Shown here in pieces: positions 1-64,000 of a stretch of DNA of 64,000 nucleotides. The stretch is from Sedimentisphaerales bacterium. Lineage in GTDB: Bacteria > Planctomycetota > Phycisphaerae > Sedimentisphaerales > Anaerobacaceae. Numbering within the stretch: the first letter of the stretch is position 1; the number at the start of each line of letters is the position of its first letter. The DNA lies in the NCBI GenBank assembly GCA_963708075.1, contig OY970194.1, positions 4,576,001 through 4,640,000 on the forward strand, in the 5' to 3' direction. The translations under genes were made by a program, and so were the position numbers. The notes under the pieces were generated by a model, which worked only from the letters and a program-made list of their open reading frames with translations, had not been told where the DNA came from and made no database searches.

Positions 1-683
1 GCGGAATTCGCGTGATCTCCGTGCCAGGGCCACATTGATTTCTCGATCAGGACGCAGAGAATGTCGCCGGGCATGGGATTGGGGATGATGGTCCCAAGCA
101 TTTTGGAGACAAGCCGCAGACTCCTCCGCGACGCGATGCTGCCCCCATTTTCCGGAAAGCACCACAAGCTGCGGACACGAAGCCCATGCCTGGCCAGCAT
201 GCGCCGCAGGCCGGTGAACACGAAAGGCTTGATATGGGTCCGGTCCGCCTTCTCATCGAAGAACTGCAACTTGCCCTTGAGCAGGAAACGCAGCCGGGAG
301 TGCAGCGAGTGAATGTTCGGCGTAGTCAGCAGGAAGACGCCGTTGTCGCTGAGATGCGACTCCACGAGGCTGAGCAATCGGCCGGTGTTCTCGATGTGCT
401 CGATGACCTCGATGGCGGTGATCAGTTGGAACTTCACATCCGTCAGTTGCAGGTCATCCTTGTCCACGTCCATCTGAAAGACCTTCGCACTCGTGCTGCC
501 GATCTGAGCGGGCTCGACGTCGACCCCGTAGAGATTGCGGAATCCGTGCCGTGAGAGCCGCTCCAGCCAGGCGCCGGTGCCGCAGCCGACATCGAGAACC
601 GCTCCGTCCCTGTTCAGCGGCGGAAGACGCCGCACCAGGGCCTCATGCAAACCCGGGATCGTCTTTTCCTGCAAGTGTTGCAT
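1..683 (-). CDS. Class I SAM-dependent methyltransferase (3' end runs off the window)
   Basis: Manual translation from ATG at 683: MQHLQEKTIPGLHEALVRRLPPLNRDGAVLDVGCGTGAWLERL...AIEVIEHIEN...LLTTPN. Motif I is VLDVGCGTG; no stop before position 1, so it is absent from the ORF track. Confidence 0.85.
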   Translation of the reverse strand, partial: MQHLQEKTIPGLHEALVRRLPPLNRDGAVLDVGCGTGAWLERLSRHGFRNLYGVDVEPAQIGSTSAKVFQMDVDKDDLQLTDVKFQLITAIEVIEHIENTGRLLSLVESHLSDNGVFLLTTPNIHSLHSRLRFLLKGKLQFFDEKADRTHIKPFVFTGLRRMLARHGLRVRSLWCFPENGGSIASRRSLRLVSKMLGTIIPNPMPGDILCVLIEKSMWPWHGDHANS

Positions 684-737
684 CGTCTCTACTCGCGTTG
701 TGCTCTCACACGCATTTCACAGCCTGTCGCAAGCGTC

Positions 738-844
738 CGGGTGGCAGCGGCAAGAGCCTGCCCTGAGCGAAGTCGAATGGGCCGAAGGCTTTGCCGATGG
801 CGGATGGGCAAGCCATCGGCAAGCTGCGCTTGCCGCTGCCACCC
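738..844. repeat. REP-like palindrome, family A (GGGTGGCAGCGGCAAG...CTTGCCGCTGCCACCC), with a nested GCCTGCCCTGAGCGAAGTCGAA unit
   Basis: Inverted arms visible; other copies at about 2725-2762, 9478-9510, 51025-51120 and 52464-52552. Confidence 0.8.
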
Positions 845-879
845 AGCACCTGAGTATCAGCAAGCGGGAGCACGTTTAT

Positions 880-2445
880 CTATGGCACAGTTCTCGGTCG
901 AAGGTGTCTCCATCGCGGCACAGCCAGGCTCCTGAGGTTCTGGCGGTCTTCCTGATCCAGACACCACAGCCATTCCATGAGCAATCCGCACAGGGCCGCC
1001 AGCGAGCCGCACACGCACACCTTCCATACGGGGCTTGTGGTGAAGGCCCGGCCGGCGCTGCTGAGAATGACGGTAGATAGAAGAATCAGAAGGGTCGCAG
1101 GCAGCAGGAACTGCCTCACGTACAGGCTCACGGATATGCCGAGACGCTTTAACGGGCGGTACACGGCATACCAGTTCACCGTGACCAGATGCGCGATCAA
1201 CGTCGCTGCGGCAATCCCCGCCAGCCCCCATGCAACGCCCAGGATGTAGGACAAGATGAGGTTGATCCCCGCGGCCATCATGAGCCAGAATCCGTAGGGT
1301 ATATCCTCCGTGGCAACGCCGACGCTCACGGTCACCGCGTGCTGGCAGTCCAGCAGGAGCATCAGGACAAACAGGACCAGGACCGTCTGGCCCACGAAAT
1401 TGCCCGGCCCAAGCCAAAGCTCGATGATGTCGCGGCCGCAGGCGATGAGCAGGGCCGACGCGATCCCAAAACCGACGACCACCACCCGCAGGTTTCTCCA
1501 CAGGAGCTTGCGCACGACGTGGAGGTTCCCCGCCTGCCATGCCTGCGAGATCAGCGGCGCTGATGGCTCGATGGGCGATTTGAACAACTCGTGAATCGTG
1601 GACACCAGGGCATACGCGGCCACGTAAGCCGGGACGGCATCGAGACTCACGAGGTATGCAATGTAAAACCTGTCCGTCTGCATGACCAGAAACGTGCCGA
1701 GGCCCATCAGCCATAGCTTCAGGGCAGGGGCAACCATCGATCGGGCCAGTCCCCGGTTCCACGCACCACGGGTGGCCGTGACCTCGGGATATCTATGTTT
1801 GACAACTATCCAGGCGGCAAAGCAGCTCGCGACCCCGCCGAGACACCAGACAACGGCCATGCCGGTGATTCCGCCGCCGGCCGCCACAACCGCGATGCTG
1901 AGAATGTCCACGAATATGAGGCATGCGAGATTGATGGCCCCCGCCCGTCCGACATCACCCAGACCGCACAGCAGTGAATGGACGAACTGCGCCCACGTGT
2001 TGATGCCGTAGCCGACGCACATCAGGCACCATGCGATGTATGTCGTCTCCATGGCCCCGGGGTCCAGGTCCAGCGTCCTGAGGAACCAGCGCCCCCCGAG
2101 CACGCTGCCCAGGACAATCATGAGCACCAGGCAAAACAGCATCCGCCGGCTGGTCGCCAGCAGGTCCGCAATGCCCCGGATCGACGCGCCGGACAGCGGG
2201 CAGTAAGGGTCGTCGCCGCTGAGCCCTTTGGCGAACGCCACACGCCTTTGAACGGTTGGTGGCAATCCGAAGTTGAACAGGTACAGCAGCGCGACAGAGT
2301 TGTTCATGAGGAACCAGACGCCCAGCAGCTCTCTCTCCAGGTAATAGAACTGCATGGGCACGAGGATAAGATTCAGTGCCTTGTGAACGAAGGTGCCGGA
2401 GACGGCCACCATCGTGCCCAGAGCTATTCTGCGGTCGCCTCTCAT
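880..2445 (-). CDS. Wzx-like polysaccharide flippase (MATE/MOP superfamily)
   Basis: 521-aa polytopic membrane protein directly downstream of the wzc-like gene. Confidence 0.8.
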   Translation of the reverse strand: MRGDRRIALGTMVAVSGTFVHKALNLILVPMQFYYLERELLGVWFLMNNSVALLYLFNFGLPPTVQRRVAFAKGLSGDDPYCPLSGASIRGIADLLATSRRMLFCLVLMIVLGSVLGGRWFLRTLDLDPGAMETTYIAWCLMCVGYGINTWAQFVHSLLCGLGDVGRAGAINLACLIFVDILSIAVVAAGGGITGMAVVWCLGGVASCFAAWIVVKHRYPEVTATRGAWNRGLARSMVAPALKLWLMGLGTFLVMQTDRFYIAYLVSLDAVPAYVAAYALVSTIHELFKSPIEPSAPLISQAWQAGNLHVVRKLLWRNLRVVVVGFGIASALLIACGRDIIELWLGPGNFVGQTVLVLFVLMLLLDCQHAVTVSVGVATEDIPYGFWLMMAAGINLILSYILGVAWGLAGIAAATLIAHLVTVNWYAVYRPLKRLGISVSLYVRQFLLPATLLILLSTVILSSAGRAFTTSPVWKVCVCGSLAALCGLLMEWLWCLDQEDRQNLRSLAVPRWRHLRPRTVP

Positions 2446-2724
2446 GACTCAGCGCATACTCCGTCCCTGTCGGCATCCCTGTCGTGCGCGGGCGGCAAAG
2501 CGACAGCCGGCGAGGGAGGCGTGCCCCTCCGCTCGCACGCCCGTCAAATGACTTTGAGGTTCGTCATTCCCTCGCGAAATTCTCAATGCACAGGAAGTAT
2601 GCCCGGCGAGGACCGAGGCCGGCCGAGAGCATCTCGAAAGCCGCCGTCACTTGCTGTATACAACCCCCCATGATAGGCATCATCACACTCACTAGTACTC
2701 TGACCACACTAAAGATGTGAGTAT

Positions 2725-2762
2725 CGGGTGGCAGCGGCAAGCTGCGCTTGCCGCTGCCACCC
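2725..2762. repeat. REP-like palindrome, family A (minimal hairpin)
   Basis: GGGTGGCAGCGGCAAGC-TGC-GCTTGCCGCTGCCACCC perfect stem. Confidence 0.85.
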
Positions 2763-2791
2763 ATCGTAAGCAATGCACTTTGCCCACAACT

Positions 2792-5092
2792 TTAAGATGG
2801 TCGCAGTACTAGGCTTCTGCTGAGTCCGGCTTCCAGCGGCTTCAGGGTCATACCGATACAAGTGTCGTGCGCTTTGGCATCCGGGCCGTGCTTGTGATTC
2901 GAACGACCCGATCCGTAGTGCCCGCCATAGTACCCGTAGCGGCCGCCGTCCCGGTGGACTTGATTCACTACGATTCCCAAGAGCCGCCCTCCTACGCCTC
3001 GCAACGCCTCGATCGCCCGCTGCGTGATCTTTCTCGTGGACCGGTCCGCCCGCAGTACGAGAATCGTGAAATCGCACAGCGCGCCGAGAATCTGTGCGTC
3101 GGTCACGGCAGTGACGGGCGGGGCATCGACGATGATCCGGTCGTACACCCGGCCCAGGTAGGCCAGAAGCTTGGCGAATTGCGGGCTGTTGAGCACCTCG
3201 GCAGGGTTGCCAATGCCATAGCCGCACGTCAGCAAACTGAGCCCGGGCACCTGCGTCGGCTGGATCGCCTGCGTCAGTTTCACTTTGCCTTCCAGCACAC
3301 TGCACAAGCACTGCTCCTGATGGTTGATATCGAAAATCCTGTGCTGAATCGGCTTTCTCAGGTCGGCGTCGAGGATGAGCGTTTTCTGTCCGGCGCGGGC
3401 CATGGCAATGGCGAGATTGCTGACGAGGGTCGATTTGCCATCCTCAATGCCCGGCGAGGTGATCAGCGTGGTTTTCGCTTTGCCGTTGGGAGCGCCGAAG
3501 AAAACCGCCGTGCGCACGATCCGGAACGCTTCGGCCTCGCGGGAAGAGGGCTCCAGGAGGATCCTGCGGCCGCGCATCGGAACCGACTGGCGCCGGGACA
3601 TCGTCGGCACCACCCCGAGAACGGGCAGGCGGAAGATCGTCGAAATCTCCTCCGTCGAGCGGATCGTCTGGTCGATCCAGTCCCTGGCCGCCGCGATCCC
3701 CCCGCCCAACACCAATCCACAGAGCAGAGCCATGGCGATGACCCTCTCCTTGCGCGGGCTGAACGGGCCAGCGGCTGGAAGGGCAGGCTCCAGAATCTCC
3801 ATCTGGAGTTGTCCCACGTCCTCCCCGACGATCTTGCGGATCTCGCGGATTTGCTGCTCCAGGGTCTGCGAGTACCCCAGCAACTGATCGACCTCGGAGC
3901 GAAGCCGCTGGTACTGGGCGATCTCCGTATTCAGTTGGGTCACCCGCGTGCGCTGGTCATCGTATACCCTGCTGAGTTGCTCGGCGTAGTCTCTGGCTTC
4001 GCTGTGGCGTTGCTCTGCCGCCTCCATCGCGGCGGCCACAAATCGGCCATCCAGCTCGGCGATTCTCCCCCGGACCCGCTCCATCTCGACCGTGAGAGTG
4101 GCCACCGTGGGATGGTTCGGCGTCAGCGTGTCCAGGAGCTTCTCCCGCTGCACCTGCAACTCGGTCAAGCGATTCTCCAGCGAAGTCCTTTCCGTCATAG
4201 CGCCCTGCGGAACATCGATCCCATCTTTGACCAGCATGTACTGCCGCAGCGCCCCCGGGTCCCTGGCCAGGAACTGCACCCCCTTGCGAAATGACTCCGC
4301 CTCCTGGGCGGCAATCTCGGCCTGCGTCAGAGCCGTCTGGAAGTCCAGGTACCGCTGTGTCACCACCGCGCTCTGATCCGAGCCCAGCGCCAGCGGCATC
4401 TTGTTGGCCTGGAACGTCTCCAGCGTATTGCGCTTGCCTTCGAGCTCCTTGTTCGTCCGCGCCATCTCGCTCTGCAGGATTTGCAGCACCTGGGACGAGT
4501 TCTTTCGTTCATGCTGCGATCGGGACGCCATGTAGGCATCGACCACGTAGTTGACGATCTCCGCCGCCTCCACGGGGTACGGCGAATGGAACGAGACGCC
4601 GATGATCTCATCCTTCTTGCCGACGGTGACTGCGATATTGTCCTGCAGGTATGCCACGGGGGCGTCCACGCCGGCCAAAGCCCGCATCTGGCGCTGCCGG
4701 AGCATCTCGACGGCTGCGGTCAGAATGGGCCTTGAGCGAAGCAGCTCCGCTTGCGTGTACAGGTATCTGTCGGTCTGCGGCACGCTGCCCGGCTCGTACG
4801 GCCGGCTGATCCGGATGCCACCATAATCAAGGTAGAGTTTGGCCGTGCTTGTGTACAAGGGAACAGTCAGCTCAACATAAGTGATGCCTGCGCCCAGCGC
4901 AAGCAGGATGCACAGCAGGACGATCCACCGGCTGCGCCAGGCGGCCGTCAAGAGCCCCGAGTTCGATCCTACAGCGCGGGCGGCGCCGACAAAATCATCC
5001 CTTGGCATTCCATAAGCCGAACGGTTGATCCGCCCGACCGGTCCATTGTCCGTGATGGCCGTAAGACGCGATGGTTGTCCCTGCTCAGTCAT
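2792..5092 (-). CDS. wzc: Polysaccharide co-polymerase / BY-kinase (Wzc/GumC family)
   Basis: Two TM segments around a coiled coil; Walker A ITSPGIEDGKST, ILDADLRKP, IIVDAPP; C-terminal Tyr cluster YGYYGGHY. Start placed at MTEQG, which overlaps the upstream stop. Confidence 0.9.
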   Translation of the reverse strand: MTEQGQPSRLTAITDNGPVGRINRSAYGMPRDDFVGAARAVGSNSGLLTAAWRSRWIVLLCILLALGAGITYVELTVPLYTSTAKLYLDYGGIRISRPYEPGSVPQTDRYLYTQAELLRSRPILTAAVEMLRQRQMRALAGVDAPVAYLQDNIAVTVGKKDEIIGVSFHSPYPVEAAEIVNYVVDAYMASRSQHERKNSSQVLQILQSEMARTNKELEGKRNTLETFQANKMPLALGSDQSAVVTQRYLDFQTALTQAEIAAQEAESFRKGVQFLARDPGALRQYMLVKDGIDVPQGAMTERTSLENRLTELQVQREKLLDTLTPNHPTVATLTVEMERVRGRIAELDGRFVAAAMEAAEQRHSEARDYAEQLSRVYDDQRTRVTQLNTEIAQYQRLRSEVDQLLGYSQTLEQQIREIRKIVGEDVGQLQMEILEPALPAAGPFSPRKERVIAMALLCGLVLGGGIAAARDWIDQTIRSTEEISTIFRLPVLGVVPTMSRRQSVPMRGRRILLEPSSREAEAFRIVRTAVFFGAPNGKAKTTLITSPGIEDGKSTLVSNLAIAMARAGQKTLILDADLRKPIQHRIFDINHQEQCLCSVLEGKVKLTQAIQPTQVPGLSLLTCGYGIGNPAEVLNSPQFAKLLAYLGRVYDRIIVDAPPVTAVTDAQILGALCDFTILVLRADRSTRKITQRAIEALRGVGGRLLGIVVNQVHRDGGRYGYYGGHYGSGRSNHKHGPDAKAHDTCIGMTLKPLEAGLSRSLVLRPS

Positions 5093-6674
5093 TCTCGTCC
5101 CAGAGGTCGGTTGGATCGACAAAGAGAACCGAACGTGAGTCGAAAGTATCGGTCAAAGAACACATTCGTGCGAGTGCGTAGCGTGTGTTCCACAGAGATC
5201 ACGTCGCCGGCTTTGACCGGCATCGCCAGGGCGTCCGTCAGGTCCTGCTCGTTCCTGGTGTTCACGAGTTGGATCGTGATGCTCGAAATCTCGCCGTCCG
5301 GCTGCAGCCGATAGATGCTCACATACCGCGGATCGGACACCGGATCCAATCCGCCCGCAAGACCGATCGCCTGAATCAGGTTGTACTCGGTGTTCGGCGG
5401 GTACGGGAAGTTGCCCGGATCTCTGACCAGTCCCAGGACAGAAATGAGCAGCTCGCGAGGCCACTCCACCGTAACCGTGTCGCCTTCCTGCAGCGTCACA
5501 TCGTTGAACGGGATGTTCAGCCCCTTGATCGGCAGAACCAGGGTGGTTACAGCCTGATCGTTGACCCACTGGATGGACCTGGCTGGTGTGCTCCGGCCGG
5601 ATGGGATCTGCTTCTTGAAGGGCGGCGCGCCCAGAAGGGCCACGAGCCGTCCCTCCTCCACGGTCCAGCCACAGTCCTGCGCCACCGCAGCGGTTCTCGG
5701 ATTTCAGCGGGGCTGCGTTCAGGGCTTGGGCCAATCGGGCGACTTTTGTCTGCAGGTCCGCCACCGGCACCCGGCTCGACGCGGCAGTCGCCGCATCGAG
5801 GAATGCCGACATCTGGGCCTGAGCGGCCAGATCACACCACTTGCGGACCATCGTCTCATTCTGATCTGCAATGGCAAGCCAGCCCGTGGTCTTGAGAGGC
5901 CCCTCCCGTTCGAATGCAGCCCGGAGGGTCGCGCTCCCAATGACGGGTCCGGCTTGATCCAGGAGCGTTGCCTGCACCTGACGGATCCCCGGCCGGCCAT
6001 CCGCGTTTCCCAGGAGAGCCGGGGCCTGCATTTCGGAAGCCTGCGAGGCGCCGGCCTCGCGCCGGGCGATCCGGATGAGGGCTGCGCCCCGCTCCACGAT
6101 GCCGCCCGCCTCCATCAGCAAGGCCACGAGTGACATCTGGTCGGGCCGTAGCGAGTAGACGCCCGGCCGGGCGACCGCCCCAACGACGGAAACACGCCGC
6201 ATATTGTACTGCAGGACACTCGCGTAGATCGGACACGGGGCCTTGATATATTTCGGATGATATTGGGCGAGCACTCCCGCCTCGATCTCCGCCAGGGATT
6301 TGCCCGCCGCCGCAAACGGGCCGGCCACGGGAAGCATGATTGTCCCGTCGTCGCTGATCCGGCAGGCATAGGTTCTCCTTTTTTCCGTCGGTGACCGTGC
6401 CGTCGAAGCTCTGCGACGTCAGGATCGCCGGCATTTCCAACTGCACGACGTCGCCGGTGCCGGTGCGGTAGGGTCCGGTGACGATCTTCGCCTGCAGGAC
6501 GCGATCCATATCGACCGCCGGCCCCGTCGCCTCATCCGCCTTGAAGACAGCCATCTCCTCGACGGAGGGTCTGCGCACCCGATCACTGCAGCCGGTCAGT
6601 ATGCACCCCGCGCTCATGCACACGAGGAGCCACAGACATGGCCTTGCCGCTGCCAATAGAGACTCCCTGCTCAT
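5089..6674 (-). CDS. wza: Polysaccharide export lipoprotein (Wza/SLBB domains), split by two frameshifts
   Basis: Joined from ORFs 5856..6722 (lipobox-like ILTGC; YRTGTGDVVQL), 5153..6337 (VSVVGAVARPGVY) and 5089..5685 (ISVLGLVRDPGNF..LAGG). Frameshifts near 6375 and 5700. Confidence 0.8.
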
Positions 6675-6920
6675 GGTCACCCGCCTTATCCCTGGACCGA
6701 GAGTGTCCACACATCCCCCCAAATGATATGACTGCTCCTGCGATCGCGGCCCGGGCCCTGCGTCACGGAGCGGGCTGAAAGACGTTCCCTGCGGCCGGCG
6801 CGACGCTGATCCGGCGCCTCGCTTTCCCCATTCTCATGGCCATGGCGCCCCCCTTTCCTGCCGACCGCACGCCCCCACACCTGCCGCTGCACGTGCCGCC
6901 GAAAGATCGTCATCTGCGTG

Positions 6921-7208
6921 TCACATGCAGCGAGGGCACTCGAACCGCCGGCACTGCTCGCGAAAGCAGGTAAACATATGCAGGATCAGTTCACACCGAT
7001 CGGCGACGCCGAATCGCATGAACAGCCGGCCCAGGTGAGTGCGCACCGTTGGCACAGACACTTCGAGCTCCTTGGCGATCTGCTTGTCAGACCGGCCGCA
7101 CAGAAGCCGCTCCACAATCTGCGCCTGGCGACGCGACAAACCCAGGTTCCGATGAAGGTCCGCCCACTCCGTTTCTGAGAATACTTGTAGATCCGCTGCG
7201 AATAGCAT
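6921..7208 (-). CDS. Stand-alone LuxR-type HTH regulator
   Basis: LSRRQAQIV..GRSDKQIAKELEVSVPTVRTHLGRLF is a LuxR C-terminal HTH signature. Confidence 0.85.
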   Translation of the reverse strand: MLFAADLQVFSETEWADLHRNLGLSRRQAQIVERLLCGRSDKQIAKELEVSVPTVRTHLGRLFMRFGVADRCELILHMFTCFREQCRRFECPRCM

Positions 7209-7566
7209 TTTCCACCCCTCTCTGATGCATCATCCTGATGCACATACAGGGCCTGTCAAGTAAGAAGCTTCCTTGCTGTTCCCGGAATATGTAATGCACG
7301 GGCACCCGACGTGACATGTCGCCGAGCGCCACTTCTGACAAGTCCCTTGGTACTCGCGTTGTCGAAGTGCGTCAATTAAGGAATTTGCTCAATTTGCACA
7401 CTGTGACTTGGCATTGCGGAAACCCGCCCCAATAGGCCGGTTATATCCCCTATTGGCGAGGCTGTCTGCGAGGACCGCCGCAGAGCAGAGCAACTTGCCC
7501 AACGTGAACTGCGCGGTGTGACATCAAGGCTATGTCGACGCGCTGCAGGTATGCCGTCCCGGTGCG

Positions 7567-9036
7567 TCAGTGAGAGATGTTGTCTTCAAGCTGTGCCACG
7601 ATGGCGCGCGTCCGGGCCACCTTATTGCCGTGCGGACTTTGCCAGTGGACCTCCTCGTCACACGCGACCATTTCGTCCACTTTTTTGCAGGCTACGAGCA
7701 CCGTGGCGTGATTCTTGTTGCCCATGTGCCGGCCCACTTCGGAGGAGGACATGTTAGTGTGCTTGCGGGTCAGGTACATGCTGAAATGCCTGGCCAGGGA
7801 GATCGTGTGGCTCTTCTTGGAGGAATGGAGTTGTGCCGGCGTCACGCCGAAGTAGGCGCTGACGGTGCTTTCGATATCGGCGATGTGAATGATGGGGTCG
7901 CACCGTTCGATGTGCTCGGCGAGCACCGCCCGGGCCATGGACAGGGTCAATCTTGCGCCCTGCAGGGCAGCGCAGGCGGTCAGTTTCACGAGCGCCCCTT
8001 CCAGCTCGCGGACGTTCGTGCGGACGCTTTCGGCTACAAATCGGATCACGTCCTCCGACAATGGCTGACCGCCCCCGCCCCCCGCCGCACTCACGATCCG
8101 CTCCGAGTATTGCCGGCAGATGGCGCAGCGCGTCTCGAAATCCGGCGGCTCGATCTTGACGACCATCCCGGAGACAAATCGATTCACCAGCTTGTCCGAC
8201 AACTGCCCGATCATCTTGGGATGGGCATCCGACACGAGGACGACCTGTTTGCCCGCCAGGCTGATCGTGTTGAACGTATGCAGGAATTCCTCCTGGGTGG
8301 ATGGCTTGCTGGCCAGGAAATGTACGTCGTCAATCGCCAGCAGGTCCGTTTGCCTCATGCGATTTCGAAACACCTCCAGCCTCTTGGTCTTCAAGGCGAG
8401 CACGAACTGATTGGCGAAGTCCTCTGCGGACAGATACAGCCACCTGGCTCCCGGCTTGGCCTGGGCGACGCCGCTGCAAATTCCCTGCAGCAGGTGGGTC
8501 TTGCCGACGCCGCATCCGCCATGAATGAACAGAGGGTTATAGGGGCTCTGCCGCTCCCGGACTACAGCCCGGGCCGCATTGTACGCCAGCTCGTTCGATG
8601 GTCCCACAATGAAGCTGTCCAGCGTCAGCCTCAGGCTGGCCGGCGAACACGACGCGGCATCCGCTGCATGGCCGCGACGTTGAGCGTGAGGCGCTGAGGC
8701 TACCGGCCCCGCCTGTGGCTGGGGGGACGCGATACTGGGCCGCCGTTTGCCCGAGAGCTCCGCGTCCACCACAAACGAGATCTCCGGGACCACCCCCAGG
8801 ACAGACTGCGCAGCCGCCTTGATCTCTTTGAGGAAGTGGCCCTCGAGCCAGCCGGCGAGGAAAGGATTGGGAACGCCGATTCGGAGGTATTCGTCACTCA
8901 GCACGAAGCGGGTGCAGTCCTGGAACCAGATCTTGTACTTCTCCCGACCGATCCGCTCGGCGAGTGATCCGGTTAGAGCTGTCACATCGGACCCTGTGGT
9001 GCGGGAACCGCCATCCGTGATCGTGCCCTGCATCAA
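7567..9036 (-). CDS. dnaA: Chromosomal replication initiator protein DnaA
   Basis: YNPLFIHGGCGVGKTHLLQ (Walker A), LLAIDDVHFL (Walker B), TQEEFLHTFN, NVRELEGAL, and domain IV GNKNHATVL. Confidence 0.97.
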   Translation of the reverse strand: MMQGTITDGGSRTTGSDVTALTGSLAERIGREKYKIWFQDCTRFVLSDEYLRIGVPNPFLAGWLEGHFLKEIKAAAQSVLGVVPEISFVVDAELSGKRRPSIASPQPQAGPVASAPHAQRRGHAADAASCSPASLRLTLDSFIVGPSNELAYNAARAVVRERQSPYNPLFIHGGCGVGKTHLLQGICSGVAQAKPGARWLYLSAEDFANQFVLALKTKRLEVFRNRMRQTDLLAIDDVHFLASKPSTQEEFLHTFNTISLAGKQVVLVSDAHPKMIGQLSDKLVNRFVSGMVVKIEPPDFETRCAICRQYSERIVSAAGGGGGQPLSEDVIRFVAESVRTNVRELEGALVKLTACAALQGARLTLSMARAVLAEHIERCDPIIHIADIESTVSAYFGVTPAQLHSSKKSHTISLARHFSMYLTRKHTNMSSSEVGRHMGNKNHATVLVACKKVDEMVACDEEVHWQSPHGNKVARTRAIVAQLEDNISH

Positions 9037-9099
9037 TAACTCCCCATCGCTTATTACTCGTCACGCTGTCCGCGCGTGCATTATGGTCTGAAAAAGAGG

Positions 9100-9470
9100 G
9101 TCCAATCCTCTACCGAAAATCAACTCTGCCTGGGTGCTATTATTTTGAAAAGGTTCGGCAAATCAACACGATTCCGACGGTTTTCTTTTCCACCTGACGG
9201 CAGGGGCCGCACGGCACTGGCTTTGCGCGAAAAAAAATCTCCTGTGCACAGGTTATCCACGCTGTAACTGCCCTTTGTGGAAAACCTGTGCACATCTGCG
9301 TTGCCCCCTACCCCCGACATCCCAACTTATCAGTACTGGTAATGCCCATCCCCTGAACAACCCCCTCCACGCAGGTCTTTCGCCGCTCGCCCACGCTCCC
9401 CAGTTATCCACAGCAACGATCGATGCCCCCGTTCCATCGCGACGACCATCGGTGCCTGTGGAGACAATCT
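9100..9470. promoter_or_regulatory. DnaA-box cluster, candidate oriC / dnaA autoregulatory region
   Basis: Perfect TTATCCACA at 9404-9412; TTATCCACG at 9253-9261; TGTGGAAAA at 9276-9284; TTTTCCACC at 9186-9194; CTGTGCACA at 9242 and 9286; AT-richer stretch near 9110-9190. Confidence 0.75.
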
Positions 9471-9605
9471 GGTGCTCGGGTGGCAGCGGCAAGCGGAGCT
9501 TGCCGATGGTGCTGGACGTCTGAGGAACCATAGGCAAGCCGGCGCGTGGTACGTATTGAGCGTGAAGCCTCTCGTTCCCCGGGTCGCACCGCCGGGTGCC
9601 ATGCC

Positions 9606-9684
9606 GGGTGCCACGCTTACGCTCGCGTAAGCATGCCTTGTCCGTTGAGCTGAACATGTCTACGCAAGCGTAGACATGGCACCC
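9606..9684. repeat. ~80-bp double-hairpin repeat, family B
   Basis: GGGTGCCAC/TGCTTACGCTCGCGTAAGCATG...CATGTCTACGCAAGCGTAGACATGGCACCC; near-identical copy at 56443-56521. Confidence 0.85.
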
Positions 9685-9750
9685 CGCGGCGATAAGGTCT
9701 GACTGCTGAACTTGTCTGTCAGAACTCACTGGGGCGAGCGTCCGCCCCGC

Positions 9751-10629
9751 CTAACGCCGTCTCTTGCTGCCACCGGACACCGTTGTGCGTTTGTGGCTCC
9801 TGCGAGCCGGTGCTTTGTCGGCCGCGGCTCGCCCCTTATGCCGGGCGGGACGCACGACCGCTGCCCTGCGTCCCCTACCGCCTTGCCTGCCAGTCTTCTT
9901 CACCCTGGCACGTGTCCCCTTTCGTCGGCTGTTGGCTTTCAGCCACTGGGCATGGACCTCCTCGCGCCGTTCGACTGGCCACTCCTCGGGAAAGTTCGGC
10001 TGCGCGAAGACGCCGAAGCGCTCCACCGCCGCACGATCATATACCCGCGCCGCCTCGACCTCATCATCAAAGTAGCCAAGGTGAGTACCGTGCCCTTTGA
10101 ACTTAATAGCAGTTTGCCACTTGCCACACCTCCTGCAGAAAGAGACGCCTTTGTACCGCGAACTAGCCCCGGCTCGTTTCGCGGTGTTGTATACATTGTC
10201 CCGACGAGTGCAGATGCGCAGGTTGGTCCGGTAGTTGTTGCACCGGTTCCCATCCCAGTGATCCACGATCTTCCCTTTGGGCACCCGCACGATCTCGCGG
10301 TGCATGAATACCCTCTTGCCCCTCTTACACCGCACGGCATAGCCGTTGACTGAGTGCCATTTCCACTGATTCAGCCACTCGTAATCGGCGGCATCTACCA
10401 GGGCGTACTTGCCGTGGCCTAGGGGGATGCGCCGGACGTCGTCCGGCGGCTCAGGGGATTTCGCCTGAAAATTCCGGCAGGGCACGCCGGGGACATCATG
10501 CATCTGGCCCGGCCACTGCGGGTGGTTCGCACACCGCGGCACCAGCGGCTCGCGGATCCACATGGCCCGCAGCAGCCGCCCCGCCTCGGCGCTCACATAC
10601 ACGCAATTCCAGCACGTCCGCTCAGCCAT
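9751..10629 (-). CDS. HNH endonuclease with AP2 domain and Cys-rich N-terminus (copy 1)
   Basis: MHREIV...VDHWDGNRCNNYRTNLR (HNH); SSRYKGVS...HLGYFDDEVEAARVYDRAA (AP2); GGAGG RBS before MAERTC. Confidence 0.88.
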   Translation of the reverse strand: MAERTCWNCVYVSAEAGRLLRAMWIREPLVPRCANHPQWPGQMHDVPGVPCRNFQAKSPEPPDDVRRIPLGHGKYALVDAADYEWLNQWKWHSVNGYAVRCKRGKRVFMHREIVRVPKGKIVDHWDGNRCNNYRTNLRICTRRDNVYNTAKRAGASSRYKGVSFCRRCGKWQTAIKFKGHGTHLGYFDDEVEAARVYDRAAVERFGVFAQPNFPEEWPVERREEVHAQWLKANSRRKGTRARVKKTGRQGGRGRRAAVVRPARHKGRAAADKAPARRSHKRTTVSGGSKRRR

Positions 10630-10756
10630 CTCGCACCTCCGGAACAGTAGTCGGTAGTCGGTTACCGGTCCTCGCGGACAAGCATCAGAACCGGCCCGCC
10701 CTCTTAACTTCACACTTCAAACTTCCCACATCCAACTCCTTTTATCTGTTCTGTAC

Positions 10757-10785
10757 ATCCTAAACTACCCTCCATTCCGCGTCAA
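10757..10785 (-). promoter_or_regulatory. Sigma70-type promoter for HNH-AP2 copy 1
   Basis: Minus strand TTGACG-17 bp-TAGGAT. Confidence 0.55.
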
Positions 10786-10914
10786 CTGCAAAATGTCCTC
10801 CGTCACCCGCCGTAACTCCTTACGTCACAAGGAGTAAAGAAATTCCCGGAAAGATTCTGCCACAGAGGGCACAGAGACCACAGAGATTCACACCGACAGA
10901 CGGATAAATCGACT

Positions 10915-10987
10915 CACGCAGAGACGCGGAGGCGCAGGGAGCTACCCCCACTTCGTTTCAGACTCTGCGCCCCTGCGTCTCTGCGCG
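10915..10987. repeat. Palindromic repeat (CGCAGAGACGCGGAGGCGCAG...CTGCGCCCCTGCGTCTCTGCG)
   Basis: Inverted arms visible; preceded by a CACAGAG short tandem at about 10860-10886. Confidence 0.65.
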
Positions 10988-11105
10988 ATACATAATTCTG
11001 CTTAGTGACGCGACTTATGTCAGCTTCGTTGAGGATGCTTGCGTGAGCACAGGTTCCGTGCTATCTATCACTGAGAAAGGATTGCACAACCAAAGGCAAC
11101 CGAAG

Positions 11106-11291
11106 ATGATTCGCATACCCACACATCGTGCTCCGACCCATCCGGGCGAAATGTTGCTGGAGGAATTCCTGGGAATGTCCGCCGGCTTCTGGATGGACCT
11201 CCGACTCCGCTGGGACCTGTACCACGCCCACGAGCAGGACCGCAAGGATCTGGAATCCATCGAACCCTACACCGCCGCAACATCACACTAA
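11106..11291 (+). pseudogene. higA: HigA-family antitoxin remnant lacking the HTH
   Basis: MIRIPTHRAPTHPGEMLLEEFL is fused directly to GMSAGFWMDLRLRWDLY; the intervening helix-turn-helix of HigA is missing. Confidence 0.75.
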
Positions 11292-11439
11292 CCTGCAACC
11301 GAGCCCCGCCGCGGAAAACAGAGACCATCTTTCGGCAATTTCGGGCCCCCCACAAGCTCGCGCTACAAGCAGCCTTGAGGCTGGACGCCCGACTCCGACC
11401 TTGATGACCCCTCCTCCCTGCTCGACGGTTCGGGCCTCC

Positions 11440-11580
11440 CACGTTGCGTACAGAACCGCCCCTGAAACAGATGCCCGCTTCGGCGCTGCCGCCGGTTGTG
11501 CCACGAGCTGTAGGCCACTTGCAGCCACTGCATCGCCGCTGAGAATTCCTTATTCAGGACGTGACCCCGTTCTTTTCCCG
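11440..11580 (-). pseudogene. Fragment of Y1/RAYT-like transposase
   Basis: AMQWLQVAYSSWHNRRQRRSGHLFQGRF matches the intact copies (NRMHGRSGHLWQNRF; NRLHKRSGHLWQGRF); adjacent GGGGTCACGTCC end-like motif. Confidence 0.75.
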
Positions 11581-11894
11581 GGTGAGGGGGATATAGCGGA
11601 TATCCTCGTTTGGCGCTTCTGGGGCCCGAAGGCAATGGGGTTGCCGTCGAGGCGAGCCAAAGGCCGAATCAGAATCAGGAGAAACCTGGAGCTCGCCCTC
11701 AGGGGAGCGGCGTATACTGGGCGTATACTGGGGATTCACGGAACCGGAGCCGTCGCAACACGGGAATCCGAAAGCCGTTGCGACAGAATCGTGAAATGCC
11801 GCCTACGGCGGTCGTGGGCCAAACGGGATTCCCGTCAAAGGGGAAATCCCGGCTTAGCTACCATGGTCAAACTCAGGAAGAAAGGATGTGCAGT

Positions 11895-12477
11895 ATGTCG
11901 TCAATTCATCGCAGTATTCTGTCGATTCTCATGCTGCCCCTGTTGCTTGTCGTAACGGGCTGCAAATCTACGCCGAAGACTACCCAGCAGCGAGACGAGT
12001 ACCGCACGGACGTCCGGGCGATGGAGCGGTCGACTCTCGATCAGCTTTATGCCCAGCAGCCGGCGGCGCGCGGCGGTCCAGAACGCCGCGGGCTACGCCG
12101 TCTTCAGCAACTTCGGTATGAAGATCCTGGTCGCGGGTGGAGGCAGTGGTGAAGGCGTGGCGGTGAACAACCGCACCGGGGAGGCGACCTTCATGAAGAT
12201 GGCCGAGGTTCAGGCCGGGTTGGGCATGGGAGTCAAGAAGTTCAGGCTGGTCTGGGTCTTCGAGACCCAAGAAACGTTTAATCAGTTTGTGAACAGCGGG
12301 TGGACGCTGGGGGGACAGGCCACTGCCGCCGCGAAAGCGGGCGCAGAGGGAGCGGCTCTTGCAGGTGCGATCCCCGTGAGTACCGGCGTGTGGGTTTATC
12401 AACTCACCGACACGGGGTTGGCGCTCGAACTGACTGCCAAGGGAACCAAGTACTACAAGGACAAGAGTTTGAGCTGA
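11895..12477 (+). CDS. Lipoprotein, YSC84/SYLF-like lipid-binding family (frameshift near 12070)
   Basis: Lipobox LVVTGC in ORF 11610..12152 joined to AAGYAVFSNFG..GGGSGEG..AGLGMG..TAKGTKYYKD in ORF 12049..12477. Confidence 0.75.
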
Positions 12478-12540
12478 TACTCCCCCATCCAGGTAAATGG
12501 ATGCGGGGGCCGGTCGGAGCGAACAGCGGGAGCAGATGGC

Positions 12541-12576
12541 GGGGAGTTCCGGGAGTTCCGGGAGTTCCGGGGACAT
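12541..12576. repeat. 9-bp tandem repeat (GGGAGTTCC x3) abutting GGGGACAT
   Basis: Read directly from the sequence. Confidence 0.8.
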
Positions 12577-12764
12577 CTATGAGCAAGCCGTTGTCAAGAC
12601 GGTCGCGGGATTTTTTCGCGGGAATCCCAAACATCTATTCGGCGTCACCCAATCCGGGGCGCCAGTAAACTACGTACGAACCGGCTCCATTCACAATAGC
12701 GAGGTCCGAGGCCTCAGTCCCCACGAGCGGAGTCCGGCACATGATCCCGCAGATCGTCGGGCAG

Positions 12765-12915
12765 AAGGGGTCAGTCCTCGGAAATAAGTATCCACAGGAG
12801 GCGATCTTCGCGGACGACACAGACAATCGGCGACCCGTACAGCGTTGAAGACGGCAGGAACCTACACCTCACAAGACCAAAAGTCATGATACTGAAATCC
12901 GAGGACTGACCCCTT
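12765..12915. mobile_element. MITE-like element with perfect 18-bp terminal inverted repeats
   Basis: AAGGGGTCAGTCCTCGGA (12765-12782) and TCCGAGGACTGACCCCTT (12898-12915); ends resemble those of the Y1 elements. Confidence 0.65.
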
Positions 12916-12997
12916 GGCCTTGTGGCCTTGCAACAAGGCCCCCCATCGCCACGTCAACACCTGCATCCAAAGCCTGCCCCCTTTGTCTCCATAGGGA

Positions 12998-14416
12998 TCA
13001 GTCAGCGACTTTGACACACTTCAACCGGTTCTGGTCTCGGATCAGGAGTTTGCCATCGGCAAGGGCCAGCGGCGCCCAGTTCTGGGTACTGCCTCCAACT
13101 CTTGAAGCCAAAGGATCGTTTTCTGATCCTGTTCCTCCCTCTGCAAGCACCTCTGCTGATGCAAGTGCCTTGAATCCAGATGGATCAGGCTCTATGAGAT
13201 ACAAAGTCTTCCTACCGTCGGTAGCCAGAATCAGACCGTCGACGAGAATCATACTGCCTTTATTGAACTGAGGTGAACGTCCTGTCTTCCACATGATCTT
13301 GCCATCCATGCTCATGCATGTCAGGCCGTCATTTCGGCCATTGGTTCCATACTGAGCATAGAAATAGCCGTTATGCAGTATCGGCGGTTTTGTCTGATCG
13401 CCGAATTCTTCGGTCTTAAACAGTTCTGTTGCGCCGTAGCTGCCGTCTGCCTTCTTTTCGACCTTCAGCATTGTGGCACCGAGTTCATATCCGCCTACAA
13501 CGAGTACTCTGTTATCACCGGCATCCACGGCGCTCGGCACCGAAATGTGACACCGCCACTGATCGTATTTCCAGAGAATCTCTCCCGTAAGGGGTTCTAT
13601 TCCAACAACATTACCCAGAGTTTGAGGCAATCCTCGATTTCCAAAAGGATTAGTAGATGAAATGACCATTGCGACATGGTCTTTTCCGTCTATTTTCACA
13701 ACTGAAGGACTGGCATATGATTCATTGCCGAGATTAGGTGTCTTCCATTTGAGACTGCCAGTACGCTTCTCATAAGCCACCACACCGGCCTGCGGCGCCT
13801 GCGAAGCCAAAATCAGCAAATCGCCGTAAACCAAAGGACACTGCGTAATGGCCCAGATCGGAAAACTACCGGGTCCGCGTGATCCAAATCCCCCCGATGA
13901 GCCGCTTGCGGGTCTACCGCCGAAATCCGTCCACACGTTCTTATTCCAGACCTGTTTGTGTGTGTTTATGTCGATGCAATAGAGATCGCCACAGGGACCG
14001 CACGAATAAACGTGATTGCCGTCCAGGATCGGCACGCTGCGCGAGCCAGGAAACATCACAGATCCGGGAGCATCATAGGCAAAACTCCAGAGTTCCTTGC
14101 CGTTGGAGAGATCTAAACACCGAAGGTTATCACCCACCTTGTCATCCCTGTCGAGCAAATAGACCTTGCCGTCTTTGATGACAGGTCCACCATAGCCTAT
14201 GCCAACAGCAACAGTCCATAGGACTTCTGGCCCCTTCTCAGGCCAAGAGCGCAGAATGCCTTTCTGGGCTGATGTGCTGTTTCGGTTGGGCCCAAGATAC
14301 TGCGGCCAGTCCTCCGCCCAGGCGCTGATAGTGAACAGACAGCAGCAGGCGACGATAGCAAACGCCGGCCCTCGACAGGATTGATTCGACGATGTACTCA
14401 TAAGACTCCTCTGCAT
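12998..14416 (-). CDS. PQQ-binding-like beta-propeller protein (BamB-like, secreted)
   Basis: Signal peptide then EDWPQYLGPNRN; repeated L.C/A.D..GK.LW blades. Confidence 0.85.
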   Translation of the reverse strand: MQRSLMSTSSNQSCRGPAFAIVACCCLFTISAWAEDWPQYLGPNRNSTSAQKGILRSWPEKGPEVLWTVAVGIGYGGPVIKDGKVYLLDRDDKVGDNLRCLDLSNGKELWSFAYDAPGSVMFPGSRSVPILDGNHVYSCGPCGDLYCIDINTHKQVWNKNVWTDFGGRPASGSSGGFGSRGPGSFPIWAITQCPLVYGDLLILASQAPQAGVVAYEKRTGSLKWKTPNLGNESYASPSVVKIDGKDHVAMVISSTNPFGNRGLPQTLGNVVGIEPLTGEILWKYDQWRCHISVPSAVDAGDNRVLVVGGYELGATMLKVEKKADGSYGATELFKTEEFGDQTKPPILHNGYFYAQYGTNGRNDGLTCMSMDGKIMWKTGRSPQFNKGSMILVDGLILATDGRKTLYLIEPDPSGFKALASAEVLAEGGTGSENDPLASRVGGSTQNWAPLALADGKLLIRDQNRLKCVKVAD

Positions 14417-14749
14417 TCTGGTTTATGATCCTTGATGACTCTGTACCGCGTGCAATGGCACCTGTCTACACGAATAGTGGCACGATCAGCCGAGCGGTGA
14501 CAAGATAACGGGACTATTGCCCCCCCATCTCCATCGGCGTCCAGCGGGTCCGCTGTGTACGCAAGGCCATCTTTGGGTCGCCGTCCCAACACTGTAGTAT
14601 CAACCAATCTCGGCCTTATGGGTACGGCAGGACGGCACCTCACCGTCCTGCTGGTGAATTTGCTTGCCCACAGGGCTGGGAGCGGGTAACCTTCACTAGT
14701 GCGAGACCGTATGGCCTCGAGAACACAGGCGCGGGGAGACGCAGCGGCT

Positions 14750-14818
14750 TGTAGGGTGGGGCTTGCCCCGCCGTGAAGCCCATGCTACAGGAAGTGGTGG
14801 GGCAAGCCCCACCCTACA
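14750..14818. repeat. REP-like palindrome GTAGGGTGGGGCTTGCCCC...GGGGCAAGCCCCACCCTAC
   Basis: GTAG-type REP doublet in inverted orientation. Confidence 0.8.
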
Positions 14819-14863
14819 TCTGGCGTGTCGTGGCAGGTTGAGGAAATCCGAATGCGGGATGGC

Positions 14864-16230
14864 ATGAGACGAGCAGCAGTGAGTGTGGCAGCGGTGTTTC
14901 TGGGGATTCTTCTGGCGGGGGTTCCGCGCGGGCGCTGGGGCAGGAGCATGGCGACTTTCGCGAGATCATCACGCGGGCCAAGTCGGAGGTGTTTCCGGCG
15001 CTGATCTTCGTCAAGCCGATCGTCGAGGACTACGGCAGCGGCGAGAAGAAGCAGCAGGAGGTGTTCGGGTCGGGCGTAATCATCAGTCCCGACGGATACG
15101 CAGTGACGAATTGGCATGTTGTCGACAAGGCCGTTACGATCAATTGCGTCCTGTACGACAAGCAGCAGGTCAGAGCGGAGTTCATCGGGTCGGACCGCGA
15201 TACCGATCTGGCCCTGCTCAAGCTGCCCGCACGCGAGGGCGGCCAGGCTTATCCATGCGCGCGTCTGGCCGACTCGGCCGTGGTCCAGGAAGGCGATTTC
15301 GTCATGGCTTTGGGAAGTCCGTTCGGATTTCAGCGGTCCATCAGTTTGGGGATCGTTTCGAACGCGCAGCGATATATCGGCTTCACGACCGAATACAAGT
15401 ATAACACGTGGATTCAGACCGACGCGGCGATCAATCCGGGCAACAGCGGCGGGCCGCTGATCGATACGAAGGGAGCCATCGTCGGCATCAATACGCTCGG
15501 TGTCGAAGGCAGCGGGCTGGGGTTCAGCATCCCTGCGCCGACGGTGCGGGACACGGTCGAGCGGCTCAAACGCGACGGCAGAGTCATCCGGGCCTACACG
15601 GGACTGCTCCTGCAGGCGTTGAAAGACTTCCAGAGCAACACATTTGTCGCCGGCGAGCATGGCGTGCTGATCGCGGGAGTGGAGGAGAACAGCCCGGCGG
15701 CCCAGGCAGGCATCCGCGCGGGCAATATTCTGTTGAGTGTCGACGCGCAGCCCGTGGAGGGCCTGTATGCGGAGATGCTGCCGGACATCTGGCGGCGGCT
15801 GGCGGATTTGCCCGTCGGCAAGCCTGTGCCGATGGAACTGCTGCGCGGGGGCGAGACGGTCCGCGTCGAGGTCACGCCGGAAGAGAAGGGAAAGCTCGAA
15901 GGCGACGACTTCGATTGCCGCCGATGGAATATGACGGTGAAAGAGATCAACAAGTACCGCACGCCCCGCCTGTACTACTTCCGGCAGGCCGGCGTGTACG
16001 TGCAGGGCGTGAAGTACCCCGGCAACGCCGCCGCGGCGGGCCTGAGCGAGCAGGATATCATCCTGAGCATCGACAAGCAGGCCGTCGCGACTATCGAGGA
16101 CGTGAAGAAGATCTACGGCAAGCTGCTGGAGGACGCGCAGCGGGAGAAGAAAGTAGTGTTCGAGGTCATGCGAAGCGGGCTGCGAAAATGGATTGTGCTG
16201 GATTATCGCCGGGATTACGAAGAGGAATAA
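14864..16230 (+). CDS. HtrA/DegP-like serine protease with PDZ domains (signal peptide out of frame near 14925)
   Basis: GSGVII, VTNWHVV, DTDLALL, IQTDAAINPGNSGGPL. A signal peptide MRRAAVSVAAVFLGILLAG starts at 14864 in another frame. Confidence 0.9.
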
Positions 16231-16232
16231 CA

Positions 16233-18891
16233 ATGAAGACGTGGAAATATCGAGTGCCGGTTCTCGGCATCATTCAACCTTATTCATCCCACCAGGACAC
16301 TTCCGGGGCACAGAGCGGGTGGCATGGGCAAACTCGTTTGCCCGTGGAGCATAGCGAGGGCATCTCTTCGGCGAACTCAGGGCAGGCTTTGCCCTTGTCC
16401 TGCGGAGCCATGGTGGATCGACGCCTGATAAAGCGAGGCCAAGCTGGCCTTGCGACGCAAGGGCGGGACGCCCTCGCCACCATCCGGCCCAGTCGAGACA
16501 GCACCGTCAAACGAGTTTGGCGGTGCCACCCGCTGATTCTCGTGGTAGCGACGGTTGCGCTGTGGGCGGGTCTGAGCGGATCGACACTGCGGGCGGCCGA
16601 GCAGGACAAGGACGTGCCGTGGGAGAAGATCTATCAGAACACCCGGCAGAGCTTTGTAATCGTCAGCTATCATCTGAAGAAGAGCGACCGTCCCGGGCGG
16701 GAAGTTGGATACGCATACGACCGCGACTACGGCACGGTCCTGCAGCGAATCCTCAACAAGAACGCGACCGACGTTCTCGGCGTGATCGTCAGCGACAAGG
16801 GCGAGATCTTCACGTTTGACAGGGACCCGGTGTATATGGATACGGTGGCGAAGATCACCGTCGAGGGCCCGGACGGCACGGTCGTGCCCGCTGAATTCGA
16901 CCGGCTGCTGGTCAAGACCTCCGGCCGCATCCTGCGGCTTCCCGGCGGTCTGCCGGCGGGGTGGAAGGCCCTGCAGTTCGCCGAGGTCGGCGAGATCACT
17001 CCCCGCACGCTGCTGTACGCCGCGACGATGAGGCCGGACAAACAGAACCACGTGTCCATCCGGCCCTGCGAGTACGGTTGCAGTTGGAGGAGCGCCGAGC
17101 CGGGCCAATGCCTTCAAGCGCCCGGCCTCTACTGCATCGGTGTGATCTGCAATGCCGAAGGGATGCCCGTCGGCGTCACCAGCCGCGAGCAGATCGATCT
17201 GGGGTCCGCGGGCGCCGCGTGGAAGGGCAAGGACGTTCTGGCGGACGCGGGTCTGCCGCACGAGCAGCAGATACAGCTTGAAGAGAAATTGAAGCAGGAC
17301 TTCGCGGCCAACCTGTACGAGATCACGATCACGTTCCGGCCGGAGCCGCAGGAGGAAGAGGCGTACGACTTCGGCGGCAGAAGTCCGTTCGGCAGGTACC
17401 AGCGCGGGGGAGGCGAAGGCAATCGGGAGGCGCTCGTGTACGGTTCCGCGTATGCCGAGAACAGGCTGCTCATTCCGGACGCCCTGCCGCGGGAAGCGGT
17501 CGCCGGAATCGATACGATCGCGGTCAAGGTCGGCGATGAGTCGCTGGCCGCACGGTTCGGCGGAGTCCTCAAACAATGCAGCGCCACCGTGATCGAGCTC
17601 GAGGCGGGCAAGCTGCCGCACATCATGGATTTGTCGGCCGCCGCCAGGCTGACGCGGGTCGAGCCGTTCTGGGCGGTCTCCGTGCGCGAGCTCGGCGGGA
17701 TGGATGTGGAAGCGGAATTCAATCGCTGGATGGACGAGCGGCAAGGCTACGGCGATGAATGGTACCCGGCGATGGACCGGCCCCTGCAGACGGGCTGCTG
17801 GCTGCTGGACCACCAGGGAAGGCTGGTCGGTTCTCTACTGCCGGGCGAGACATGAGGAGGATCGGCTGGAGCCGTACCTGATAAGCCGGCAGTCCGGCCG
17901 CTACTCGCAGTATTCCATGCCCGCGTCGGCACGAATGGGCCGCGGCGTGGCGCCCGCGTGGGACCCCGGCTACAGCATAGACACCCGCCCCTTTGAAGCT
18001 GCTGAGCTGGCACGGTTGCTCAACAATCTGCCGGAGAACTCCGATCCGCTCATCCGCCACCTGAGCAAGGACGAGCAGAAGCGCCGGGTCTGGCTGGGCG
18101 TGGAGTACGTGTCGCCGGACAAGGAAATGGTCAAGCAGTTGGGCCTTCGCCAGCCGACCCGCGACGGACGCATCGGCTTGGTAGTCAATCGCGTCTACCC
18201 CGGCTCGCCCGCGGCAAAGCTCGGCCTCGTCGAGGGCGACGTGCTCCTGAACATCGCCGTGCCCGGGGCCCCGTGGCCGATCGAGCTGGCGTCCGACGAA
18301 CGCGGCGAATTCGAGATGCCCGACTTCGAAGAAGCGGACGTGCCGAAGGAATTCCAGGCAATGGGCATCCCGATTCCCCGCAAGCGGCCCTGGCCGAGCC
18401 AGGACAACTATCTGACCCGCATGCTCGCGGACATCGGCGCCGGAACGACCGTGACGCTCTGCTATCTGCACGACGGCCAGAAGAAGGAGCAGGAGTTCAC
18501 CATTGAGCAGGCCCCGAGGGACATGCTCAGCGCCACCAAATACAAGAATGAGAAGCTCGGCCTGACGGTCAAGGAACTGACGTACGAGGTGCGCGCGGCG
18601 CTGCGGCTGCAGGAGAATGACGCGGCCGTGGTCATCACCCAGGTCGAGCAGGGCACACCGGCCGCCCTGGCTCGCATCAACGGCTACGAGCTGATCCGGG
18701 CCATCGATGGCGAGCCCGTCGCCGGCGTCGAGGCGTTCGAGAAGCTGATCGCCGCCGCACAGCAGCAGAACAAGGAATCGGTGCGGCTCACCGTCGAATG
18801 GATGGGCAAGACGCGCCTGGCCGATCTGAAGTTCGAAGCCGCCCCCGCCGGCCCGGGCCTGCTCCGCTCCATCCTCGGCGGCCAGGAGTGA
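16233..18891 (+). CDS. Large secreted PDZ-domain protein with degenerate protease-like domains (frameshift near 17830)
   Basis: AGAGGA RBS before ATG 16233; ORF 15408..17855 joined to 17704..18891 (RVWLGVEY, VYPGSPAAKLGLVEGDVL, VEQGTPAALA). Confidence 0.7.
16315..16533. repeat. Nested palindromic repeats within the 5' part of the PDZ-protein frame
   Basis: Outer GCGGGTGGCA...TGCCACCCGC; middle GCGAGGGCATC..GCCCTTG / CAAGGGCGGGACGCCCTCGC; inner CTTCGGCGAACTCAGGGCAGGC. Confidence 0.75.
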
Positions 18892-18895
18892 AACC

Positions 18896-19180
18896 ATGCT
18901 CGTCGGCGTCATGAAGGTACAGGTCTATATGCACGGGATCACCTCGCTCAAGGATAAGCGGCACATCATCAAGAGCGTGATCGGCCGGCTTCAAAGCCGA
19001 TTCAATATCTCCATTTCCGAGGTGGAGCACCAGGACAGCAAGGCCACCGCGGTCTTCGGCATCGCCGTCGTCTCCAACGACGCGGTCTTCATCGACAAGC
19101 AGCTCGACTCGATCCTCGACTTCATGCGCAACGACGGCCGCTTTTACCTCGGCCCCGTCGAGCGCGAGGTCTTCTCGTGA
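18896..19180 (+). CDS. DUF503 (YlxP-like) protein
   Basis: SLKDKRHIIKSVIGRLQSRFNISISEV family pattern, 94 aa. Confidence 0.85.
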   Translation: MLVGVMKVQVYMHGITSLKDKRHIIKSVIGRLQSRFNISISEVEHQDSKATAVFGIAVVSNDAVFIDKQLDSILDFMRNDGRFYLGPVEREVFS

Positions 19181-19187
19181 GTGAGCG

Positions 19188-20661
19188 GTGACAACATCAG
19201 ACACAAACATCATAGATCGATTAGCTGCCCCTGAGAGCCTCCTGGGCATGCTCCAGCGAGGCCGTGGCGCCGGCTATCTCGCCGCCTTAGACGCCCCGCG
19301 AGAGACCGTGGGGTCCCTGCTCATCGAGTGCATCACGAACGACCCGAGACTCGACCAGCAGTGCGAGGACAGAGCCGAATACTATGCGTCGCTGATTCTC
19401 GCCACCGGCATGGACCTCGCGCCGATTTATTCCCTCGTCAAGCAGAACGACAACCAGGAGGACGATCTCACCGTCACGTCAACCCTGCCTATGGAGACGC
19501 TCACGGCTCTGGCGGAGCGAGGCAGCGGGGACGCCGTGCAGATGCTGCGTGACTACGTCTCTTCCGGCTCGGATTGGACCGACGTCGTCATGTTCCTGGG
19601 GCGTCTTGGGGAGCCGGCGGCTTTGGACGGCATGGATGAGGCAGTGTGCCACCGTATCATCTCCAATCCGGCCATTCAGGCAAAGTTCAAAGCAGCAGTA
19701 GCGAACGATTGGAGATGGTACTGCGGGTGTGACGCAGAGGACCGCCGCACGTGGTCCCTGATTCTGCCGATATGCGAGCCATGGAAGACACTCTGCCGGA
19801 GAAACAGGAAGCTTGCTGACCTCTTCGAGGATGTTGGGATTCCATATGATCAGCCGCCACCTCCCAGGGAGAGGCTGTCTGATGCAGCCGCGGCTGCCTT
19901 TTCGCTCGACGAGATGTTTGCCTGCGTAGACAAGTTCAACTGGGGACCGTTCCGGCGGGTCCTGCCGGAGAAGGTCTCGCCGGGGGACGAGGACTTGCTC
20001 CTGGAGAACCTGTCCTCGGATGATATGTACCGTGCGATCCTTGCATTTCGAGGGCTGGCCAAGCTGGGCACGCTCAAGGCCTTCGAGGCAGTGAAACGGT
20101 ACATAGAAGACAGCGAGGACGCCAAGCACGCGGTGCGCAGGCACGCATTTATGGCAATCGCCGAGATGCCCGGCTCACTGACTCTCGACACCGGGCGTCA
20201 GTGGTTCCGGCGCAAAGAGTGGTACCTGCATGTTCCCGGCGGCGACATACTTGAGAATCACGCCACGCTTGAAGATGTGCCTCTGCTAATCGAAGCCCTG
20301 CGGACTCCCGAGACCGTCCGGCGTGAGGATTTCCGGCTGGGCGGCGCACTGGATGCTCTGGCTCGATTCGGCGGGATTGGGTCGATTCCTGAGGTTGAGC
20401 AGATCTTCTGCCAAGCCCCAAGCTGCTTCGACAGATGTCGCGCCGCCAATGCGATGGCCGTCACGGCGCCCGCCCGGTTCTGCAGCCAATACGCCTTCGA
20501 GTGCCTTTGGGACTGCCACTGGAACACCCGCGTGCTCGGCTGTGAGAACCGTGAGCCTTTCGAGGCCAGGCGCTCTTGAACGACTCAAAGAGATCGCTGA
20601 CGACACCTGCGAGAGCGACAGCGTACGGCAAGCGGCACAGGAGAGATTAGAGGGGCTCTAA
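19188..20661 (+). CDS. Hypothetical HEAT/ARM-repeat-like protein (frameshift near 20545)
   Basis: SLLGMLQRGRGAGYL..CITNDPRLDQQCEDRAEYYA N-terminus; the C-terminus continues in ORF 20323..20661 (ALERLKEIADD...VRQAAQERL). Confidence 0.6.
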
Positions 20662-20805
20662 AGACGACGGGAGCCGACGCACTTCCAGCCCCCGTGATGT
20701 TTGTCCTGTGACAACTGCTATTGAGCAACTCCCGGCCGGGTGAAGATGGCTGGACGGGCTCGATGGCTCGCTCTCAGGCCCCGAGCCCGTCCGTTTGGCA
20801 GGAGC

Positions 20806-21288
20806 TTAGGCACTTTTGACTTCGACTTTCTTTCGTTTGGCGCGGGCCTGTTCGCTCTTGGGCAGTCGGATCGTCAGCACGCCCTTGCTGAACTCGGCCT
20901 CGGCCTTCTCCTCGTCCACCGCCGTCGGCAAATCGATGATCCGCTCGAAGGCCCCGTAGGAGGTCTCGCGGTGGTAATAACCTTTTTCTTCCTTCTTCTC
21001 CTCTTTTTTCTTCTCGCCGGCGATGCGGACAGAGTCCTGGGTCACTTCCACGTCGATATCGTTCTGGTCCATGCCGGGCAGTTCCGCCGCGACAATGACC
21101 TGGTCGTCTTCCTCTTTGACATCCACGCTCGGGATGAAGTTCTCCGCGAACCGGCCGGCCTCGCCGAACGGGGCCATCCAGAAGTCTTCCATCAGCCGTC
21201 TCATGTCGTCGAACGGACGCATAAAGAAGCTTTCGGGTTCCCGGCGACGCAGGCCCCTGCTCGGTCTGAAGATATCCGGTAACGCCAT
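20806..21288 (-). CDS. Hsp20/alpha-crystallin small heat shock protein
   Basis: PSVDVKE..AELPGM..ETSYGAFERIIDLP..AEFSKGVLTIRLPK. Confidence 0.95.
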   Translation of the reverse strand: MALPDIFRPSRGLRRREPESFFMRPFDDMRRLMEDFWMAPFGEAGRFAENFIPSVDVKEEDDQVIVAAELPGMDQNDIDVEVTQDSVRIAGEKKKEEKKEEKGYYHRETSYGAFERIIDLPTAVDEEKAEAEFSKGVLTIRLPKSEQARAKRKKVEVKSA

Positions 21289-21601
21289 GGGTCACTCCCT
21301 TTCCAAAAAGCCCAAGTTCGTGCGTGTCGATGCCTGCATTATGGTCCATTGGAGTCTCCCGGCCTATCGGAGAATCCCCCATTTGAGCCGTGCCGATTGC
21401 CTAAGAAACTCGTAAATTCTCCTTGACGGGGTGCCGGGAATGGGTTTAATGGGGCCGGTTGCATGTAGGATGGGCTTTAGCCCATGCTGCCGTTGTTGTT
21501 CCACGCGAGAACCGACCGCACCGGCAAAAGCCCGTCCTGCGCGACTTGTCTCTTTGGAGACGGAAGTTGCAAGGATTCGGCATACTTGGAAAGGATTGCC
21601 A

Positions 21602-22381
21602 ATGCGGAGTGTGAAGCTTTCGACCGTGTTGATCGTGCTCGTTCTGTCCGGGGGGATAGCCTTGATCAGCGGCTGCAGCGAGCCGGACTTGCGGCGTCGC
21701 AACCAGATCCAGCAGGATGAAATCTCGAGACTGCAGAGCGAGTTGCAGGCCGCCCAGATGCAGCTCGATCAGCTTAAGCGGAAACTGCAGGCCTATGAGC
21801 AGACCGAAGGCGTCGAGGTCGATGCCCTTCGCCAGAAGATCGCCGCCCTCGAAGAGGAGCTGACCAAGAAAGAAGAGTTGATCAAGTCCATGCAGTCGCG
21901 GCTGATGGGCCTGACCCCCCTGCCGGTCGAGCTGAACGCAGCGCTGGAGGAGCTCGCCAGACAGCATAGCGACCTGATCGAGTACGATCCCAACCACGGC
22001 CTGGTGAAGTTCAAGAGCGACCTGCTGTTCGAGAAAGGCAGCGACAAGGTGACGACTGCCGCCGAGGAGGCCCTCAAGGCGCTGTGCGGGATCCTTAACT
22101 CCGAGCAGGCCAAGGAATTTCACATCATCGTGGCCGGACACACGGATGACATCCCGATCCGCCGGGCAGAGACCCTGATGCAACACCCCACAAACTGGTA
22201 CCTGTCCTCCCACCGGGCCATCTCCGTCTTGAACTCGCTGCAGGGCTGCGGCATCGCTCCGGAGCGGATGAGCACCCGTGGATTCGGCGAATATCGACCG
22301 ATTGCCCCGAATGCCCCGAGCAAGGGCGGCAATCCGAAGAACCGCCGCGTGGAGGTCTACATCGTCCCGGCGGGCACGTAA
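21602..22381 (+). CDS. OmpA/MotB-family lipoprotein with coiled coil
   Basis: Lipobox LISGC; IIVAGHTDD, NWYLSSHRA, GFGEYRP, KNRRVEV. Confidence 0.9.
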   Translation: MRSVKLSTVLIVLVLSGGIALISGCSEPDLRRRNQIQQDEISRLQSELQAAQMQLDQLKRKLQAYEQTEGVEVDALRQKIAALEEELTKKEELIKSMQSRLMGLTPLPVELNAALEELARQHSDLIEYDPNHGLVKFKSDLLFEKGSDKVTTAAEEALKALCGILNSEQAKEFHIIVAGHTDDIPIRRAETLMQHPTNWYLSSHRAISVLNSLQGCGIAPERMSTRGFGEYRPIAPNAPSKGGNPKNRRVEVYIVPAGT

Positions 22382-22407
22382 TCCCGTATAGAAGCAAAGC
22401 ACTCACA

Positions 22408-22437
22408 CGGGCCCCGGACTCCGGGGCCCGTTTTGTT
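22408..22437 (+). terminator. Intrinsic terminator
   Basis: CGGGCCCCGG-ACT-CCGGGGCCCG followed by TTTTGTT. Confidence 0.8.
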
Positions 22438-22524
22438 CCTGCCCTCTACCGCCACCTGTCCCTCTGTGATTCCCGCCTCCAGGCACGGCCTGAGTGTACC
22501 CAGAGCGCCCGGCATCTGACCGGC

Positions 22525-22925
22525 GGATGTGGTCGGAATATGGTGGCGGCGTGTAGCCGGCGTGTGCGGATCGCCCCTCTTTCGTCCCTTACGGGACTGG
22601 TTTTTATCCTTGGCCCCGGTTCCCCAGCGATGAATCGCTGGGCTATTCTCTATCGCCCTACGGGCTTGAACTGCGCCCGGACGGGTTGATCATTATCCCG
22701 CAGGCGTTGCGGCTATTGGCTATCGCCCTGCGGGCTGGGACTGCGCTCCAGTCCTCTTGCGTCGGTCCATCCGCCCCCACAGGGGCGATCGACAATAGCC
22801 CACCGTTTCAACGGTGGGTACCGATAGCCAATCACATCCCAAAGCCCCGCAGGGGCGAAAGAAGACCGGGGTGCGCTCTTGGGTCCGGTGGAATCGGAAC
22901 CCGCCACCGAATGTCGGCCGCACCC
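22525..22925. repeat. Composite repeat: family C arms enclosing several other palindromes
   Basis: GGATGTGGTCGGAATATGGTGGCGG ... CCGCCACCGAATGTCGGCCGCACCC; the same arms occur at 44606-44828 and 49525-49706. Internal CCCAGCGATGAATCGCTGGG and CCCACCGTTTCAACGGTGGG hairpins. Confidence 0.75.
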
Positions 22926-23069
22926 TGACCGGCAGAACACAGCCAATGGAGTTGACTCGCACGCGGGCAATTCCTATAATAAGGGAGATTGTGCCTGCGC
23001 GTGGCCCACGTATTCGGATTTTGGCTTGGACGGCACTGTCTTAAGCCGTCGAGGGAAGGAGGCAACACG

Positions 23070-23873
23070 GTGAGAGTGCTCGTAGCGATTGCCATCAGCA
23101 CTATCTTCGCGTCACTCGCGCCCGGCGAAGTCTTCGTGACAGCATATCGCTGTGACGGCACGACGCCTTTGACCCTCAAAGATCCCAATGCCCCTTATGT
23201 GTACTCGGATATCATGGTCGGCACGAAGCTGGTTCTGATTGTAAGCTCCGACGAGTCCCGCACGAGAGACCCTTGGTGGGGTGCTTTGCTGTCCACGTGG
23301 GACAATTGGGAACGCGGTAAGCTGGCGGGCAGGGGATACGCCGCGCGCGATGCGGCGAGCGATGCGGGGATCGTTAAGGTCTGGAACTACTGGGATTCGT
23401 GCCTTCCCGCCGCCGGCAGCCACCCGCTCGCGACTCTTGTCGAATACCCTGAATTTGATCTCAACAGGGTCGGTTTTGATCTGACGACATACCCCGACGC
23501 CCTCGCAGGTGACTGGTTTGTCCTCGACTACGTCGCGGAGAAGGTTGGCTCGTCCCAGGTAGAGTGGTTCGACTATGCCCTGAGTTTCGACGTGCCGAAA
23601 GAGACGCTCTCCTTTACCCACGTTCCCTCGCGGGATTTCCAGGGCAACGGCATCGTCGATTTCGCTGATTTTGCCTCGCTGGCCTCCCGCTGGCGACAGC
23701 CGGTTGACCCCAATGCCGATCCGGCATCCCCGCACGATCTTGACGCGGACCACCTTATCGGCCCCTCCGATCTGGTGCTGTTCAGCGGATTCTGGCTTGA
23801 CCGAACAGACTGCGCCGCTCCGGCAGAGCCTAACGCTGCCCCGGCAGAGCCTAATACCCCTGCCGGACTTTGA
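23070..23873 (+). CDS. Secreted protein with C-terminal dockerin/EF-hand-like pair
   Basis: GTG start after AAGGAGG; signal peptide; DFQGNGIVDFADFASLASRW and DLDADHLIGPSDLVLFSGFW. Confidence 0.7.
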   Translation: MRVLVAIAISTIFASLAPGEVFVTAYRCDGTTPLTLKDPNAPYVYSDIMVGTKLVLIVSSDESRTRDPWWGALLSTWDNWERGKLAGRGYAARDAASDAGIVKVWNYWDSCLPAAGSHPLATLVEYPEFDLNRVGFDLTTYPDALAGDWFVLDYVAEKVGSSQVEWFDYALSFDVPKETLSFTHVPSRDFQGNGIVDFADFASLASRWRQPVDPNADPASPHDLDADHLIGPSDLVLFSGFWLDRTDCAAPAEPNAAPAEPNTPAGL

Positions 23874-24060
23874 GCTCGAGGATTCAACGTCCTCTTTCAT
23901 ATAGCGCAGCAAGAAAATCTGACAAAATTCCCAGATAGGCATCCACATTTCTGCACTCTCAGCCGCCATTGCATTGGCTAGTTCTATGATCAGGTAGACT
24001 CGAGTGGCGTCTTTGCCGATAAGTAGTCCCTGCCAAGATACGTGACTACAAAGGAGGAGT

Positions 24061-25850
24061 ATGATGAAAGCGCGATTTTTGTTGCCAGTGGTTGTCCTGT
24101 CGTTGTCCCTGACCGCCGTAGCATCGGGCCAGCGGACCCTTCAATCCGATGAGATTCTCCAGGTTTTCCACAAACTGACCAGCCAGCCTCGCAATACCTG
24201 GATTCCCGCAGGCACGATCGAGGCTACGCACCGTGAGCAGCGAGAGCCGAAGATCACGGACTCCACGGTCCTCCGCGATGAGATCGACAGGCGAGTCAAG
24301 GAGTACAAGGACAAGCCCAACAAGATCGAATTGACGGACGAGTTGCAGAAGATGAAGCTCGACGCCATCCCGTTCAACGTGCGTTTCAAGCTCGCCAACA
24401 AGCACACGATGGACTCCACGGTGGTCGTAAAGTGCGATGGGGAAAGGTTCTACTGGGAGACCAATGTGGATTCTCGCCAGGATTCCGTAATGCCCGATTG
24501 GAGCCTGGCGGGCAACTTCATGACGGAGCAGTTCGACCTGCCTTTCAACCGAAAGAGTGTCTTTGCATGGGACGGCGATGAATACGTCACCTACACGGTT
24601 AGCGGCATGTTCGCCACCGTGGATGCCGCGGGCCGGCTGCCGCGTGCGGTCAACGGACCGCTGACGGCGGGCATAGTTCCCTGGGGTTATGGCCGATTCA
24701 CCTATAACAATCTCCTTCTCGCCGACGCTTCGGCAATGGAGTTGGCCTTGAACGGCGAGAGCCTGATCCTGATGTCTCTCGACTGGGCCGATGGCTCGTC
24801 GGCGAGCCTCACTCTCGATCCCTCCAAGGACTACGCCGTGATCGCCTGCACCCTTCCAGCGGGCAGAGAACCAGGTGTCCGTCAATGACTATGGGGATTA
24901 TCGCCTGGTGGGCAGCTACTGGGTCCCGGGGACCATCTTCATGGAGCGTCGCGATGCAATCACAGGCAAGCTGCTGGGCTCGGACCAGTGGACCCTGGTC
25001 ACTGTCGACGGCACGGTTCCTCCTCCCGGCAGCTTCACCGTTGAGTACGAGCCAAACGCATTTATCCAGTATTTCTCGAACTTGACCACAGAACCGACTA
25101 CGTTCCTTTACTCGAGTTCGATGGACATGCGCCGGCTTCTGGCGGATCGGCTCGCCTACATCGCCTCCGAGGGCAAGCAGCCGCAGAATTGTGCCACTGC
25201 GGCCGTCGGCTACGTAGCGTCCCGACTGGGCAAGACCGTGCCGGACGGCACGCTGGCGACCCTCGTCAAGTCCGGCGGACAAACCACCCTGTCCAGCATG
25301 AAACAAGCTGTCGAAGGCCTCGGCCTGTATTGCAGGGCTATCCAGGCCGATCTGGCAAGCCTGCAGGACCTCGGATCCGCCAAAACGATCCTACACCTGC
25401 CGGCAGAGAACCATTTCGTCGTCCTCGATTCGATCGACAATGGGCGCGTCCAGATCGTCGATCTGTCCGACAGCAAGTTCTGCTATAGCGACACCGTCGA
25501 TTCCTTCAAGCAGCGGTGGTTCTCAGGGACCGGCTTTGCTGGTTTCCTCCACGCCGATCGCCGGGTCTTATGCGAAGGTCGATGACGCAGGTCTTACAAC
25601 GGTTCTCGGTGGTTGGGGCTGGGCCTGCACCAAGCTCCTACAAAGTGAACACTACTATCTCTGCGATCCACCCTGCTGCGGCTACTTCACATGGTACTGG
25701 GGGAGATATGGCTGCCAGACAGCCGAGAGCGGCACATGCTCCAACCAGGTACTCGTTCGATTCCAGGAAATGGCCTGTGTTTTCGATTTCTATCAAGACT
25801 GCGTGGGGGATGGGCGCTGGTACTTTTATAACATGCTTGCCTGCAAGTGA
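24061..25850 (+). CDS. Secreted C39-family cysteine peptidase fusion with a GG-preceded Cys-rich tail (two apparent frameshifts)
   Basis: AAGGAGG RBS and signal peptide; ORFs 24061..24888, 24875..25585 and 25440..25850 overlap in series; QNCATAA, LHLPAENHFVVL, QIVDLS; tail VDDAGLTTVLGG-WGWAC... Confidence 0.7.
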
Positions 25851-25897
25851 GCCGTACGCCTTGATCTTGCGCACGGAGGCACTACAATAGCTAGGCC

Positions 25898-26695
25898 ATG
25901 AAAGGTACCGGCCTCACACTTGTCGAGTTGCTTGTCGTGCTTTCGATTACCGCCTTCCTGGCGGCCCTGCTGCTCCCCGCCTTCCACAAGTCGCGGGAGC
26001 AGGCGAAGGCCACGACCTGTGAGGCCCGCGTACGGCAACTGGCCTTCGCGCTGCATGCCTATGAAGGGGACAACCTGTCGTTTCCTTATGGATTTGGCGG
26101 CCCCCGCAAGGTGCCTCCACCGGGCGGCTACCCGGGCAGCGCGCTAATCGATCCCCTGGGATGGTGGTGGTTCAACTATATCGGCGCAGTCCACTACAGG
26201 ACGGCCAGGGATAAGGACGCGCTGCGGTGTCCATCCAAACGACTCGAGGATGCAGCGCTGCAGCGGGACATCCTCTGCGGCAACTACGGGGTGAACCGCG
26301 CCATCTGCAAAAGCGCCAGCAGCAGTAAGCCTGACAGCGAGTTCGAGGGGATTCCTCTATCCATAGGCGCCATCCGTCACCCGGCATTGACCTTGCTCGT
26401 CATGGATAGCGGGTACGGCCTGATCTGCTGGTGGCATGCGACAGAGGCCCCCCCGGTCACATTCGGCAGCACGATCCAGGACACCGCCTATGTTCCCGGC
26501 CTGGAGATCAACAAGCTCAAGGCACTCTGGCCCGGACAGGCTCGCGACGCCATTGACGACGGCCGGCATCTCAACAAAACGGTCAACATTGCCTTTGCAG
26601 ATTCTCACGTGGAACGAAGGAGGGCCCACGACCTGCTCGTGGAGAAAACGGACGAAGGCGGCTGGGACTACAGTCCTCTATGGTCGTCCGAGTGA
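25898..26695 (+). CDS. Prepilin-type N-terminal cleavage/methylation protein (DUF1559 / H-X9-DG-like)
   Basis: GLTLVELLVVLSITAFLAALLLP; LRCPS; RHLNKTVNIAFADSHVE. Confidence 0.85.
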   Translation: MKGTGLTLVELLVVLSITAFLAALLLPAFHKSREQAKATTCEARVRQLAFALHAYEGDNLSFPYGFGGPRKVPPPGGYPGSALIDPLGWWWFNYIGAVHYRTARDKDALRCPSKRLEDAALQRDILCGNYGVNRAICKSASSSKPDSEFEGIPLSIGAIRHPALTLLVMDSGYGLICWWHATEAPPVTFGSTIQDTAYVPGLEINKLKALWPGQARDAIDDGRHLNKTVNIAFADSHVERRRAHDLLVEKTDEGGWDYSPLWSSE

Positions 26696-28377
26696 TTCTG
26701 CGATTCAGGGAAGAGACGTTGGATATCGAGCTCCACCTCCTGCCGGGTCGGATACTCGAATCTGTACGTGTCCATCAATTGCCATTGCTCTTCGCCCGGC
26801 ATCAACCGGGACGATTCCATCCTTTGGGGTAATCCACTGTCAGGATCGAGGAAGGCTTTCAGCCTCTTCTGCATCACGAGGCCATTGGAGGCCTTGCTGT
26901 CCCAGGTGTATTCATGGGCCGCCTCGCCCTGCCCAATGCCTTCGGCAGCATCAAGCGCCAGAGGCTGCAACCTTCCATCCCTGGGAGTGTCGCCCAGCGC
27001 TCGTCCCAGAGTAGCATTGATGGCCTTCATTATGCTCGTGTGTTCATCCTGCGTCAGCAGGGCTCGCTCGGGTGTCCCCCGGCCCGAGAGACGGACTATT
27101 ATCTCGCGGCTTGTGAAATCACAGAGCGTGTCACCCCGCGCGTCTCTCAGCGCCACTAGTCCTGAGCCACGCGCCATCAACAACTCTTCCACCAGTGTCC
27201 CATCGGGCCCATACCGCGTCAGATGAAGGTTTTCGATGCCCATGATGGTGTCGGAGAGTTGTTGCACTCTGACAGCGGATGCGGGCTGGATATTGACGAA
27301 CAGGGCAATGGCCAGGGGAATCATCGCCGCGGCCAACAGCCCGGCTTTCAGGACCGGCCTGAATTGCGGGCTCCCCAGCCTTCGGCCCAGCGCCTCGCGG
27401 ACCCCGGCGATCGGCAGAAGCCGCGTCGTGGCCGGCTCCGGCTCGCGATGGGCCACTTCCACGTGGATCGGATACGCGCTGTAGAGGCTCTCCTCCACCT
27501 CTGGGCCGCCCTTTACGGCCTCGCTGCCGGTCGTATAGACGGTGGAGACGCCGGAATCGACCCGCTCGGCCACGCCGTAGATTGTGCGATGCAGCACCTG
27601 CATCCGTTCGATGCATTCGGGGCAGGCCTGAAGATGGGAAGGCATGGCCTCGTCGCCGTCACAGACGTGTTCATGGTTGCCGTCGGTCCGGCCGTACGGC
27701 ACCACCCACTCGAATAGATCGGCCGTCGAGATCCCGCTGCAAAGGCCGACGCCCGGGATCGTGTCTCCGGGTTGCCGGCCGGCCAGGATCTTCTCGCGAC
27801 ACCGGTGGACCCGCCTGCGGCACCGTGGGCAGGCACACATGTGGTCCAGTATTTTCGCGTCGATGCCGTCAAAGGAGGCACAGGCAAAGGCCCAGGTCTT
27901 CGATCTCGCCCGCCGGCAGATCTGCGGGTCGCCGCCGGAGACTGCCGCATACAGTCGGCTCAGCCGCGCCAATTGCTCGGGCCGAAGCTCCAGCTCGCGG
28001 ATCACCTCCAGGTCCCCGGTGCACCGCCGGCAATGATCCACATGAACGGTAATGGGCGTGGGAATCCGGATCTCTAACGAAGGCACTAGCAGCGCGGGAA
28101 GGAAGGATTTGGCCTTTGCGCACGTGATATCCTCGCCGAGATGAGCGAAGTGAAGGCTTAACGCCCCGACGACATCCGTGCCGCCCTCAGGCGTGCGATC
28201 CTGGGCCTCGGACTCAGCAATGGCAGCCTCCAATTGCCGAATCTGCGTCCGACAGTGGGCACACTGCCGGATGTGGTCGGCCACGGCTCGCGGAATATCC
28301 GCATCGAGGCCACATAGATAATCGTAATAATGTGGCTCGGCGTCCGTGCAAAACATGCTTTGGCCAAAGGTGACCAT
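26668..28377 (-). CDS. Putative membrane-anchored anti-sigma factor with four HxxxCxxC motifs
   Basis: HIRQCAHC, HVDHCRRC, HMCACPRC, HLQACPEC; single TM (LLAAAMIPLAIALFV); directly downstream of the ECF sigma gene. Confidence 0.7.
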   Translation of the reverse strand: MVTFGQSMFCTDAEPHYYDYLCGLDADIPRAVADHIRQCAHCRTQIRQLEAAIAESEAQDRTPEGGTDVVGALSLHFAHLGEDITCAKAKSFLPALLVPSLEIRIPTPITVHVDHCRRCTGDLEVIRELELRPEQLARLSRLYAAVSGGDPQICRRARSKTWAFACASFDGIDAKILDHMCACPRCRRRVHRCREKILAGRQPGDTIPGVGLCSGISTADLFEWVVPYGRTDGNHEHVCDGDEAMPSHLQACPECIERMQVLHRTIYGVAERVDSGVSTVYTTGSEAVKGGPEVEESLYSAYPIHVEVAHREPEPATTRLLPIAGVREALGRRLGSPQFRPVLKAGLLAAAMIPLAIALFVNIQPASAVRVQQLSDTIMGIENLHLTRYGPDGTLVEELLMARGSGLVALRDARGDTLCDFTSREIIVRLSGRGTPERALLTQDEHTSIMKAINATLGRALGDTPRDGRLQPLALDAAEGIGQGEAAHEYTWDSKASNGLVMQKRLKAFLDPDSGLPQRMESSRLMPGEEQWQLMDTYRFEYPTRQEVELDIQRLFPESQNHSDDHRGL

Positions 28378-28387
28378 TTACACTCCC

Positions 28388-28966
28388 TCACTCAACCGCC
28401 AATTTCCTCCTGAGCTCTCTCAGGCCCGACGTCAGATAGCGGCTGACGCTTCGCCTGTCGATGCCGATCTCAGCCGCGATCTCCGCAATACTATAATTGT
28501 CCCGATACCGCAGAGTCATGACTTGCGCTTCCCTTCGTCGTAACTTTCCGATCAAGCACGCGAATACGGAACTCTTCTCTTCCGTTTCCTCTGATATGGC
28601 GTCTTGTGAGGGGTCATTGTAGATAACAATCTGGCTTCTTTCCGCATATTTTTTCAAATGGCGATGTTCCTGTTCCTGCTCTCGCACCACATCGACGGCG
28701 TCACGGAGGATCGTCCGATATAGGTACCCTCTGATGTTCTGCACATCGGCCGGCACGGGTCGATCGACAAGCGTCAGGAACAGTCCCTGGAACAGGTCCT
28801 CCCGGCGTGACGCGTCACGGACGCGCAGGCGGATGAGGTTACGGATGAAACTGCCGTGCTCGGCGAAGATCTTGACCGCCGCTGCCACGGCCTCCCCCTG
28901 GTGTTCGGTGCTTATGCCATACTCTCTCACAGGTGCCCACTCCAACTCCCTTCCACGCTCTGACAA
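28388..28966 (-). CDS. ECF-type sigma-70 factor
   Basis: Region 2 EDLFQGLFL..GYLYRTILRDAVD; region 4 LRRREAQVMTLRY..SIAEIAAEIGI..SVSRYL. Confidence 0.85.
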   Translation of the reverse strand: MSERGRELEWAPVREYGISTEHQGEAVAAAVKIFAEHGSFIRNLIRLRVRDASRREDLFQGLFLTLVDRPVPADVQNIRGYLYRTILRDAVDVVREQEQEHRHLKKYAERSQIVIYNDPSQDAISEETEEKSSVFACLIGKLRRREAQVMTLRYRDNYSIAEIAAEIGIDRRSVSRYLTSGLRELRRKLAVE

Positions 28967-29317
28967 TCACCGACGCAGATCGTCGAAGAGATACATACAC
29001 CGGGTCACGACCACAGTTATTATAGCCCCTGGCCAAACATTGTCAATCGAATTCGAGGCCGGTGCTGCCTTAAACTGGGCAAAATACACAGTTTACATCA
29101 GGCAACCAGTCCACGCGAAATCCTGCGCCACGACGTTGATGGCACGCCCTGGGATCGACACAAAGGAATTGTCGGTTCTTTTTGAGAATTGCATCCACAT
29201 TTTGTGTCTGCCGGTCGCTTGATCGTGTAATTGAACGCAGCGAGGGAGTATGTGCGACGCAGCGGAAAGCCAGGCCGGCGTGCTTGGAGCGATTCAGCCT
29301 CCCTGGTTGGCAACCGG

Positions 29318-29737
29318 ATGGCGTTCAGTGTGCTCGATGACAAGTCGAAAAGGCCGGATGACGGCATGCTTGCGGAAGTGCTCGGGGACTGTAAAGGGCT
29401 CTGGGACACGATTCTCGCGCATCTCGCCCAGGAGTATCCGGGCGTGCAGAACGAGTGGAGCTTCGCGGGCACCAAGTACGGCTGGAGCCTGCGCCCAAAG
29501 CACAAGAAACGCACGATCCTGTACCTGACGCCCCACGAGGGCTTCTTCACGGCCGGTTTCGCTCTCGGCGAACGGGCCGTCGCCGCCGCTGAAGAGAGCG
29601 CCCTGCCCACCCCTATTCTCGACGCGATCCGCAACGCCCCGAAATACGCCGAAGGCCGGGGAGTGCGGATCGAAGTCAAGCGCCCCGCCGACCTCGAAGC
29701 CATCAAGACCCTGGTCAAGATCAAGATGGCCCACTGA
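29318..29737 (+). CDS. DUF3788-like protein
   Basis: EWSFAGTKYGWSLR..KKRTILYLTP..APKYAEGRG..IKTLVKIK. Confidence 0.75.
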   Translation: MAFSVLDDKSKRPDDGMLAEVLGDCKGLWDTILAHLAQEYPGVQNEWSFAGTKYGWSLRPKHKKRTILYLTPHEGFFTAGFALGERAVAAAEESALPTPILDAIRNAPKYAEGRGVRIEVKRPADLEAIKTLVKIKMAH

Positions 29738-29813
29738 CCCTTCACCACGGCCTTCAAGCCAGCGAAGACCGCCTCCTGCGATGGCCGGACCCCTTAAAGC
29801 CGCTCTACTGCCG

Positions 29814-30429
29814 TCACACGAGCTTTCGCAATCTCCAACCGGCGGCAGCCAAGCCAAGTATGCCCAAAATGACTCCCCCCTGCAACGGCACAGCCGAAAC
29901 GTGAAACGAGTCAGTGAGGCTCGGGGGATCGGTCAAACCCGTGTTCATGCGAACATCGAAACCTACCATTGTCAGAGATGCCTCAGCCAAAAAGGGCAAC
30001 TCCAGCCACGCGGATTCACCGGCTGCGATTGACACCCAGTCATCATCATCAGGTGTCACAGCATTCGTAACCAGGCGAACTTCCCATGTGCTTTGATTGT
30101 CATTTGCAAGGAAGGCACCGAAGCGATCATAAGTCCCAGTCCCGAAACTACCTGTCGTTCCAATTCGCATCCAGCTCAAATCGCCGCTGAGAACCGCCCA
30201 CAAAACCGACCTCGCCTTGCATTGCCGCTGGATATTCGGTGGCCGCATACACGGGGCTTTGGTATTCCCATCCAGTACCATTGAAGACGCCCATCAACAG
30301 CCCGGAACTGCCGTCGGCAGGGAGCTGAAGAAAATCCAACGCTGTTGCATAGTCGAGGGTATACATCCCGGCAGACGCTGACCCGGCAAGCAGACAAATC
30401 ATCAAGACTGACAGTAAGACCCGTTTCAT
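29814..30429 (-). CDS. Secreted protein with PEP-CTERM-like (VPLxx) sorting signal (frameshift near 30195)
   Basis: Signal peptide MKRVLLSVLMICLLAGSASA (ORF 30148..30429) joined to ORF 29814..30281 ending VPLQGGVILGILGLAAAGWRLRKLV. Confidence 0.75.
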
Positions 30430-30478
30430 TTTTTCTCCCTTTCACTTCCTCAAATGAGCATGATCCACTGTGATGTTC

Positions 30479-31111
30479 TCACACGAACTTCCGCCACTGC
30501 AGACCCGTCACGCCCAAGCCAAGCATGCCGAGCAGGACAGCCGCCGGCACAGGAACCACGCTCACCTGCACCATGTCCAGTGTCGGCCCGTAGGAGCCCA
30601 ACATCGTTGACATGAACTGCAGGGTCGTCGCATCAGCGTCAGCGGTGAATGTCCATTCGCAAGGCGTCCATCCCATATTCGTAACGGAGTAACCGGTCGT
30701 AACGAAACTGAACGACATGCTCTGCGTGGTATTCCCTATTGCAGAGACATCCATCGTCTTCGTCGCAAGCCCGCCACCCGGATTACCCGCCATATAGAAT
30801 TCGACGAGGTAGGTGGCTCCCGAGATGGTGCTGATAACCTGTTCTACGCCCCCGGGACCCGGGTTGCCGTTCAGGTCCAGAGTGCGCTGGCCGTCGGCAG
30901 TCTGCCAGTATCCGCAAATGTAGTCTACGGCTTTAGTTCCGCCGATGACCGTCCAGTCATCAATGTCCGAGCTATCAGGGCCAAGTGTGTGGATATGCCC
31001 GGGCACCATGCTGACACCTTGCTCAAAGCTGCCGTTCAGCACCAGATCTGCCCGCACCGGCACCGCGATAAACACACACAGAACCGCAATTGACGTGAAC
31101 CTATTCATCAT
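30479..31111 (-). CDS. Choice-of-anchor C/DUF642-like protein with PEP-CTERM-like sorting signal
   Basis: DLVLNGSFE..WQTADGQRTLDLNG..; C-terminus VPVPAAVLLGMLGLGVTGLQWRKFV. Confidence 0.85.
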   Translation of the reverse strand: MMNRFTSIAVLCVFIAVPVRADLVLNGSFEQGVSMVPGHIHTLGPDSSDIDDWTVIGGTKAVDYICGYWQTADGQRTLDLNGNPGPGGVEQVISTISGATYLVEFYMAGNPGGGLATKTMDVSAIGNTTQSMSFSFVTTGYSVTNMGWTPCEWTFTADADATTLQFMSTMLGSYGPTLDMVQVSVVPVPAAVLLGMLGLGVTGLQWRKFV

Positions 31112-31206
31112 TCATCCCTCTGTTTAGATCGAGAATCCGTCTCTTCAGCAGTAAAGACCTTCCGCTCGATGATCGCTCCCATCCGCGACGGGAGAGATCA
31201 TCTGAT

Positions 31207-31803
31207 TCATGACATGCCGGGAGGTCCGCGCGGGGCGAGGACAGTAGGTGTGCATTGCGATCTTCGCCAAAGGGAGATGATGATCTCCCGGCGGTATTGT
31301 GGTATGGGGTCCTCGGCTGCGCAGTCCGGCTGAACGAGACAGCAGGCCGTCGCATAGCAGAGGCAATCGGGCGAAATGGCGTGGCTGTGTCCAATCTGGA
31401 ATGGCCCGCCGTCGTGGTACCACTGCGGGATGTGACTGAAGGAGAGTCTCTTCACGACGGGAACGGACCGGCACACACCCAGGCCGAGCAAGGCATACAG
31501 GCACAGGCCGAAACTGTCCTGCCCATCCGACTGGATCCGCGCAGACGGCATCTCACCGCCCGGTCCCATACCGCCATGCAGATCAGGCAAGGATTTGACA
31601 GGCAGCGAACCGAGATCCGTAATGCTCAGGCAATCCAAGGGATTCGACAGACCCGTGTCTTGCTGCGTGGTCACGGCACAGGCGTGCGGCTGCCAAGGCT
31701 CGGCATCCGGCGGGGACACCGGCCGCATGTCGGCGCGAACGATCACACCGAGGGTCAGCACCCCGACGACTGCGACGAGAATCTCACTCCGTTGGATCAC
31801 CAC
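31207..31803 (-). CDS. Hypothetical leader-like protein: signal peptide, internal TM, C-terminal RGPP
   Basis: GTG start after GGAG; ILVAVVGVLTLGVIVRA-D; SDGQDSFGLCLYALLGLGVCRS; ends VLAPRGPPGMS. Confidence 0.65.
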   Translation of the reverse strand: MVIQRSEILVAVVGVLTLGVIVRADMRPVSPPDAEPWQPHACAVTTQQDTGLSNPLDCLSITDLGSLPVKSLPDLHGGMGPGGEMPSARIQSDGQDSFGLCLYALLGLGVCRSVPVVKRLSFSHIPQWYHDGGPFQIGHSHAISPDCLCYATACCLVQPDCAAEDPIPQYRREIIISLWRRSQCTPTVLAPRGPPGMS

Positions 31804-31955
31804 AGTCACTCCATCCTGGAAACCAGCTTTGACTACACCAGAAATAGTTCCCCGTGTCAAGCAGAATCCGAGAAGAATCCGGAGATTCGGTTCCCGATTC
31901 TCCTTTACACCGATGCGGTCTGCAGATCCTTGATCCCTCCGTGTCGCCTCTGGTT

Positions 31956-32030
31956 CGGATCAAAGTCAAGCGCCCTGCCGACCTCGAAGCCATCAAGACC
32001 CTGATCCAGATCAAGATGGTACATTGACCC
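31956..32030 (+). repeat. Direct repeat of the 3' end of the DUF3788-like gene
   Basis: 68/75 identical to 29666-29740 by manual comparison. Confidence 0.9.
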
Positions 32031-32381
32031 CCTCGCCAAACGAACACGAGGCCGAAGCCAGTCGGGACCGTCGTGCGATGCACCCGTGTGCTGGGTCACC
32101 CGGCAAAGGATCGACGCCCGGCGAAGAACATCGCGCAACGGCGCACCGAAGTCGGCAAAAGCGAATCATGAAGACACGGGCCAGGGACGCCGGCCATCGG
32201 AGATTGTGCTTAGCAATCTACTGAAAGGACCCGCTTTAATTCCTTAATGCCGGGCCGCTGGAGTCCTTGCGGCGAGACTCCCATGATATAGAATAGGGTC
32301 AGGCGGCCTCAACTGTACTCCCGATGGAGTGCATCCGTTGAGTGCCGTGGGAAGCACCGATCAATGTCATGGGGGACAATC

Positions 32382-33890
32382 ATGCCAGCGAAGAAGGTCA
32401 CAGCCGACGAGAAGAACGACATCCAACTAGTGAAGACGGGTATCGCCGGGCTGGATGACATCCTGCGCGGCGGTCTGAGCCCGGGCGGACTCTACCTGAT
32501 TGAGGGCACATCGGGCACAGGGAAAACGACCCTGGGCCTGCAGTTCGCCCTGACGGGTGCGTCCCAGGGCGAGTCCGTGGTGTATGTAACGCTGTCGGAG
32601 ACCCAAAGAGATCTGGAGTCGGTCGCGCGCTCGCACGGCTGGGATGTGGAGAAGGTCCACATCATGCAGGCTCTGGCGCCGCAGGCGAAGGCAGCCACGA
32701 TGTTCTATCCCTCCGAAGTGGAGCTTGAGGAGCTGATGACGCGCTTGAAAGAGGAGATCCGGCGGATCGCACCGGCGCGGATCGTCATCGACTCTCTCTC
32801 GGAGATCCGCCTGATGGCGGAGGGTCCGCTGCGGTATCGCCGGGAAATGATGGGGCTCAAGCAGTTCCTTGCCTTCGGCCGAAGCACGGTCCTGCTCCTG
32901 GAGGAGTCCACCGCCGAAAGCAGCCTGCGTACGTTCGCCGATGGCGTGATCCTGCTGGAGCAGTTGGCTCCCGAGTACGGGTCGGAACGCCGACGACTGT
33001 GGATCGTCAAGGCCAGGGGCAGGACGTATGTCGGCGGGTTTCATGACTTCGTGATCCGAAAGGAGGGACTGGAAGTCTTTCCGCGCCTTGTGGCGGCGGA
33101 GCATCGCGAGGAGCCGCACAAGCTCGAAGTGCTGCCGAGCGGCATTGCCTCGTTGGACGCCCTGCTCGGCGGCGGCCTCATGACGGGGTCAAGCACGCTG
33201 CTCGTGGGTCCGGCCGGCACGGGCAAATCCTCTATCGCCATGCAGTTCGCCGTCAGCGCTGCCGAGCGAGGCGGGAACGCGGCGGTATTCACCTTCGATG
33301 AGCGCCCGGAGACGGCGATCGCACGGGCCTCGGGGCTGCATATGAGTGTCCAGGTGCATATGGATGACGGCCGGCTCCGCATTCAGCAGTTGGACCCGGC
33401 GGAGCTCACTGCGGGCCAGTTCGCTCACATCGTCCGCGCGGAAGTGGAATCTCATAACGTGAGCGTCCTGGTGATCGACAGTCTCAACGGCTACCTGCAG
33501 GCCATGCCGGATCAGCGGTTCCTGCTCGCCCAGATGCATGAATTGCTGATGTACCTCGGCCAGCGGGGCGTCGCCACGTTCTTCGTCATGGGGCAATCCG
33601 GTGTCGTCGGCGATACTCTGTCGCCGGCAGACGCCAGCTATCTCACGGACAACATGCTCCTGTTCCGTTTCTTCGAGGCCCAGGGCGAGGTTCGCAAGGC
33701 GATCTCGGTCGTCAAGAAACGAGGGGGCTCCCATGAGATCGCCATCCGCGAACTAAAGTTCGGGCCTGAGGGTATAACGGTTGGTGAAGCGTTGCGCCAG
33801 TTCCAGGGAATCCTGACCGGCGTGCTAATCTTCACGGGGGCTCCCAACCAGTTGATGCAGGCAAAGGATGGCACAGGCCAAGGAAAGTAA
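32382..33890 (+). CDS. KaiC-like double RecA-domain ATPase
   Basis: Two Walker A motifs (GTSGTGKT, GPAGTGKS), IVIDS/LVIDS, ISVVKKRG. Confidence 0.9.
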   Translation: MPAKKVTADEKNDIQLVKTGIAGLDDILRGGLSPGGLYLIEGTSGTGKTTLGLQFALTGASQGESVVYVTLSETQRDLESVARSHGWDVEKVHIMQALAPQAKAATMFYPSEVELEELMTRLKEEIRRIAPARIVIDSLSEIRLMAEGPLRYRREMMGLKQFLAFGRSTVLLLEESTAESSLRTFADGVILLEQLAPEYGSERRRLWIVKARGRTYVGGFHDFVIRKEGLEVFPRLVAAEHREEPHKLEVLPSGIASLDALLGGGLMTGSSTLLVGPAGTGKSSIAMQFAVSAAERGGNAAVFTFDERPETAIARASGLHMSVQVHMDDGRLRIQQLDPAELTAGQFAHIVRAEVESHNVSVLVIDSLNGYLQAMPDQRFLLAQMHELLMYLGQRGVATFFVMGQSGVVGDTLSPADASYLTDNMLLFRFFEAQGEVRKAISVVKKRGGSHEIAIRELKFGPEGITVGEALRQFQGILTGVLIFTGAPNQLMQAKDGTGQGK

Positions 33891-35590
33891 GAAGAATAGA
33901 CCAGCCCATCGCGTGTTGATGTACGCGCAGACCACGGAAGATATTTCGATTCTCCAGGATATCCTGGCCGGGATTGGGGCCGAGGGGGTGGTCTGTACCG
34001 ACTTTGGGGACCTGTGCCGGCAAACGGCTCAGGATGTGGATGCGGTATTATTGACTGAACAATCGATTGTGGATGGAGCATTGCCGATCCTGGCCGAAGC
34101 GCTGCAAGGTCAGCCGGAGTGGTCGGACCTGCCTGTCCTGTTCGTCGCGGCCGGCGGGGCCGAATCCCCCCTGGCGGTGCAGGCGATGCAGGAACTCCGC
34201 AATGTGGTCATCCTCGACCGGCCCGTACGCATCGCGACGCTCGCCAGCGTCCTGCGGATGGCATCGCGGGTGAGAGACAAGCAGCGTCAGGTTCGCGATC
34301 TTCTGCAAGAGCGAGAACCGGCAAGAGCAGCGCCTGCGGCGGTTGACGGAGCTGTTGGAAGAAGACGTCAAGGCGAAGACGGAGACACTGACGGGCACGA
34401 TAGACCGGCTGCATGACGAGGTGGCCGGTCGCACGCTGGCGGAAGGGAGACTCTACAAAAGCTCGCAGATGCTCGAGGCGTTCTTTGAGCATACGATCAG
34501 CCCCCTGGTGTTCATGGATCGAAACTTCAACTTCGTACGGGTCAACAAGGCCTACGCCAGAGTCCATGAAAAGAGCCCTGAGTACTTCGTCGGCAAGAAC
34601 CTTTTCGCCCTGTATCCAAGCTTGGAGGATCAGGCGATTTTCGAGGAGGTCATGCGGACCCGGCAGCCGTACCGGGCCTATGCCAAGCCTTTCGCTTTTC
34701 CCGATGCCCCCCAACCGGACGTAACCTACTGGAACTGGTGGCTCACGCCTTTGCTGAATAACCTTGGCGAGGTGCAACTCCTTGTGCTGAACCTGGAAGA
34801 CGTGACCGAGCGGCAGGAAGCTTTCTTCGAGCTGCAGGAGCGGACGCTCCAGCTTCAGCAACTGACATTGGAGCTATCGCAGACGGAGGACCGCGAGCGC
34901 AAGCATCTGGCGGAGATCCTGCACGACGACCTGCAGCAATTGCTCGCGGCGGCCAAGTTCCACGTCGGCCTCCTGAGCCGTCGCGCCAGGGGCGACGAAG
35001 AGTTGCTGGAGATGGTCGGGCAGGTCAAGGCGATGCTCGTGGAGGCCATCGAGAAATCCCGCAGCCTGTCGCATGAACTCAGTCCGCCCGGGCTCTCCAA
35101 GAGCGATCTCCATGAAACCTTCGAATGGCTCGCGCAGCAGTTCCAGACGAAGCACGGCCTGACGGTCTTTCTGGATGCCTGTGAGGGGATCGAACTGCCA
35201 TCGGAGCCGCTCAGGGCCATTCTCTACAAGGCGGCCCAGGAGATGCTGTTCAATGTGGTCAAGCACGCCGGGGTCACGGAGGCAACACTGCGGCTGCGGC
35301 GCCGGGGCGGATATATCTGCCTGTCCGTGTCCGACAGGGGCCGGGGATTCAATCCGGAAGAACCCGGCCGTACCGGCGGGTTCGGGCTCCTGAGCATCCG
35401 GGAACGAGTCAAGCTGCTCGGCGGCCGTATGAAGATCAGGAGCGCCAAAGGTAAAGGGAGCACGTTCCTCATCATCGTTCCGGATTCCCAGCCGCAAATG
35501 ACCCAGCCCAAGAACATCACCATTCAGAGTGTTCCTCGCCACGATCCGTGGGCCGAAAGCGGACGATATTCAGCGGCGGGCGCGCCATAA
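33868..35590 (+). CDS. Receiver-like + PAS + HisKA_3 (NarX/UhpB-type) sensor histidine kinase (frameshift near 34320)
   Basis: ERKHLAEILHDDLQQ, EMLFNVVKHA, SDRGRGF, GFGLLSIRER; N-terminal QPEWSDLPV..LDRPV module. Confidence 0.85.
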
Positions 35591-35624
35591 GGCACGTTGC
35601 CGATCCGGGCTTTTGCCGTGAGTC

Positions 35625-36110
35625 TCAGTCCGGCTCGGGAGGCAGGATGCCTTCAAGGCGTGCATCCACTTCCAAGTCGTATGCACAGGCGATCCGAGCG
35701 ATATGGATTCCAAACAGGGCTCGCAACTCACCCAGCGTGCTGTGGAGCTGGGCCTCGTAGGGCGGCCCATATCCTGACCTTGGAGACTGATTCTCCTCGA
35801 GAAACATGCGGCAGGCCGCCCGCATGGCTCGCAGGCCTTCCTGCAGGACAGAGTCGGCCGACAAACCTGCGAGGTCGCGGGTAAGCCGCTCGCGCAGGTC
35901 GATGATGGATTGCGCGACGAACGATCCGATCGCTATATCATAGGGGTCCCACAGGGCCGGCTGCTCCGCGAGATGGATCAGCACTCGCTTCGCCCTTTTT
36001 AGTTCCTTCTCCGGCGGATTCCAACTGACTCCGCCGACAGGAGTAGAAATACCGATCAGACGAGCGGCAAGCTGCCCACCTTTGAATCTCGTCTTCTGCG
36101 TCGTTGTCAT
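35625..36110 (-). CDS. Hypothetical protein (DUF6650-like)
   Basis: RLIGISTPVGGVSW..LRAMRAACRMFL..LGELRALFGIHIA. Confidence 0.6.
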   Translation of the reverse strand: MTTTQKTRFKGGQLAARLIGISTPVGGVSWNPPEKELKRAKRVLIHLAEQPALWDPYDIAIGSFVAQSIIDLRERLTRDLAGLSADSVLQEGLRAMRAACRMFLEENQSPRSGYGPPYEAQLHSTLGELRALFGIHIARIACAYDLEVDARLEGILPPEPD

Positions 36111-36297
36111 GTTCCAGACCCTTCATTCATTCGGATGCCTGATGGGCAAGGCTTCACACATCTGCCCAATCATCATACGGCCGCCGAATAGAGCTTGGTC
36201 GAGGTATTCCCTCCGTTCCCCTACGGTGCATTATGGGTCAAATCCATAGTTAGCTAGGTAAAGGTGTTTCCGTTAGGAGGCATTCATAGAACATTTT

Positions 36298-37080
36298 AAT
36301 AGGGACGGACCCTATTTTCTGCTGGACATGGCGACTGGTGGGGGTTAGGCATGAGGACATGCCCAGAACTGCACGAGTCGTGATACCCGGTTGCGTCCAC
36401 CATGTGACACAGCGTGGCAACAATCGCCAGGACGTGTTCTTCGTGGATGCGGACCGGCAGGTGTTCCTGCAATATCTGCGCGAGGCCGCGAAGCGATTTG
36501 CGTTGCAGGTGGAGGGCTACTGCCTGATGACCAACCACATTCATCTGGTCGTCACGCCGCAGCGGGAGGACTCGCTGGCGGCCGCCTTGAAGCGAGTGAA
36601 CCAGTTATATGCCCAATACGTGAACCGCATGCACGGCCGCAGCGGCCACCTCTGGCAGAATCGATTCTTCTCCTGCCCGCTGGATCTGGAACACGTGTGG
36701 CGAGTATTGGTCTACGTGGAGCGCAACCCGGTGCGTGCACGCCTGTGTCGAAAAGCATGGCAGTGGCAATGGAGCAGTGCCGGAGCTCATTGCGGCGGGG
36801 ATGACCCCTCTGAGTTGCTGGACATGGAGTCCTGGGAGCTGGACATGACTCCTGTCAAATGGCGACGAATGCTGGAACGCCCCGACGATGACCGGCTGGC
36901 CAGATCTCTCCAACTCTCGACAAGCCGCGGCCGGCCGCTCGGCAGCGACAGTTTCATAGCCAAGCTGGAGACCATGCTGGGCCGGCGTCTCCGCCCGTTG
37001 CCCCGAGGCCGGCCACCGAAGCCTAAGCACCACCGCGCCGCCACGCAGAAGGGGGAAATAAAATAGGGTCTGTCCCTATT
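36298..37080 (+). mobile_element. Y1/RAYT-like transposase element 1 with 21-bp inverted hairpin ends
   Basis: AATAGGGACGGACCCTATTTT (36298-36318) and AAAATAGGGTCTGTCCCTATT (37060-37080), 20/21 match. Confidence 0.75.
36359..37066 (+). CDS. HUH Y1 transposase (IS200-like / REP-associated tyrosine transposase)
   Basis: MPRTAR..HHVTQRGNNRQDVF, YCLMTNHIHL (HUH), YVERNPVRA, WSSA. Confidence 0.92.
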   Translation: MPRTARVVIPGCVHHVTQRGNNRQDVFFVDADRQVFLQYLREAAKRFALQVEGYCLMTNHIHLVVTPQREDSLAAALKRVNQLYAQYVNRMHGRSGHLWQNRFFSCPLDLEHVWRVLVYVERNPVRARLCRKAWQWQWSSAGAHCGGDDPSELLDMESWELDMTPVKWRRMLERPDDDRLARSLQLSTSRGRPLGSDSFIAKLETMLGRRLRPLPRGRPPKPKHHRAATQKGEIK

Positions 37081-37105
37081 ATCTCCCATTATCCTCCTAT
37101 TATCC

Positions 37106-38462
37106 GGCGAATTCACATGGTAAGTGCAACAGGAATATGAGAGCGACATCGCGAGTGGAATCCGGTAGCTTGGAGTTGTTCAAAGACTTCAGACTACGGA
37201 GTGCTCGCGATGTCGTACCACCATCTTACCATGGACGAACGCAATGTCATCTATCGAATGCAGTGGCAGGGCTATCATCCCGCCGAGATCGCCCGGTGTC
37301 TCGGCCGCCATCGCAGCACGATCAGCCGCGAGTACAGACGCAACGTCAATGTCGACGGCCGTTACTTCTCCAGCGACGCCCAAGCCCGGGCCAACAGTCG
37401 AAGACGGGCTCATCTACGGCGCCCCAAGACGGACAACCGTCGGCTGATGACCTACGTGGCGGCGCGTCTGGCGGACCGATGGTCGCCCCAGCAAATCGCC
37501 GGCCGACTCTCGAAGCAGGCCCCGGCGAATCTGGAGGGTCTTTCCCTCAGCCATACCACCATCTACCGCTGGATCTGGGCCGACCCTGAGCGGACCCGCC
37601 AGTTCCGTCCCTTTCTGCGAATCGCTCGAAAGCCCCGACGCAAGCCTTACGGCAAACCCTCGCGTCAGGGCCAAATTCTTGGCAAACGATCCATCGAGCA
37701 GCGTCCTGTCCAAGCCAACGAGCGAACTCAACTCGGTCACTGGGAGGGCGATACGATGGTCGGCAAAGACCGCCGCGGATACCTGCTGACCTGCGTGGAC
37801 CGCCACAGCCGCTACCTGATCGCCCGAAAAGTCGACGCCTGCGCCACGGAACCGGTGGCCCAGCGGCTCCACCAGACGATTCGCCGATTCCCACCCGCCA
37901 AACGCCGCAGCCTCACGTTGGACAATGGCCGGGAGTTCGCGCGTCCGAACGAGTTGGAAAAGACGCTGGACCTGCCCGTCTACTTCGCGCATCCCTACCA
38001 CGCATGGGAACGCGGAACCAACGAAAACACCAACGGCCTTTTACGTCAGTACCTGCCCAAAGGCACCGACCTGACCCAGGTCACCGACGGACAACTCCGC
38101 GCCTTCGTCCGCCGGCTCAACCACCGGCCCCGCAAAGGCCTCGACTTCCAAACCGCTTTTGAGGTCTTCCATCCTCGACCGTCGGGATAGCTCTTGCGAC
38201 CGACTCCCCTCTGGGATACACTGCCGGCACCGTGGCGGAGGATAGGGCGCTGCTGGGAAGCAACCCGAGCGCCGCTGCGGCCCAGGGACATGGGCGACGG
38301 GGAAGCTATACTACGTCGCCTTATCCCCTTTATCCTGCCTCTGGCCCAATGCGATAAATCCCAGCGGTCAGGGGACAGCGTCCCCTGAAGTACACAAATG
38401 AATAGGCGACCGGATGACTCGCTATCGTCGAGTCCGTGTTGCACTTCGCATGTTAATGCGCC
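37106..38462 (+). mobile_element. IS30-family insertion sequence
   Basis: 26-bp imperfect inverted repeats GGCGAATTCACATGGTAAGTGCAACA (37106-37131) and TGTTGCACTTCGCATGTTAATGCGCC (38437-38462). Confidence 0.9.
37210..38190 (+). CDS. IS30-family DDE transposase
   Basis: GRHRSTISRE, WSPQQI, GHWEGDT, TLDNGREF, WERGTNENTNGLLRQYLPKG. Confidence 0.96.
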   Translation: MSYHHLTMDERNVIYRMQWQGYHPAEIARCLGRHRSTISREYRRNVNVDGRYFSSDAQARANSRRRAHLRRPKTDNRRLMTYVAARLADRWSPQQIAGRLSKQAPANLEGLSLSHTTIYRWIWADPERTRQFRPFLRIARKPRRKPYGKPSRQGQILGKRSIEQRPVQANERTQLGHWEGDTMVGKDRRGYLLTCVDRHSRYLIARKVDACATEPVAQRLHQTIRRFPPAKRRSLTLDNGREFARPNELEKTLDLPVYFAHPYHAWERGTNENTNGLLRQYLPKGTDLTQVTDGQLRAFVRRLNHRPRKGLDFQTAFEVFHPRPSG

Positions 38463-38925
38463 TGTGGAATACTTACGTTGCTTTGGCTATATGGAGTACC
38501 ATCAGAGTACATGGTCATCAAAGTGAAACCATGCTGACTTAATGAGCCTCGGAGAATGAAACCGCGCGTGGAGATTTTGTTCTCCGTGTGTTTGGTCGGA
38601 TGTGCCACAGACATGCTTCGGATCGCACAGATATGCGGGAGCTTCGGTGAGTTGCGAGCTTTGATCCCCAACACCCGGCATATGCAAGCAACAACGTCTT
38701 GTTGTGTTTGAAGTAGCTGGAACGCACCATAGACCTGAAGGTAGCAAAGGCCGGCGTCTTCGATATGAGACTGGTTCAGGTAAGAATCGAATGCAAGCTC
38801 CGTGTCGCCCACTATGTCGAGAGCACTGCAGAGCGTGTTCCAGTCAGCAGAGCGCCTGATCAGCTCATGTTTCTTGCGACCACGATTGATCCGGTCCCGG
38901 ATCTTGCTCTCAAGCCCAGCAATGT

Positions 38926-38929
<4 letters not shown>
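38453..38929 (-). pseudogene. Hypothetical protein truncated by IS30
   Basis: Start overlaps the antitoxin stop; the last codons and stop fall inside the right inverted repeat of IS30. Confidence 0.6.
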
Positions 38930-39460
<531 letters not shown>

Positions 39461-39660
39461 CTACCGACATCCGACTTATCCTTCACCTACAGTCAAGATG
39501 ATAACGGGCCGCACAGTACAACGCAACAGAGAGAGCCCACATGCCGCATCGGCAATTGGGCCAGGTGCAGATTGTGTCTTGGGATGGGGTTTTCTCCGCC
39601 TTGCGATGTCTCAACGACTGACCGGATGCGCCCTCCGGCAGGAATTGGCGGGGAATGGGC

Positions 39661-39689
39661 TTGACAGGGGGCGGGGCTTGTGGCATACT
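39661..39689 (+). promoter_or_regulatory. Sigma70-type promoter for ilvB copy 1
   Basis: TTGACA-17 bp-CATACT with an extended TG. Confidence 0.7.
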
Positions 39690-39906
39690 TTATATGTCCT
39701 CGCATGAACTGCGGGGACGCAACCTGGTTCATCCCGATGTCGGGATGATTTTGGAGTTGCGGCTGGCTATGTATCTGTGGCCGGTCGGTCGCTCTTCAGG
39801 GTAAGAGTGATGGGCCGCCGCAGGAGCCTGAAAAGCCGCAATCCGCCGGAATAACCCAGGGTTCCTTTGGGTAGGGACCCGCCGTGTTGATCAGGAAAGG
39901 AAGGGT

Positions 39907-41730
39907 ATGCCAACTGATTCTCCGTCCCCGGCCGGTCCGGCCGAACGCCCAATCCCCAAAACCGGTGCTCAAATCATCGTTGACGCTCTGCTCGCGCATG
40001 GCGTGGACATCGTTTTCGGCTATACGGGCGCGTCTGTAATCCCTTTGTTTGACAGGCTTTATGAGACGCCCATCCGGATCATCGTGCCCTGTCACGAGCA
40101 AGGCGGCTGTCACATGGCCGATGCCTACGCCCGCGCCGGCGGCAAGGTTGGCGTGATGATCGCCACAAGTGGGCCCGGGGCGTGCAACCTGGTCACCGGT
40201 CTGGCTACGGCGATGATGGACTCGATTCCGCTCGTTGCGATCACGGGGCAGGTTCGGACCGATCTGATTGGCGACGATGCGTTCCAGGAGGCCCCCACCA
40301 CCGGGATCACTCGGTCGGTCACCAAGCATAGCTCGATCGTTATGAACATAAAGGATCTGGCCAGAACGATCTATGAGGCCTTTCATATCGCTTCGACCGG
40401 CCGGCCGGGACCTGTTCTGATCGATATTCCCGCGGATTTGGAGTTCCAGAGATACAACGTCAATGGCTCGATCCGCGTGAATCTGCCGGGCTACCGGTCC
40501 GCACACGAACGGACACGCCGGACAGATTGCCGAGGCGGCCGAGGCTATCAACCGCTCCGAGAGGCCGGTGCTGCTCGCCGGCGGCGGGGTCATCACCGCC
40601 AATGCCTCGCGAGGAGCTGCGCGAGCTCGCCCGCAAGGCGAATCTGCCTGTCGCGATGACATTGATGGGCCTGGGCAGCTTCGATCAGCGTCAGCCGCAA
40701 TCCCTGGACATGCTCGGCATGCACGGCACCGCGTATGCCAATTTCGCCGTGCAGGAGTGCGACCTGCTGATCGCTATCGGGGCGCGGTTCGATGATCGCG
40801 TTACCGGAAAGCTGGCGACCTTCGCCCCGAAAGCGAAGGTGATCCATATCGACATCGACCCATCGAACATCTCCAAGACTGTGTCGATGCCGATATCCCG
40901 ATTGTCGGCGATGCAAAGACCGTTCTCGCCGGTCTGGCGGAGGGCGTCGAGTATCGTGAAAGGGCTCCATGGTTCGCCAGGATCAGCGATTGGAAGGGCC
41001 GGTGTCCGCCGACGTATGATCGCCAGGCGACCACCATCAAGCCACAGTACGTTATCGAGGAACTATGCCGCCGGACGGATGAGAACACGATTATCACGAC
41101 CGGCGTGGGGCAGCACCAGATGTGGAGTTCGCAGTTCTACAGGTTCAGCCGACCCCGGCAGCTTATCACTTCGGGCGGGCTGGGGACGATGGGTTTCGGC
41201 CTGCCCGCGGCTATCGGGACGCAGATCGCCCGGCCGGACGCCACGGTCATCGACATTGACGGCGATCACAGCTTCAATATGACCATGGCCGAGCTGAATA
41301 CCGCCGTGCAGCACGAGCTGCCGATCAAGGTCTGCATCTTGAACAACGGGTACATGGGCATGATGCGGCAGTGGCAGGAGCTGTTCTACTCGAAACGGTA
41401 CGTCTACAGCCACCTGCGGAATCCCGACTATGCCGCGTTTGCCCGGGCGGTCGGCGCTGTCGGCATCACGGTCGAGTCGAAGGACGAGGTCGGCCCGGCC
41501 ATCGAGCAGATGCTCCGCGAGGACAGGCCCTGCGTAGTCGATCTTCCACGTCGATGCTGAGGAGAATGTTGTGCCGATGGTGCCCCCTGGCAAGAGGCCT
41601 GCACGAAATGGAGGGCGTGCGAGAGCGCTCCAGAACGCGATGTGAGGCCAGCATGGGTCCTATTCGTCCTATAGGTCCCATCTGCCTCGACTTCAGTCCC
41701 TTCGGGGAATGGTCGAAAGCAATTGACTAA
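39907..41730 (+). CDS. ilvB: Acetolactate synthase large subunit, copy 1 (multiple frameshifts; 3' end uncertain)
   Basis: [78 protein letters not shown] spread over several frames. Confidence 0.9.
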
Positions 41731-41751
41731 GAGAGTTCACCGCTATATGAT
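41723..41751 (+). promoter_or_regulatory. Sigma70-type promoter for ilvB copy 2
   Basis: TTGACT-17 bp-TATGAT. Confidence 0.7.
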
Positions 41752-41977
41752 TTTGACCCTTGTGCGGGCCGGGTCGCCCGTGCGAGACCTGAAACGCCCC
41801 AGACGGTTGGGGCGGTGACGGCAGCGTGGTGGGGCAGCAACCTTCAGGCGGATTGGGCGGCTCTGATTGATGGAACCGACCGATAACCTGAAATGGCCCG
41901 TGACGCCACGATGAGCCGGAATGACGAGTGGGTTCCTTACCGTCGGAACCCGTATGTTGCTCAGGAAAGGATGTAGA

Positions 41978-43714
41978 ATGCCAGCCAAGTCGCAGCCTGC
42001 GGCCCCTGCCGCCGAGACTTCCATCACCAAAACCGGCGCCCAGATCGTCGTCGATACGCTCGTCGACCTCGGCGTCGATACGATGTTCGGCTATACTGGC
42101 GGGGTTGTGTTGCCCCTGTTCGACAGGCTCTACGACGCCCCGATCCGATTCATCATCCCGCGCCACGAGCAGGGCGGCTGCCACATGGCCGACGCCTATG
42201 CCCGCGCCAGCGGCAAGACCGGCGTCGTTCTCGCCACCAGCGGCCCCGGGGCCTGCAACCTGGTCACCGGCCTGGGGACCGCCATGATGGATTCGATCCC
42301 GCTGGTGGCCATCACCGGCCAGGTCCGGACCGACCTGATCGGCAACGACGCGTTCCAGGAGGCCGACACCACCGGCATCACCCGCCCGGTCACCAAATAC
42401 AATTGCATCGTTAAGGACATCAAGGACCTGGAGCGGACGATCCGCGAGGCGTTCTACATCGCCTCGACCGGCCGGCCCGGTCCGGTCCTGATCGATCTGC
42501 CCGTGGACATCTCCGTCGGCAAGTGGACGTGCAACGGCAAGGCCGAGATCGACCTGCCCGGCTACAAGATCCGCACGAAAGGCCACGCCCGGCAGATCTC
42601 CATGGCCGCCGAGGCGATCAACAAATCCGAGCGGCCGGTGCTCTACGTCGGCGGCGGCGTCATCATCGGCAACGCCGCCGAGGAGCTGCGCGCGCTCGCC
42701 GAGAAGGCCCACCTGCCCGTGACCATGACCCTGCTGGGCCTGGGCAGCTACGACCAGCGGAAGCCCGAATCGCTCGACATGCTCGGCATGCACGGCTCGG
42801 CCTACGCCAACTACGCCGTCCAGGAGTGCGACCTGCTCATCGCCGTCGGGGCCCGCTTCGACGACCGCGTCACCGGCAAGGTCGCCACCTTCGCCCCGCA
42901 CGCCAAGATCATCCACATCGACATCGACCCGTCGAGCATCTCCAAGAACGTGCACGTCGATATCCCGGTCGTCGGCGACGCCAAGGACATCCTCACCGAG
43001 CTGACCAAGGAGGTCGAGCACCGCGAGCGCGAGGCCGTGGTTCACGAAGATCGCGGAGTGGAAGAAGAAGTACCCGTTCCGCTATCGACCGCGAAGGCGA
43101 CGATCATCAAGCCGCAGTACGTCATCGACGAGATCTGCCGCCAGACGAACAACGACGCCGATCATCACCACCGGCGTCGGCCAGCACCAGATGTGGACGG
43201 CCCAGTTCTACAAATTCACCAGGCCGCGGCAGTTCATCAGCTCCGGCGGCCTGGGCACGATGGGCTTCGGCCTGCCCGCCGCCATCGGCGCCCAGATCGC
43301 CCGGCCCGACGCCACCGTCATCGACATCGACGGCGACCACAGCTTCAATATGACCATGACCGAGCTGGCCACCGCCGTGCAGTACGAGCTGCCGATCAAG
43401 GTCTGCATCTTGAACAACGGCTACATGGGCATGGTCCGCCAGTGGCAGGAGCTCTTCTACGGCCACCGCTACTTCGTGCAGCTACCTGAAGAACCCCAAC
43501 TACGCCGACGTCGCCCGCGGCCCTCGGCGCCGTCGGGATCACCGTGGACAAGAAAGACGAGGTGCCGAAGGCCATCGAGCAGATGCTCGCCGAGAAGCGG
43601 CCCTGCGTGGTCGACTTCCGCGTCGAGCGGGAAGAAAATGTCTGGCCGATGGTCCCTGCCGGCAAGAGCCTCAGCGACATGGACGGCCTGACAATCCTGG
43701 AAAGCATGGCGTAA
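41978..43714 (+). CDS. ilvB: Acetolactate synthase large subunit, copy 2 (frameshifts in the 3' half)
   Basis: [18 protein letters not shown] and the same motifs as copy 1; ends [27 protein letters not shown]. Confidence 0.93.
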
Positions 43715-43716
43715 CC

Positions 43717-43875
43717 GCACGAGAAATCCGAAATCCAAATGTCGAAATCGGAGACAATGATGAATGACAGAAACTCGAAATTCGAAACGGGCCCCGAGTC
43801 GGCGACAGCGTTTGGGACATTTGAGTTTTGCCTATTCGAATTTGTTTCGGATTTCGGATTTCGTGCTTCGTGCTT
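43717..43875. repeat. Heptamer-based inverted low-complexity repeat (GAAATCC/TTCGGAT)
   Basis: GCACGAGAAATCCGAAATCC ... TTTCGGATTTCGGATTTCGTGCTTCGTGC between ilvB and ilvN. Confidence 0.75.
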
Positions 43876-43931
43876 ATCTTGAAGAGTGGTCGTAGGGTGT
43901 GCACCGCACACCTTGCAGGAGCGGATAGACT

Positions 43932-44423
43932 ATGAAACACATCATCAGTGCACTGGTCGAGAATAAGCCGGGCGTTTTGGCCCACGTCGCAGGCATGTTC
44001 GCCGCTCGCGGCTTCAATATCGATTCGCTGGTCGTCGGTCGCACGGAGGACCCGAAGCTCAGCCGCATGACCATCGTCGTCATCGGCGACGACCGCATCG
44101 TCGAGCAGGTCCGCAAGCAGCTCGCCCGCATCATCCCGGTCGTCAAGGTCCAGGACTTCGTCGGCAAGCCCGTCGTCGCCCGCGACCTGATGCTGGTCAC
44201 CGTCGCTGTCCCGCCCGAGAAGCGACCGGAGATCGTCTCCATGGTCGAGATGTTCCGCGGCCACGTTGTCGATATCGGCGCCAAGAGCCTCATGATCGAG
44301 GTCAGCGGACCCGAGACGAAGATCGAGGCCTTCCTCGACGTCTGCCGGCCCTACGGCATCAAGAACGTCGCCCGCACCGGCACCATCGCCATGCCCCGCC
44401 AAGGCACCGGCGGCGAGGACTGA
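43932..44423 (+). CDS. ilvN: Acetolactate synthase small subunit
   Basis: MKHIISALVENKPGVLAHVAGMFAARGFNIDSLVVG..ARTG. Confidence 0.96.
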   Translation: MKHIISALVENKPGVLAHVAGMFAARGFNIDSLVVGRTEDPKLSRMTIVVIGDDRIVEQVRKQLARIIPVVKVQDFVGKPVVARDLMLVTVAVPPEKRPEIVSMVEMFRGHVVDIGAKSLMIEVSGPETKIEAFLDVCRPYGIKNVARTGTIAMPRQGTGGED

Positions 44424-44605
44424 CGACCCACACCCAACGACCGATAATCATCGCTTCCACGCATCCGGCTGCCCGCCACGTGCGATGACCGTGCTGGAAT
44501 TTCGCGCATGTATCCTGCCCTGCCTCGGCGATCCGAATGGGCCTTCCGTGCAGGCTGGGCGCCGTCCGTGATCGTGCCTGCCTGTTTGAGGGTCGCACAA
44601 GTCGC

Positions 44606-44828
44606 GGGTGTGGTCGCAATACGGTGGCGGTCCATTCGGCTTTCGTGGCATGGGCGTCCCGCCCATGAGTTACAGGGCCATTCCCCGCCTTCGCGAGGGC
44701 AAGCTTCGGCCCTGCCTCCACGGGCGAGACGCCCGTGATACTCATGGGCAAGATGCCCATGCTACGTGAGCACAAAGGCTCGCCGTGCCAAGCCGCTCGA
44801 ATCCGCCACCGAATGCCGGCCACACCCC
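44606..44828. repeat. Composite repeat: family C arms enclosing GTGGCATGGGCGTCCCGCCCATG...CATGGGCAAGATGCCCATGCTAC
   Basis: Inverted arms and nested hairpins read directly. Confidence 0.75.
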
Positions 44829-44992
44829 AAGTCGCCCCTCTCCGGATACCGGCTAATGAAAAAAAGGCCTTTCTGCCGATGGGTATTCTGTGGACTGTTT
44901 CTGTCCGTGTCGAGCGTAAACAAGGCCTGTGCTGCCGAAACCTCTATGAGAGACCCTTCAGGCGGCCGCGAGTGAGAATTGGAGATCGAATC

Positions 44993-45730
44993 ATGGGAAA
45001 AAAGACTGTCGTTGTGGCACTCACCATCCTGTTCCTCAGTTCCGCAAGTTACGCCCTGGACCCCCTGGGACCGCCGAAAGCGTTGCTCGACCAGGGCCAG
45101 TGGAGTCCGAGCGTCGAGTACGCCTACAGCGAGATGCGCGTCGAATTGGACAACGACTCCGCCAACGGCGACGCACTTAACGGGGACTCGACAGAAATCC
45201 AGGCCAATAAAGCCTACGCCAATCTGCGCTATGGCTTGTTGGGGAACGTGGATCTGTTCGGGCGTGTCGGGCTTTCGACGTTCGACACTCCAAAGCTAGG
45301 CCAAGAGGGGGATGCGGACTTCGCTTGGGGCTTGGGTGCCGCCGCTACGATTCGTGACACGGAAAAGCTTGACTGGGGCGTACTCGTCCAACTCAGCCGT
45401 GGAGAGTCCGAGGCGCGTCAGGGGTGGCCGTTCTTCAATGAGACCGGGATAGAATTCTGGTCCCTCCAGGTGGCCGGAGGTCCGACGTACCAGATCTGCG
45501 ACGAGATGGCTGTCTTTGGCGGCCTGTTCTACAACATGCTCGATGGGGAATTGGATCGGGACATAGGGGCTCCCGTTGACCTTGACGCAGACTTGGAGGA
45601 GGAGAACCCCTTTGGTGTATTCGCCGGCCTCGACTGGGCGTTGAAGGAGAACGCCCACTTGGCCTTCGAGGTCCAGTACGCCGGATCGACCTATGCCGTC
45701 GCCGCCGGCCTGCGCTGGTTCCTCAAATAA
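44993..45730 (+). CDS. Outer-membrane beta-barrel protein
   Basis: Signal peptide, alternating amphipathic strands, C-terminal AGLRWFLK. Confidence 0.7.
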   Translation: MGKKTVVVALTILFLSSASYALDPLGPPKALLDQGQWSPSVEYAYSEMRVELDNDSANGDALNGDSTEIQANKAYANLRYGLLGNVDLFGRVGLSTFDTPKLGQEGDADFAWGLGAAATIRDTEKLDWGVLVQLSRGESEARQGWPFFNETGIEFWSLQVAGGPTYQICDEMAVFGGLFYNMLDGELDRDIGAPVDLDADLEEENPFGVFAGLDWALKENAHLAFEVQYAGSTYAVAAGLRWFLK

Positions 45731-45881
45731 ACATCATCTGACTTCCAAACCCGGCTGCCCGCGCCGGTCCCCTCCCTCGCAGATCGGGACCGGCGCCGCA
45801 GCCGGCCAATCCTGCATCCACTCATCCACATCCCCGACAGTCCTCCGGCAAAGCACCAATAGCGAACACTGAGGATGACTG

Positions 45882-46556
45882 TCAGCGTCCTGCCAATACC
45901 TCCAGTTTCGCGATCCAGTCGTTGAAGTGAGGGCATTGCGCTCGCATCGCTTCCAAACCGATTTTCTGACTGATGAGGACTCCGTCCACAACCTTGTCGT
46001 ACTCGGCATTCAGCCCGACGATTCTCTTGGATGGCGCAGTTTGCTCGCTATCATTGATCTCTTCGGGTGAGTCGAACTGATCCCTAATACGTTGGACTTC
46101 TGAGTCGTCGATAAGATTCAGCGCTTGGGCCAACATACCTGGATCACTGAACAACAGGGCTTCGAACTCATACATCTGGACATACGGGATGAATCGCAAG
46201 CAATCGAACCTCTTACCCAGTTCGCCAGAGATGTCCGCGAGTATCGCCGCCTCAATGATGACGGCTTTTTCTTCCGCAAACCGCTTGTGTATTGCTTCCT
46301 TTCGTTTCGGCCAACTCTTGGGCGGCATACGATAGTAGTCAAACATCGTCGTGCAGAAAGTGCTAGCCTCCTGCTTCAGAGTGCGCAGAATATGGTCACG
46401 GGCACGCGAATACTCACCGATGCCACCTTTATGTCCGGACTCGCCAATCAATATCGGGTAGAGGTATGTGTCTTGCCCATTGAAGTGTGGCTGTAGCACA
46501 CCCTTAACGAAGGCCTCCTCTGTCTGCCCCTCAACCAGGACGTGGACCCGAATCAT
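45882..46556 (-). CDS. DUF4276-family (TOPRIM-like) protein
   Basis: VLVEGQTEE, TTMFDYY, YEFEALLFSD, PEEIND..PSKRI, CPHFNDW. Confidence 0.85.
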   Translation of the reverse strand: MIRVHVLVEGQTEEAFVKGVLQPHFNGQDTYLYPILIGESGHKGGIGEYSRARDHILRTLKQEASTFCTTMFDYYRMPPKSWPKRKEAIHKRFAEEKAVIIEAAILADISGELGKRFDCLRFIPYVQMYEFEALLFSDPGMLAQALNLIDDSEVQRIRDQFDSPEEINDSEQTAPSKRIVGLNAEYDKVVDGVLISQKIGLEAMRAQCPHFNDWIAKLEVLAGR

Positions 46557-46557
46557 T

Positions 46558-47685
46558 CTATGGTCTCCCCCCGATCACGTTCTTCTGCCACAACTCGCCG
46601 AGGGAGTAGTCCTTCAGCCATTCCTCCAACTCGGCAGACGACAGGCGTTTGAATACGGATTCCCCATCCTTACGCTCCACTACAATAACGTCCTCAGCTT
46701 CAAAGTTGTCCAGCAGTGGCGAGGACTGCGTGGAGACGATAACCTGCATCCTGGTGGCAGCTTTCTTCAAGAGTCCCGCCAGCAGATTCAGGGCGTATGG
46801 ATGCAACCCCAATTCCGGCTCATCCAGAAGAATCGTGGTCGGTGGGTTGGGCTGCAACAAGGCCGTAGTCAGGGCAATGAAGCGCAACGTACCATCCGAA
46901 AGCTGGCTCGCATTAAATGGATAGTCGCTACCTTTTTGTGTCCACTCAAGCTGGATCTGGATGTCCCCTTTGGACGGTTGGGACCTGAGCTTGAAATCGT
47001 CAAAGAATGGATTGGCGAGGCGAATGGTATCTCGTATCTTCTCATAAGTGGCCGGATGCACATCACGCAACATGAGTAGAAACGCCGCTACGTTTCCCGC
47101 ATCGGGACGCAGATATTCATTGTCGCGCACGGAGCCGATCCGTCGCATCGGGGCCAACATGCTCGTATCGTGAAAATGATACACAATCCAACTGCGTACC
47201 GATTCAGAGATGTTCAGCCCCATTGCGTCGAAGAGCTTGGCGAGAAGCTTGCCCGCCTCAGATTCCCCATCATAAGGCCCTCTGAAGGCAGGCTCACGGA
47301 TCCTCTCGGATGCAGAATAAGTAGCCCCGCCAGCTTTACTGCCGCCAGCATAATGTATCTGCTGGCCTTCGAACATCAATTCAGCCGAGCTTGTCGGGAC
47401 CAGGTTGAACTCGTAGACATGCTGACCAAATTCGAGACGCGCTGCTATGCGCCGCGTGTACTTGGGGCCTAGGAAGAAGAAACCGTCAGATCCTCCGTGC
47501 TCTCTGACGAACCCCGGGAGGCTGCCATCGATTATTGCCCGAAGCAATCGAAAGAAGTCAATAAAATTGCTCTTGCCCGCGCCGTTGGCGCCGATCAGGA
47601 TGTTCAGGCTTTTCAGGGGAAAGTCCTGCAAATCCTTGATGGATTTGAATCCTCTCAGCGTGATCTTGTCGATCTGTCGTCCCAT
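46558..47685 (-). CDS. ABC/AAA_21-type ATPase
   Basis: GFKSI, LIGANGAGKSN, LSDGTLRF, ILLDEPELGLHP, IVSTQS. Confidence 0.92.
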   Translation of the reverse strand: MGRQIDKITLRGFKSIKDLQDFPLKSLNILIGANGAGKSNFIDFFRLLRAIIDGSLPGFVREHGGSDGFFFLGPKYTRRIAARLEFGQHVYEFNLVPTSSAELMFEGQQIHYAGGSKAGGATYSASERIREPAFRGPYDGESEAGKLLAKLFDAMGLNISESVRSWIVYHFHDTSMLAPMRRIGSVRDNEYLRPDAGNVAAFLLMLRDVHPATYEKIRDTIRLANPFFDDFKLRSQPSKGDIQIQLEWTQKGSDYPFNASQLSDGTLRFIALTTALLQPNPPTTILLDEPELGLHPYALNLLAGLLKKAATRMQVIVSTQSSPLLDNFEAEDVIVVERKDGESVFKRLSSAELEEWLKDYSLGELWQKNVIGGRP

Positions 47686-47895
47686 CGTCCTGAATCCCGT
47701 TCGTTGCCCATGGTTCGTCTTCAACACAGGTCATGCCCGACCCGGCGGATCATCCAATAGATACGATTACGCCAGTGTCGTCAAGGCCGGAGTTGACTCG
47801 GGAAACGACCATCCACACCTCGTTTCTCCATATGTTCCGGGGCTTGCTCATAGCCCATATCTCTGCCAAGCTGCGGGGCGTTATCCGATGGCAAC

Positions 47896-48732
47896 TCATT
47901 CGGCCTTCCTCTTGCGTCGGGCGGCACGGGGCTTGCCGTTCCGTCTTGCCTTCCTCATGTTGGCCTTTGTCCCGATAGCGCGCGTGTCTCTCTTGGCTTC
48001 TTTGCCTCTGGTCCTCTTACCTTCTTTCTTCAAGGCCGCCTGGTAGTTTGCATGGACCTCTTGTCGGCGTTCGGGGGGCCATTCCTCGGGGAAGTTCAGA
48101 TTGGCGAACTCGCCGAAGCGCTCCACGGCGGCACGGTCGTAGGTCCTCGCCGCGTCGATCTCGCTCTCGCAAAAGCCGAGCCAGATGTATTCGCCCGCGA
48201 TGACAATTTCCGCAAACCATTTTTTGTTTCTCTTTCTGTATCCGACGCCCCTGTACTGCGAGATGGAGGCGACGCGTTTGGCTCTGTTACGCGCGTTTTC
48301 GCCGGGCGTGCAGGGGCGGAGATTGAGCCGGGTGTTGTCCATCTTGTTGCGATTGGTGTGGTCGACAACCTCCCCCTCACGTGGCTGTGCGATCTCGCGG
48401 TGCATGTAGATCCTCCTGCCCTTCTCGTATCGGACAGCGTACCCACCCTCCATATGCCAAGCCCACTGGCCGAGCCATTCGTAGTCGGCGGCGTCGACGT
48501 AGGCGTAGAGGCCGTCGGACAGGGGGATGCGCTTGGCGGCCTTGTCGGGGTCGGCGGGCCTGGGGCGATAGTTGCGGCAGACCTCGCCGGGCGGGACCGG
48601 CCTCAATCGGCCGACCGAGTCCGGGTGGTTGGCGCAGATCGGCCGGCTCGGAAAGCCCGAGGACAGGCTCGTCATCCACTGGCATCGGTCCCAATAGGCG
48701 TACACACACGTGGTACAGCTTCGAATGGCCAT
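47896..48732 (-). CDS. HNH endonuclease with AP2 domain and Cys-rich N-terminus (copy 2)
   Basis: MHREIA..VDHTNRNKMDNTRLNLR; SQYRGV..WLGFCESEIDAARTYDRAAVERFGEFANLNFPEEWP; upstream TTGACT-17-TAGCAT at 48805-48833 on the minus strand. Confidence 0.88.
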   Translation of the reverse strand: MAIRSCTTCVYAYWDRCQWMTSLSSGFPSRPICANHPDSVGRLRPVPPGEVCRNYRPRPADPDKAAKRIPLSDGLYAYVDAADYEWLGQWAWHMEGGYAVRYEKGRRIYMHREIAQPREGEVVDHTNRNKMDNTRLNLRPCTPGENARNRAKRVASISQYRGVGYRKRNKKWFAEIVIAGEYIWLGFCESEIDAARTYDRAAVERFGEFANLNFPEEWPPERRQEVHANYQAALKKEGKRTRGKEAKRDTRAIGTKANMRKARRNGKPRAARRKRKAE

Positions 48733-49023
48733 GTGTTTCTCCCTTCCCGTAATCGTCGTCAGTCATCCGGCCAATGACTCGGCACACCCTGCGAGGTTTG
48801 CTCCATGCTACGTGAGTATGGTCATTCAGTCAAGACCAAAACCGGAGAAAAATGCAGAGTCACGCGCCGACCGGTTCGAGTGCGGCGGCGGCAGAGCGCT
48901 GTCGGCCACAGTCATTTTGAACGCCATGGTACGGGGTGCGTACCTTCTCTCAGCGATGCACGGTTCACAGCAGAATCTGTGAAACGGGGAGAACATGTTG
49001 AATTGGCTGTAGGAGGAGCAACC

Positions 49024-49497
49024 GTGAGCACGGGCAAGAAGGCCGCCAATCGCCGGCGGCAGCCGTTCTGGAAGCGTCACTCGCTCAGTCTCGTCGCGGG
49101 GGGCATTCTGGCGCTGTGGTTCGTGCTGTATCTGGGGGCGGATCCCAAATCGCATGTGGGGTCCTTCTTCGGCAACGCGATCGCGGACTGGACGGGCGTG
49201 GTCATCACGATCCTGGCCACCAAGTGGTTCTTCGAGAAGGGCTCGCGCGAGAGCCGCCAGCCTCGCCGGAGGCACAGCAACCCGGTTCTCGAGCTCCTTC
49301 ACGAACACTCCCTCACGCTCTTTCTTATCGCGACCGGACTCGGCTGGATCATGCTGTTCTCCCGGGTCGATCCGGAGGCCAAGTGGGGAACTGTGGTCAG
49401 CAATATCGTCTCCGAGTGGTCGCAGCAGATCGGGCTGGTGGTCATGACCAAAAAGTTGATCGAGCCCGGCTCCAAAGAAAGCGCCGATGAGGGCTGA
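49024..49497 (+). CDS. Small membrane protein with internal duplication
   Basis: Two repeats: HSLSL...KWFFEKGSRES and HSLTL...KKLIEPGSKES. Confidence 0.65.
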   Translation: MSTGKKAANRRRQPFWKRHSLSLVAGGILALWFVLYLGADPKSHVGSFFGNAIADWTGVVITILATKWFFEKGSRESRQPRRRHSNPVLELLHEHSLTLFLIATGLGWIMLFSRVDPEAKWGTVVSNIVSEWSQQIGLVVMTKKLIEPGSKESADEG

Positions 49498-49524
49498 TGG
49501 TCTGACGCGCGGGACCTGTCGTTT

Positions 49525-49706
49525 GGGGTGCGGTCGGCATTCGGTGGCGAATTCGGGACTCAGCGTAGGACGAACGGCCCCGCTCGTCCCTCTTGGGCTG
49601 CGGCCTTGTACGGTATCCAGTCCACCGCAAGGGCCCGGAATGGTCGTGCGGGGACGCACGACCTACGAAGAAGCCCGTCGATTGCCACCGTATTCCGACC
49701 ACACCC
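49525..49706. repeat. Composite repeat, family C
   Basis: GGGGTGCGGTCGGCATTCGGTGGC ... GCCACCGTATTCCGACCACACCC. Confidence 0.75.
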
Positions 49707-49715
49707 GTCGTTTGC

Positions 49716-50882
49716 CTATGGCCGTGCGTCCGTGCCGGCGAGCCAGTCGCGGCTGAAGCGGGCGAGGGCGATTCGCTCGTAGGGGTGTTTTTCTCCAGCC
49801 TCGAAGAGGCATGCGATGTCGCCATTCGGCAGGATGGCGAGGCAGGAATAGGCGGCCGGACCGGGCCATATCACTCGGCTCATGGGCCATGTCTTGCCTT
49901 CGTCTTCGCTCATGCGGATGGTCATGTCCCGCCGCTGGCCCGGCTCCGCGTGGGCGGGATTGGAGAAGAGCAGGCGGTTGCGGTCGTTCTGCGGCTGCAT
50001 CGTGTACCGCAGGAGGCTCGCCTGGCAGATGGGCTCGATGAGGGCCGGATCGTGCCGGACGTCAGACCAAGTGATTCCGCCATCCGTGCTGGTGGCGATG
50101 GCCCGCGTGGTCTTCGAGCGGTCGTAGTTTCGCATGTTGATCAGGAGCGTGCCGTCGATCAGCTCGACCGCCTGACACTCGTTGACGGCCGGGCGAATGA
50201 CGCCGCCCAATTGCCAGGTCCGGCCGTGATCGTCGCTGTATATCACGTGGGAGTTGTAGCCGTCCGGATCGTCGGGCAGTGCGAGACTGTGGTCGCAGGG
50301 AATCAGCATGCGACCCTTCCACGAGCCCTGCGTGAGTTGAATGCCGACGCCGGAGCCGGTGGCGTACCATCGCCACTCCGTGCGCTTCACGTCGGCGGTA
50401 ATCTCCCGCGGCTTGGCCCATGTCCGGCCGTTGTCATCGCTGTGCGTGACGAACACCCGTCGGGTGTCCCTGCCCGTGTTCTGCTTGATTTCCTTCTCGT
50501 CATCCTCGCCATGGTTCCACGTCATCGGCAACCAGATCACGCCCGTCGTTCGATCCACCACAGGGCACGGGTTGCCGCAGGTGTTCGCCCCATCGTCCCA
50601 GACGACCTGCGGCGGGCTCCACGTCCTGCCGCCATCGACGGAACGCTTCACAAGCAGGTCGATATCGCCGCTATCGGATCGGCTGTTCTTTCGCCCTTCA
50701 CAGAAGGCCAGCAGGTCGCCGCCGGGCGTCGCAAGCACAGCGGGAATCCGATAGGTGTGGTACCCACCCTCGCCGCTCACAAACACATCGGCGAGTTGAA
50801 GCCCATGTGCGGGGCCCGCCCCGGCCGCACAGCAAAGCGGAATGACAAGCCATCCGATTATGACACCTGTTACGCCTATCAT
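49716..50882 (-). CDS. Exo-alpha-sialidase (GH33)
   Basis: YRIP motif; Asp boxes SVDGGRTW, SDDNGRTW, SDDHGRTW, STDGGITW, SEDEGKTW; AAYS. Confidence 0.92.
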   Translation of the reverse strand: MIGVTGVIIGWLVIPLCCAAGAGPAHGLQLADVFVSGEGGYHTYRIPAVLATPGGDLLAFCEGRKNSRSDSGDIDLLVKRSVDGGRTWSPPQVVWDDGANTCGNPCPVVDRTTGVIWLPMTWNHGEDDEKEIKQNTGRDTRRVFVTHSDDNGRTWAKPREITADVKRTEWRWYATGSGVGIQLTQGSWKGRMLIPCDHSLALPDDPDGYNSHVIYSDDHGRTWQLGGVIRPAVNECQAVELIDGTLLINMRNYDRSKTTRAIATSTDGGITWSDVRHDPALIEPICQASLLRYTMQPQNDRNRLLFSNPAHAEPGQRRDMTIRMSEDEGKTWPMSRVIWPGPAAYSCLAILPNGDIACLFEAGEKHPYERIALARFSRDWLAGTDARP

Positions 50883-51024
50883 AGAAAAGCGGTGGGCGGA
50901 GCCCCCTACCGGCTGTCGCCCTGCTCGGGACCCCTTATACCATGACATAGACTGTTGTGCCACCATGCGTGTCTGCAAATACCGCCCGCAGCAACCAGCC
51001 GACTGTCGCACGGGGACCACGAGC

Positions 51025-51120
51025 CGGGTGGCAGCGGCAAGTGCCGGCTTGCCGATGGCTCGTGTCCAAGTCCGCACGCCATCGGCAAGCTCCGAAGACT
51101 CCGCTTGCCGCTGCCACCCG
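51025..51120. repeat. REP-like palindrome, family A
   Basis: CGGGTGGCAGCGGCAAG...GCTTGCCGCTGCCACCCG. Confidence 0.8.
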
Positions 51121-51376
51121 TATCCAGTGGGTTAGAGTAGCCGGAGTGGCGGGGTGAGTTTGGCCGGCTGCGTCTCTCGCAATCGGACGCGAATTGTGTT
51201 AGAATCGCCGTGCGGCTTGTGGGTGGTTTGCCCGGTCATTGCCGGCCGGATCGCTCGTGGCTCAGCGCTCGAACAAGTCCGGGGCTCGCCGAATATACAC
51301 TGTAGCGAGAGGCTTGTGTTCTCGGGTGGTAAGAAGGTTGGCGGCAACAGACGCCGTGTATCACGGCTCCTGATGG

Positions 51377-52420
51377 ATGATAGAAAACATGCATAGCACT
51401 GTCGGTTTGAAGCTTGGCACGCTGGCGCTGGATGTCCCGTTTTTCCAGGCCTCGCTGAGCGGCTACAGCGATCACGCCATGCGGACACTCGCCCGCCGGT
51501 TCGGCTGTCCGTTCACGATGACCGACGTGATGCTGGATAAGAGCGTGATTCATCCCCAGTTTCAGAGCAAGGCCTGCTTCCGACCCGGCGACGACGAGCA
51601 CCCGGTGGGCGCCCAGATCCTTGGCAAGACCCCGGCGACGATGGCCCGGGCCGCCCACTCCCTGGAAGCCGCCGGCTATGACCTCATCGATCTGAATTTC
51701 GCCTGTCCGGCCCCCAAGGTTCTGCGCCGCGGCCGCGGCGGGGCCCTGCTCGACCACCCGGACGCCGCGATCGACATTTTGAAAGCGGTCCGGGACGCCG
51801 TCCGCTGCCCCGTTCTCATGAAGCTCCGCATCGGCATGAACCACTCGGCCCGGTCGCGGGACTGCTTCTGGGAGATCGTGACTCGCTCCATCGAGCAAGA
51901 GGTCGATGCCCTCGTAATTCATGGACGCACAGTATCCGAAATGTACCGGGGCAAGTCCGACTGGGACACCGTTGCGGAGGTCAAGAGCCGTTTCCCGGCC
52001 GCCACGATCATCGGCAGCGGCGACATCTTCGATCCGCCAGCCACTTTCGAGCTGATGAAAAGGACCGGGCTCGACGGCTTCGTCGTCGCCCGAGGCGCGA
52101 TCGGCAATGCCTGGATCTTCCGCGACCTGCGCTGTGTATGGGAGAACCGCCCTCTGCCGCCGCCGCCCGACCTCGCCGAGCAGCGGCTCATCATGCTCGA
52201 ACATCTCGATCGGGTTTCGTCGGGCCACGCGGAGAAGTGGGCGGTCAATTACTTCCGCAAATTCGTCATCTACTACACGCGCCGCCACCCGAAACGCAAA
52301 CACGTCCTGCTGGCCCTGCTCAAAGCCAGAACCCGCGCCGAAGTCGAGGCCGGAATCAACGCTTGGTACACCGACGCCACTGCCGCCGAGTCCGCCTGCT
52401 GCCCGCCCTCTCTGTCGTGA
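51377..52420 (+). CDS. tRNA-dihydrouridine synthase (Dus family)
   Basis: IDLNFACPAPKV..GGALL, KLRIG, IHGRT, SGDIF, ARGAIGNAWIF. Confidence 0.9.
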   Translation: MIENMHSTVGLKLGTLALDVPFFQASLSGYSDHAMRTLARRFGCPFTMTDVMLDKSVIHPQFQSKACFRPGDDEHPVGAQILGKTPATMARAAHSLEAAGYDLIDLNFACPAPKVLRRGRGGALLDHPDAAIDILKAVRDAVRCPVLMKLRIGMNHSARSRDCFWEIVTRSIEQEVDALVIHGRTVSEMYRGKSDWDTVAEVKSRFPAATIIGSGDIFDPPATFELMKRTGLDGFVVARGAIGNAWIFRDLRCVWENRPLPPPPDLAEQRLIMLEHLDRVSSGHAEKWAVNYFRKFVIYYTRRHPKRKHVLLALLKARTRAEVEAGINAWYTDATAAESACCPPSLS

Positions 52421-52463
52421 GTGTCCCTGGGGCAGTGTCTGGAAAATAATCTGGTAGTCGGGC

Positions 52464-52552
52464 CGGGTGGCAGCGTCAAGGCCGTAGGCCTTGGCGATGG
52501 TGGCACCGCATTCCAAGACGCCATCGCCAAGCTGCGCTTGACGCTGCCACCC
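52464..52552. repeat. REP-like palindrome, family A variant
   Basis: GGGTGGCAGCGTCAAG...CTTGACGCTGCCACCC, with a compensatory G>T / C>A change relative to the other copies. Confidence 0.8.
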
Positions 52553-52738
52553 ACAACCTCATGCTTGCTCTGCCACAATCCTGTCGTGCACCTCTGGGGC
52601 AAGGCATGCGCGGCTGATGTTGACCCTGCGGGCCATCTTTGGTAAGATAGAGTGTGGCGGCGACCCTGGTGCTTTGACGGAGGGGGATGTCAGGACAATC
52701 CGCCTGCGGTGAGATTCGCGGGTGACGGAGAAGGTGAA

Positions 52739-55700
52739 ATGGGAATACTCAGGAAGGCTCTGCTGCTTTCGGCCGCGTTGGCTCTTTCTCACGCCGAGTT
52801 TACAAAGGCCCAGGGCCCGGGCGGCAATCCCTCTGTCGTAATCAACGAACTGCTTGCATCGAACACCAAGTCCGCCGCTGACCCGCAGAGCGAGTACGAC
52901 GACTGGATCGAGTTGTACAATGCGGGGAATGCTGCGGTTGATGTCGGGGGCATGTACCTGACGGACGATGCATCGACCCCGACGAAATGGCAGATTCCCA
53001 AAGGAAGAGCCGCTCAGACGACGATTGCGGCGCATGGATTCCTGGTCATCTGGGCCGACAAAGACACCGCCTCCTCGGGCCTGCACGCGGCCTTCTCGCT
53101 GGATGCCGGGGGCGAGGAGCTTACGCTTCTCGGCGCCGACGGCGCTACGGTCATCGACAGCATCAGCTTCGACGAGCAAAGGGCAGACGTCTCCTACGGC
53201 CGGTTCCCCGACGGGACCGACACCTGGATCCTCATGGCCCCTCCCTCGGCCGGGGCCCGGAACATCCGCAGTCAGGAAGGATTCGTGGAGGAGCCGCAGA
53301 TCAGCCCGGGCCACGGTTTCTACGACAGCCCCATCCGTGTGACGATCACCTGCAACACACCCGGCGTCACGATCTGTTACACGCTGGACGGAAGCGAGCC
53401 TTACACGGTCAGCGCGGGTCGCGTGAACCCAACCGCGTCGGTGTATAGCGGTCCCGTGCAAATCGGCCGGACCACGTGCCTGCGAGCGATCGCGATACGC
53501 AATGGCTGGGAACCTTCGCCCATCGAAACACAAACGTACATCTTCCTCGCCGATGTCATCAAGCAGTCCCCCGGCGGCGTGCCGCCCTCGCCCTCCTGGC
53601 CCTCCGGCTCGGTGAACGGACAGGTACTCGACTACGGGATGGACCCCGACATAGTGAACAGCACCGCGTACAGGGACTTGACGGACGACGCCCTGTTGTC
53701 CATCTCGACCGTCTCGCTGGTGACAAACCTGGCCAACCTGTTCGACCCGGCCAAAGGCATCTACGTCCACGCCGGGAGTGAAGGCCGCGACTGGGAGCGT
53801 CCCGTGTCCGTGGAGTTGATCCACCCGGACGGCATCGAGGGATTCCAGATCGACGCGGGCATTCGCATCCGCGGCGCCTTCAGCCGCAGCGGCCAGTATC
53901 CTAAACACTCGTTCCGCCTGTTCTTCCGCGCCGAGTACGGGGCGCCGGCCCTTAAATATCCTCTGTTCGAATCCGAGGGCGCGGATGAATTCGAGAACAT
54001 CGACCTGCGCACCTCGCAGAACTACGCCTGGAGCACCGACAGCTCCAACCCTGGGCAGAAGAACACGTTTATCCGCGAGGAGTTCTGCCGCGACCTCCAG
54101 CGGGAAACCGGCCGGCCCTACACACGAACCCGGTACTATCATCTCTACATCAACGGCCAGTACTGGGGCCTGTACGAGAGCCAGGAGCGCTCGGAGGCGT
54201 CGTATGCAGCCACCTATTTCGGCGGCGAGCCGGACGATTACGATGTCATCATGACCGATAGCTACCGCACGTCTTATACGGACGGCACCATCGACGAATG
54301 GAACCTCTTGTGGAGCTTGTGCCAGCAGGACTTCGAGACAGACGAGCGATACTACGCCGTACAGGGCAAGAGAGCCGACGGCACGGACGACCCGAGTATT
54401 CCCGTGCGCGTCGATCTCGACAACCTCATCGACTACATGATTGGCATCTTCTACACCGGCAACGATGACGCCCCCGTGTCACTCGGCGGCGGCTCGGCAA
54501 ACAACTTCTTCGCCATTCGCAATCGCCGGATCGAAGCACGCGACGGCTGGAAGTTCTTCGCCTACGACAACGAGCACTCGCTGGGTGTCAGGAGCGGCGT
54601 CAACGACGATCGGACCGGCCCCGTCACCGCCGGCCAGACGCGAGAGAACTTCAACCCGCAGTGGCTGCACCAGAAGCTGATGGTCCACCCGGAATACCGG
54701 ATGCACTTCGCCGATCACGCGCACAACCACTTCTTCAACGCCGGCGTGATGACGCCGGAGAAGGCCATCGCCCTGTGCCGGTCGCGCGCCGACGAGCTCG
54801 ACCTGGCCATCATCGGCGAGTCCGCCCGCTGGGGCGACCAGCGGCATGACAGAATCAACAATCCGTACACCAAGGCCGACTGGTGGGCGGAGGTCAACGG
54901 CTACCTGATCGGCACCTTCTTCCCCGCCCGCACACAGATCGTGCTCAATCAGCTCCGCAATCGGGGGCTCTATCCCCAGGTCGCTGCGCCCGTATTTCAG
55001 ATTAACGGGTCCTACCTGCACGGGGGACAGATCGCTTCGTCCGACACCCTCTCGATGACCGGCGGCGGCGTGGTCTGGTACACGCTCGACGGCTCCGACC
55101 CACGAATCCCGGGGGCCACGGGCGCGCCTGCCGACGAGATCAAGCTTGTCGCCGACAGCGCCGCCAAGCGCGTGCTCGTTCCCACCGGCGCGATCAGCGA
55201 CGCCTGGCGCGGCGGGCAAGCCTTCGACGATTCCGCATGGACCGCGGGCACCGGCGGCGTGGGCTTCGAGCGAAGCTCCGGTTACGAGAACCTACTTCCG
55301 CATCGATGTCCAGTCACAGATGTACGGACGCAACGCAACCTGCTACATCCGGATTCCCTTCAACATCTCCGCCACGGACTTCGCCGGCCTCTCCAATCTC
55401 GTGCTAAAGGTCCGCTGTGACGACGGCTTCGTCGCCTACCTCAATGGGACCGAGGTGGCCAGGAAGAACTTCACGGGTAACCCGGCATGGAACTCGGTTG
55501 CCGGCGCCCAGAATCCGGACGCCGATGCCGTCAACTTCGAGGATTTCGATATCACCACGCACATCGGCAAGCTGCGGCAGAATGGAAACATTCTGGCCAT
55601 CCAGGCCATGAACAACACAACCACCAGCTCCGATTTTCTTCTGGCCGTGGAGCTGGTGTCGAGCAAATCACCCGGCGGTGGCGTGCCGAGCGGCGTCTCG

Positions 55701-56306
55701 CTCACGGCCGTACGATATACCCAGCCCGTTGTGCTCAGGCAAAGCGCTCTTGTGAAAGCCCGGGCTCTTGCCGGGACAACGTGGAGCGCCTTGAATGAAG
55801 CGACCTATGCCGTCGGACCCGTCGCCGAATCGCTGCGGATCACCGAGATCATGTACCATCCGCAGGACACCGGCGCGCCGGACGACCCCAACACGGAATA
55901 CATCGAGCTGACCAACATTGGCAGCGCGGCGATCAATCTGAATCTGGTCCGCTTCTGCAATGGCGTCGATTTCACTTCTGCCCCCGTCGACCTCGGCCCC
56001 ACGGAATACCTGCTCGTCGTCAAGGACCGCGACGCCTTCGCCGCCCGCTATGGCCCGGGACTGCCCGTGGCCGGCGAGTATTCCGGCTCGCTGAGCAACG
56101 CCGGCGAGCGAATCGAGATGCAGGATGCTCTCGGCACTGCGATCCAGGCCCTGACGTATGAGGACAACTGGTACGCAGCCACCGACGGCGGAGGCTACTC
56201 CCTGACCGCCCAGGACCCTGCAGGCAGCGACCCCAACGACTGGTCCACCAAGGCCGCCTGGCGCCCCAGCACCGCCCCCGGCGGCTCCCCCGGCCGTGCG
56301 GACTAG
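52739..56306 (+). CDS. Large secreted lamin-tail-domain / CotH kinase-family protein (frameshift near 55290)
   Basis: VVINELLASN..DDWIELYN (LTD), YTLDGSEP, YINGQYWGLY..ER, WKFFAYDNE; second LTD LRITEIMYHP..EYIELTN in ORF 55146..56306. Confidence 0.85.
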
Positions 56307-56442
56307 TGCCGTGTTTCACAAGTCCCACGGCTATAGGGGATAGATTGCCGCGCCTCGCTCGCAGTTACGTACGACGCCTGTTCATGTCATAGCGAGTCAC
56401 TGTGCCACTGCGCGGTTGGTGTCGGGAAGAATTGGATGATTT

Positions 56443-56521
56443 GGGTGCCATGCTTACGCTCGCGTAAGCATGCCTTTCCCATGGAACTGAACATGTCTAC
56501 GCAAGCGTAGACATGGCACCC
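56443..56521. repeat. ~80-bp double-hairpin repeat, family B (second copy)
   Basis: Near-identical to 9606-9684. Confidence 0.85.
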
Positions 56522-56754
56522 GGCATCAGTGATGAATATTCAAGATGTGGCTCTGTTTGCTTCTATCTGTGGTGTACAATCCACCCTGTACGTGCCCGCG
56601 CGGTATTCCGCCAGCACACAACCGGCGATCACGAACAACGAAGGAAAAGTCGAGTGTACGTTGAACCTGCGTCCATCGGTTATAGTACCCGTTGAGAGCC
56701 GGGACTCGACGACCGGCACGCCAAGGGACAGTAGAAGTACAGGTGAGCCCAGAT

Positions 56755-58065
56755 ATGGATGCATTGTTTCTATCACGGCTGCAATTCGCGATCACGCCGT
56801 TCATTCATTTTCTCTTCGTGCCCGTCACCATCGGCCTGGCCCTGATGATCGCCATCATGGAAACCGTCTACGCCCGCACGGGCAACGGCGAGTACCAGCG
56901 TATGGCGAAGTTCTGGGGCAAGCTGTTCTTGATCAACTTCGCCGCCGGCATCGTCACCGGCATCGTCCTGGAGTTTCAGTTCGGGACCAACTGGGCGCGG
57001 TACTCGCAGTACGTGGGTGACATCTTCGGCTCGCTGCTGGCCATCGAAGCGACCGGCTTTTTCTTCCTGGAATCCACCATGATCGGCGTCTGGGTCTTCG
57101 GCTGGACGCGGCTCTCGCCCCGGGCCCACGCCATCGTCATGTGGCTGGTCGCTTTTGCCTCGTGCGGGTCCGCCTTCTGGATCTTGACGGCCAACGCCTG
57201 GATGCAGAATCCGGTCGGATATGAGATCCGCAACGGCCGGGCCGAGCTGGTGGACTTCTGGGCCATCATCCTGAACCCCACCGCGATCTACTCCATCCTG
57301 CACACCGTCAGCGCCTCCATCGCTTTGAGCGCGTTCTTCGTCATGGGCATCTGTGCCTGGCACCTCAAACGCGGCAATGAGACGGCCTTCTTCGGCAAGT
57401 CACTCCGCATTGCCCTCATGCTCGGCACCATCTTCACCCTGGGCGTGATCGGCGCCGGCCATCTCCTGGGCGGCGACATCGCCCAGCATCAGCCGGCCAA
57501 GCTGGCCGCGATGGAGTCGCACTGGAAAACGAGCGCTCCGGCCCCCACCGCGATCTTCGTCTGGCCCGACGAGAAGAACGAGACCAACGCCGTCGAATTC
57601 GGACGGATCCCCGGCTTGCTCAGCTTTCTGGCCTATCAGGACCGCAATCATGAGGTGGTCGGCCTGGCCGACATCCCGAAAGATGAGCGTCCCCCCGTCG
57701 CGATCACGTTCGTCAACTTCCGCCTCATGGTCGCCATCGGCCTTGCGATGCTCGCCCTGCTGGCCCTGACCTGGCTGCGAATCCGAAAGCTGCGACAGAC
57801 CCCAATGCTGTTGAGCGCACTGATCTGGTTTATCCCGCTGCCATTTGTCGCTTGCAACGCAGGCTGGATCATGACCGAGGTCGGCCGACAACCCTGGATC
57901 GTGTACAACGTCATGCGAACCTCAGACGGGCTGACCGAAGGTCTGCGGACCTATCAAGTGGGTTTCTCCCTGATTTCGCTGACCGTTGTAATGACGTTGG
58001 TTGCTGTGGTGACATTTTACCTGGTCGTGCGGCATGCCCGACAGGGACCGGTACGGAAGTTATGA
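56755..58065 (+). CDS. cydA: Cytochrome bd ubiquinol oxidase subunit I
   Basis: LSRLQF..HFLFVP, EFQFGTNW, FFLES, QPAKLAAME, GWIMTEVGRQPW. Confidence 0.96.
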   Translation: MDALFLSRLQFAITPFIHFLFVPVTIGLALMIAIMETVYARTGNGEYQRMAKFWGKLFLINFAAGIVTGIVLEFQFGTNWARYSQYVGDIFGSLLAIEATGFFFLESTMIGVWVFGWTRLSPRAHAIVMWLVAFASCGSAFWILTANAWMQNPVGYEIRNGRAELVDFWAIILNPTAIYSILHTVSASIALSAFFVMGICAWHLKRGNETAFFGKSLRIALMLGTIFTLGVIGAGHLLGGDIAQHQPAKLAAMESHWKTSAPAPTAIFVWPDEKNETNAVEFGRIPGLLSFLAYQDRNHEVVGLADIPKDERPPVAITFVNFRLMVAIGLAMLALLALTWLRIRKLRQTPMLLSALIWFIPLPFVACNAGWIMTEVGRQPWIVYNVMRTSDGLTEGLRTYQVGFSLISLTVVMTLVAVVTFYLVVRHARQGPVRKL

Positions 58066-58146
58066 TTTACGATTTATGATGTATGATTTTTGACTCGGAC
58101 GGCGTTGCCTGCAGAGCCAAAATTACAAATCAGAAATCATAAATCT
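58061..58146. repeat. Heptamer-based inverted low-complexity repeat between cydA and cydB
   Basis: GATTTACGATTTATGAT... / ...AAATCAGAAATCATAAAT. Confidence 0.65.
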
Positions 58147-58160
58147 CACTGGAGCTTACG

Positions 58161-59177
58161 ATGACACTGGTGACTATCTGGTTCTTCCTCTGGACCCTGC
58201 TTTGGGCCATCTACTTCATGACCGACGGCTTCGACCTGGGCGTCGGGGCGATGCTGCCCTTCCTCGGCAGGAATGAGACCGAGAGGCGCATCCTGTACAA
58301 CGCCACCGGCCCGCTGTGGGACGGCAATGAAGTCTGGTTGATCGCCGCAGGCGGCGTGACCTTCGCCGCGTTTCCCAGGACCTACGCCGTCATGTTCAGC
58401 GCCTTCCACGAGGCGATGACCCTGCTGCTGCTGGCCCTGATCCTCCGCGGCCTGTCGTTCGAGTTGCGCAGCAAGGTCGCCTCGGCACGGGCGCACAGTC
58501 TCTGCGACCTGTGCCAATTCCTCGGAAGTGTTCTTGTCGCTGTCCTGCTCGGCGTCACGTTTGCCAATATCTTCCGAGGCCTGCCCCTCGTGAACGGTGT
58601 GCACCAGGGGACCATCCTGACCCTGCTGAATCCCTACGCACTCGCGGGTGGCGCCTTCTTCCTCGTGGTCTTTCTGCTCCACGGCGCCCTATGGCTGGCG
58701 ATCCGCACCGAGGGCGATCTCCACACCAGAGCCGTCCGCGCCGCGGCCGTCCTTTGGCCCCTCGTACTGATCGCGGCCGTTGCCTTCCTGATCTACACCG
58801 GCTTCGCCACCCATCTCTACGACAACTACATCCGCCGGCCGGTCCTCGTTGCCGTTCCCCTGCTGGCCGTCGGCGCACTGGTCGCGGTGAGAGTCTTCCT
58901 CAACAAAGCTCGACCCGGGCGCGCCTGGCTCGCCTCGTCCGCGATGATTGTGGCGATCACCTTCTCCGGCACGATCGGCTTGTACCCGAACATGCTGCCG
59001 TCCCGCATCGACCCGCAGACCAACAGCATCACCGTGTATCAGAGCGCCTCCAGTCCGCTGACGCTCAAGATCATGCTCGGCGTGGTCCTTGTCCTCGTCC
59101 CGATTGTCCTGATCTACCAATTGTGGGCCTATCGCATGTTCAGCAACAAGATCAACGCGTCCCAACTGGTCTACTGA
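58161..59177 (+). CDS. cydB: Cytochrome bd ubiquinol oxidase subunit II
   Basis: DGFDLGVG, GPLWDGNEVWLI, FAAFP, RGLSFELR. Confidence 0.96.
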   Translation: MTLVTIWFFLWTLLWAIYFMTDGFDLGVGAMLPFLGRNETERRILYNATGPLWDGNEVWLIAAGGVTFAAFPRTYAVMFSAFHEAMTLLLLALILRGLSFELRSKVASARAHSLCDLCQFLGSVLVAVLLGVTFANIFRGLPLVNGVHQGTILTLLNPYALAGGAFFLVVFLLHGALWLAIRTEGDLHTRAVRAAAVLWPLVLIAAVAFLIYTGFATHLYDNYIRRPVLVAVPLLAVGALVAVRVFLNKARPGRAWLASSAMIVAITFSGTIGLYPNMLPSRIDPQTNSITVYQSASSPLTLKIMLGVVLVLVPIVLIYQLWAYRMFSNKINASQLVY

Positions 59178-59383
59178 CGATCCCCCAGTCACCGGCAGCC
59201 ACAACTTGTGGGAGGATACGTGGGCAGGTGAGCGAGGGACCGCATCTTCATCATTCATGATTCGTTTCAGGCATCCCATTGCCGCCTCCGTGGCCGCAGT
59301 GGGTATTCAGGACAAGACCCCAGCTCATCACAACGATCCGGCCACGGCACCTCGGTACGGCACGGAGGGCATTCCGGGCGCCA

Positions 59384-60436
59384 TCACCGCGGAGGCGGAA
59401 GCTTGGGGCGGGGCGGCGGCGGGTCATCATCCGGGGTCGGTCCGATGGTATCGATGAAAACGACACCGGAGACGTCGGCGGAGTTGGGATCACTGTTGAG
59501 CACGTCAATGTCGGGATCGTCAGGAAGATACACGTAGCACCTCGCAAGTGCCCGCTCGTTGTGTCCGCCCGCGACGTAGAGTTCTCCCCGGGCACTCGCC
59601 ACGCCCATCCCCCTGGCGGCGTAAGGCAAGGGTTTGCTCGGCCGCCAGGTATTCGTCCGGACATCGAGGATGTCCATGGTCGAGAACCAATCGGTCGTCG
59701 ATGAGCTGACGCCCCCCACGACGTAGATGGAGGACCCGATCAGCTCGGACTCGGCATAGCACCTGGGCGTCGGGATGCCCTCGATGGACAGCCAGGTCCG
59801 GTCCCGGCTGTTGAAAGCCCAGCCATCCTCCGCCGGCACCAGGGCAGGATAGCCGAACAGTGTGTTCGTCCCAGTCAGCAGGTACACCGTCTCACCCGCC
59901 GACGCGGCCAGGTCCCCCAGCGCCCGCGGTTCCGGCATCGAGTACGGTCCCGTCCAGAAATCCATGCTGGTGTTGTACACGAGAATCTCATCGAGAATCT
60001 GGTGATCCGGATTGGCCACGCCGCCGAAGATCCAGATCTCGTCGCCGACGACCGCCGAGCCCATGTCCTCGCGCCCGGAGGGCATGGGGCTGCGCTCCAG
60101 CCATTGGTCTGCCGTCGCGTCATATTCCAGACACTGCGCGTACTTGATTCTGCGGTGGCTGTCATAGCCGCCGACGAGGAAGAGGCGATCCCCTACCGCA
60201 CGCAGGCTCGGGCTCTGGATCGCCAGCGACATCGGCGCCACGGGCTCCCAGGACCCGGCCAGCAGATCGTAGGCGAAACCCGTGTTCGTCTCGTTGCCGT
60301 CGCAAATGCCGCCGATGGCGTAGAGACGGTCGCCCACCGCTTCGAAGCCATGCTGCTCCTTGGCCTGCGGCATGTCCGGCAGTCGCTGCCACACGGACGC
60401 CGCCAGAAGTGTGGATAGAATTGTGGCCAGGATCAT
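59384..60436 (-). CDS. Secreted Kelch-repeat protein
   Basis: Six LY/IxxGG...YD...W blades; Pro-rich tail. Confidence 0.85.
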   Translation of the reverse strand: MILATILSTLLAASVWQRLPDMPQAKEQHGFEAVGDRLYAIGGICDGNETNTGFAYDLLAGSWEPVAPMSLAIQSPSLRAVGDRLFLVGGYDSHRRIKYAQCLEYDATADQWLERSPMPSGREDMGSAVVGDEIWIFGGVANPDHQILDEILVYNTSMDFWTGPYSMPEPRALGDLAASAGETVYLLTGTNTLFGYPALVPAEDGWAFNSRDRTWLSIEGIPTPRCYAESELIGSSIYVVGGVSSSTTDWFSTMDILDVRTNTWRPSKPLPYAARGMGVASARGELYVAGGHNERALARCYVYLPDDPDIDVLNSDPNSADVSGVVFIDTIGPTPDDDPPPPRPKLPPPR

Positions 60437-60826
60437 CGGTCACCTTGCGCAGAGAGAGCCCACCTTCACACAAGTATGCACATGGATGTACTGAGAGCCG
60501 TACCGCACCCGGCACCGCAGACGCCATTCGGCGCAGAATCACCGCGACCCTGCAGCACGCCCGCACCCCGAGCGCGTTCCCACGATCACCTGCCGTCCCT
60601 GGGGATTTTGAAGACAAGAACCAGAACTACCCATGCTCCTTCCTGAAGCACAACTATTCTACCCCGCCGCCGTGCGTTCGTCAAGTGACACGCGCAAAAA
60701 ATTGCGATCGCCAAACGCGCCACTGTGCGACTACATTGCGTGGCGAAACGGGCCTTCTCTGTCATCCCGAGCGAAGTCGAGGGATCTTATTAGGGGATCT
60801 TATTTATTAGGATCTATTTATTACTA

Positions 60827-61603
60827 GGGACAGTCACCTATTTATTTCTTGACACGGGGTCTGATTGGACTGTAGAGTAGTTTCATGCCCAGATTGGCCA
60901 GAGCCATTGCGGTCGGATGTGCCCATCACATCACTCAACGCGGCAACAACCGCCAGGACGTGTTCCTTGTGGACCAGGACCACCAAGCGTATCTGCAGAT
61001 TCTCGCCGAGCAAGCGAGCAAGTATGGCCTGGAGGTGCTGGGCTACTGCCTGATGACCAACCATGTGCATTTGGTGGCGATCCCGCATGAGGAGGATTCA
61101 CTCGCCAAAGGGATCGGCGGGACCCACTTTCGCTACAGCCAGTACATCAACCGCCTGCACAAGCGAAGCGGCCATTTATGGCAGGGACGCTTCTACTCCT
61201 GTGCCCTCGACGAGCGGCACCTGTGGCTGGCGATGAAGTACATGGAGCTCAATCCCGTGCGGGCGAGGCTGTGTCGGGTGGCGTGGCGGTACGACTGGTC
61301 CAGTGCGGCGGCCCACACGGATGAGAAGGCTCAATCCGACCTGCTGAACCTGCGGTGGTGGTATGAGCAGTTCTCCGCCCGGGCATGGCGCAAGGAACTG
61401 GGCGAGGGGCTGAGCAAGGAGGAAGTCGCCCGGATTCGGCTGCGGACCCAGACGGGCCGGCCGCTGGGCAGTGACGGATTCCTGAGCAAGCTGGAAACGC
61501 TGCTGGGCCGGCGGGTCCGGCCGTTGCCCGTGGGTCGGCCACGAAAGGGCCAGGGGGATGACCATAAGGCACGCAGAGGCAAGGCAAAATAGGTGACTGT
61601 CCC
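60827..61603 (+). mobile_element. Y1/RAYT-like transposase element 2 with perfect 17-bp inverted ends
   Basis: GGGACAGTCACCTATTT (60827-60843) and AAATAGGTGACTGTCCC (61587-61603). Confidence 0.78.
60885..61592 (+). CDS. HUH Y1 transposase (IS200-like / RAYT)
   Basis: HHITQRGNNRQDVF, YCLMTNHVHL, YMELNPVRA, WSSA; paralogue of 36359..37066. Confidence 0.92.
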   Translation: MPRLARAIAVGCAHHITQRGNNRQDVFLVDQDHQAYLQILAEQASKYGLEVLGYCLMTNHVHLVAIPHEEDSLAKGIGGTHFRYSQYINRLHKRSGHLWQGRFYSCALDERHLWLAMKYMELNPVRARLCRVAWRYDWSSAAAHTDEKAQSDLLNLRWWYEQFSARAWRKELGEGLSKEEVARIRLRTQTGRPLGSDGFLSKLETLLGRRVRPLPVGRPRKGQGDDHKARRGKAK

Positions 61604-61618
61604 CAATAAAAAGGGGTC

Positions 61619-62464
61619 GTGGCGATGAAATCAAACAGCGGATTTACACTCATTGAGTTGTTAGTGGTCATTGCGATTATTGCGCTGCTGATGGCGATCC
61701 TCATGCCGGCGTTGAACGTCGCCAAACAACAGGCGGGTTCTTCCGCTTGCCTGATGAATGAAAAGCAGTTGGTTCTGGCCTGGCTGATGTATGCCGAGGG
61801 CAACGACTATATCATGTGCGGCCCGATGACGAGCAATCCCGCCAGTCCCAGGTTTGACTGGGTCGGGTTGCCCAGGGACCTTGTATCCGGCGCTGTGAAG
61901 ACCTCCAACTTTACCGCGGAAGAGGAAATTCGCGGGATTGAAGCGGGCACCTTGTTTCCGTATTACAAAGACGCGAAACTGATGAATTGTCCGACCGACA
62001 AGCGTTCTGCAAGAGCTCCGACGTACCCCGGATATGGAGGCACCGGAGGCTACCGAACGTACTCGCTGCCCTATCATCTGAACGCACCGGCGGACCAACT
62101 GACCACCCGGTACGGAGCCGCAGCGGGCACCGACCGTATTGTCAGGATAACGCAGTTGAAGAATCCGGGCTCGACGTACATCATTGTCGAAGAAAATGAC
62201 AATCGGGACTATAACATGGATGCGTGGGCGTTTGACCCGTACAAGTTCATCCTGATCGACACCATCGCTGTTTTTCACAACAATGTGACCATGTTTGGTT
62301 ATGGCGACGGCCATTCGGAGAGAAAGACCTGGGATGATCCGCGAACCCAGCGATGGTCCAATGAAATACGGGATGGGACCCGCTATCCGGATATGACCGG
62401 ACTGAGCGACCCCGAGAATGTCGACATCCGCTGGCTGGCAGCGCATTATCCCCGAAAGTACTGA
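61619..62464 (+). CDS. Prepilin-type N-terminal cleavage/methylation protein with H-X9-DG motif (DUF1559-like)
   Basis: [41 protein letters not shown]. Confidence 0.9.
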
Positions 62465-62559
62465 CATCCCCCGGTCTCGCCTCCCTGGGCGGCGGCATTC
62501 ACACGCAAGAATTCCGGGGATATCTTGAATTCCGGATGGGATGAGCAACCGTTGGAGGC

Positions 62560-63684
62560 ATGCATGCCTTGTCAAGGACAGATCGGAGCGAAAGCCGTCA
62601 TCGAGAGGATGATGTCTTGAAAGAGAGAACCATGTCAAGACCGGCTGCTTTCGGCATCGTGCTGACTCGTCCATACTGCCTGGCGATGCTTGCGGGATTC
62701 GTCCTGCTGGTTCTGATCGGGCTGACGAATCTGCCGCTGCCGCCCGAGCAAATCCACCCGGGCAGCACCAGCAGCGATGCGGTGCTATGGCAGAACGTCA
62801 TTGACCGCATGAGGGCCGGGGGCGGCTACTACGACTCGATGGAACTGGCATTGCGGACGCTGGGCTACAGGCTGAAACCGTTTGTGAACTTCCGGCCCCC
62901 GGCCCTGGCAAGTTTCGCCGCACTTTTCCCGACCAATACAGGACCACAGATCTTCCTGACGGCCCTGTCGTTGGCCGTATTCGTCGCCTGGACCCTGCGA
63001 ATGCGGTCGTGGGGGACCCTGCTGGCCGCAGTAGCTTTGCTGACGTTTCCCATCGTGTACTGCCTGACTCCACAAGGCGTCGTGTACCACGATACATGGG
63101 TCGGCCTGCTGATCGCTCTGGCCCTGGCCGTGCACCCGAGACACTGGCGGATCAGCCTTGTGTGTGGCGTGCTCGCTCTGGCGATTCGCGAACACGCGGT
63201 AGTATTCGCCGGGGTCATGTTCCTGTGTTCATGGCGCAATCGGCGCGAGTGCATCGCATGGGCAGTGGCAATCGTTGGGTTCGCCGTTTACCTGGGGATT
63301 CACGCTTGGCTTGTGAGCGGTCACGTACGGCCGGACGATCTCGCGAAGTCATGGACGGCGTTTGGCGGGTGGTCGTTCGTGGTGAGTACCGCCCAATGCA
63401 CGTGGCTGACGATCTTCCTGCCCCCGTGGGTGTCTGCTATCGTGCTTCCTCTGGCCCTGCTGGGACTGGCCGCGCTGGACGACTACCGGCCTCTGGCCGT
63501 GGTGGGCGGGTACATCGGTGCGTTTCTGCTCGTGGGCAACCCCGACAACTGGTACTGGGGCCTGTTGTACGCGCCGCTGCTGGCCGTAGGCATAGCTGCC
63601 GGGATTCCCGCCTTGTGGGCGATGCTGAGAGATATTGTGCGGAGAAGTCCCATCACCAGTTCCCGCACAGAGCCTGTGCCTTAG
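62560..63684 (+). CDS. Polytopic membrane protein (GT-C-like pattern; start may be 62632)
   Basis: About 9-10 TM segments; PFVNFRPP, ALAIRE, NWYWG. Confidence 0.6.
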   Translation: MHALSRTDRSESRHREDDVLKERTMSRPAAFGIVLTRPYCLAMLAGFVLLVLIGLTNLPLPPEQIHPGSTSSDAVLWQNVIDRMRAGGGYYDSMELALRTLGYRLKPFVNFRPPALASFAALFPTNTGPQIFLTALSLAVFVAWTLRMRSWGTLLAAVALLTFPIVYCLTPQGVVYHDTWVGLLIALALAVHPRHWRISLVCGVLALAIREHAVVFAGVMFLCSWRNRRECIAWAVAIVGFAVYLGIHAWLVSGHVRPDDLAKSWTAFGGWSFVVSTAQCTWLTIFLPPWVSAIVLPLALLGLAALDDYRPLAVVGGYIGAFLLVGNPDNWYWGLLYAPLLAVGIAAGIPALWAMLRDIVRRSPITSSRTEPVP

Positions 63685-64000
63685 TCTTGTCCCGGCCACA
63701 TGTCGTGGTAGCTGACCAACTGGATGTTGCGTCGTTTGATGACCTCTTTGACCTTGGGGCTGGTGAAGGACCTGGTCACGCCGTCGCGGTGCGAGGCGAC
63801 CTCCCAGTAGCCCTTGTGTCCCATCGCCTGCATCTCCGGCGTGTCGAGCCCGGGGTGCTCGATCACAATCCAGGTGCCCGGCCCGAGCCCCTCCAATGCC
63901 TTGACCAGTGCGGCCTCGCGCTGCTCGGCGCTCGCCTTGGCATCTGCCTGCCACGACACGTACTTCGCCCCAGGCGTCTCAATCGGCAGCTTGTACTCCT
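63681..64000 (-). CDS. ChbG/YdjC-family deacetylase, C-terminal part
   Basis: LEGLGPGTWIVIEHPG..VKEVIKRRNIQLVSY; 5' end outside the window. Confidence 0.7.
   Translation of the reverse strand, partial: EYKLPIETPGAKYVSWQADAKASAEQREAALVKALEGLGPGTWIVIEHPGLDTPEMQAMGHKGYWEVASHRDGVTRSFTSPKVKEVIKRRNIQLVSYHDMWPGQD

Follow-up and report, generated by a model that had tools for sequence, protein, structure and literature searches.

A double-glycine leader followed by a disulfide-rich peptide is the pattern of class II bacteriocins, and in the minor pilin-cargo pairs of type IVb pili (CofB-CofJ, TcpB-TcpF) a dedicated pilin-like partner binds a secreted protein. FapD and FilB, the latter being the NCBIfam "putative pilus system C39 family peptidase" and compared here by family name alone, are exported C39 proteases linked to fiber biogenesis. 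In the PCAT/AMS systems (PCAT1, ComA, LahT), the leader is N-terminal on a separate cytoplasmic precursor; the available sections of two reports describe LahT and PCAT1 as recognizing leader positions -12, -7, and -4 plus two small residues (PMC6363468, PMC6959990). The accessible part of a review of RiPP leader proteases covers only PCAT-type enzymes and one engineered C39 fusion (PMC10885120). Outside this setting, FapD of the Pseudomonas amyloid is presented, in the portion of its report consulted, as a periplasmic C39 protease that needs its Cys (PMC5557850), and the StbD-CT C39 toxin, according to the preprint text at hand, cleaves itself after Gly-Gly in a strictly cis reaction (bioRxiv 10.64898/2026.05.07.723447). 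Precedent thus exists separately for periplasmic C39 activity (FapD) and for Gly-Gly cleavage in cis (StbD-CT).

Here, we analyzed a planctomycete gene in a stretch of 64,000 nucleotides (the whole stretch is called the window below) whose product combines a Sec signal peptide, a LolA-like domain, a C39 peptidase, an internal double-glycine-type leader, and an 8-Cys core. Its peptidase has the same fold as the PCAT/AMS peptidase domains (Z 13.8 to 13.9, rmsd 2.5) and a Cys-His-Asp triad with the same His-Asp spacing, and the leader determinants at -12, -7, -4, -2, and -1 are common to both. Unlike PCAT/AMS proteins, it carries a Sec signal and no membrane or ATPase domain, its leader lies C-terminal to the protease on the same chain, the oxyanion Gln is missing, and the I59 position is Lys; each enzyme would have one substrate if it acts in cis. 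FapD and FilB, in contrast, are stand-alone proteases with unknown or separate substrates and have no fused leader, cargo, or LolA-like domain. In StbD-CT, as far as the preprint text at hand goes, the cleavage site precedes the protease in the chain, no leader helix is described, and the released part is the protease itself, acting in the target cytoplasm, whereas here a cargo is predicted to be released. The type IVb pairs lack protease, leader, and holder domain and are cited here as an analogy. By profile, fold, and triad, the protein is a C39 family member, and it is not a PCAT system, FapD, or FilB. The fused protease-leader-cargo architecture and its gene module had no description in the literature searched, which included the supplement of the ECF reclassification paper (PMC7826278) but not subscription journals or bioRxiv supplements.

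Results

Gene integrity and start codon

The gene and its parts are as follows.
24051 to 24059, plus strand: Shine-Dalgarno sequence (from the sequence).
24064 to 25850, plus strand: single 594-aa gene with signal peptide, LolA-like domain, C39 peptidase, double-glycine-type leader, and 8-Cys core (tblastn of intact homologues, contigs without the extra bases).
24064 to 24129, plus strand: Sec-type signal peptide with basic start, hydrophobic stretch, and small-residue end, without a lipobox Cys (sequence reading and homologue N-termini).
24130 to 25099, plus strand: LolA-like beta domain with a helical insertion, approximately residues 24 to 345, probable holder of the core (Foldseek, VIA, covariation with the core).
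25121 to 25550, plus strand: C39 peptidase domain, with Cys at 25190-25192, His at 25412-25414, and Asp at 25460-25462 (Pfam PF03412, VIA, conservation).
25575 to 25613, plus strand: double-glycine-type leader, positions -13 to -1, with V-12, L-7, V-4, G-2, and G-1 (column counts, model helix 507-511, determinants in PMC6363468 and PMC6959990).
25614 to 25847, plus strand: 78-aa all-beta core with 8 conserved Cys and a near-invariant Gln, predicted cargo (model pLDDT 91.9, conservation).
24865 to 24870, plus strand: assembly error 1, one extra base (missing in X1, X2, and X4 contigs).
25520 to 25531, plus strand: assembly error 2, one extra base (missing in X1 and X4 contigs).

The preliminary description had joined three overlapping ORFs into one exported protein of ~595 aa, and these ORFs almost certainly do encode a single protein. 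Three intact 594-aa homologues (69 to 90% identity) tile 24064-24864, 24866-25528, and 25533-25847 in frames +1, +2, and +3 by tblastn, and the middle ORF used as query retrieved 90 longer proteins among 2,654 candidates, most of them 590 to 610 aa long. Contigs of run X1, otherwise letter-identical in the bridging pieces, have one base fewer at ~24869 and one fewer at ~25520; the first extra base is also absent from X2 and X4 contigs, and a diverged X4 contig has one base fewer at 25523, all of this evidence on the extra bases coming from single contigs at depth 2 to 5. Run X1 may represent the source population of the assembly. Given the intact homologues and the near-identical short-read contigs without both extra bases, both frame breaks in the window copy are assembly errors. 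The frameshift at 25531, whose reality would have left the Cys-rich tail untranslated, is thus not real, and the tail is translated. The two frame breaks could still suggest a pseudogene, or a joined protein that is an artefact, but this is exceedingly improbable and already largely refuted by the contigs, by homologues intact in the hundreds, and by the 14 of 109 test genes of this assembly (one 7.5-Mb contig) that likewise span more than one frame, the C39 gene included.

The single protein therefore stood, but its start shifts: since homologues begin with MKARF and the Shine-Dalgarno spacing is better, translation probably starts at the second ATG (24064), giving 594 aa. The Sec-type signal peptide read in the window copy and in homologue N-termini is consistent with the proposed export. 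The QNC Cys codon at 25190-25192, the GG at 25608-25613, and the 78-aa tail with 9 Cys and 18 Trp/Tyr/Phe all lie where they had been placed. Residues are numbered below as in homologue P0002 (LolA-like domain ~24-345, C39 353-497, leader 504-516, core 517-594), and the AlphaFold2 model built with 82 sequences reached pLDDT 88 and pTM 0.84; confidence was low at residues 1-3, 516-519, and 554-556.

LolA-like and C39 domains

The N-terminal domain resembles LolA3 (Foldseek E 2.6e-7) and LolA-type folds in general (VIA Z 10 to 12.3, rmsd 5.3 to 5.6 over ~200 residues), although the relationship to LolA is distant, a Pfam search with the first ORF giving no match. It shares the fold of LolA, LolB, and DUF1329-like proteins at just 7 to 12% identity and rmsd ~5, and its apparent partner is a disulfide-rich domain, whereas that of LolA is a lipoprotein acyl chain. 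A subfamily of 545 to 580 aa (family f7 members and P0106-P0190) is devoid of the helical insertion (~residues 60-110). Free LolA-like look-alikes of 290 to 390 aa also occur in Planctomycetota (Atlas rows for P0002 24-345), one cluster of them being fused to an AhpC/TSA thioredoxin-like domain, which hints at a link to disulfide handling.

The C39 domain matches PF03412 (E 6e-13, 49.2 bits against a cut-off of 22), and residues 353-497 superpose on the PCAT1 peptidase with Z 13.9 and rmsd 2.5 over 128 aligned residues. Conservation counts refer to the rows that reach across the C-terminal part, 569 out of 626 distinct ones; some rows are shared among sources, and the effective number of sequences is ~395. 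In this set, the catalytic-looking residues pointed out earlier prove to be a conserved Cys-His-Asp triad (C376 in 566, H450 in 568, and D466 in 560 of 569 rows, with Asn in 9 more). The oxyanion Gln at -6 from the Cys is absent (Gly in 331, Ser in 52, and others), and a near-invariant Asn occupies -1 instead; the available text on LahT puts the corresponding Gln 4.3 Å away (PMC6363468). In a profile alignment to PCAT1, A55 and G135 map to the conserved L409 and G488, I59 maps to K413, and Q15 maps to a variable Gly. FapD and FilB profiles gave weak matches (14 to 21 bits against NCBIfam cut-offs of 330 and 475), and the protein was rejected as an equivalog of either, these scores being far below the cut-offs. 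The protein has no fused ABC membrane or ATPase domain, and its C39 domain is the sole C39 match in the entire assembly; the lack of a PCAT transporter, first noticed in the window, thus extends to the whole assembly. One 804-aa homologue (P0164) has a duplicated C39, the second copy apparently without the catalytic Cys and followed by a leader and a degenerate core.

Leader and core

The leader first noticed in the window copy is conserved among homologues. Of the 569 rows, 565 have Ile, Leu, Val, Met, or Phe at -12, 464 have Leu at -7, 446 have Ile at -4, 556 have Gly at -2, and 526 have Gly, Ala, or Ser at -1. Among 82 distant representatives, entropy is lowest at -12, -4, and -2 and the intervening positions are variable, the dip at -7 being smaller (hydrophobic in 47 of 82). 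A strict form of the pattern, which occurs at 1.5e-4 per position in the long ORFs of this genome, was found in 88 of 166 homologues 4 to 14 residues before the first core Cys, and a loose form (0.6% per position in the same background) in 140 of 166. The leader motif is not due to chance. The distance that separates G-2 from the first core Cys is variable, usually 5 to 11, insertions accumulate directly after the predicted cleavage site, and 56 of the 569 rows are non-canonical at -2 or -1 (T, Q, L, R, M, D, E), with the triad intact in 55 of these. The AlphaFold2 model has a helix at -10 to -6 (507-511) and two-residue strands at 407-408 and -3/-2, with low confidence at 516-519, from which we infer that strand 407-408 would pair with leader positions -3/-2. 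A complex prediction of C39 (352-497) with the leader peptide (498-530) scored 0.01, which counts neither for nor against docking, and leader-C39 couplings are ambiguous and too weak to position the leader, the best of them (475-505, 479-507, and 473-513, z 3.0 to 4.7) pointing toward the beta5-beta6 hairpin and not the canonical groove. From the sequence pattern, it is likely that the leader gets cut at the predicted site.

The conserved Cys scaffold expected of the tail is present, but with only 8 of the 9 Cys conserved, each in 561 to 569 of 569 rows; Q526 is kept in 562. Folded alone, the core is a confident all-beta domain (pLDDT 91.9) whose best structural match has Z 3.1 among 48,161 chains. 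Foldseek gave no match at E 0.001, the Atlas gave nothing usable, and phmmer with a C-terminal fragment against PDB gave 0 matches. The cores of 157 homologues span 77 to 95 aa with a median net charge of -4, and their mean identity (0.43) is close to that of the second half of the N-terminal domain (0.42). The picture of a variable, freely released tail did not survive: the core is conserved, acidic, and covaries with the LolA-like domain and with a DUF1559 neighbor (see below). A search for stand-alone cores yielded 4 matches among 125 candidates, all rejected, three being clear C-terminal pieces of the C39-core family with a leader and one starting inside the core.

Distribution and split forms

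In one Phycisphaerae order, 166 of 301 genomes have a match to the core profile, as do 122 of the 189 high-quality ones; the matches are mostly single-copy and nearly always lie within a frame of 550 to 680 aa. Across the phylum, the profile matched 8 of 401 genomes, namely, this one, six of the same order, and one with a weak match containing stops. This genome has one such place, and a pattern search revealed no separate ORF in it with signal, leader, and Cys-rich part. None of the 7 genomes searched in the order's family f8, several of which are complete, gave a match, and the module may be missing there.

The C39 alignment gave 13 matches in 8 of 151 phylum genomes, and 11 loci outside the order were examined. 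Five look like ABC-fused peptidases by length and N-terminus, while all six remaining non-ABC loci, in three genomes (G132, G177, and four in G282), have a separate ORF with a signal peptide, a leader-like segment, and a Cys-rich part. These cargo ORFs hold 8 to 50 Cys, and their leaders end in a clear I/V-x-G-G in four cases and fit partially in two. The oxyanion Gln is likewise missing from the split-form C39s, two of which end directly behind the last strand. In one locus (L325), a homologue of the LolA-like domain occurs as a free protein (E 1e-25), and in another (L332:5895-7514, G177) the C39 domain shares its chain with a prepilin motif and DUF1559. Since these split forms carry leader and cargo on a separate exported protein, the leader travels with the cargo and not with the protease fold, which supports its being a real tag. 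The C39-DUF1559 fusion lies just behind a precursor with signal, GG leader, and 8 Cys and before a DUF1573 gene. At L324:11368-12225 (G132), a 285-aa exported precursor with a GG leader and 50 Cys lies upstream of a second ORF very rich in Cys and of genes for TPR proteins and a stand-alone C39.

Conserved gene module and putative promoter

The gene belongs to a five-gene module that was absent from the preliminary description; its other members and control elements are as follows (counts from 80 loci, only those with enough flank being counted).
23070 to 23873, plus strand: secreted protein with C-terminal dockerin-like repeat, module member (46 of 61 loci).
23942 to 23967, plus strand: conserved ECF-like promoter motif (TCAACAT-like, 15 nt, CGCY) ~120 nt before the C39 gene (motif analysis; putative function).
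25898 to 26695, plus strand: DUF1559 prepilin-like protein, probably cotranscribed, candidate core partner (Pfam PF07596 and PF07963).
26668 to 28377, minus strand: anti-sigma-like protein with Cys-rich N-terminal part, hydrophobic segment, and C-terminal domain (52 of 56 loci; weak anti-sigma matches, E 8e-4 and 0.017).
28388 to 28966, minus strand: ECF sigma factor (TIGR02937 E 6e-19; 48 of 53 loci).
29019 to 29046, minus strand: sigma-70 promoter in front of the ECF sigma gene, in perfect agreement with the consensus (12 of 12 matches).

The DUF1559 gene adjoins the core gene in 62 of 68 loci and in 72 of 80 further regions. The dockerin-like product matches NF041540 weakly in two homologues and not in the window copy. 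A WYL regulator occurs in 23 of 55 loci with enough flank; in 29 of 80 loci (L033-L112), an HTH-WYL-WCX regulator lies on one side or the other of the module, and none was found beside it here. Clustering of module ORFs of at least 90 aa revealed no recurrent small immunity-like gene. The genome as a whole has 86 DUF1559 profile matches and 15 secretin, 32 GspF/PilC-domain, and 3 prepilin-peptidase matches.

TCAACAT-N15-CGCY lies ~100 to 135 nt upstream of the C39 gene, its seed being found in 39 of 53 upstream regions. A matrix of this motif scored at least 12 in 64 of 81 C39 ORF regions (training sites included), compared with 1 of 72, 0 of 59, 0 of 55, and 0 of 51 for other module genes, 8 of 29 for WYL genes, and 114 of 3,240 random windows. 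It is plausibly the promoter of the linked ECF sigma factor; a genome scan with the matrix gave 14 sites scoring at least 15 and no clear regulon.

Covariation of the core

Mean-field DCA on 545 rows revealed strong covariation between the core and the LolA-like domain (335-547, z 9.6; 176-567, 8.6; 155-568, 6.4; 178-587, 6.1; 205-548, 4.9), the first two pairs ranking 8 and 10 overall in the protein and 335-547 being Glu-Arg in 457 of 543 rows. Upon nearest-neighbor re-pairing, the five couplings dropped to 1.2 to 3.6 (335-547 to 1.2, 176-567 to 3.2). These couplings make it very likely that the core binds its own LolA-like domain.

Covariation of the core with the adjacent DUF1559 protein is moderate. 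In 120 pairs, the top couplings reached z 10.8, 9.6, 9.3, and 9.2 against a shuffled maximum of 7.2, and in 188 pairs z 10.4, 9.2, 8.5, 8.3, and 7.6, clustered on both partners (core 543, 578, 580, 541, and 546 with DUF columns 76, 89-95, and 150). They fell to 3.0 or less on three nearest-neighbor re-pairings used as a phylogeny control, and the top z was 9.9 in the core window against 5.8 to 6.6 in four further windows of 78 columns taken from the same protein. With a thinned set of 69, z did not exceed 3.3, and DCA on 61 hold-out pairs alone gave no signal (z 1.7 or less). The sole replication in the hold-out was an acid-acid exclusion at core 543 and DUF column 76 (1 case in 126 old pairs, 0 in 61 new ones; p 6.5e-7 and 0.008, kin not being independent). 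As the positive control at 120 pairs, core against own LolA domain, missed its true contacts, detection power at this depth is uneven. Covariation of the core with the dockerin-like protein (41 pairs) and with the anti-sigma protein (44 pairs, low power) did not exceed shuffles. On this basis, we lean toward the core binding the adjacent DUF1559 protein.

Discussion

We propose that the gene encodes a self-maturing cargo-delivery protein, a reading that as a whole we hold at slightly under an even chance. After Sec export, the core would form its four disulfides in the periplasm and, as the covariation supports, would fold against its own LolA-like domain, which would hold it. The C39 domain would then bind the tethered leader via -12, -7, and -4 and cut after G-[G/A/S], most probably a single time and in cis. 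The matured core would bind the cognate DUF1559 prepilin-like protein encoded next door, a step for which support is moderate, and would thereby become the cargo, or part of the tip, of a type II secretion or type IV pilus-like fiber. The linked ECF sigma/anti-sigma pair would control the two-gene operon via the conserved promoter. This suggests a hitherto undescribed route by which cargo may be loaded onto pilin-like proteins. However, an oxidizing compartment may act as a brake on the catalytic Cys, which counts against the cleavage reading; StbD, in the preprint text at hand, needs reductant (bioRxiv 10.64898/2026.05.07.723447). The missing oxyanion Gln, the Lys at the I59 position, the non-canonical sites, and the direction of the best leader couplings also speak against the proposal, although the split-form C39s are without this Gln too and that of LahT is 4.3 Å distant.

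Among the alternatives, the most serious, although unlikely, is that the leader stays uncut in vivo as a tether or pseudo-substrate, so that the core would be a permanent third domain docking the protein on DUF1559 while the protease has a different envelope protein as its target or is autoinhibited; the leader would then possibly stand in for a missing first strand of the C39 fold. The non-canonical sites in 56 of 569 rows with an intact triad, the strongest leader couplings pointing to the beta5-beta6 hairpin, and the Trp at P1' of the window copy would fit such a tether, as would the whole-protein pTM of 0.84 together with the core-LolA couplings, which are compatible with a compact three-domain protein. 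Yet in related stand-alone C39s the chain terminates just behind the last strand and the leaders are found on separate proteins, so the C39 fold needs no leader extension; G-2 and a small -1 are kept in ~90% of rows, insertions pile up just past the site, and LahT, in the available part of its report, tolerates diverse P' residues (PMC6363468).

Two other readings also let the core leave the chain. It is quite improbable that the cut-off core signals to the linked anti-sigma protein, with positive feedback via the ECF promoter in a quorum-sensing-like manner: the linkage of anti-sigma (52 of 56) and ECF sigma (48 of 53 loci) and the position of the promoter motif before C39 genes (64 of 81 regions, training sites included, against 0 to 1 of 51 to 72 for other module genes) agree with it, whereas core-anti-sigma coupling was not above the shuffled level (44 pairs, low power) and the clear couplings go to the LolA-like domain and DUF1559. 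Release of the core as a bacteriocin or other antimicrobial peptide is more improbable still. A double-glycine leader before a disulfide-rich peptide is indeed the class II arrangement, but this core is acidic, without hypervariability, mostly one copy per genome across an order, and coupled to two proteins of its own module, with no recurring small immunity-like gene among module ORFs of at least 90 aa and no ABC exporter with C39 found in the genome.

If self-maturation of a cargo-delivery protein is correct, the C39/double-glycine pair would here operate outside the cytoplasm and independently of an ABC exporter, and a single chain would unite enzyme, tag, holder, and cargo. More importantly, the core would be a first concrete binding partner for a DUF1559 protein, a member of a family of unknown function that is the largest paralogue group in Planctopirus limnophila according to the part of the report available (68 copies, two essential; PMC10632474). 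A self-cleaving, export-compatible module freeing a folded disulfide-rich domain could possibly be a useful tool. More broadly, and with more doubt than for this locus, it is possible that a planctomycete-wide, ABC-independent pathway exists in which disulfide-rich cargos are freed of their double-glycine tags by periplasmic C39s, held by LolA-like domains, and carried or displayed by cognate DUF1559 pseudopilins, the present gene being its one-gene form; in that case, the DUF1559 paralogues would serve type II secretion or type IV pilus machines as cargo-specific adaptors.

The window holds other features besides this module. On the minus strand, two tandem PEP-CTERM-like exported proteins lie at 29814-30429 and 30479-31111, the first apparently frameshift-split into 30148-30429 and 29814-30281 and the second with DUF642. 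On the plus strand, 14989-18891 encodes an HtrA-like trypsin/PDZ protease and, behind it, a long PDZ-bearing protein that a frameshift near 17700-17850 apparently splits, and 32364-35590 encodes a KaiC-like ATPase followed by a PAS histidine kinase region whose overlapping ORFs (33868-34416 and 34343-35590) are probably frameshifted.
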